IMG/VR virus record: IMGVR_UViG_3300037518_000193
Span: 1-29,262 of that record
Origin: a virus
Lineage: Duplodnaviria > Caudoviricetes
DNA length: 29,262 nucleotides
Strand: one strand, 5' to 3'
In this document: positions 1 to 29,262 of the stretch, piece after piece
How the letters are laid out: each line of letters opens with the position of its first letter
Position numbering within the stretch: the stretch's first letter is position 1
Position numbers and translations under genes: made by a program
The notes under the pieces: model-generated
What the model was told of the DNA's origin: nothing
Database searches by the model: none
The model's input: the letters and a program-made list of their open reading frames with translations, nothing else

Positions 1-312
1 GAATGCGCCGAACGCGTCGGCGGCCGCGGACTCCTGCGCCTCGGCCGCGTCGGTGCGGCGGGCCACCTCGGCGTCGACAGCGGTGAGAGCCTGAGCGACT
101 GCGGTGGCGTCCGACACCAGGTCGGCCTTGGCCTCTGGCGCCGCCTTGGCGTGCTCGGCCTTCAACTGGAGGCCGTAGGCGACGAGAGCGTCGCGGGCCT
201 CGGTGATCTGGTCGGCGTCCAGGGATGCGAACGCCTCGGGGGTGATGTTGCCGTCGTCGTCGCGGTGCTCGTCGAGTCCTGCGAGGAATGCGGCGAAGGT
301 GTCGGGGTCCAT
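1..312 (-). CDS. Probable major capsid protein, N-terminal part (runs off window); absent from ORF track
   Basis: ATG at 312 with GGAGG RBS; open frame MDPDTFAAFLAGLDEHRDDDG...AFGAF to position 1; Ala/acidic helical N-terminus; follows capsid protease. Confidence 0.65.
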   Translation of the reverse strand, partial: MDPDTFAAFLAGLDEHRDDDGNITPEAFASLDADQITEARDALVAYGLQLKAEHAKAAPEAKADLVSDATAVAQALTAVDAEVARRTDAAEAQESAAADAFGAF

Positions 313-395
313 GCGTGTCCTCCGGTCGTCTGCCACAACCGGCGCCCCCGGCTTTCGCCGCCCACGGGCCCGATACGAGGCGGACGCTACCACAG
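313..395 (-). promoter_or_regulatory. Putative promoter and structured 5' leader of capsid gene
   Basis: TGgTAGCGT extended -10 (389-384); GGC-GAAA-GCC tetraloop hairpin; CCGGTTGT..ACGACCGG hairpin overlapping the RBS. Confidence 0.45.
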
Positions 396-418
396 ACCCG
401 TGACAGGGTGGTAACGGT

Positions 419-442
419 CTAGACGCGGCTGAGCCCCCAGCC
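419..442. repeat. 24-bp direct repeat, copy 1
   Basis: CTAGACGCGGCTGAGCCCCCAGCC identical to 684-707. Confidence 0.95.
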
Positions 443-464
443 GGTTACAGGGTGTAACCCCGAA

Positions 465-497
465 CGTACAGAACCCCCGGCTGTTCACCGAGGGTTC
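465..497 (-). terminator. Intrinsic terminator-like hairpin
   Basis: GAACCCTCGG-TGAACAG-CCGGGGGTTC then TGTACGTT; the G-U pair forms only on the minus strand. Confidence 0.65.
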
Positions 498-645
498 CGG
501 CCACGCTGTCTCGGTCATGGCACCGGGAGCCAATTCATAACGTGCTACTCCACACACGGCCGCTTCGATTGGGTACGGCTCCCCAACACCATTACTTCTG
601 GTCCGAGCGTCGGTGCCTACTCGTCTCCCCGTCGGAAGCTTGCCA
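465..645 (-). ncRNA. Candidate ~180-nt structured small RNA
   Basis: Own promoter and terminator; nested stems GGCACC/GGTGCC and GGGAGCC/GGCTCCC; no RBS-supported ORF. Confidence 0.55.
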
Positions 646-651
646 AGAGGC

Positions 652-679
652 AGTGTACTCCACGCCACACGCCTGTCAA
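652..679 (-). promoter_or_regulatory. SigA/sigma70-type promoter
   Basis: TTGACA (679-674), 16 nt, TACACT (657-652). Confidence 0.7.
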
Positions 680-683
680 AGAC

Positions 684-707
684 CTAGACGCGGCTGAGCC
701 CCCAGCC
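684..707. repeat. 24-bp direct repeat, copy 2
   Basis: Identical to 419-442. Confidence 0.95.
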
Positions 708-760
708 AGTAGAGAAGGGGCCTGGGGGCTCGCTCGGCCAGGGAGGGCAGCCGATAGCCG
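691..760 (-). ncRNA. Two-hairpin three-way junction with C-rich loops (candidate antisense RNA or terminator)
   Basis: Closing stem CGGCT/AGCCG; hairpin TCGGCTG-CCCTCCC-TGGCCGA; hairpin GAGCCCCCAG-16 nt-CTGGGGGCTC. Confidence 0.5.
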
Positions 761-2101
761 CTACTCGCCCGCTCTCACTTCGGGCGGGGATGTGAACGAC
801 GCGAACAGGGCCGCAGCCTCACGCTCAGCGACCTCGGCCAGGAGCGGCGCCAGATCCTCCCGCAACGCCAACACCTCCGCCGACACCCTGCGCACGATCT
901 CGACAACCGGGTGAGACGGCGCGGCGGGCAACGGCGATAAGGTCGAGTACCGCACCGTCTCACCGGACCTGATGGAAGCGGCGATCGGGAAGCCGGGGAC
1001 GTTCACCACCAGCGCCGCGATGAGCGAATGTCGGTCACCGTGGGGCCGCCAGTCGCCCGACAGTTGGTGACGCCTGAGCGTGTCGATCTGGTCGTCGGTG
1101 ACACCGGGACGCAACGCACCCGACACCCACACCCCGTGAGTGTCCTCACCGGCCCGAACGTAGGCGACCGTCAGCGCAGTGTCGGCGTAGTGGCGGGCAG
1201 CGTCGGCACGGCCCGCGTTGGGTCCGGCGTGCTCGGCGTCCATCGTGATACAGCCGACAGCGACCACGACGTTGTCCTCGCACTCCAGGTGCGAGTTGCT
1301 GTGGAAGTCGGCGTAGTCGGTGCCATCCCGTGGCGGGGTGACACAGACGCCGACATAGCCGCGGTGACAGGTGCCCCACAGGGCCAGGTGTCCGTAGACG
1401 TGGCCGTCGTCGGTGACAGTGACCGGGGTGGGGCCTGCGAGCTCGGGATCGTCGAACCACTGCCGGGGTGGCTTGCGCAGCGACGCCGCGGTGAGGGTCA
1501 CGGTGGCTGCGGCGACCGGTTCGATCTCGGCTGCCTCGAACGCGGGGATGAGGACGATGGTGGCGGCAGCGATCCGGGCCGTCGCCACATCCAACAGCCA
1601 CGACATGCACCAGCCTTCGTCGTCCTCCTGGGTGCATTCCATCTCGGCGTCCATATCGGACAGATGCACCGACACGCCCCGGACCCGGCCCTCGTCCACC
1701 ATCCGTCGGGCCTCCATCGCCTCGTCGTCGGTGTCCCAATCGACGGAGGCCACCACCCATTCGGTGCCGTCACGGTCACGTTTGGCGAAGTCGACCAGGT
1801 TCCCGACGAATACGGCGTCGCCGTGGGCCATCTCGGAGTCGGAGAACGTGAGCGGCAGCGGCGGTTCACGCCACCCGAGGTCACGGAAGATGCGCACGAA
1901 GTTGATCGACCCGTCGTTGGTTTCCACCCCGATCGGGGCGAGCCACGCCAGGTAGGAGTCTGCGGAGCCTTCGATGTCGTCGTCGGCGGCGAGGTGTTCG
2001 ATGGCGGCGACCAGCACCGAAGCTTCGGCGGGGTCGGATGCGTCGGCGGTGAGTGCTCGGTCGGTGTTGAGGGACTGCCAGAGTGCGAGTACGGGGTCCA
2101 T
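761..2101 (-). CDS. Capsid maturation protease-like head protein
   Basis: 446 aa; N-terminal prohead-protease-like region (GVSV, ATIVLIPAF) and GHLALWGTCH..CVTPP..LSGDWR..VNVPGFP domain as in actinophage head proteins; lies between portal and capsid. Confidence 0.75.
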   Translation of the reverse strand: MDPVLALWQSLNTDRALTADASDPAEASVLVAAIEHLAADDDIEGSADSYLAWLAPIGVETNDGSINFVRIFRDLGWREPPLPLTFSDSEMAHGDAVFVGNLVDFAKRDRDGTEWVVASVDWDTDDEAMEARRMVDEGRVRGVSVHLSDMDAEMECTQEDDEGWCMSWLLDVATARIAAATIVLIPAFEAAEIEPVAAATVTLTAASLRKPPRQWFDDPELAGPTPVTVTDDGHVYGHLALWGTCHRGYVGVCVTPPRDGTDYADFHSNSHLECEDNVVVAVGCITMDAEHAGPNAGRADAARHYADTALTVAYVRAGEDTHGVWVSGALRPGVTDDQIDTLRRHQLSGDWRPHGDRHSLIAALVVNVPGFPIAASIRSGETVRYSTLSPLPAAPSHPVVEIVRRVSAEVLALREDLAPLLAEVAEREAAALFASFTSPPEVRAGE

Positions 2102-2133
2102 GGCTGCTCCGATCGTCGGACAGGTTCCGATAC

Positions 2134-2152
2134 GACGTTAGCGCAAGCGTCG
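2134..2152 (-). repeat. 19-bp repeat, putative promoter/operator, copy 1
   Basis: GACGTTAGCGCAAGCGTCG identical to 3027-3045; contains TAACGT on the minus strand ~35 nt upstream of an ATG. Confidence 0.8.
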
Positions 2153-2163
2153 TACGCAGTGGA

Positions 2164-2457
2164 TCACTCGCGTACTCTGATACTGAACCCCGGCAGCCCG
2201 AGACCGAAATCCGGATCAGACGACGCGGGGCGCATCGGCAGCCGCGCCTCGGTCTCGTCGGGCGAGCAGTGCGGACCACTAGGTGACAGTCCGGCTGGCA
2301 TCCCCGTGAACCTGAACACCTCGGCGCACTGAAGGCACCGTACCCGCACGTCCAGACTGAATGCTATCGGGGACCCGCCTCCATCGCCGGTGATCCGGTT
2401 CATGTCGCAGTCCACCTGGAAGTCCTCATGAGGACACGCTCGGTCTGGATCGATCAT
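2164..2457 (-). CDS. Hypothetical protein with Cys motif (CPHEDF..CLQC)
   Basis: ATG overlaps upstream stop (TGATG); 97 aa. Confidence 0.7.
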   Translation of the reverse strand: MIDPDRACPHEDFQVDCDMNRITGDGGGSPIAFSLDVRVRCLQCAEVFRFTGMPAGLSPSGPHCSPDETEARLPMRPASSDPDFGLGLPGFSIRVRE

Positions 2458-2999
2458 CACCGGTCGTCCTCGTCGGGCACCACCGCCTCGTAAACAGCCT
2501 TGGCCCACCTGGCATCACCGAGGGCCGTATGCCTATCGAAGAGTGACGGGTCCACGCCGATAGCCTTGCTCAGCTCGTCTGAGTTCCACGGGGGACCCCA
2601 TCCCAGCTTGCCTGCCGCTAGTGCTTCGACATCGACGAGGTGATAGTGCCAAGTGGCAGCCTGTCCGTGCCGACGCAACCACGGCCCAAGGAAGGCCGCA
2701 TCGAATGAAGGGGCGGCGCCGACCAGATGCTGCCCGTCTAGCCGCTGTGCGACAGTTGACGCAGCTTGCCGTGGGTCGGACCAATAGCCCCGCTCGTCCT
2801 TCGTGAACGGGTCGCTAGACCTGGGCGAGCGTTCGTAGAACCGTCCGATACGAAGGGCCATCGGGTCGGCAACGGCGAGGTCGGGACGGAATCGGAACTC
2901 GTACTCCTGGCCGATGCCCAGGATGAAGGCCAACTCCCATATCTCGTGTCTGTCGGGGTCGAGACCTGTCGTCTCGGTATCCAAGAACACAACACCCAT
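2457..2999 (-). CDS. DnaQ-like DEDDh 3'-5' exonuclease
   Basis: FLDTETTGL, FDAAFL and HTALGDA motifs; GAAGGGAG RBS. Confidence 0.9.
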   Translation of the reverse strand: MGVVFLDTETTGLDPDRHEIWELAFILGIGQEYEFRFRPDLAVADPMALRIGRFYERSPRSSDPFTKDERGYWSDPRQAASTVAQRLDGQHLVGAAPSFDAAFLGPWLRRHGQAATWHYHLVDVEALAAGKLGWGPPWNSDELSKAIGVDPSLFDRHTALGDARWAKAVYEAVVPDEDDR

Positions 3000-3026
3000 A
3001 GCCGTCTCCCTTCGGTCTTGGGGTCT

Positions 3027-3045
3027 GACGTTAGCGCAAGCGTCG
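3027..3045 (-). repeat. 19-bp repeat, putative promoter/operator, copy 2
   Basis: Identical to 2134-2152. Confidence 0.8.
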
Positions 3046-3222
3046 CATCGCTGCCGCCATCCTCTGGCTCAGCGTCTCCATCTCGTCGGCCAGGGTGCGC
3101 GGTCCGTCACCGCCGAACAGTTCAGCCAGGGTCACCCCGGCGGCGGTGTCATGCTCACAATGGTAGCGGCATCGGCGGTACGGGTCAGGCTGTGGACGCT
3201 CAGGGAGTGCGAGGACCCTCAC
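3031..3222 (-). CDS. Small hypothetical protein (CRYHCEH)
   Basis: GTGA-coupled to upstream gene. Confidence 0.55.
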   Translation of the reverse strand: MRVLALPERPQPDPYRRCRYHCEHDTAAGVTLAELFGGDGPRTLADEMETLSQRMAAAMRRLR

Positions 3223-3482
3223 GCCGCGGGCTTCTTGGTCCGAGCGGGACGGAGCACCTTGTCTGGGTCCTTCGTCCGAGGCTCAACGCTTAGGCCACCG
3301 CTCGCTGCGACGAGTCCAACGACCAACCCGATTGGCCCTAGAGCCAAGGACTCAATGATGGCCTCGCGGCGATCCTCGACCGTCCACGCCAGGGTATCCG
3401 TCCACCACCAACGGTACAGCAGATACCCACCCCAGGCGCATAGCCCCCATACCAGCACCCCAATGAGAACGGCCGTCATCAT
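3219..3482 (-). CDS. Small membrane protein
   Basis: ATGA coupling; two hydrophobic segments. Confidence 0.65.
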   Translation of the reverse strand: MMTAVLIGVLVWGLCAWGGYLLYRWWWTDTLAWTVEDRREAIIESLALGPIGLVVGLVAASGGLSVEPRTKDPDKVLRPARTKKPAA

Positions 3483-3874
3483 GCCAGCGCCTCGGTCATC
3501 GCGTCGGCGTGGTCGGGGTGCTGGCTGCTGACGTGGGCGCGGACGTTGGAGAACGACCGTTGGCACCAGGGGCAGACGCCGCTGGCGATGCGGTTGCGGA
3601 TACGGGTCAGGTGGCCCTTGACGGCCCGCCGAGAACGCTCTGTCGCTTCGAGTTGGTCCTCGGCGTGGGTGCGACGAGCACGTTCGGCCGCGAGGTCGCG
3701 GGCAAGCCGCCGGTTCTCGGTCTCAAAGAAGTGGATCCGGTGGCCATTAGGGCACCAGAAGTCCTGGCCGTCGTTCTGCCGGTCGGCGAGCATCCTCTCC
3801 GGCATGGCGAACCTGACCCGGCACACGCCGCAAGAGGTCACCGTGAGAACGCCGACGTACGTGATCGTTGCCAT
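3479..3874 (-). CDS. Zinc-finger/coiled-coil protein
   Basis: CGVC..FWCPNGH, coiled coil, CPWC..H..H C2H2-like motif; strong RBS. Confidence 0.75.
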   Translation of the reverse strand: MATITYVGVLTVTSCGVCRVRFAMPERMLADRQNDGQDFWCPNGHRIHFFETENRRLARDLAAERARRTHAEDQLEATERSRRAVKGHLTRIRNRIASGVCPWCQRSFSNVRAHVSSQHPDHADAMTEALA

Positions 3875-3901
3875 TACCGTCTCCCTTCGGTTGTCGCCAG
3901 T

Positions 3902-5932
3902 CTAGGCGGCGGGTCGCACGATGAGGACGACACGCACGAACCGGCACAGGCAGCCCTTGTGGTCACCCGGCCTGTACGACGTACGACCCAGCCACGCGTC
4001 CTCGTCTGACACGGTGAGCCCGTCGAACGTCGGGACCTCTACCCCGTCGAGCGCCTGATGCGGAGGGAAGTTGCGTTGCCGGGCCGAGGGGTCACCGTAG
4101 GACCAGCGCACCGCCCCGGTACGAATCCCGTTACGTTCCAGGATGCTGGTGACGGTCTGGCCGTTGCCGATCAACTCGGTCGGGGCTACACCGTCCAACA
4201 CTGCCGGGCCGCCACCCGCCACCGACAGACCGGCCCGGATCTCAGGCACCGGCACTCGAATGTCGCCCAACTCGCCCACGTCGACCGGGTCTGGTGCCCC
4301 ACCCGGCGTCGTCGACGCCCGCACCACGGCACCGGTGACCGCTGCCAGGATCAACGCCAAGGCGGTGTCGAGGTCACGGTCCTGGTCGTCGTCGGACCAA
4401 TCCTGGTCGGTCAGGTCGACGAGGCGCCCCAACTGGAGACGGGCCTCGGCCTGGGCACGCCGGATACGGGTCTCGAGCCGGGTGGCGTACGCGTCGAGTA
4501 CAGCCTGGGTGTCGGCGTCGGGGTCGTCGGCCAACGCCGCGAGCACCCGGTCCAGGACCCGTTGTGTTTCGTCCACGGTCCACACCAGGACACCGGCGTC
4601 GACTGCCGCCAACTGCTCTAGCGGCACCTCGTCGGTTTCGGGTGTGATCTGTGCGACCAGAGCCAAGGCGGGTCCACGCTGGTCCGGCAGGTCCGTGTCG
4701 GCGCCCCCGATGAGGGTGATGCGCTCTAGGTCCTCGACGGTTGCCGCGTCGTCGTCGTCGAACGCGATAGCGGCTCGCACCGTGGCACCACCGATCAGGC
4801 CCCGGTCGTACGCCTTGAAGACGGTCTCCTCGCGGCGGGTCGGGATGATGGCGGTGGACAGGTCACGCCAGATCACCAGCCCCTCAGGGTCGATATTCGA
4901 TGCCTCCAGGATCGGGGCCAGCCACGGCACCGTCAACGAGTCGAGCACCGACTGCACCGTCGGGTCGACGTGGTGATGCACCGCCGAGTCACCCACCCAC
5001 CACGCCTGCCAATGGTTGACGTCACCCATCCCGGTCAACAGTTCGGGCGGCAGGTCGAGGCCGATGGCGATGCGGCGAATGAGGCGGTCCTCCTGCTCGC
5101 GTTCCTCGCGCCACTCACGGGCGAAGCTGATGTACCCGTCCTTGAGTGCCTTGATGTCGTCGGGGTGCGCGGTGGCGACCAGAGGCACCACCGAGGATGC
5201 GTCGTTGTTGTTCGACACCGGTGCCGTCAGGTACTTCATCAGCACCTCGTCGAATGCGGGGGTGTCGTCCGGGTCGTTGGGGTCGTTGGCGACCGACAGC
5301 GTGTCGGGGACCACGAACAGGCCCGCCGGCATCCTCGAACGCGACTGCGCCCGGCCAGCGTTGCCGCGCTGGATCAACTCCTCAGCGACCTCCAGGACCG
5401 AGAACAGCGGCGAGTCGGGCTGGCGACGGTTGCGGGGGTGCGGGTTCCACACCTGCCACACCTTGTCGGCATCGATCCGTTCGCTGTCGTCGTCGGTCGT
5501 GGTGAAGTAGTTGCCCGAGGTCGCCTTCCGTAGCTCCTGGGTGGAGTACACCTCCCAGCCTGTGGCGACGCCGTCGCTCTCGGTGCCGACGATGTAGCCG
5601 CGGCCGGGGACACCCCAGTGGACCACCAACTCGGAGACGATGCGGCGCAGGTTGTCCGACCCGATCGCATCCTCGAACACGTCGAGCTCACGACCGCCCT
5701 CCACCTCTTCGGGCTCGTCGGAGCCGTCGACGTGACGGGCCAAGAAGTAGCGGATCTTGCGGGCGATGTCGGCCCGCTTGTTGATCGGGTAGTGGACCTC
5801 ACCGAGCCGGTCGTAGACGTCCCACGCCCGCTCCTCTTTCGGCGACGACTTGATGGCGGTGGTGACCTGGCCGGAGCGGATCACGACCTTACGGGCAGAT
5901 GCAACGATGGGGCGGGTCTGGCGTGCGACCAT
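3902..5932 (-). CDS. Portal protein with C-terminal MuF-like domain
   Basis: 676 aa; VWNPHPR..DSP and RIAIGLDLPPELLTGMGDVNHWQAW portal motifs; C-terminal HQALDG..PGDHKGCLC. Confidence 0.85.
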   Translation of the reverse strand: MVARQTRPIVASARKVVIRSGQVTTAIKSSPKEERAWDVYDRLGEVHYPINKRADIARKIRYFLARHVDGSDEPEEVEGGRELDVFEDAIGSDNLRRIVSELVVHWGVPGRGYIVGTESDGVATGWEVYSTQELRKATSGNYFTTTDDDSERIDADKVWQVWNPHPRNRRQPDSPLFSVLEVAEELIQRGNAGRAQSRSRMPAGLFVVPDTLSVANDPNDPDDTPAFDEVLMKYLTAPVSNNNDASSVVPLVATAHPDDIKALKDGYISFAREWREEREQEDRLIRRIAIGLDLPPELLTGMGDVNHWQAWWVGDSAVHHHVDPTVQSVLDSLTVPWLAPILEASNIDPEGLVIWRDLSTAIIPTRREETVFKAYDRGLIGGATVRAAIAFDDDDAATVEDLERITLIGGADTDLPDQRGPALALVAQITPETDEVPLEQLAAVDAGVLVWTVDETQRVLDRVLAALADDPDADTQAVLDAYATRLETRIRRAQAEARLQLGRLVDLTDQDWSDDDQDRDLDTALALILAAVTGAVVRASTTPGGAPDPVDVGELGDIRVPVPEIRAGLSVAGGGPAVLDGVAPTELIGNGQTVTSILERNGIRTGAVRWSYGDPSARQRNFPPHQALDGVEVPTFDGLTVSDEDAWLGRTSYRPGDHKGCLCRFVRVVLIVRPAA

Positions 5933-5958
5933 GCCGGGTAGCCTACACCGTCACCCGG

Positions 5959-6144
5959 TCACGGCCTGTAGAACTCTGACGCTCGCCACTCTGGCTGGAC
6001 GTCGAGCCACAGATGCGATGCCCGGAACCCGCAGACGGGGCACTCCCGGCCCTGGTCCTCACTGCACGAGTTGCTGATGCACGGAAAGACGATGCCGTGC
6101 CACTCGGTGAGAGGGGTATCGACCCGACAGCGGTAACAGGTCAC
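5959..6144 (-). CDS. Small Cys-rich protein
   Basis: CYRC, CISNSC, CPVCG; GTGA-coupled. Confidence 0.55.
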   Translation of the reverse strand: MTCYRCRVDTPLTEWHGIVFPCISNSCSEDQGRECPVCGFRASHLWLDVQPEWRASEFYRP

Positions 6145-7559
6145 AACATCGCCTGTTGCCTGTCGGCCCAGGTGCGCTGCTCAGACTTCGTGAAGTGCCC
6201 GGACTTGAACACCCGCCACCGTGCGAGACGGCTGTAACCCATCGACAGGTCGACGCTGATGCCGATGCGGCCGAGTTGGCGAGCGACTCCGGCGACGGTG
6301 CCGGTGCCCCCGAATGGATCAACGACGACGCTGGGGCGGGTGGGTGCCGGGTTGCCGACCGGGGGACAAGCACAGGCGTAGCCGGTGATGGTGACGTCGT
6401 TGCGGCCTCCCGGCATCGGTCGTTCGGGTCCACCGGTTGGACCGTTAGCAAGGCGTCGATAGTCTCGACCAGTGAAGGGCGAACCTCCAACCAGTTGCGA
6501 ATCCACCACCGGTCGTCGTCCCTCGCCGCACTCCACACAGATCCCCGACGGCGACCACCCCAAGATCAGACGCCGCGGCCACTCCTGAGCGAACGCCGCG
6601 AAATGGTCGGGGAGGTCGTAGTGGGCGCGGACGTCATCGGGGACGCTGAGCGGTTCAGTCGGGATCGTCCACACGGAGCCGGGGAGGCGACCGAGGGGGT
6701 TCACTTCCCGCACCTTCGGGTTCGCCCAGTTGTTGTCGGGGTTGTTCCCGTTGCCCCACGACTCGCCGCCGCCCCGATGCGTGAGGGTCTTGGCGGCGTG
6801 CGGCTCCCTGATCTCGTCGATCGCTGAGAAGTACCGCGGCTCCCGTACAAGATGGAACCAGTACTCGTGGGACGCCCGCACCCGATCCGTCACTGACTCC
6901 GGCAGACCGTTCGGCTTGGACCACACCATGTCCATGCGGCAGATGAGGCCGAGTTCGTCGATACAGCGGATGGCGTAGCGGTGGGGCAGCAGCATCCGAG
7001 ACTTCTCGGGTATGCCCCAGGTCTTACCGCCGGAAGCGATCTTGCCGGACACAGCCCGGCGGCGTCCGGGGTCGGGGCGCTCGTCCTTCTCCCACTGCCC
7101 CCCACCGCCCGCATATTTGTCCCCCAGGTTCAGCCAGATCGACCCGGACGGCTTCACCACCCGTACCATCTCACGGGTGCATTCGATCAAGGCATCGAGG
7201 AAGACGCCGGGTGTCGGCTCCGACCCGACCTGCCCGTCGTAGTGCGCCGCTCCCGTACCCGAGCACGCACCACATCGCTCTCCCCCCGCACGACCCAGAC
7301 TTGCCCCAAGCTTCTGTGACGCCTGCCGCCCGCCTCCGAGCGTTGATGACGACAGACTCTTCTCTGAGGTGTTGGCGATAGCGCGCCCCGTATCGGCTGC
7401 TGTGTTGGCGCTGCTGCCGGAGCCCCCGCACTCGTCGCACTCGTCGCGGTATGACCTCAGCGCGAAGTATGGCGGCGACGTCACAATCAGATCCACCGAG
7501 GCGTCCGCAAGCGGCAGCCGGCGGGCATCGGCGCGCACAACAAGCGCCTGGCCGGTCAT
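6141..7559 (-). CDS. Site-specific DNA methyltransferase (N4C/N6A, beta class) with Cys-rich insertions
   Basis: TSPPY motif IV, NLGD, WSKPN, DPFGGTGT motif I; AAGGAG RBS. Confidence 0.9.
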   Translation of the reverse strand: MTGQALVVRADARRLPLADASVDLIVTSPPYFALRSYRDECDECGGSGSSANTAADTGRAIANTSEKSLSSSTLGGGRQASQKLGASLGRAGGERCGACSGTGAAHYDGQVGSEPTPGVFLDALIECTREMVRVVKPSGSIWLNLGDKYAGGGGQWEKDERPDPGRRRAVSGKIASGGKTWGIPEKSRMLLPHRYAIRCIDELGLICRMDMVWSKPNGLPESVTDRVRASHEYWFHLVREPRYFSAIDEIREPHAAKTLTHRGGGESWGNGNNPDNNWANPKVREVNPLGRLPGSVWTIPTEPLSVPDDVRAHYDLPDHFAAFAQEWPRRLILGWSPSGICVECGEGRRPVVDSQLVGGSPFTGRDYRRLANGPTGGPERPMPGGRNDVTITGYACACPPVGNPAPTRPSVVVDPFGGTGTVAGVARQLGRIGISVDLSMGYSRLARWRVFKSGHFTKSEQRTWADRQQAML

Positions 7560-7756
7560 ATCGTCTCCTTGCGTAGCACAAAGGCGTCGCACCTACAGCC
7601 GACGAAGGCGCAGAGACCATCCGTTGATGGGTCCTCGATAAGGTGAGCGTCGTGGTCGCGGTGGGTGTGACCGCAACGGCAGACAGCAAGCGAGTCGCCG
7701 GCACGGCGCCATTCGGCTCCCCCGTTGTCCGGCCAGGGAGTGCCCGCCCGACTCAC
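7556..7756 (-). CDS. Small Cys/His metal-binding protein
   Basis: CRCGH..H..C..GCRC; coupled at both ends. Confidence 0.65.
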   Translation of the reverse strand: MSRAGTPWPDNGGAEWRRAGDSLAVCRCGHTHRDHDAHLIEDPSTDGLCAFVGCRCDAFVLRKETI

Positions 7757-8178
7757 TCGAAGCGTCGCAGGATCAGACCCGTCACCGCCGATGCAGCCAA
7801 CACCAGCCACACCCAACGAGACCACTCCCACCACACCCACGACCCTACCACCACACCGGCCACCCACACCGACGCGCAGTCACCGCACGTCACCAACTCG
7901 CCGAGCCAGTGACCCTTGATCGGCCACCACCCCTCGTTACCGGGCTGGGTGATGTGGACCAGGGCGACACCCGACGTGGTGGTCGACATCTCACCGTCCG
8001 CCTCGGTGTGGGTGACGACTTCGGATTCGTCTAGGCGGGTGTCGTCGGCGGGCCAGCGGGCCAGGATCTTGTTGCGTGCCCATGCGAGCGGCGGGAACGT
8101 GTCCGTGGTGACGAGCCGAGTGCCGCGGTAGACGGCGAGGGCGAGGATGAGTGCGTCGAGGACGGCGATGTCAGTCAC
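7753..8178 (-). CDS. DUF1360-like membrane protein
   Basis: AVYRGTRLVTTD..PL and GELVTCGDCASVW motifs; TM segments. Confidence 0.8.
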   Translation of the reverse strand: MTDIAVLDALILALAVYRGTRLVTTDTFPPLAWARNKILARWPADDTRLDESEVVTHTEADGEMSTTTSGVALVHITQPGNEGWWPIKGHWLGELVTCGDCASVWVAGVVVGSWVWWEWSRWVWLVLAASAVTGLILRRFE

Positions 8179-8335
8179 GGCCGGTGACGGCCCGGACGTA
8201 CCAGTGGTCCTGGTCAGCGACAGGCTCGGACTTGACGGCCCGCCACCGGCGCCTACCCGCCAGGTCCCACCAGCGGGGACGAATCAGACGGGCACGCAGA
8301 TCACGGTTGAGCGTACGATCGGACATTGGCAACAT
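8171..8335 (-). CDS. Small basic hypothetical protein
   Basis: GAAGGGAG RBS; stop overlaps next start. Confidence 0.5.
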   Translation of the reverse strand: MLPMSDRTLNRDLRARLIRPRWWDLAGRRRWRAVKSEPVADQDHWYVRAVTGRD

Positions 8336-8360
8336 CTCGCTCCCTTCGGTCCCGGTCAGC

Positions 8361-8510
8361 CTAGCGCCTCGCCTCACGCAACGCACGAATCCCGCCGTTG
8401 TCGAGCCGTTCCTGGGCCTTCGCCTGAGCCGCACGCCGCTCATTCGCCAGCGCCTGACGGGCCGCCTCCCGCTGATCTGGCGACTTCTTGTCCTTGCAAC
8501 CGCAACCCAC
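8361..8510 (-). CDS. Small MGCGCK-type protein
   Basis: AGGAGG RBS then GTG; GCGC N-terminus; directly after terL. Confidence 0.6.
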   Translation of the reverse strand: MGCGCKDKKSPDQREAARQALANERRAAQAKAQERLDNGGIRALREARR

Positions 8511-8518
8511 GACGCCTC

Positions 8519-9883
8519 CTATCCGACACGATCCGAAAGCATACCCGACCGAGTCGAGACCTTGATCCCGGTGGAGCGCGTCGATAGGCCCGCCATCGCC
8601 CACACCAGAGCATCCACCCGGTCCGGTGACTGTGTGTCGTCACGGGTCCAGGTCGTCATCTGCTCCTCAAGGGCTCCGAACCAGCCGAGGTGATGGACCC
8701 GGCGCGCCTCGTAGAGTGCCGCGATCGGCTCCATCCGGACTTCCTTGCCGCGGGTGGCGGTCACGAACTCGACGGGCAGGTCGGGCCGGGCGGTCTGGAG
8801 GTTGGAGCGCACCAGGTCGCCGCCGTAGTTACGCTCGCACACCACCCGGTCAGCCTGGGCCTCGTCGAACGCCAACCCCACTTGGCGGCCCCACTCCAGC
8901 GGCGTCGTACCACCGGGAGCCGTGTAGTCACCGATCACACCGAAGTGAGGGAACGGCGCCTCGTTCCCACACGGGCACGACGGGATGACACCGGCCGCGA
9001 CGATCCCGATCTCGGTGGCACCACCGGCGGGGTCGACACCGACCAGGACACGCCGGAACCGGATACGGCCGATCACGTCGGGGTCGGTGATGCGGTCCGT
9101 CTCGATCCAGTCCAGATCCCACGGGGCACCCTCCACCTTCTCCAGCAGTTCGCCTTCGAGCTCCTGACGGCCCAGGCGGGTGCCTCCGTAGTCGGCGTAC
9201 AGGTCGGCGACGGTGTCGGCCGGCAGATAGGGGTTGTCGCGGGTCGACGCCTGCGTCACCACCACGTCGTCACGGGCCACCAACTTGTGCATCATCTTGC
9301 GGACCTTGGGGGTGGTCGACGCCACCCAATGCGGATGCGGGCCCTCACGCAACCCAAACCGCATCTGGTCCCATGCCTCGTCGAGACGCCGCCACGCTGC
9401 GAGCTCCTCGGCGTGTACCAGGCAGTTGGAGCCGCCGGCCCGTAGCCGCTCCACGTCCTCGGTCGCCTGGCAACCGAACAGTTTCGCCTCCGAGCCGTTG
9501 GGCCACTCGAAGATGGTGCCACCTGCCACGGTGCGCATCTTGCCCGACGGGTCATGCGCCCGGTACGAGCTCGGGTGATGCCACGCGGTCTGGGCGGCGT
9601 CACCGATCGTCGGGGCGATGAGGGCGATGCGGTGCGGGATCGGACCCGGCAGGCAGCGGGCACCGCGGACGTGGTTGGCGACATACGCCGACACCCCGTC
9701 AGTCTTACCGGAGCCGCGGCCCGCCATCAGTAGCCAACCCCACCAGCGACCCACCGGCGGCACCTGATGCGGCAACGGGGACCATACCCGATAACCGGCG
9801 TCGGCACGCATCAGGTCCCGTAACTCGTAGAGGCGGTCCAGGCCGATCTCCTCGAGCCGGTGGAGCCGCGGCGACTTACCCAC
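8519..9883 (-). CDS. terL: Terminase large subunit (start uncertain)
   Basis: AGRGSGKT Walker A, AEE Walker B variant, STTP, GRQELEGE, GVDPA and DRVDALVWA nuclease motifs. Confidence 0.92.
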   Translation of the reverse strand: MGKSPRLHRLEEIGLDRLYELRDLMRADAGYRVWSPLPHQVPPVGRWWGWLLMAGRGSGKTDGVSAYVANHVRGARCLPGPIPHRIALIAPTIGDAAQTAWHHPSSYRAHDPSGKMRTVAGGTIFEWPNGSEAKLFGCQATEDVERLRAGGSNCLVHAEELAAWRRLDEAWDQMRFGLREGPHPHWVASTTPKVRKMMHKLVARDDVVVTQASTRDNPYLPADTVADLYADYGGTRLGRQELEGELLEKVEGAPWDLDWIETDRITDPDVIGRIRFRRVLVGVDPAGGATEIGIVAAGVIPSCPCGNEAPFPHFGVIGDYTAPGGTTPLEWGRQVGLAFDEAQADRVVCERNYGGDLVRSNLQTARPDLPVEFVTATRGKEVRMEPIAALYEARRVHHLGWFGALEEQMTTWTRDDTQSPDRVDALVWAMAGLSTRSTGIKVSTRSGMLSDRVG

Positions 9884-10079
9884 CGGAGCCCTCACTGGCG
9901 ATACGACGCTGGCGACGCTTACGGGCAGCGGCGGCACCGGGCGACGACGTGGTGCCGGCGAACTGGGCGACACCCGCAGTCGGACACGGCCCTATGCGGT
10001 GCTCGACCACCGGCCGGTCGCACAGCAGGCACAGGATGCGGCCATTGCCGGCGAAGTCAGGGTCGCAGTACCCGGCCAC
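9876..10079 (-). CDS. Small Cys/His protein
   Basis: CLLC..H..C; GAGGGG upstream; overlaps terL start. Confidence 0.5.
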   Translation of the reverse strand: MAGYCDPDFAGNGRILCLLCDRPVVEHRIGPCPTAGVAQFAGTTSSPGAAAARKRRQRRIASEGSGG

Positions 10080-10227
10080 AGTAACCCCTCAAGTGATGCA
10101 CCTCCGGGGTCGATGCTACCGCCATGAACATCTTCACTGCGCCACTGTGTGTCATCTGTTGGTGCCCGCTCGCCCGTTGGGGTGACGGCTGGGTCCATGT
10201 TGGGCCGTCCGCTACGGCATCGTGGGG

Positions 10228-10368
10228 TCACATCGCGGTGAGGTAGGGAGGTCGCAGGCAGGGGCGCGAGTAGCCCCCGGTGTAGGGGGAACCCAGCCGG
10301 GGGCTGACTCGTGTCGTGGGGCTTGTCGTCCTAGACCCTACCCCACCCTACCCCACCCGACGCCGTGA
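10228..10368 (-). other. Long intergenic hairpin element with G-run tandem repeat
   Basis: GGTGGGGTAGGG/CCCTACCTCACC and CGAGT-C-AGCCCCCGG/CCGGGGGCT-ACTCG stems. Confidence 0.55.
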
Positions 10369-10379
10369 GTGATGGCACC

Positions 10380-10958
10380 TCAGCCGGGCAGCGCCTCGTG
10401 GGCCCGCTCGATCGCCGCATCCTCGGACTGCTGCGCCTCTAACAACGCAATGCCACGCTCCACCGCCGACAGCGTCAACGTCTCTTCACGCCCCGTCGCC
10501 TCACCCATCTCCAGCCGGTACTTGTCCAGCGCGATCCCAGCCGCCACCATCAGGTCCCGAGCGTCACGGCCCGACCAGACGGCCGGAGATGGGTCCTCGA
10601 CTTCGACCTCTAGCGCCGCCACCCGTTCCTCGATGCTGCGTATCTCTCCCGGCGGCAACTTCTTGTGCTCAGGATCGGGCTCACGCATCATCGAACGTAC
10701 GGCCGCGACCAACTCACCAGCCGCCAGCAGCAACTCCTCCCGAAGCTCCGAGCGAAGCACCTCGTGCGACAGGTTCCGCGACTCGACCGTCGCCCGTATC
10801 CGAGCCATCCGATCCCGGTACAGACCCTCGTCGTGCGCCCAATGCCTGATCGTCCCCGCTGGCACCTCCGACACCTCGGCCGCGCGCCGTGAACCGTGCT
10901 CGACGTAGAGCGCCAGTGCCTCTGCTCGCTTTTCCGGGGGCCAGGTTGTTCGGGCCAT
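10380..10958 (-). CDS. Probable terminase small subunit with N-terminal HTH
   Basis: KRAEALALY..AAEVSEVPAGTIRHWA HTH; GIALDK helix; upstream of terL; leaderless-type promoter. Confidence 0.7.
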   Translation of the reverse strand: MARTTWPPEKRAEALALYVEHGSRRAAEVSEVPAGTIRHWAHDEGLYRDRMARIRATVESRNLSHEVLRSELREELLLAAGELVAAVRSMMREPDPEHKKLPPGEIRSIEERVAALEVEVEDPSPAVWSGRDARDLMVAAGIALDKYRLEMGEATGREETLTLSAVERGIALLEAQQSEDAAIERAHEALPG

Positions 10959-10981
10959 GCTTCCGATCCTACCTCTTCTCT

Positions 10982-11189
10982 TGTCCGGACGTAACCGGAC
11001 AACTGGGGACTTAAGAGTCCCCCATTGTGTCCGCCTGTAGTTCGTGGTGTTTATCCGGACAGGGGGTGTCCGGGGTGTTTCCGCAGGTGAGCGGGTATAT
11101 TGGGTGGTGGGGGCGGACATAGGGCGGACAGGTTCCGGACGCGGACAAGGTGGTCGAAAAAGGGGGTCTGGCGGACACGCCTTGTCCGG
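10982..11189. repeat. Cluster of CGGAC(A) direct and inverted repeats, putative origin or pac region
   Basis: About 12 copies in ~210 bp, just downstream of the helicase gene. Confidence 0.65.
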
Positions 11190-11224
11190 TACTCTCTGCG
11201 CGAATCGGGCTGCGGCGACCACAC

Positions 11225-12457
11225 TCAGTAGGGGGCGTCAAGGGGGAGGAAGAGGTCGCCGACGCGTTGGATGTCGTTGGTGTTCTCGAGGCGGCGCAGG
11301 GTGCGGGTGACGGTGTCGTGTTTGGCTCCGACGAGGCGGGTGACGGCGTCGGCGGTGAGTCCGGCTGGGTTCGTTGCGATGGTGTCGCGGACTTGCTGGG
11401 AGATGCTGGACTCGCCGGTGACGTGGACCCAACGGGCGGCTCGGCCGGCGGTGGTGGTTTGGACGTCGAGGGAGAGGCTGATGGTGGGGAGCTCACGCAG
11501 CGAGTAGTTGTTGGCCTTGGTGGGTTTGAGGGTGAGGGTATTGGAGCCGGGCGAGGAGAGGACGTCCCACATGAGGCGGACGCTGTTGTCGTTGATGACG
11601 GACCCGTAGGCGCCTGAGCGGCCTTCGGCGAGGGCGGCTCGGGACTTGTGGTCGACGAGCAGGGACGGGCAGCCAAGTTGGGAGAGCGCCCCGAAGAAGG
11701 CGATGGTCTCCTCGGCTCCGGCTTCACCGGCGCGGGCCAGCATGACGGAGTCGATGATGACGAGGACGGTGCCTGAGCGGGCTACTTCGCGGGCGAGCGC
11801 CGGTGCCCATTGGCGGAGCGGGAGCGGGTGGCGCAGGTATTGGAGGGTGTCGCCTGGTGGGTCGATGCCGAGTCCGCGGGCGAGCGAGTGGAGGCGTTCG
11901 GAGTGGGTTTGGGCGTCGGCTTCCCAGTCGCAGTAGATGACGTGACCGGTGGTCCTTGGTTCCATGCCGATCCAGTCGGGGTTGCCGGTGGCGGTGGTGC
12001 AGGCTCCGGCGAGGACCAGCATCGACTTGCCGACGCCGCCGCCGCCGACGATCGAGGTGGCACCGACCGACGAGATGAGGGGGCGGAGCACGAAGCCGCC
12101 GCGGTGGGGTTCGACACCTGACAGGGTGACGGGGCGGGGCCCCTCGAGGTGGGCAGTGAGCACGTCGTAGCGGGCGACTTCGACCAGGTGGTCCCAGTCG
12201 GCCTTCACCGGAAGCTTGCGGCGGGTGATGGCGGCGACGATGGCGGATACGGTGCGGCCTGACATGAGGTCGTGGCGTCCGGCGTAGATGACGCCAGCGG
12301 CGGGCACCGGTCCGGGCCACCGCAACTCGACCCATGAGTACAGCATGTGCTTTTGGGGGGTGACCTGGGCGACGAGGAAACGGAGTCCCGATTCGTGTGT
12401 GAACTCCCACGAGTCGGCGGTGACAGACGGCAGCCAGCCGTTGCCTTCGGGCTCCAC
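11225..12457 (-). CDS. RepA-like (AAA_25) helicase with C-terminal winged HTH
   Basis: GGGGVGKS Walker A, YCDWE, IIDS Walker B, VDH, AYGS; C-terminal LTADAVTRLVG..TVTRTLRRL. Confidence 0.8.
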   Translation of the reverse strand: MEPEGNGWLPSVTADSWEFTHESGLRFLVAQVTPQKHMLYSWVELRWPGPVPAAGVIYAGRHDLMSGRTVSAIVAAITRRKLPVKADWDHLVEVARYDVLTAHLEGPRPVTLSGVEPHRGGFVLRPLISSVGATSIVGGGGVGKSMLVLAGACTTATGNPDWIGMEPRTTGHVIYCDWEADAQTHSERLHSLARGLGIDPPGDTLQYLRHPLPLRQWAPALAREVARSGTVLVIIDSVMLARAGEAGAEETIAFFGALSQLGCPSLLVDHKSRAALAEGRSGAYGSVINDNSVRLMWDVLSSPGSNTLTLKPTKANNYSLRELPTISLSLDVQTTTAGRAARWVHVTGESSISQQVRDTIATNPAGLTADAVTRLVGAKHDTVTRTLRRLENTNDIQRVGDLFLPLDAPY

Positions 12458-12542
12458 GCTCAGCCTGCCCGATGCCCCGGCGGACGCGGTGTGGTGTCCG
12501 GTGGGGTTACGATAGGTCGAGACGTTGCCATGTCTGCCACTT

Positions 12543-12571
12543 TAACCCGCGATCAGGCCGGTCGCGGGTTA
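12543..12571. terminator. 10-bp perfect inverted repeat spanning resolvase stop
   Basis: TAACCCGCGA-N9-TCGCGGGTTA. Confidence 0.45.
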
Positions 12572-13032
12572 GTGGCATCCTGGACTGCGGCCGCGATCCG
12601 GGCTGCCCCCGCAGCGGCCCCGGCGACGTCCCACGCCGAGCGAAGATGCCGGCGCCGCCCGGTCCCTGCGGTCTCGCGTGGGCCCACCAAGGCGGCCGGG
12701 TACATCTGGAGCGGCGCCTTGCCGTGCCCGCCCGGTGGCACCAGCACCACCTCATAGACGGCTTGAAGGTAGCCGACGAGGCGTGCCGTTTCGATCAGGG
12801 CCGACACGTTAGTGAGTCCCATGTGGGGGTTGGGTGCCACCACATCCTCGACCGCGATGACGGGGACGCCACACTCGCCTCGTAGGCCGAAGTCGTCGAT
12901 GGTGCCGGTGATCGTCATGAAGTAGGTGGCCCACTCAGCGTCTGTTACTAGCCGGGCGTTTCGCACCTCGTCGCCGCAGCGCAGCACCACCCCCGTCTCA
13001 CGTGCCCCCGGATCTATGCCGATTGTGCAGAT
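12553..13032 (-). CDS. RuvC-like Holliday junction resolvase (apparent ATC start)
   Basis: TIGIDPGARETG, IAVED and HLRSAWDVA motifs; GGGAGG 6 nt before ATC. Confidence 0.75.
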   Translation of the reverse strand: MCTIGIDPGARETGVVLRCGDEVRNARLVTDAEWATYFMTITGTIDDFGLRGECGVPVIAVEDVVAPNPHMGLTNVSALIETARLVGYLQAVYEVVLVPPGGHGKAPLQMYPAALVGPRETAGTGRRRHLRSAWDVAGAAAGAARIAAAVQDATNPRPA

Positions 13033-13047
13033 GTCACACCTCCCTTG

Positions 13048-13320
13048 TCAGTCGATCCAGGCGGTGTAAGCAGCCGACATCCGTACGAGTGCCGCCACCA
13101 GGTCCGGGTGCTGGTCGTTGAGGGCGACCCGCTGGTCATGGTCGAGGTCCGCCCATGCTTCGGCGACCGCACGCAGTCGGGTCCGTGCCAGCGTGGCGGC
13201 GGTCCACAGGTTCTTCAGCATGTCGAGGGCGTCGTCGAGTGACGGCGCCGGCCCCATCTTGACGAGCCCGAGCGCATCTTCGAGCGTCGGAGTCTTGCGC
13301 GCCTGGTCGGTCATCGTCAC
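13048..13320 (-). CDS. Hypothetical helical protein
   Basis: GTGA-coupled to the SpoU gene; internal repeat PTLEDAL/PSLDDAL. Confidence 0.65.
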   Translation of the reverse strand: MTMTDQARKTPTLEDALGLVKMGPAPSLDDALDMLKNLWTAATLARTRLRAVAEAWADLDHDQRVALNDQHPDLVAALVRMSAAYTAWID

Positions 13321-13820
13321 ACCCAACCGACGAGCTTATAGATGGCGAGCGACGCGGCGACTGCCACATTGAGCGAGTTGCCGACGCCGGTCATCGGGAT
13401 AGCAACGGCGAGGTCGCATAGCGCCAGAGCCTCAGCAGGAACGCCCGTGGTCTCGTGTCCGAGGACCAGGATCGTCGGCCCCAGCACGTCGAGACCGGGC
13501 AGGTCGCGTAAGTCGATGGACTCGTCGGTCAACTCCAGCGCCACCTTCGTCAGTGTCGAGGCGCGGAGATAGGCCAGCGGGTTACCGACCTGGCGGTGGA
13601 TGGTGTTGTGAATGCCGATCGTGTTGCCCTTGCGTAACGCCCTGCTCGCCAGAGCGTCCATCGGCACGACCATCTCAGCGCCGACAGCGTCGCATGTCCG
13701 GGCCAAGGTGCCTAGGTTCTCGCCGGTCTTGGGCCAGAGCGCGGCAACCTGTAGGGGAATGCGCACCGTGGCGGTACGGAGCCGATGCTCTCGCAACTCG
13801 TCCGAAGCGAAGGCTCTCAT
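13317..13820 (-). CDS. SpoU/TrmH-family (SPOUT) RNA 2'-O-methyltransferase
   Basis: NLGTLARTCDAVG, LVLGHETTGV and IPMTGVGNSLNVAVA motifs. Confidence 0.9.
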   Translation of the reverse strand: MRAFASDELREHRLRTATVRIPLQVAALWPKTGENLGTLARTCDAVGAEMVVPMDALASRALRKGNTIGIHNTIHRQVGNPLAYLRASTLTKVALELTDESIDLRDLPGLDVLGPTILVLGHETTGVPAEALALCDLAVAIPMTGVGNSLNVAVAASLAIYKLVGWV

Positions 13821-13972
13821 GGTGTTCCCTTGTTGATCCGGGTGAGGTGGTAGTGGACGGCCTGGGTGGAGATGTCGAGTGCCGCTGCGATCTGGCGGAC
13901 GGTGAGCCCGGCCGCTCGTAGCTGGGCGACCTGTGCCCGTGTATGCCCGTACGGTCCCTTCGGTTCAGCCAT
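13817..13972 (-). CDS. Small HTH DNA-binding protein
   Basis: GLTVRQIAAALDISTQAVHYHL; 51 aa. Confidence 0.8.
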   Translation of the reverse strand: MAEPKGPYGHTRAQVAQLRAAGLTVRQIAAALDISTQAVHYHLTRINKGTP

Positions 13973-14234
13973 CGTCGACCCCGAATTGGTCCGTGACCTC
14001 GTGGCGGATGTCGGGCCAAGGGTCACCGTCCCAGTAGGCCGAGACGTGCAGGCCGCCTCGGCGTTGTGCGGTCAGCCAGAAGTGCAGCGACGACTCCGAC
14101 CCCTCGCGGTACAGGGCGAACCAGACCTGCCCGCCGGCCATGCGCTCGAGGTGGATGCTGACGCCGTGGGCGACGATCTCGTCGACGTCGGCGTCGGGGG
14201 GTGCGGCGGTGATGCGTTGCAGGTTGCGTCCCAT
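13965..14234 (-). CDS. Hypothetical protein, first gene of leftward operon
   Basis: ATG 7 nt after TATGGT; overlaps HTH start. Confidence 0.65.
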   Translation of the reverse strand: MGRNLQRITAAPPDADVDEIVAHGVSIHLERMAGGQVWFALYREGSESSLHFWLTAQRRGGLHVSAYWDGDPWPDIRHEVTDQFGVDDG

Positions 14235-14241
14235 CGCCCTC

Positions 14242-14282
14242 ACCATAACAGGTTTGACAATCCCCTCAAGTTGTCATATATT
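14242..14282. promoter_or_regulatory. Divergent promoters with palindromic operator
   Basis: + strand TTGACA(14254)-N17-TATATT; - strand TGtTATGGT; TGACAA-N10-TTGTCA inverted repeat at 14255-14276. Confidence 0.85.
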
Positions 14283-14316
14283 GTGACGTAGAGAAGGGAA
14301 CGAAGGGAGACCCCCC

Positions 14317-14415
14317 ATGCGCAACATCCTCCGCAGACTCATCACCAGGCGCCGCGAGCGGTACGTCCGTTGCGGCACCTTCACCCACCGTCTCACCCCA
14401 GGAAGGGCGTCATGA
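14317..14415 (+). CDS. 32-aa Arg-rich first ORF of early operon
   Basis: GAAGGGAG RBS; ATGA-coupled to next gene. Confidence 0.6.
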   Translation: MRNILRRLITRRRERYVRCGTFTHRLTPGRAS

Positions 14416-14627
14416 CCGTAGACCCGCAGATCACCGCCGAGTGGAAGGTCGCCCGTGACGCACAGGCCGACCTCGTCAACAAGCTGGGAGGCACCGCCGC
14501 CTACATCACAGCCCTGCGAGCCAAGGACGCCGCTGCCCTCGCAACGATGCGTGGCTACCACGACGCCAGCCGTCGCCGCCTGTCCCGTATCACGGGTGTC
14601 GAGATCGTCGCGGTGGTGGTGTCGTGA
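14412..14627 (+). CDS. Hypothetical protein
   Basis: GGAAGGG RBS; coupled at both ends. Confidence 0.65.
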   Translation: MTVDPQITAEWKVARDAQADLVNKLGGTAAYITALRAKDAAALATMRGYHDASRRRLSRITGVEIVAVVVS

Positions 14628-14851
14628 CCGTCGTCGACTTCTATCGGGAACCGGGCGGCCCTGCCCACATCGCGATCCGGCATCTCGGCATCGCCCGGAA
14701 CCCCGTCGCAGGGTGCGGCGTACGTCTGGATGGTCTCGTCCACCTTGCCTCAGGGTCCAACGATCCCGCCGCCAAACCGGGCTTCTGGGACACTATGTGC
14801 CCGACCTGTCGGCACATGTTCGACCGACTTGACCCGGAAGTGGACTCATGA
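14624..14851 (+). CDS. Small zinc-finger-like protein
   Basis: H..CG..CPTC; coupled. Confidence 0.65.
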   Translation: MTVVDFYREPGGPAHIAIRHLGIARNPVAGCGVRLDGLVHLASGSNDPAAKPGFWDTMCPTCRHMFDRLDPEVDS

Positions 14852-15363
14852 TCTGGGTCATCGTGGCGATGGTGGCGTCGTTCGGTGCAGGTGTCGCCTT
14901 CGTCGGATGCCTCGCCACGCTCCCGAAGGGCTGGACCCTCGGTGTCGCGGTCCGCTCTGTCGTGGACCGGTTCGATGCGTGGGTCGACGAGTTGGTCCGT
15001 GTCCATTGGGTCGACGAGTCGCTGGTCGACGAGGAGCCGCCGCCCTACTCCCCCGACCGCATCTCGGTGCAGGTCTGGTCGGCTGAGAATCCGGCCCCAG
15101 CCGAGTGGGTGTCGGTCATGGATGTAACCGATGGGGGCGTCGACTACTACGACCGGGGCGCGCATCCTGGCCCGGTGCGGCACTTCCCGACCGAGTTCCC
15201 GCCCGGCACCATCTTTGGGTCGCCCAAAGATGACCCGGAGCCATGGCTAGAGGGCGCCTATGACGAGCGGCTAATAAGCTGGCTCGCCGATGTCGCTGCG
15301 CTCCCGCCCGATATGCCGGTCAAGATCATCTTCACGCCGCTCTCGGGCGAGGGGGAGCGATGA
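14848..15363 (+). CDS. Membrane-anchored hypothetical protein
   Basis: N-terminal hydrophobic helix; coupled. Confidence 0.65.
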   Translation: MIWVIVAMVASFGAGVAFVGCLATLPKGWTLGVAVRSVVDRFDAWVDELVRVHWVDESLVDEEPPPYSPDRISVQVWSAENPAPAEWVSVMDVTDGGVDYYDRGAHPGPVRHFPTEFPPGTIFGSPKDDPEPWLEGAYDERLISWLADVAALPPDMPVKIIFTPLSGEGER

Positions 15364-16307
15364 CCTTTCACGGTGTCGCCCTCCCCGCCCTCACCCGCGA
15401 CGAGTGGCTGGCCGAGCGCCGTAACGGTCTCGGCGCCTCCGATGTCCCCGCCCTCCTGGGCCTGTCCCCGTACTCCACCCCGTGGCAGGTGTGGGTTTCC
15501 AAGGTGACCGACGCCCCCGACTCCGACCCGTCCGAGGCGATGGAGTGGGGTCTCGCCCTAGAGGATGCGATCCTGACCCGCTGGGCCGACCGTGAACGCT
15601 TGTTCGTCGGGCACCGCGCTGAGGCGTGGCGTCACCCCGAGTACAAGTGGGCACGGGCAACACCCGACGGCCTGCTGTTCACTGACCCCGACGACGATGA
15701 CGCGGAGCCGTGGGCTGTGGTCGACGTCAAGAATGTCCGTAGCGGCGCAGACGAATGGGACCGCGGCGACACCGTGCCCCCCTACATCGTCGCCCAGGTC
15801 CAGTGGCAGATGTTCGTCACCGGCCTCGACCGCGGCTTTGTGGTCGCCCTCATCGGCGGTAACCGGCTCCACGTCCACGAACTCGAAGCCGACCCTGCTG
15901 CCCACGCCGAGATGTTCCAGGTGAGCCAGGAGTGGTGGGACCGTCACGTCGTGAGCGGCGAACCGCCCCAGGTGGAGGCCGCCGACAATGCGCTGCTGGC
16001 GTCACTGTGGCCGACGTCGACAGAGAAGGCGGTCGAGGTGGACCCCGAGCTCGTCGCTGAGCTTCGCGCTGCCCGTGCCGGCGCCAAGGTGGCTGAGGCC
16101 CGTAAGGATGAGGCCGAGGCTCGTCTCAAGGCGGCGTTGGGTGATGCCGATACGGCGGTGTGTGACGGGCGCGTGGCTGCGACGTGGCGTACCCAGTCGT
16201 CGACCCGTGTCGATGTGACTCGGCTGCGTGCCGCCGAGCCTGAGGTGGCGGCTCGTTTCACCACGACGTCCACGACCCGTGTGCTACGACCCAAGGAGGA
16301 CAAGTGA
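15360..16307 (+). CDS. YqaJ-like (lambda-exo/RecE type) recombination exonuclease
   Basis: WLAERRNGLGASD, LGLSPY, ATPDG, DVKN and QVQWQM motifs. Confidence 0.92.
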   Translation: MTFHGVALPALTRDEWLAERRNGLGASDVPALLGLSPYSTPWQVWVSKVTDAPDSDPSEAMEWGLALEDAILTRWADRERLFVGHRAEAWRHPEYKWARATPDGLLFTDPDDDDAEPWAVVDVKNVRSGADEWDRGDTVPPYIVAQVQWQMFVTGLDRGFVVALIGGNRLHVHELEADPAAHAEMFQVSQEWWDRHVVSGEPPQVEAADNALLASLWPTSTEKAVEVDPELVAELRAARAGAKVAEARKDEAEARLKAALGDADTAVCDGRVAATWRTQSSTRVDVTRLRAAEPEVAARFTTTSTTRVLRPKEDK

Positions 16308-16651
16308 TGGGACGGAACCGATCAACCACCGAACTACTGAAGCCATTCGCCGTTGAACTCGGCGTGGCTATCGACGCTGCAACACCATGCAACGTATGCC
16401 ACGGGACCGGTGTGCGCCTTGGTGTAGTGCCGATCAATGGGCCGCTCTACTCGGCACTCAACAGCGGGACCAAGGGCGCGAAGTCGTCTTACGCCCTGGC
16501 GCACCTGCGGTCCAAGACGAACAGCTTCAAGGTGGACGATGCCCGGTGGCTTGCCGACCACCACTTCGGCGGCGACCTGGCAGCAGCGATCGACTTCCGC
16601 GATCGACTCGCCCACGCCATCGCGGCCCACGATGAGGAGGACAAGGAATGA
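16304..16651 (+). CDS. Hypothetical protein with one CxxCxGxG motif
   Basis: AAGGAGG RBS; CNVCHGTG. Confidence 0.65.
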   Translation: MMGRNRSTTELLKPFAVELGVAIDAATPCNVCHGTGVRLGVVPINGPLYSALNSGTKGAKSSYALAHLRSKTNSFKVDDARWLADHHFGGDLAAAIDFRDRLAHAIAAHDEEDKE

Positions 16652-16812
16652 CCGAGCACGCCCGAGAGTCAGAAGGCCCGTCGACCTCGTGGATCAGGAA
16701 CCACCACGAGACGCTGGAGGGGGCCGAGGCGCTGCGGTGGGACGAGCACCAGGCCGAGGTTCGTGAGGCCAAGGCGGACGACGAGAGGAAGGCACGCTAT
16801 GCAAAGGGTTAG
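16648..16812 (+). CDS. 54-aa hypothetical protein
   Basis: GAGGAGG RBS; ATGA coupling. Confidence 0.55.
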   Translation: MTEHARESEGPSTSWIRNHHETLEGAEALRWDEHQAEVREAKADDERKARYAKG

Positions 16813-16993
16813 TGACCACTACCTCGACAGCAGCCGGGTCGACATGATCGTGGCTGCCGAACGTGATGAGCGGGCACGCATCGAGTACGAGGGCGGGACT
16901 GTGATCTCGCAGCGTTACCTTCGCACCATCTCGGACGGCGCCATCATCCGCACCGAGTACGACCAGCCCGACGAGGTCGACGATGCCCGCTGA
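16799..16993 (+). CDS. Hypothetical protein
   Basis: AGGAAGG RBS. Confidence 0.5.
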   Translation: MQRVSDHYLDSSRVDMIVAAERDERARIEYEGGTVISQRYLRTISDGAIIRTEYDQPDEVDDAR

Positions 16994-17072
16994 ACTCTGG
17001 CTCGCAGTCCTGCGCCTGGTCGCCCTCGTCGCTGGCTGGTGGAGTCTCCACCCGCTGATCGGGCGGTGGTGA
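16983..17072 (+). CDS. 29-aa hydrophobic peptide
   Basis: GAGG RBS; MPAELWLAVLRLVALVAGWWSLHPLIGRW; TGATG coupling. Confidence 0.45.
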   Translation: MPAELWLAVLRLVALVAGWWSLHPLIGRW

Positions 17073-17338
17073 TGGGCGACCACCGCTTTGATCCGCCTCT
17101 GGTGATTGACGTCCGGTGCCGCTGGTGCGGACAGGGCCTAGCCGTGACCTCCCAGCATTGGGGCTCTGGGCTAGTCATCGAAGGGCTGGATGATCTCTCG
17201 TTTATCCATGAGGACGGTAACCCGGAATGCATCCAGACCTACCACGCCCAGCCCTTCGACGGTTGGGGTGCGACGCGAAAGTTCCGGGTCGCTCTTGAGC
17301 GCTACTACTTGGCTCGGGATGAGGCGTCAGATGACTGA
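17072..17338 (+). CDS. Hypothetical protein (CRWCG..H..C)
   Basis: Coupled start; Cys motif. Confidence 0.6.
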   Translation: MGDHRFDPPLVIDVRCRWCGQGLAVTSQHWGSGLVIEGLDDLSFIHEDGNPECIQTYHAQPFDGWGATRKFRVALERYYLARDEASDD

Positions 17339-17621
17339 CCTGTTCGACCCCGCTACCCGTGGCTCGAGTTGGACCGCCTGTGACGACTGCGGCGCCCGAT
17401 GGACCGGTGAGAACGAATCCCATTGTTCCATTTGCCATAGACACCTCGGCGGTCTCGGCCTGTTCGAGCGTCACATCAAGCACGGCCGCTGCCTCTCAGA
17501 CAGGGCACTCAGGGAGCGGGGGATGCGTAAGCAGTATCGGGAGCCACGGTGCCCGGTTTGGCGCCTCGGTGGTGCCGTATTGGTACCTCTGCCGCAAGAT
17601 GAGGAGGACGGCGATGAGTGA
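17331..17621 (+). CDS. Zinc-finger protein (FDxHR-like)
   Basis: CDDCG..HCSICH..FERH..C. Confidence 0.7.
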   Translation: MTDLFDPATRGSSWTACDDCGARWTGENESHCSICHRHLGGLGLFERHIKHGRCLSDRALRERGMRKQYREPRCPVWRLGGAVLVPLPQDEEDGDE

Positions 17622-17814
17622 ACTGGAGTGGGTGGGGCTACGTGAGATCGCCGCCATGCTCGGGATCTCGTACCCGGCGGTCCAGCGCAGGGTGGAACGT
17701 GGCACGCTACCCGCTGCTGAGGAACGGATCTCAGGTAACCCGGTGTGGCGTCGTGCCACCATCAAGGCGTACCAGGCAGAGGCGAAGCGACTGAGCGAAG
17801 GAGAGGCGACATGA
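17614..17814 (+). CDS. AlpA/excisionase-like HTH protein
   Basis: VGLREIAAMLGIS..RGTLP..PVWRRATI; GAGGAGG RBS. Confidence 0.8.
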   Translation: MSELEWVGLREIAAMLGISYPAVQRRVERGTLPAAEERISGNPVWRRATIKAYQAEAKRLSEGEAT

Positions 17815-18608
17815 CCACCACCGCAATCAAGGCCCGCGGCGAGGACCCGCCCGTCATCGCGCTGTTGAAGCAGTTCGATGCCGACATCACCCAGGCGCTC
17901 CCTCGAGACTGGAGCCCCGGACGATTCCAGCAATCCGTCATCTCCGTCGTCCGCAGCAACCGGGCACTCCTCAACGTGGAGGCGATCACCCTCGTGTCGT
18001 CGGTGCTGCTCGCCGCCCAACTCGGTCTCGACCCGTCCCCCGGTGCCGCGCAGTGCTGGATCATCCCGCGGCGCAACTCCAAGACCGGCAAGCAGGAGGC
18101 GTCGATGCAGGTGGCGGCTCGGGGGTGGCGTGATCTGGCGATGCGGTCGCCGAAGGTGGCGACGGTCGAGGACCGGATCGTGCGTGAGGGCGACGAGTTC
18201 CAGTTCCAGTACGGGGCGGGCGGGACCGCGTGGTCGCACCGGCCTAAGGGCACCGTCGGCCGCGATTGGGTCTACGTGTACTGCGTGGCTCGGATGGTGA
18301 CGGGCGGCGAGTACTTCGAGGCGTGGACCAAGGAGGAGGTGTTGGCTCACCGGGACCGGTACTCGGATGACTGGAAGCGCAACAAGGCGAAGTCGTCGTG
18401 GGGCCGCGAGGAGGAGGGCATGGCTCGTAAGACCCTGGTGATCCAGGTGGCGAAGCGGCTGCCGACGACGCCAGAGATTCGGGCGGCGCTCGTGGCTGAC
18501 GAGACGACGCCGCACAGGATCGACCCTGACATCGTGGGATTGCTGGAGGACGAGGCCGGCATCATCGAGGGTGACCTAGTGGACGAGGACGATGGAGGGG
18601 AGTCGTGA
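17811..18608 (+). CDS. recT: RecT-family ssDNA annealing protein
   Basis: AAQLGLDP, CWIIP, RGWRDLAMRS, VREGDEF and MARKT motifs; same operon as the YqaJ exonuclease. Confidence 0.9.
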   Translation: MTTTAIKARGEDPPVIALLKQFDADITQALPRDWSPGRFQQSVISVVRSNRALLNVEAITLVSSVLLAAQLGLDPSPGAAQCWIIPRRNSKTGKQEASMQVAARGWRDLAMRSPKVATVEDRIVREGDEFQFQYGAGGTAWSHRPKGTVGRDWVYVYCVARMVTGGEYFEAWTKEEVLAHRDRYSDDWKRNKAKSSWGREEEGMARKTLVIQVAKRLPTTPEIRAALVADETTPHRIDPDIVGLLEDEAGIIEGDLVDEDDGGES

Positions 18609-18838
18609 CGCAGATTCGTACCGTGTTCCGCTGCGTGATGAATACCGACCCGGAAGAGGACGTCGAGGTCGTCGACGAGATCGCCGTCACGTTCGACACC
18701 GCCTTCTCGATGGTGGGCCACCCGTTCTCGATCATGCGAGACGGTGTCGAATTCAGGGCGACAGGGGACTTCTCTTGGAACGCCAGGGAAGGTTCGTACG
18801 AGATGACCTACCGAGAGGTGAGTGATTCCGATGGGTGA
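18605..18838 (+). CDS. Hypothetical protein
   Basis: GTGA coupling with RBS. Confidence 0.6.
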   Translation: MTQIRTVFRCVMNTDPEEDVEVVDEIAVTFDTAFSMVGHPFSIMRDGVEFRATGDFSWNAREGSYEMTYREVSDSDG

Positions 18839-19190
18839 CCGCTACTTGCGCTCCGTCATCGCCCGGTGCGGCGACTGTGCCGGCGAGTGGACGTTCGACA
18901 ACCCGGACCTGGCGCTCTACCGGGACTGGGTGAAGGCCCATCTCCAGGGCTGCGGCAAGTCGGAGACTGAGGCGGCCAGGGTCGCCAACCTGCTGTGGGA
19001 CCGGATGCGGCTCCAACTGCTGTTTGACGAGGTGCAGGTGGAGACATGGCGTGAAGTGGGGCCGCCGCCGCGCCGTTCGTATTCGTCCGGGCCACCACAG
19101 ACAGGATGGCAGTCCTGCACCTGCGAGACCGACGGCGCCTGCCAAGTGTGCCGTTCTGAGCATTGGAGGTTCACTAGTGGCACGTCGTGA
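18831..19190 (+). CDS. Cys-rich hypothetical protein
   Basis: CGDC..H..C and CTC..CQVC. Confidence 0.6.
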   Translation: MGDRYLRSVIARCGDCAGEWTFDNPDLALYRDWVKAHLQGCGKSETEAARVANLLWDRMRLQLLFDEVQVETWREVGPPPRRSYSSGPPQTGWQSCTCETDGACQVCRSEHWRFTSGTS

Positions 19191-19446
19191 CCGCATCACA
19201 GTGATCGTCAACGGCCGCACCGCGCACGTCACCCGCGGGATAGCGGGTAGCTACTTCGAGGTGACTGTCGAGGACGAGGAGGGCCGGATGGTGCGGCCGA
19301 CGGAAAGGTTCACATCTCGGGATCGCTCGGTCAACGCGGCGTATCGTGCCGGGGTGCGTGCGCTCCAGTCGTTGTGGGGTGGCCGTGACGACGCCGAGCT
19401 CGTCCAGGAAGTGACCGTCGAGGTCGTAGAGGGAGAGCAGTTGTGA
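19177..19446 (+). CDS. Hypothetical protein
   Basis: GGAGG RBS before GTG. Confidence 0.6.
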   Translation: MARRDRITVIVNGRTAHVTRGIAGSYFEVTVEDEEGRMVRPTERFTSRDRSVNAAYRAGVRALQSLWGGRDDAELVQEVTVEVVEGEQL

Positions 19447-19781
19447 CCGAGGATCGGCTGGAGTACGCGCGGATGGCGGCTGCCATTGCATATATCGGAC
19501 TGGCCGACCAGTGGATCGGCACACAGCACGAAGGGTCGCCGGTGCATGTTCACCACGACGACATGCTCCAGGATGTAGCCGACAACCACGCTCGGCATCT
19601 GACCGACGCCTTCCTCGCTGCCATCGCAGAGCGTGGCGACCCTGAGGACATCGTGGCCCTGCTCGCCAAGGTGGGGTGGGAAGGCTTCCGCGCATCTCCG
19701 TGTGACTATCCCGAGCACGTTGGTTGTGGCTGGCGGTCAGGCGAGATTGTGCTCGACTCACCCGACAAGGAGACACCATGA
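19443..19781 (+). CDS. Hypothetical protein
   Basis: Coupled at both ends. Confidence 0.6.
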   Translation: MTEDRLEYARMAAAIAYIGLADQWIGTQHEGSPVHVHHDDMLQDVADNHARHLTDAFLAAIAERGDPEDIVALLAKVGWEGFRASPCDYPEHVGCGWRSGEIVLDSPDKETP

Positions 19782-20236
19782 GCGACGACGGCCTGCCCGA
19801 TCTCCTAGCTACAGCCCGCGCGGTTGGAGCCGATTTTGCAGATCGGTGGCTAGCGACCCTCCCGCTTACCTTCGCCCTTCTGTCCCAAACGAACACGTCC
19901 CGAACCATTCGGTGGCATGGTGGTCGGCCAGGCTCCCCTGATGACAAATCGGGATGGAACGGTGCCGACTGGTCCAACGCCATGCAGGCAGAGGCGGGCG
20001 AAGCGGGCAACGTCGTGAAGAAGCTCCGACGCACTGAGACTGATCTGGTTGGCAAGCTCGATCGACCGCGAAAGGAACTGATGCCGATGTTGGCGGACGA
20101 GATCGCTGACGTCATCATCTACGCGGACCTGCTAGCCACCTACTACGAGATCGATCTTGCTGCCGCGGTGGCGCACAAGTTCAACAAGGTCTCCGAGATT
20201 CAAGGCTTCCCGGAACGCCTACCCGAGAAAGAGTGA
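19778..20236 (+). CDS. mazG: MazG-like nucleotide pyrophosphohydrolase
   Basis: EAGEAGNVVKK..EIADV..KFN motif; AAGGAG RBS. Confidence 0.85.
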   Translation: MSDDGLPDLLATARAVGADFADRWLATLPLTFALLSQTNTSRTIRWHGGRPGSPDDKSGWNGADWSNAMQAEAGEAGNVVKKLRRTETDLVGKLDRPRKELMPMLADEIADVIIYADLLATYYEIDLAAAVAHKFNKVSEIQGFPERLPEKE

Positions 20237-20239
20237 CTC

Positions 20240-20809
20240 ATGATCCGCCGCATCCTCATCGCCACCGCCCTGGCCCTGTTCATCCTGGCCCTGTCCTCGA
20301 TGACGTGGGCTGAGGCCGACTGCCGGTTCTCATGCGAGACGACAACGACCGGCGGGCCGTCTGAGACGACCACCACCACAGGAGGCACGCCATCAAGCAC
20401 CACCACCACGACTACGGCCATCCCATTGACAACGACAACCCACCCTTTGGACACGACCACCAGCACGACGGATGGCACCACCACCACGACGACCAAGGCG
20501 CCCCCTGGCTCCACAACAACCACGCGCCCTGGCACAACGAGCACGACGCTCCCGAACACGTCCACGTCATCATCGACCTCAACTCTCCCGACAACGACGC
20601 TCGGCACATCAACCGTGCCTCCATCATCCACTTCGGTCCCGCCGACCACTCCCACGACCCCGCCATCTACCCCGGCACCACCACCAGTGACGCCGCCGAA
20701 GCCTGAGCTACCGGTGACCGGGTTCGAGACGTCGACGATCGCGGCGCTGGGTGCCCTGGCGCTGCTGTCGGGGCTGCTGGCGTTGCGGACAACGAAGGAG
20801 GAGAAGTGA
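20240..20809 (+). CDS. Secreted Thr/Ser/Pro-rich LPXTG-anchored surface protein
   Basis: Signal peptide ending AEA, long T/S/P tract, LPVTG, hydrophobic helix, short charged tail. Confidence 0.8.
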   Translation: MIRRILIATALALFILALSSMTWAEADCRFSCETTTTGGPSETTTTTGGTPSSTTTTTTAIPLTTTTHPLDTTTSTTDGTTTTTTKAPPGSTTTTRPGTTSTTLPNTSTSSSTSTLPTTTLGTSTVPPSSTSVPPTTPTTPPSTPAPPPVTPPKPELPVTGFETSTIAALGALALLSGLLALRTTKEEK

Positions 20810-21012
20810 TGGCCCGCGACTATGTGCTGATGCAGTACGACGAGTTGTATCGCTCGCTGATGCGGGCACAAGACCTGACTAAGAGGGTTCATGGCGATAG
20901 CGGGATCGACCTGTACAAGGCATTGGGCGACGTGCGTCGGCTGGCCGAGGAGATGGCCCCGGCAGGATGGTCTCCTGTCGACCTTGGTGTTCTACCGCTG
21001 TTGCGGACATGA
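20806..21012 (+). CDS. Hypothetical protein
   Basis: AAGGAGG RBS; coupled. Confidence 0.6.
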   Translation: MMARDYVLMQYDELYRSLMRAQDLTKRVHGDSGIDLYKALGDVRRLAEEMAPAGWSPVDLGVLPLLRT

Positions 21013-21025
21013 AGGAGGAGGAGTG

Positions 21026-21232
21026 ATGGAAGGGCGACACCCGGAGATCACGATTCATCTAGTCTGGGAGGACGGCAACGCGTTCGCGATCGTGCCGCCT
21101 GCCTGGTCAGCGATGTGGCGGGGCGGTGTCCGGAAGGAGGAGATCGAGGCGTTCACGTCGCAGGTCACGTCCGGTGATTTCGGGCATCTGCTGGGCACCG
21201 TGCAAGAGTGGATGGAGGTGGTGACGAGATGA
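21026..21232 (+). CDS. Small protein with DGNAF..SGD(F/Y)..LL motif
   Basis: AAGGAGGAGG RBS; motif recurrent in phage hypothetical proteins. Confidence 0.65.
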   Translation: MEGRHPEITIHLVWEDGNAFAIVPPAWSAMWRGGVRKEEIEAFTSQVTSGDFGHLLGTVQEWMEVVTR

Positions 21233-21546
21233 CCGACCCACCCGAGCGGGTGCTGGTGCCTTGCGAGCATGGCGCCTGGGTGATCCATGGTGGCCCTTCG
21301 GGTCCGCCGTTCTGTCCCGGCGGCACGGCCTACCGCATCGACACCGAGGCGGCGAGCGCGTGGTTCGCCGAGCACCGCCAGGTCATGGCACTTACTCCCG
21401 GTACGTCAACTACCGGTGTCGGTGCGCAGTCTGCACCGATGCCAACACGGTCAGGTGTCGCGACTATCTCGCCCGGCGCCGCGAGACCTAGCCCCGGTTG
21501 TACGAGGCGGCAGACTCCTCCAGCCAGTTCTGTCCGAACGAGATGA
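21229..21546 (+). CDS. Hypothetical protein (3' end doubtful)
   Basis: GGAGG RBS, ATGA coupling, CEH..FCPGG; tail overlaps two other ORFs. Confidence 0.4.
   Translation: MTDPPERVLVPCEHGAWVIHGGPSGPPFCPGGTAYRIDTEAASAWFAEHRQVMALTPGTSTTGVGAQSAPMPTRSGVATISPGAARPSPGCTRRQTPPASSVRTR
21360..21491 (+). CDS. Small HGT..Y..CRC..C zinc-binding protein
   Basis: HGTYSRYVNYRCRCAVCTDAN motif, common in actinophages. Confidence 0.6.
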   Translation: MVRRAPPGHGTYSRYVNYRCRCAVCTDANTVRCRDYLARRRET

Positions 21547-21694
21547 CGGCGACGACACCGGCCGATACCGCCGCCTCGATGAGCCCGAGGTCGGCGAGTC
21601 CTTCGAGCGAGTCGGGGGCGGTGAGCCCCGCCAAGTAGACGCCGACCGCGACCTGGGCGAAGGTGCGGGCTGCACGGATGAGTGCGTTGGTCAT
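21488..21694 (-). CDS. Holin (r1t-like)
   Basis: RAARTFAQ motif, two TM segments, AGGAG RBS; downstream of endolysin. Confidence 0.8.
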   Translation of the reverse strand: MTNALIRAARTFAQVAVGVYLAGLTAPDSLEGLADLGLIEAAVSAGVVAVISFGQNWLEESAASYNRG

Positions 21695-21818
21695 GGCTCT
21701 CCTCTCACGGTGCCACCACCACTCGGCGATGACACCCAGATAGTAGAGGCCGATGACGACGGCGCCGATGACCCAGTGGACCGTGGCTGCTATCATGGTC
21801 GCCAATACAGGGCCCCGC

Positions 21819-21992
21819 ACGCCGCTACAACCAGCTCACGGCGGTAACAGCAACCCTGGACCGGCACTGAGACGGGGACAACGGGCCGGAGCCGCCGCCG
21901 AGGGGCATTTACGGCGCCTGACATGCTCGGCGGAGCAGCATTAGCGAAGCCGTTTGACCGAGGCCTCCGAGCTGGTTCGGGGGTCTCGGCGC
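21819..21992 (-). ncRNA. Candidate structured RNA between endolysin and holin
   Basis: Several nested long-range stems closing two hairpins. Confidence 0.45.
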
Positions 21993-21994
21993 GT

Positions 21995-23008
21995 TCAGGG
22001 GTGGACCACCACGTCGTCGACGGTGATCTGGACCTTGGCGCCGTCTACACCTGAGGGGCCTGCCGGTCCGCGTGGCCCGGTCTTGCCAACGGGTCCGGCG
22101 GGGCCTGGTGCCCCAGGTGTGCCGAGTGCTTGGAGCCATGCGAAATCGAAGGCGGCGCCTTCCTCCCCCGAGATCCAGGAGCCGCCAAGCGGCGACCCGA
22201 CCACACCGAACACGGCGTCGAGGAACCCGCGAAACGCGACGCCGCCCGTGCCGCCGCCCTTGACACCCATCTGGCGAAGCTTGGCCTGCATCGACCGTAT
22301 GAACCCGTTGGCGGTCGGCCGCTGCTCCTCCGAGCCGTCCTTCAGGTTGATCGGGTACAAGTAGTCCTCCTCGGTGTCGCCTGAGAATAGCGCCGCTGTG
22401 GCGGCGCGGATGGACAGCAGCGCCTCGTGGGCGTCCTGCCCGTTCCAGCGGGGGTCGATCTTGCGGGCGGTCCATTCGGCGTGGGCGACGATGCGGGCTG
22501 GGGTCCAGTCGAGGCGCACACAGATAGCGGCCCAGCAGCGCACCACAGCGTCGAGTTGGGCGGCGGGGATGGGGCCGCCGTTCCCGACGTGGTCGGTCTC
22601 GTTGTTGAGATACCACGAGTTGCCGGATGTGTCGTCGCGTAACATACGTGTTACGGCGAGTCCCGAGGGTGCGATCGAACGCATCGTCTCGCCGAGCACG
22701 ACCGACGACCCTGGGCCCGACGAGTAGTTGCAGGCTCCGGCGGCGATGACATGGACGGTGCCGTCGGGCTTGACGTTCCAATTGGCCTTGATCCGGTAGA
22801 CCCGCTGCCCGTTGATGATGTCGTATCCGGCGCCGGGTGGGTACAGTCGGTCGACCGGAAACGGCACCGGGGGTGCGGTGTGGTGCTGCATCCCCCCGAC
22901 GGGACGACTGGATGCCCACGAGTCGCCACGAGTCTCCCATCCGTCGACCTCGACGACGGTGACACCCCAGGCGCGGAAGGCGTCAGCGAACCAGGTGAGG
23001 TACGCCAC
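21995..23008 (-). CDS. Endolysin, N-acetylmuramoyl-L-alanine amidase (Amidase_2), with C-terminal collagen-like repeat
   Basis: DGWETRG, HHTA, DGTVHVIAAG and AHAEWTARKIDP motifs; 10 G-X-Y triplets. Confidence 0.88.
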   Translation of the reverse strand: MAYLTWFADAFRAWGVTVVEVDGWETRGDSWASSRPVGGMQHHTAPPVPFPVDRLYPPGAGYDIINGQRVYRIKANWNVKPDGTVHVIAAGACNYSSGPGSSVVLGETMRSIAPSGLAVTRMLRDDTSGNSWYLNNETDHVGNGGPIPAAQLDAVVRCWAAICVRLDWTPARIVAHAEWTARKIDPRWNGQDAHEALLSIRAATAALFSGDTEEDYLYPINLKDGSEEQRPTANGFIRSMQAKLRQMGVKGGGTGGVAFRGFLDAVFGVVGSPLGGSWISGEEGAAFDFAWLQALGTPGAPGPAGPVGKTGPRGPAGPSGVDGAKVQITVDDVVVHP

Positions 23009-23010
23009 GT

Positions 23011-23319
23011 CTAGGGCAGTCGGGCGCAGGCGTCTTGGCGCACCTTGTCGTCCGTTGCGCAGATCAGGACCCGCAGCATGAGGATTTGCTGCACCGCGGC
23101 CCGTACCTGGGTCTGGAACGCTTCCTCGTCGGGCGTGACGTGAAGCACTTCAGTGAGTGCTGCGTCGAGCCGGTCGACGGTAACGTCCAGGTCCACCACC
23201 GATTGTTCGATGCGATCGATAGCGTCGTTCCGTTGACCGATCTGGATGGCGAGGGCGGCAGGGATCGACACGGATGCCATGACGACGAGGGCGGCACCCG
23301 CCTTACGCCATGTGATCAT
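23011..23319 (-). CDS. Membrane-anchored coiled-coil protein of lysis cassette
   Basis: N-terminal TM, heptads, two C-terminal Cys; AGGAGG RBS. Confidence 0.7.
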   Translation of the reverse strand: MITWRKAGAALVVMASVSIPAALAIQIGQRNDAIDRIEQSVVDLDVTVDRLDAALTEVLHVTPDEEAFQTQVRAAVQQILMLRVLICATDDKVRQDACARLP

Positions 23320-23528
23320 GTCTCGTCCTCCTGCTGTTTGCCGTTGCGTCCGTTGCGGATGCGGTCGGTGATGGGCTTGGAGTAGAGCCACCCGACGACG
23401 GCACCGAAGGCGACGGTGAGGCTGATGTGTGGCGCATAGGTCGAGTCCCTGGCTTCGAGGACCAGGCTAGCGAAGAACGCGGCGGAGATGGCGACGGCAA
23501 GCCAGATGCGTAGCGTGTGCTCGGTCAT
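23316..23528 (-). CDS. Two-TM membrane protein (holin-like)
   Basis: GGAGG RBS; two hydrophobic helices; charged C-terminus. Confidence 0.7.
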   Translation of the reverse strand: MTEHTLRIWLAVAISAAFFASLVLEARDSTYAPHISLTVAFGAVVGWLYSKPITDRIRNGRNGKQQEDET

Positions 23529-23635
23529 GCCTGCCTCCACATGTCCCAGACGAAGCGGGCCACGCCGCCGGCGACGAGGGCGACGAGTCCTGCCAGGGCG
23601 TCGATCACGTCGAGACGGATGGCGATGTCAAACAC
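23525..23635 (-). CDS. Small single-TM peptide
   Basis: Fills gap; ALAGLVALVAGGVARFVW; ATGA coupling; start uncertain. Confidence 0.4.
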   Translation of the reverse strand: MFDIAIRLDVIDALAGLVALVAGGVARFVWDMWRQA

Positions 23636-24149
23636 ACTTGACCGCCACATCCGCCCACATGAACCAGAAGTCGTAGACGCCGGTAGGGCCACCGAGCGTA
23701 AGGACTCTGAGCCAGCCCTGCGTCTTGTTGAACTGTGAGCCGACAGGTCCGACGACGCGGAACACCATCGTGCCGTTGGCCTTGGCGAGCACATGCCAGT
23801 TGTACTGGTTGGCGGCGTCGGCATCGCGGAAGGTATTGGGGGAGAACCGTTCCTTGGTCACGGTGCCGGTGGTGGTGGCGAACTCAGCCCAGATGCGAGC
23901 GCCGGCGTAAATCGGGTTGAACGTGTCCACCACCCCGTTCTCGTCGGCGTACCAGACCTCGAGCTTGGCGCGTGGCTTCTGGGCTGGCGAACAGGTGGGG
24001 AACCCAGTGGACCTGATCTCGTTGAACTCGGTGATGATGGGCGGGCCAGGGTCGTAGATGATCCATGGTTCGGTGGCGGTGACGGGGCCGACGGTGAGGG
24101 CCAGAACCACAGCGGCGGCGACGAGCGTGAGTGCGGTGCGTCCTCGCAT
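23628..24149 (-). CDS. Secreted hypothetical protein
   Basis: Signal peptide MRGRTALTLVAAAVVLALTVGPVTA; two Cys; leaderless-type promoter. Confidence 0.7.
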   Translation of the reverse strand: MRGRTALTLVAAAVVLALTVGPVTATEPWIIYDPGPPIITEFNEIRSTGFPTCSPAQKPRAKLEVWYADENGVVDTFNPIYAGARIWAEFATTTGTVTKERFSPNTFRDADAANQYNWHVLAKANGTMVFRVVGPVGSQFNKTQGWLRVLTLGGPTGVYDFWFMWADVAVKCV

Positions 24150-24200
24150 GTCCCGTACCCTACCGGAAAGGACTACCAGCCGCAGCCTCTTAGGGACTAG

Positions 24201-25283
24201 TCACAGTGGAATGCCCCAGCCGACGAACTCGCCGGATGCGACAGGGTCCTCGCCGTCGACCGCGTAGGGGAAGGTGAGCGTGTCCTCGACCACGGTTGGT
24301 CCGTCGACCGCGTAGGGGAAGGTCAGGGTGTCCTCGACGGTGGCTGGTCCACCGTTGCCGAACTCGGCGCCGTTGGCCCTGATCCACGCCTGCACCGACG
24401 GGTGCATGTAACTGTCTCCGAAGCCGCCGGTGTTGTCGAACCAGCAGATGGCCTCACAGATCGACGTGTCGGCGGCGGCGTTGGTGACGATGTCGGCGAA
24501 CCAGTCGTCGGCTACTGCGTTCGGTTTCTTGGTGGCGATCTCGCCGATTGCCCATACCAGGTCGGCGCGGGTGAACCCACCGCCACCAGGATACGACTGG
24601 ATGATGGAGACGATGCGGTCGATGTAGCCGGTGAGACCTAGCTGGTTGCCGCCCGACACCGGACCCCATTCACGCTTGTAGATCCCGGACGTGTCCCAGT
24701 CGTAGAAGTCCCAGCCCCACAAATCGAAGGCAGGGTCGCCGGCCGAGTACCCGGCGGGGATCGTGTCGCCCGCCTGGTAGACCGGGACCCAGTCCTCCAG
24801 GTCGTATGGGCCTTGCGGGTCGGAGGTGCGGGTCTCGACGACGATGGCGGTGCGGATGTCCTTGGTGCCGCGGTTGGTGACGATGTGGTAGTGGAATGCC
24901 TTCTGTGCGGCCCGGAACTGGGCGGGGGTGAATCCGTTGTTCTCAGGTTCGTGGTGGTGGGTCCAGATGCCGGCCTGTTGGGCGGGGAACGTGGTGATGA
25001 GCCCGTTGAGGGCCGCGGCGTAGCCGCCCGCTGCCATCGTGGTCACAGACCCTTTGCACGACCACCAAGAGAGGTCGACTCCGTGGAGTGGGATGTCGGA
25101 GGCGGCGGGTGTGTTCGCCCAGTTCGATGGTGGCGCCCCCGAGGTGAAGGTGCGTCGTGCCCGCAGTGGCCCGGTGCCGGCGCCGCCCAAGGGGTTGGAG
25201 GCTCCACCGGTCATCAGGTGCTGGAACGACGTGTCGAGCGACGTGTTCGGGTGCCGCGATGAAGCGCCGATGAGGAGGCTCAT
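24201..25283 (-). CDS. GH26-like (clan GH-A) glycoside hydrolase, probably virion-associated
   Basis: HHEPEN acid/base, DLWGWDFY, WAIGEI nucleophile, CWFD; ATGA-coupled to tail genes. Confidence 0.7.
   Translation of the reverse strand: MSLLIGASSRHPNTSLDTSFQHLMTGGASNPLGGAGTGPLRARRTFTSGAPPSNWANTPAASDIPLHGVDLSWWSCKGSVTTMAAGGYAAALNGLITTFPAQQAGIWTHHHEPENNGFTPAQFRAAQKAFHYHIVTNRGTKDIRTAIVVETRTSDPQGPYDLEDWVPVYQAGDTIPAGYSAGDPAFDLWGWDFYDWDTSGIYKREWGPVSGGNQLGLTGYIDRIVSIIQSYPGGGGFTRADLVWAIGEIATKKPNAVADDWFADIVTNAAADTSICEAICWFDNTGGFGDSYMHPSVQAWIRANGAEFGNGGPATVEDTLTFPYAVDGPTVVEDTLTFPYAVDGEDPVASGEFVGWGIPL
24253..24338. repeat. Two 38-bp repeats with 48-bp period encoding VEDTLTFPYAVDG
   Basis: 24253-24290 vs 24301-24338, two synonymous differences. 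Confidence 0.9.
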
Positions 25284-25813
25284 GCGTCGGTGCCTCGGCA
25301 GCGGAGCCGTCCGAAGGCCGATACGGCGGAGCCGCCGACGAGGGACCGCCGCACCCACAGGATGAAGCCTTCGCCCGCTCCGACGTCGCCGACTTGGAGG
25401 CCGTTGGTGAAGTCGTAGACGGTGGAGAACGTGACCCCGGCCGGGGCGTCGCCTTCGGTGGCGATGATCGCACCTTGCTGGGTGCCGAAGTCGGCGGCGA
25501 CAACGCCGGTTGGGTCCAGTCCGATGGCGTGGTCGGGGTCGACGGATTCGGAGTCGATAAACACCCGCACCCCGACCCAGGTGTCGGTGGCGTGCGTGTT
25601 GACGCGGGCCCATGCACGGTATTCGACGTCCATTGCGGCGTTCTCGGCGAGGGTGCCGTCGTCGAACCCGTTGCCGGCGGTGTTGTCGACGATCTCGGTG
25701 GTGGAGATCCATCCGCCTAGCGAGTCGTCGGGGTCGGGTTGGGCATCGGCGTCACCGGCAGATGCGGACGGGATCGTGTAGCGCCACTCGAGGTCGGCGG
25801 CGACAACAGGCAT
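25280..25813 (-). CDS. Probable minor tail/structural protein
   Basis: SLGG..FDD..EN..EYR..N motif; position in tail module. Confidence 0.65.
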   Translation of the reverse strand: MPVVAADLEWRYTIPSASAGDADAQPDPDDSLGGWISTTEIVDNTAGNGFDDGTLAENAAMDVEYRAWARVNTHATDTWVGVRVFIDSESVDPDHAIGLDPTGVVAADFGTQQGAIIATEGDAPAGVTFSTVYDFTNGLQVGDVGAGEGFILWVRRSLVGGSAVSAFGRLRCRGTDA

Positions 25814-26784
25814 CAGGTGTACTGCCTGACGCGGATAAGCACCACCAGGTCGGCGGCGAGGTTGGCGACGTCGATGTCGACCCGCAGGTAGTCACCGGCG
25901 GCGAAGGTGGCGGCAGCGTCGGGCCGGTTGTCGCCCGAGTCGTTGGTGCCGTCGGCGATCGTAGGCTCGGAGCCTCCGGCGAACACGGAGGTGGTGTTGA
26001 CGTTGACGTCGATCGTGGCGGGTCCGCCCGACGGTGCGGTGTCGACCATCGCTCGCACGTTGACGATCTCGCCGGGGTAATCCAGCGGCATCCGTGACGT
26101 CCCGGCCCCGACCGATAGCAACCCTCCCTGGGAGGCGGCGAGGGTGTGCTCAGGTGTGACGATGTTGCGGACTCCGGCGTCGAGTACGTGGCCCGTCGCC
26201 AGGTCGGTGGCGCGGTAGCCGTTGACGACGTTGGCGCCGCTGAACTCGGCGAACACCAGCCCGTACCGTGGGTCCGTCACGCCGGGGTCGAGTGACGACA
26301 CGTTGAGGTTGGCGATGGCGTTGCGGTTGGCCCCGGTGCCGACCCCGTTGTCGGCGAACGTCACCGCGTCGTAGGTGTTGTCCGTAGCTGACCCGCACGC
26401 GATTGACCAGTCGGTGCCTTGGTTGTCGTCGGCACCGACACCGAACACGACGCCGCCGCGGGTGGTGTCGACGCGGAGGCGGTCGATGCGGCCACGGGTG
26501 GTGTCGATGAGCACGGCGTCACCGGCGGGGCTGATCCCGTCGAGGTCGAGGCCGTCGACCTGAGCGTCGCTGCCGGTGATGGTGACGATCGGGTCCTCGG
26601 CGCCGGTGACCGAGGTCACGATGAGGTCGCGGTGCTTGTTGTCGGCGTCGCCGCTGATCTCGATTCGCCCCACACCAGAGAGCACGACGCGGTCGTAGTC
26701 GCCGCCGGGGACCAGGTAGTCGCCGCCGCCCAGGCCGAAGTTGCAGCGCTCCATGAAGCCTTCGACCACGAAGTCGAACGGCAT
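25813..26784 (-). CDS. Tail protein with beta-helix-like repeats and C-terminal beta-rich domain
   Basis: GGGAGG RBS, TGATG coupling; Asn/Asp/Gly beta-coil pattern. Confidence 0.65.
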   Translation of the reverse strand: MPFDFVVEGFMERCNFGLGGGDYLVPGGDYDRVVLSGVGRIEISGDADNKHRDLIVTSVTGAEDPIVTITGSDAQVDGLDLDGISPAGDAVLIDTTRGRIDRLRVDTTRGGVVFGVGADDNQGTDWSIACGSATDNTYDAVTFADNGVGTGANRNAIANLNVSSLDPGVTDPRYGLVFAEFSGANVVNGYRATDLATGHVLDAGVRNIVTPEHTLAASQGGLLSVGAGTSRMPLDYPGEIVNVRAMVDTAPSGGPATIDVNVNTTSVFAGGSEPTIADGTNDSGDNRPDAAATFAAGDYLRVDIDVANLAADLVVLIRVRQYT

Positions 26785-29261
26785 CACAGACCTCCCGTCA
26801 GTCCGCCGACATCGCGCAACACCCCGTCGACGAGGACGGTGACGTCGACTGCGCCCGACGTGAGCTCGATGACGGTGATCTCCTCGCCCATGCCGTGGAC
26901 CGCGACGTTGTTGGGGATGGACCACGTCAGATCCGCCGTCTGATAGATGCGGTTGGCGCCCAGGATGATGCGGCCGCCGCCTGCGGTCGACACCTGAGCG
27001 CACAGGTCGTTGATCTCGGTCAGGTCATCGACACCCGATAGCACCAGGTCGGCGACGTCCTTGAGCGGCTGGCGTTGGTCGTAACCGGCAATGAGCCAAG
27101 TGGCTTCGACCGGTCCGGCCCCTCCCCCGGCTCCGAGGCTGGCGGCTCCAGCGTCGAAGATCGGGTTGGGTCGCTCTAGTTGGGGGAATCGGCGCAGCAG
27201 TTCGTTAACCGTTTCGCCGAGCACCCGGACGTTGCGGTCGAGGGTGGCCATGCCGCCGGCGGTGCCGCCGAGAGGTGACGGTCCGCCCAGGTAGCGGGTC
27301 CACGGGTCTGCGGTTACGACCGTCCACGTCAGGCCGTCGGGGTCGGCGGACCAGTCGATTTGGCGGATGCGGCGCGCCAGCTTGGGACGGCCGGGAACGA
27401 CCAGGTTGACTGTGTCGCCGACGCGGTAGTCGGTGCCCGGCGCCGGCCACGCTCCGTCGACGGGTTCGGCGATGGAGATGGCAGCCGACACGGTGGACGC
27501 CAGTTGGTCAGCGAGGTGTTGGGCGGCGAGCGATGTCGCCCCAGCGTCGCCGGGTGTGCGCAGGTCGCCCACGAACAGGGCGCGGCGTCCGGCGTCCGAA
27601 CTGACCGATGCAGCATCGGAGGCCCGCGCCGTCCACCCGTCGGCGCCCTGGACCAGAACCGTGTTGGCGACAGGTGGATTGGCGATGACCGGCCCGGACA
27701 CCCAGCCTTGGCCGATGACGAGCGCCGGTGAATCAGCGCCGGTGTGGTCGGTCCCGGCGCCGCCGGGGTTGTAAATGCCGAGGTCCCATGATCCGGGTGA
27801 GCCGATGGTCGGTGACACCACGAACTCATATCCGCGGTCAGCGAACTGGCGACGGGCCTCGTCGTAGCGTTGCCCCATCCGCATCTCGATCGACATCTCG
27901 GGGTCTGCCCAGGCGGCTCCTCCCGAATCCAGGGTGGTGCTGAATGTCGGCGCCAGGAACAGCAGCGCCTCGCGACCGGGAGCGTGGTCGGTTTGGGCGT
28001 CGTCGAGAAGGTCTCCCCAGATGGCACCGGGCGACGTCGCCGTCAGCCCCCGGAACTGGGCTGCGTCGTCGAGGTAGCAGTTGGGCGACGACCCGGTGCC
28101 GCCCCAACGGAAGTCGACCCACACCTCGGTGGTCACGGGAACGAACTGGGCTTCGATGCGGGTGTAGGTGCCGCCGACAAAGATGGCAGCCTGGTTGGCG
28201 ATCTGTGCCCCGGCCGGATTCCGCACCACGACACGCATGGTCTCTGCTCCGGCAGCGTCGTGGTCGACCCAGCCGACGATGGTGTAGGTGGCGCCGGGGG
28301 TGAGTCCCGTTACGACTTGGCGGGGTCCGCCGTTGGCTGTCCCAGTGTCGGTCACCTGCCAGACGAGGGCCTGCGTTCCGCCGTGGACGTTGAGGGTGTC
28401 GATCTCGAATCGGTTGAACGTGACCTCGGGGAGCGTCCCGCCTTCACCCCCAGGGCCTCGCTGGTTGTTCGGGTACCAGGCGGGGATCGTGAAGCCGGGT
28501 CCGGCGATGGCGATGTCGTCGACGGAGATGGTGGTGAGTGACGAGGGGGCGTTGTCTGGTGACACGACCACGATCTCGGACGTCTCTTGTTCGGCACCGG
28601 CGGTGAAGGCGAGGGTTATCAGTTGGAAGGTGGAGGTGACGGTGCCGGTGAACTGGACTGCGTTTGCGGCCTCAGCCATGACGTAGCCGTTACGGACGAA
28701 TCCGTTGGTGGTGCCGTTGTCGACGCCGCCGTCGTTGAGGCGGACCCCTGCGACGTAGCGGTCGCCGTTGTTGGCGGCATCGGCGATCCACAGCGTCACG
28801 GTGTAGTCCTCACCGGGGATGACAGCGATGGAGCGGCGTACCCCCGAGAAGCCGGAGGCACGTGCTGTGAACCCCAGGGCGTAGCTGCCGGTGCGGGCGA
28901 CTGTGGTGATCGTTGGTCCGCCACGGGCGGTGGCGAAGAAGCCGTCGTCTGGTGTCGAGGTCCAGCCGTCGGTGGTGGCGTCCTCGAAGCCGCCGTTGCC
29001 GCCCATCCCGTCGGCGGGGAGTTCCAGGTCGCCGTTCGCGAACGACCCGGCTGGTGTCGGTGACCCGTAGAGCCAGTCCGGGCTGACGGATTGGTAGGGA
29101 TCGGTGCCGTCCCAGTCCCATGCCTCGATGATCTCGCGGCCGAGCACGGCGTCGATCTGGGTGCCCGACAGTGTGACCGGCCCCTGTGCCAGTTCGTCGG
29201 GGGCGGTGTCGATCAGGAACTCGCCTACCAGGGACGTACCGCGCCAGACCTTGACGAGCGA
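26784..29261 (-). CDS. Large minor tail protein with CBM4/9-like modules (5' end outside window)
   Basis: Frame open to window edge; NGGFE..W..RTGSYAL..IPGEDYTV..VDDI and second module ending YLDD; ANTVLVQG and YRVGDTV tail motifs. Confidence 0.8.
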   Translation of the reverse strand, partial: SLVKVWRGTSLVGEFLIDTAPDELAQGPVTLSGTQIDAVLGREIIEAWDWDGTDPYQSVSPDWLYGSPTPAGSFANGDLELPADGMGGNGGFEDATTDGWTSTPDDGFFATARGGPTITTVARTGSYALGFTARASGFSGVRRSIAVIPGEDYTVTLWIADAANNGDRYVAGVRLNDGGVDNGTTNGFVRNGYVMAEAANAVQFTGTVTSTFQLITLAFTAGAEQETSEIVVVSPDNAPSSLTTISVDDIAIAGPGFTIPAWYPNNQRGPGGEGGTLPEVTFNRFEIDTLNVHGGTQALVWQVTDTGTANGGPRQVVTGLTPGATYTIVGWVDHDAAGAETMRVVVRNPAGAQIANQAAIFVGGTYTRIEAQFVPVTTEVWVDFRWGGTGSSPNCYLDDAAQFRGLTATSPGAIWGDLLDDAQTDHAPGREALLFLAPTFSTTLDSGGAAWADPEMSIEMRMGQRYDEARRQFADRGYEFVVSPTIGSPGSWDLGIYNPGGAGTDHTGADSPALVIGQGWVSGPVIANPPVANTVLVQGADGWTARASDAASVSSDAGRRALFVGDLRTPGDAGATSLAAQHLADQLASTVSAAISIAEPVDGAWPAPGTDYRVGDTVNLVVPGRPKLARRIRQIDWSADPDGLTWTVVTADPWTRYLGGPSPLGGTAGGMATLDRNVRVLGETVNELLRRFPQLERPNPIFDAGAASLGAGGGAGPVEATWLIAGYDQRQPLKDVADLVLSGVDDLTEINDLCAQVSTAGGGRIILGANRIYQTADLTWSIPNNVAVHGMGEEITVIELTSGAVDVTVLVDGVLRDVGGLTGGL

Positions 29262-29262
29262 G

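Follow-up and report, generated by a model that had tools for sequence, protein, structure and literature searches.

Lambdoid morons of the HK97 gene 15 type, as described in PMC3594210, are protein genes present as extra DNA relative to close kin, situated inside the virion operon and provided with a promoter, a terminator and a G+C content unlike that of their neighbours. For T4-type phages, the account of Arbiol et al. (PMC2839356) describes shuffling by PeSL elements, a family of ~100-bp sequences, each a promoter plus a stem-loop, with about 50 per genome; a filled site contains two stem-loop repeats and an empty site one, and a mini-circle intermediate is possible. Tree et al. (PMC4104026) describe sRNA and anti-sRNA genes that occupy moron sites in lambdoid prophages, and PMC7067206 describes ncRNAs of the BTP1 prophage; in both, small RNAs form accessory late-region cargo. 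The RNAs of those reports are either bound by Hfq, 51-60 nt long and arranged as convergent pairs next to protein morons, or antisense. RNA anti-CRISPRs (Racrs), as presented in PMC10651486, are promoter-driven phage small RNAs that act as decoys for host proteins. Since small RNAs at moron sites in enteric prophages and RNA decoys are both known, the cargo proposed below belongs to a kind already known; no description of the predicted RNA, or of its protein-free, repeat-bounded form, was found in open-access literature. Accessory cargo is found by looking for genes, so that RNA-only phage cargo is nearly invisible.

The window, that is, the whole stretch of DNA analysed here, is an entire virus record of 29,262 bases, with a completeness estimate of 38%. 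On the minus strand the gene order is terminase, portal, a few small genes, capsid maturation protease and the start of the major capsid gene. The locus of interest lies between the last two, and its limits and the genes relevant to it are as follows.

1..312, minus strand: major capsid gene, 5' end (flank), 38% over 104 aa to an ORF of the relative L135
419..442, minus strand: downstream repeat copy, 24 bp
443..683, minus strand: unique cargo, 241 bp, missing in the relative L127
443..459, no strand assigned: 7-pair palindrome at the right end of the cargo, beyond the terminator-like hairpin
684..707, minus strand: upstream repeat copy, 24 bp, present at the L127 empty site
761..2101, minus strand: capsid maturation protease gene (flank)
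15360..18608, plus strand: RecE-like exonuclease gene (15360-16307) and RecT-like annealase gene (up to 18608)

The L135 ORF itself matches phrog_777, a major head protein, which bears out an earlier note on this DNA in which the gene downstream of the cassette was taken for the capsid gene. The best prophage relative, among 36 genome loci, is L221 in an Acidimicrobiia assembly, and the phage matches of the genome are almost all to actinophages; for these reasons the host is likely to be an actinobacterium. No integrase or repressor was identified among the ORFs scanned (a 31-ORF scan plus further ORF sets, in a record representing ~38% of the genome). An RNA methyltransferase gene of the SpoU family is encoded at 13317-13820 (PF00588, E 5.7e-22).

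The identical 24-mers at 419-442 and 684-707, reported in the earlier note, are present and constitute the only exact 24-mer repeat in the window; no such repeat arose in 100 order-4 Markov simulations of it. A metagenome scan with the protease as query yielded two loci, one of which, L127, is 93.1% identical to the window over 1469 nt on one side of the cassette and 97.6% identical over 328 nt on the other. L127 carries a single copy of the repeat and lacks the 241 bp between the copies, and is thus a true empty site, seen in one genome. Because it has one copy with nothing between, the unit comprises the 241 bp plus one repeat, or 265 bp. The earlier note had claimed gain or loss by recombination between the repeats and had predicted just such a single-repeat site. 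That claim is borne out, and it is apparent that the cassette is a real, optional 265-bp piece of DNA lying between the protease gene and the capsid gene, which the window has and L127 does not.

The G+C content of the cargo is 60.6%, as compared with 66.7% for the window, a modest gap of a sort that non-coding DNA shows anyway. A longer hairpin follows the protease stop codon in both the window and L127; its 3' arm, which pairs with 731-722, consists of ten bases of the repeat (705-696), for which reason the repeat looks like a duplicated target sequence. The palindrome of the repeat occurs exactly at just these two places in the window. The sequences that follow the two repeat copies have no significant likeness (343 of 2000 shuffles). 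Each copy has a -35-like hexamer 4 bp further on; past the downstream copy this hexamer belongs to a weaker promoter-like sequence for the capsid gene (414-409 plus 389-384), read by eye and not called by the scan.

Within the cassette, predicted transcription signals were located as follows.

652..679, minus strand: sigma-70/SigA-type promoter match, TTGACA-16-TACACT, beginning 4 bp after the repeat
466..645, minus strand: predicted ~180-nt transcript, from the promoter match and the hairpin
466..499, minus strand: terminator-like hairpin, either 13 pairs (499-469) or an 8-pair stem (494-487/481-474) followed by a tail (473-466)

The promoter, proposed earlier with the same hexamers and spacing, was recovered at 679..652 with 10 of 12 matches. 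In positions 1-2000 it is the one site found, against 0.2 expected, and it is the second-best of four sites in the whole window; transcription would start near 645-644. The strongest sigma-70-type match (14254-14282, 11 of 12) is divergent, heading the rightward RecE/RecT block. The hairpin at 499-469 has a predicted pairing probability of 0.99 and is far more stable than shuffles (z -4.91 and -4.40). It had been placed at 471-497 as a terminator; the hairpin itself holds up and is slightly longer than supposed, but the terminator scan did not call it, because only four of the eight bases in the tail after the 8-pair stem are T. Mycobacterial polymerase is described as terminating at hairpins with imperfect U tails (PMC3993855). 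The promoter is situated near one end of the cargo and the hairpin near the other, on the same strand, and it is probable, on these predicted signals, that the promoter fires, the hairpin stops transcription and a discrete ~180-nt RNA is made. We tentatively propose, with a little less than even confidence, that the cassette is an optional RNA-only moron whose ~180-nt non-coding RNA, acting in trans, would serve as a decoy that binds a host RNA-binding protein.

Given the weak tail and the absence of a call by the terminator scan, read-through into the capsid gene is possible. The main rival explanation is accordingly one in which the cassette acts in cis, adding an extra host-polymerase promoter and a leaky or switchable attenuator that would alter the timing or strength of transcription of the capsid and downstream genes. 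The promoter is indeed directed towards the capsid gene, at a distance of 330 bp, the hairpin has a weak tail, the -35-like hexamers lie 4 bp past both repeat copies, and a 10-pair alternative helix (531-522 with 481-472) could disrupt the hairpin. Forcing that helix, however, costs 11.6 kcal/mol, and the stretch 530-484 folds no better than shuffles; a leader-peptide attenuator was rejected on the same two results. Nor is the cargo a tandem duplication of the native capsid leader, to which it has no significant similarity (263 of 500 shuffles score as well). Cargo motifs at 490-474 and 459-443 resemble capsid-leader motifs at 360-345 and 416-401, in the opposite order, in an alignment that is not significant.

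Rfam gave no riboswitch or leader match in the cargo. The predicted RNA resembles actinobacterial translational T-box leaders in its length and in words of the AGUA/GAA type, but the cargo, unlike those leaders, does not contain their conserved T-box word. As the Rfam T-box model scores the leaders of the likely host class below its cut-off (found in 8 of 81 genomes, none above the cut-off), the eight T-box-like leaders were aligned and a profile of them tested, with no match on the cargo at E values up to 20; an actinobacterial T-box leader was thereby rejected as a candidate. Among these eight leaders (L338-L345), the first stem is long in some and short in others. A cis-acting role of the cassette is considered rather unlikely.

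The fold of the predicted RNA was also considered. Over the whole 204 nt the folding z-score is -1.81, owed mostly to the last hairpins, while shuffled sequences match the core in stability (z -0.98 and -1.04). The core fold put forward previously is not supported by these statistics: the GGGAGCC/GGCUCCC helix has a predicted probability of 0.02-0.11, the CGUG/CACG helix of 0.12-0.14 and the ACCA hairpin of 0.07-0.57. The outer GGCACCG/CGGUGCC helix has a probability of 0.75 or 0.08, depending on the 3' end chosen, the lower value being obtained with the end at 465, which is likely to be the real one. A competing fold is a long irregular rod over 644-558 (z -1.55). The fold of the earlier note has an energy of -33.1 kcal/mol; at its best the same stretch reaches -45.3 when folded freely and -41.4 when the two stacked helices of that note are retained. 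The three RAGUAR motifs, described earlier as reminiscent of loop-E or tertiary motifs, are located as follows.

545..622, minus strand: three RAGUAR motifs, at 622-617, 597-592 and 550-545

At least three such motifs occurred in only 0.2% of 5000 shuffles and in 2 of 1164 sliding windows, figures that apply to a motif picked after the sequence had been seen. Their presence and rarity thus stand; the loop-E reading, and with it the structured RNA built on the proposed helices, finds no support in the folding statistics, and in the predicted ensembles the hexamers are free of pairing just in part. A comparison by eye with the consensus geometries of ribozymes, K-turns, loop E and CRISPR handles gave no fit.

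Searches for known families and homologues were likewise negative. The best Rfam covariance-model E values were 2.1-6.9, none of them over the cargo core, and riboswitch, ribozyme, sRNA and CRISPR repeat families were unmatched, so that the description of the RNA as undescribed holds as far as Rfam and the other searches reach. ARAGORN found no tRNA or tmRNA gene in the window. With blastn, no cargo homologue was found in phages, and plasmids gave one 26-nt match (E 3). Five DNA-pattern scans of viral contigs returned at least 120, 0, 4, 6 and 26 loci, and among the matches listed none was cargo-like outside the pattern; one strict DNA pattern returned none from genome contigs. Sets of 401 genomes were taken from the class, the phylum and the order to which the best prophage relative's genome belongs, and DNA searches of them gave 2, 0 and 0 matches, respectively, the two at class level being of 24-28 nt in unrelated contexts. 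A covariance model built from the single window sequence and the previously proposed fold reached a best foreign score of 15 bits over 100, 71 and 13 sources; over 151 genomes it gave three matches of 19.7-24.7 bits, two in protein-coding DNA and a third that breaks many of the pairs. Homologue searches of these types miss diverged RNAs, the genome sets are samples, and the metagenome scan had the protease as its query. The cargo matches the rest of the window over at most 12 nt, and no antisense target of more than 12 nt was found for the predicted RNA in the sequenced 38% of the genome.

That the cargo is a singleton in every search, with an ordinary core fold, would also fit a captured or decayed fragment with no current job, either a foreign promoter-leader-terminator or a gene-less moron, kept because it is recent and cheap. 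A copy of a ribosome-binding motif, at two edits and with no start codon after it, near 635, is consistent with such decay. The promoter and hairpin, however, are intact and neatly placed at the two ends, and no frame matches a protein family, and a fragment of this sort is considered unlikely. Decay from the gene of a second cassette in the window (see below) was rejected, the shared GCCGGGG word being coding-constrained in that gene.

It had been claimed that the cassette is non-coding, and the data agree. The codon-position G+C content of the cargo is flat (0.59-0.62), and that of its one long frame is 0.60/0.64/0.59, as compared with third-position values of 0.73-0.89 in five neighbouring genes. 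This frame had no relatives in a word-indexed protein search, and the cassette frames had no match in Pfam or PHROGs. Against 1.84 billion representative proteins the long frame gave two matches, both internally repeated, unrelated-looking proteins, which we read as spurious. A 93-aa ORF at 387-668 was rejected as a gene, since it exits the cassette and has neither a coding signature nor credible relatives. A protein-coding gene, the mark of a moron, was sought inside the cassette, and just one short ORF was found, which modifies the earlier statement that no ORF is supported by a ribosome-binding site.

515..551, minus strand: GGAG (551-548), 9 nt, then a 7-codon ORF (538-515)

The transcript could on this basis be the message for a micro-peptide, or a ribosome-trapping mini-gene. 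The GGAG lies 9 nt before the ATG and is predicted to be 53-84% unpaired. In the same protease-capsid gap, L135 (4218-4298) and L128 (about 3143-3223), which are more distant relatives (53% identical), hold a conserved 26-aa ORF with a strong ribosome-binding motif, on the other strand, which suggests that this slot takes accessory cargo. Such short ORFs are nevertheless common by chance, and the leader would be about 105 nt long; a micro-peptide moron is regarded as improbable.

A second indel of similar form was found in the same head module.

2134..3045, minus strand: second cassette, 893 bp, with an exonuclease gene (PF00929) and a conserved gene of ~100 aa; 19-bp direct repeats lie at its two ends (2134-2152 and 3027-3045), and L127 does not have it

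The ~100-aa gene has 115 relatives. The 19-mer occurs once in L127, where it forms the last bases of the gene upstream and contributes to a 10-pair hairpin, and the downstream copy in the window re-forms this empty-site hairpin. At two positions the window copies agree with each other but not with L127, a pattern that favours recent duplication in the lineage of the window, although L127 may instead have changed later. Of 100 simulated windows, 4 contained a 19-mer repeat; the evidence for the second cassette is therefore its empty site and not the length of its repeat. Of 51 loci that carry a relative of the second cassette's gene, a single one is flanked by a repeat of at least 17 bp, so that the repeats go with these insertion events rather than with the cargo. 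A third indel, a 243-bp ORF at 3235-3477, is absent from L127 and lacks a long repeat; the 5' half of the gene upstream of it also differs between the window and L127. An identical 15-bp start-associated motif precedes two genes, at 3002-3016 and 3877-3891, and two-edit copies of it occur at about 14300 and within the cargo near 635.

Two insertions with 19-24-bp duplications, both at hairpins, and the pattern of shared bases fitting a recent duplication in the second, could indicate a non-autonomous mobile element, of the guide-RNA or bridge-RNA type, that makes its own long target duplication. Yet the contig contains one copy, the two cargoes are unrelated, and relatives of the second cassette's gene, at 50 of those 51 loci, do not bring such a repeat with them. 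The longest word shared by the RNA and the empty site is 6 nt, at or below the level of shuffles (168 of 200 gave 7 or more), on which result a guide or bridge RNA was rejected; the element is very improbable. An assembly artefact in the window or L127 is hardly credible, even with one contig for each state, as the 241-bp insert is unique sequence, L127 is a separate strain whose other indels are likewise coherent, and a 24-bp repeat is much shorter than sequencing reads.

To return to the RNA-only moron acting through a decoy, host RNA polymerase would make the ~180-nt non-coding RNA from the cassette promoter, and this RNA would bind a host RNA-binding protein in trans. A decoy was chosen because of the purine-rich hexamer present three times, the lack of a long complement in the sequenced part of the phage, and the fact that the cassette is dispensable for head building; taken on its own, the decoy role is the weakest step and is doubtful. 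The earlier note had listed decoy, antitoxin and packaging RNAs as candidate roles; an essential packaging role is unlikely, since the close relative L127 does without the cassette. The cassette would first have arisen when foreign DNA inserted at the hairpin and the target was duplicated, an origin likewise proposed for the second cassette. Thereafter, RecT-type annealing at the 24-bp repeat would lead to its loss, or to its regain from a 265-bp circle, and the phage's own RecE and RecT are candidate agents of such repeat-mediated events. For Red-beta, PMC3945230 puts the shortest length that allows pairing at 23-27 bp, a range that includes the 24-bp repeat, and deletion across direct repeats is noted in PMC5630979. 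A speculative extension, and a rather unlikely one, is that the cargo represents a family of structured phage RNAs not yet catalogued, of which it would be the first member, carried in protein-free repeat-bounded cassettes, possibly as 265-bp circles, and neutralising a host defence or RNA-binding protein in Actinomycetota.

Having both a filled and an empty allele locates the ends of the cassette exactly, an uncommon situation for a candidate phage RNA, and the 265 bp would make a convenient test construct. The presence of two repeat-bounded cassettes in a single head module suggests a simple screen for further RNAs of this kind, in which filled and empty sites are compared for 19-24-bp duplications. 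Should the decoy prove true, it would join a short list of RNA-based counter-defences, from a host group whose phage small RNAs are little studied.

With respect to the systems described at the outset, the cassette resembles the lambdoid morons of PMC3594210 in being extra DNA relative to close kin inside the virion operon, with a promoter match, a terminator-like signal (both predicted here) and a G+C content unlike its neighbours; it differs in having no protein gene and in being bounded by a 24-bp duplication. As with PeSL (PMC2839356), the filled site has two repeats and the empty site one, the repeat adjoins a promoter, and a mini-circle intermediate is possible; but this repeat is 24 bp long, has two copies and no promoter inside it, the cargo is non-coding, and the phage type and host are others. 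Like the RNAs of PMC4104026 and PMC7067206, the predicted RNA would be accessory late-region cargo, although at ~180 nt, alone, on the late-gene strand and with no antisense target found, it departs from those reported there. With the Racrs of PMC10651486 it would share a promoter-driven decoy role, as proposed here; unlike them, it has no Rfam CRISPR-repeat match, and its repeat lies outside the predicted transcript. The cassette would thus work like a moron that has no protein gene, and would move in the manner of a PeSL cassette although it is not one.

Follow-up and report, generated by a model that had tools for sequence, protein, structure and literature searches.

The c4 RNA of phages P1 and P7 lies within the operon that it controls, and the icd-ant genes of this system have a short first open reading frame (ORF) that is coupled to the genes downstream. 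The two-loop phage antisense RNAs that have been tested (c4 and the CI RNA of P4) belong to enterobacterial phages and have lysogeny genes as their targets. As described in PMC5320573, the b′ loop of c4 RNA partly occludes the ribosome-binding site (RBS) of its target and a′ binds upstream and gives specificity, and the account of P4 CI RNA in PMC4825925 has it processed from a primary transcript and pairing with two short sites. Pairing can also begin with a single loop, as in IS10 RNA-OUT, whose loop is described as initiating pairing on the 5′ tail of its target (PMC4737173), and in high-GC Gram-positives the C-rich loops of the 6C sRNA are described as pairing with RBS regions rich in G and as able to repress, seemingly with no chaperone needed (PMC6486639). 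The Rfam C4 family is listed for Proteobacteria and phages (PMC2864571). Our literature searches, at the level of titles and listings, returned no description of a c4-like RNA from an actinophage; the supplement of PMC12197685 includes 38 sRNAs of unknown function, which may affect how novel the element is. Here we describe a candidate RNA element of a putative actinophage, which we propose to be a trans-acting antisense RNA that silences the divergent rightward (RecET) operon via its 5′ leader; we give this reading a probability of roughly 0.55, and judged from sequence it is the best single explanation of the locus.

The virus record analyzed here over its whole length (herein referred to as the window) is linear, 29,262 bases long and 66.7% GC, and is estimated to be 38% complete. 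Its head maturation protease gene (761..2101, minus strand; PHROG 18402/859) has tblastn matches to annotated actinophage capsid maturation proteases, and the protein is 31–52% identical, among the matches listed, to those of Gordonia, Mycobacterium, Microbacterium, and Arthrobacter phages, a kinship that points to an actinobacterial host. The best-matching sequencing runs come from sediment and soil metagenomes, and run X1 may itself have supplied the record. Two sets of genes diverge from a control region at about 14234–14290. Those running leftward include an HTH gene, a SpoU methylase, an AAA primase-like gene, the terminase, the portal, the protease, and the first part of a scaffold/capsid gene; those running rightward comprise small genes, a RecE/YqaJ nuclease (15360–16307), an excisionase-like HTH gene, and RecT (17745–18608, plus strand). 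HTH proteins are encoded at 13817–14026 and 17359–17814. The SpoU-family RNA methylase (PF00588, E 5.7e-22; 13317–13820, minus strand) sits near the start of the leftward operon, a set of variable genes that includes a DnaQ-like exonuclease lies between portal and protease (2164–3874, minus strand), and the rightward operon encodes a Thr/Pro-rich protein (20240–20809, plus strand) predicted, by inspection, to be secreted and to carry an LPxTG-like motif as well as a C-terminal membrane anchor. Morphogenesis genes run leftward, on the strand that carries the candidate element; the target that we propose for it heads the rightward operon, 13.6 kb away.

The candidate antisense RNA is about 72 nt long and non-coding (690..761, minus strand) and occupies the 3′ region of the protease gene, starting at the last base of the stop codon and hence directly after the protease, as the initial annotation had placed it. 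When isolated, 70 nt of the minus strand are predicted to fold into a three-way junction (−36.6 kcal/mol, z −1.95, with 11 of 200 shuffles folding as well), and this three-stem fold is both the minimum free energy and the centroid structure for isolated RNAs of 70–74 nt. It consists of a closing helix P1 (761–756 with 695–690), a helix P2 (754–749 with 739–734), and a 12-bp helix P3 (731–720 with 707–696) that begins 30 nt after the protease stop. Loop 1 carries an anti-Shine–Dalgarno (SD) seed at 740–745, comparable with b′ of c4, and loop 2 carries the presumptive specificity site at 709–719, comparable with a′; the C runs in these loops are 3–4 long. The initial annotation described a fold with a CCCUCCC loop and two G-U pairs; such forms are predicted to be isoenergetic with the main fold. 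The further suggestion that those G-U pairs fix the strand does not survive, as the plus strand of the same 70 nt folds almost as well (−35.7 kcal/mol, z −1.06); the strand of the element instead follows from the direction of the protease gene.

P3 is stable and holds loop 2 open: both stay folded in all contexts examined, and P3 has a pairing probability of 1.0 in both long folds. The junction around it is predicted to be marginal within a long transcript. Competing pairings take the place of P1, P2, and an open loop 1 when 121, 220, 452, or 454 nt of the window are folded (for the longest folds, this reading comes from the profiles of unpaired bases and the output structures) and in five out of six transcript prefixes of increasing length, whereas in the close relative L056 one 193-nt fold retains them and a 185-nt fold does not. 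The three-way junction is therefore found in the isolated RNA but not in most longer ones, and a model in which both loops act depends on processing to an RNA of about 72 nt, the only form in which the loop-1 seed is exposed. There is no TANNNT hexamer in the 140 nt upstream of the element, and a promoter of its own is thus not evident.

The loop-2 seed is matched exactly at one distant place. The 11-mer GTAGAGAAGGG occurs at 709–719 and at 14288–14298, both on the plus strand, and these are its sole two exact copies in the contig; likewise, AGGGAG at 740–745 is found again at 14304–14309, with the ATG at 14317 following 7 nt on. The two copies are oppositely oriented relative to their transcripts, as antisense pairing requires, and for a minus-strand RNA the two complementary sites lie in antiparallel order. 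Perfect complementarity of loop 2 to 14288–14298, complementarity of CUCCCU (loop 1 plus one stem base) to the SD of the first rightward gene, and the order of the two sites had all been claimed in the initial annotation, and all are confirmed exactly. The loop-2 duplex with the leader is predicted at −20.9 kcal/mol, as against −17.2 kcal/mol at the next site in the contig (own locus excluded), and after accessibility correction the leader site ranks second of 1,130 seeds and is the best for loop 2; the top-ranked seed is a loop-1 match at 26130, inside a tail-region gene (−13.5 vs −13.1 kcal/mol for the leader). For loop 1, the duplex with the SD is predicted at −8.6 kcal/mol.

Both target sites fall within the predicted 5′ leader of the rightward operon (14288..14316, plus strand). 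The promoter that heads it (TTGACA-17-TATATT; 14254..14282, plus strand) matches the sigma-70 consensus at 11 of 12 positions, is the best of four found in the contig and ends 5 nt before the 11-mer copy begins; a 6-bp inverted repeat (14255–14260/14271–14276) overlaps it and is a possible operator. Placing the loop-2 target at the start of the transcript is hence consistent with the promoter just upstream, although the start itself, which we infer to be G14288 or A14290, determines how much of the site is transcribed: the duplex would be 11 bp long (−18.0 kcal/mol) in the first case and 9 bp (−14.0 kcal/mol) in the second. The leader is predicted to be unstructured, its centroid being fully unpaired, and no difference within 14240–14369 is listed for the X2, X3, and X4 contigs. 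It is followed by an arginine-rich ORF of 32 aa (14317..14415, plus strand), which looks real because all five of its listed strain variants are synonymous third positions; neither of the first two rightward ORFs has a Pfam match. The stop of this ORF overlaps the next start, and six further genes (14412..16812, plus strand), among them RecE/YqaJ, each overlap their predecessor by 4 nt, with RecT downstream of the chain. This arrangement agrees with the earlier description of a translationally coupled operon, yet several of the genes carry their own SD, so that the coupling may be partial. Sequence inspection further points to an overlapping leftward promoter (14234..14269, minus strand; extended −10 at 14250–14242) with a leaderless start at ATG 14234, which the consensus promoter scan did not call and which would head the strand that carries the element. 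The inverted repeat noted above spans both promoters. The leftward transcript seems to begin without a leader, and a single base is missing in X2 and X3 from the stretch that separates the −10 of this transcript from the ATG.

An 11-nt match is by itself common: of the 60 11-mers in 691–760, 3 are found again beyond the local repeat, and the segment 312–765 contributes 14 maximal words of at least 11 nt that have further copies elsewhere in the contig. The caution, voiced in the initial annotation, that the match might have arisen by chance is hence justified for the bare match; it is the placement (an exposed loop, a promoter 5′ end and a second site on the SD) that exceeds chance. Of the 14 recurring words, just one, the loop-2 word, maps to the leader of a promoter (coordinates read by eye). 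Shuffles that keep composition reach 11 nt in 174 of 200,000 cases for the loop and 180 of 200,000 for the leader (about 0.09%), and none of 367 real control hairpin loops from 124 fetched loci matches this leader over more than 7 nt; the 54 loci that had been selected for the motif were excluded from the control loops. Among 30,828 control loop–leader pairs, two reach 11 nt, in both of which the loop overlaps its own leader (L095/L166), and no non-overlapping pair does so. The SD match of loop 1 is less discriminating, being found in 16 of 2,195 control loops yet in 14% of its composition-kept shuffles. We estimate the chance of such a match per genome at about 1e-3 or less, with controls that are not composition-matched; as very many windows were scanned, this low figure is meaningful but not decisive.

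Relatives of the locus are few. One metagenome scan yielded two short relative contigs (L056 and L057), both of which lack the leader. The protease of L056 is 96% identical to that of the window, and its element and adjoining repeat show no substitutions over 77 nt, as against 94 over 1,341 nt in the protease gene; the L056 element differs by two single-C deletions, each just outside a seed. The 107 nt past the repeat are nearly as conserved, with one substitution, and the conservation is thus not specific to the seeds. The X2, X3, and X4 contigs lack one base at 745. Co-variation of loops and leader, which the initial annotation had proposed to look for in relatives, was not found: the leader is unchanged in X2–X4 and both seeds are unchanged in L056. 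The outcome is neutral, the close strains being invariant and the distant relatives being without the element, and the homologues of the element known here amount to two near-identical sequences. L057/L058 (53% protease identity) and L059 (43%) have unrelated intergenic DNA, with neither a homologous element nor a loop–leader pair in the protease–capsid gap, and screening G001 and G002 for loop–leader pairs of their own likewise gave none in that gap; G001 has one 10-nt loop–leader match outside it, against a weak predicted promoter. In IMG/VR, the two-site word pattern is found at 54 unrelated loci, none of which is similar to the window by blastn, and the 24-nt repeat, the promoter-leader, and the cassette described below have no matches. 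The portal search returned no relative, GTDB genomes gave no matches for the protease alignment or for the element, cultured phages are less than 60% identical in protease and RecT, and blastn of 400–765 against phages and plasmids gave chance-level pieces only; none of the sequence collections scanned yielded a relative of intermediate distance. L056 also lacks about 2153–3026 and part of 3232–3861 (window coordinates). The gaps of L058 (9869–10143) and L059 (11195–11414) each contain an anti-SD whose partner, in cis, is the SD of the scaffold/capsid gene, and they share the word CCATAGGG, which resembles a word before terL in the window (about 9990).

Directly downstream of the element lies a polymorphic, non-coding cassette of 241 nt (443..683, minus strand), a new observation that is absent from the earlier reading of this DNA. 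It is enclosed by two copies of a 24-nt direct repeat, one of which (684..707) overlaps the 3′ arm of the element and the other of which (419..442) duplicates that arm. L056 has a single repeat copy and no cassette, one X4 contig shows the same cassette-less joint and contigs of X1 and X2 span the cassette; the element is intact whether the cassette is present or absent. The cassette opens with a sigma-70-type promoter (679–652, minus strand; 10 of 12 positions) that faces the scaffold/capsid gene, and at its end are an 11-bp hairpin and a 7-bp perfect inverted repeat (444–460). Searches of Rfam, Pfam (E ≤ 1), phages, plasmids, and IMG/VR gave no match, and a protein-coding reading was rejected for want of a Pfam match at E ≤ 1. 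Candidate identities are a moron that supplies a promoter or a small RNA, and an insert of MITE-like type.

We hypothesize that the element links the late and early operons as follows. When leftward transcription reaches the head genes, the hairpin would be cut from the 3′ end of the protease mRNA or left as its stable 3′ end; processing, pairing in vivo, repression, and timing are all steps that we infer. Loop 2 would then capture the free 5′ end of the rightward mRNA, which could thread an 11-bp helix through the loop in the way that the RNA-IN tail does with RNA-OUT, and loop 1 would subsequently cover the SD of the 32-aa ORF. Loss of its translation could spread through the overlapping genes or expose the mRNA to Rho or nucleases, and the outcome would be negative feedback from morphogenesis to the early recombination genes; P3 may additionally serve as a terminator or processing hairpin. 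The trans-acting antisense switch proposed in the initial annotation is thus favored by the two sites, their order, and the standing of the leader as the top target of loop 2, whereas the invariance of the seeds and the lack of the element in distant relatives do not speak for it.

A simpler account, which we consider unlikely though a serious competitor, is that P3 is a terminator, processing, or stabilizing hairpin that ends the protease cistron in cis, that its match to the leader is a compositional coincidence with a purine-rich sequence, and that the role of loop 1 goes no further than that of a cis anti-SD toward the scaffold/capsid gene. The 9-bp core of the P3 stem is found at at least 119 unrelated IMG/VR viral loci (about 150 estimated), many of them with U-tails, and by this token P3 has, at the level of sequence, a generic terminator stem. 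It is placed right after a stop codon and ahead of a capsid-side promoter, and C-rich stem-loops feature as proposed alternative terminators in PMC6486639. In G001 and G002, the capsid-side SD has a cis pairing partner in the region between protease and capsid genes (−15.5 and −15.8 kcal/mol), a part that loop 1 of L056 can take as well (−13.2 kcal/mol). A similar structure moreover exists within the window, in the non-coding terS–terL gap (10240–10380, minus strand), where a strong hairpin (z −4.5) with the stem core of P3 and a C-rich loop containing CUAC is enclosed by the pairing of a G-rich arm, made of tandem repeats, to a C-rich one; considered as a second antisense to the rightward leader, this hairpin ranked only 250 and was rejected, so that a comparable hairpin is present here without a good leader partner. 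Nevertheless, P3 has only part of what defines an intrinsic terminator: the GC-rich stem after a stop is there, but in place of a 3–8-nt loop and a U-tract it has an 11-nt pyrimidine loop and no U-tract, and the terminator scan did not call it. Coincidence is further constrained by the shuffles, which produce a match anywhere in the leader about once in 1,100, a rate that does not yet take in where in the leader the match sits (the 5′ end) or the presence of a second site.

The same complementarity could also operate in the opposite direction, with the free 5′ end of the rightward transcript binding loop 2 in the nascent late mRNA, altering termination or processing at P3 and so timing capsid-side expression. 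This would draw on the terminator character of P3 and would need no processed small RNA, which fits a three-way junction that is marginal in long transcripts. We regard it as improbable, however, since P3 is very stable and the complement ends at the tip of its stem, leaving little room for strand invasion; in addition, a second site on the SD of the target suits translational blocking, and in this strain a separate promoter serves the capsid side.

Less probable still is a role for the 11-mer as double-stranded DNA to which a phage regulator binds; this regulator would repress the rightward promoter at +1 and act about 65 nt upstream of the 679–652 promoter. Both copies do adjoin promoters, and the HTH proteins encoded in the window are conceivable ligands, but there are just two copies with no excess of near-matches (4 seen and 4.89 expected at up to two mismatches), the 679–652 promoter is missing from strains that keep the 11-mer, and the position of the site in a loop and the second site are left unexplained. 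Stoperators are multi-copy sites, and a stoperator array is rejected on the same two copies and chance-level near-matches; a tRNA or tmRNA (none found) and membership of an Rfam family (no match in cmscan of the window or of 310–780) can be dismissed as well.

The antisense reading would, if correct, have consequences beyond this phage. It would describe an RNA-only feedback timer running from late to early genes and doing the job that Cro does in lambda, and it would mean that, for phages infecting high-GC Gram-positives, RNA alone can suffice to time the shut-off of early genes. Promoter cassettes would, moreover, be gained and lost at this locus by way of a duplication of the RNA's own 3′ arm, and the element would provide a compact (11 + 6 nt) and reprogrammable repressor for actinobacteria. 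The fuller statement, in which a c4-like actinophage RNA of independent origin is excised from the mRNA of the head genes and turns off a divergent early recombination operon at a distance of 13.6 kb by seizing its 5′ end and SD, with the timer and the cassette turnover just described as part of it, we put forward tentatively, as something short of an even chance.

The element shares some features with each of several known systems. With phage intrinsic terminators it has in common the 9-bp stem core of P3, and it is set apart from them by its large pyrimidine loop, the missing U-tract, and an extra upstream hairpin. Like actinobacterial 6C (B11), it aims C-rich loops at an RBS; unlike 6C, its C runs do not reach six, no promoter of its own was found and one specific phage target is predicted rather than many host targets. 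A search for 6C (RF01066) gave no matches, with sensitivity limited in that the Corynebacterium glutamicum control was also below the cut-off. As in IS10 RNA-OUT, the first step would be a loop acting on the target's free 5′ end; RNA-OUT, however, is cis-encoded and forms an extended duplex, whereas the element is trans-encoded, pairs over 11 + 6 bp only and, at a distance of 13.6 kb, does not overlap the 5′ end of its target. P4 CI likewise pairs through two short sites, but its targets seqA and seqC flank CI and cause premature termination, whereas here both sites are in one distant leader of 29 nt, and the loop-2 complement is found only at 14288, on the other strand.

The closest resemblance is to c4 of P1 and P7, from which the element differs in that its target is a divergent operon on the other strand rather than an antirepressor operon (no antirepressor family was found among the rightward genes scanned) and in that its upstream site is the predicted mRNA 5′ end; no match to Rfam C4 (RF01695) was obtained in G000 at E ≤ 10. 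The two RNAs are of similar length (about 72 nt here and about 77 nt for c4), and the closing helix and two hairpins of c4 have counterparts in the fold predicted for the isolated element. Release from a longer transcript, predicted here, is described for c4 (PMC5320573; PMC12197685), and the 32-aa first ORF coupled to the genes downstream recalls icd-ant. As in c4, one loop is predicted to act on the RBS and the other upstream for specificity, which at this locus is a matter of complementarity only. Although it falls outside Rfam C4 and 6C, the element is accordingly predicted, from this analysis, to work like c4.
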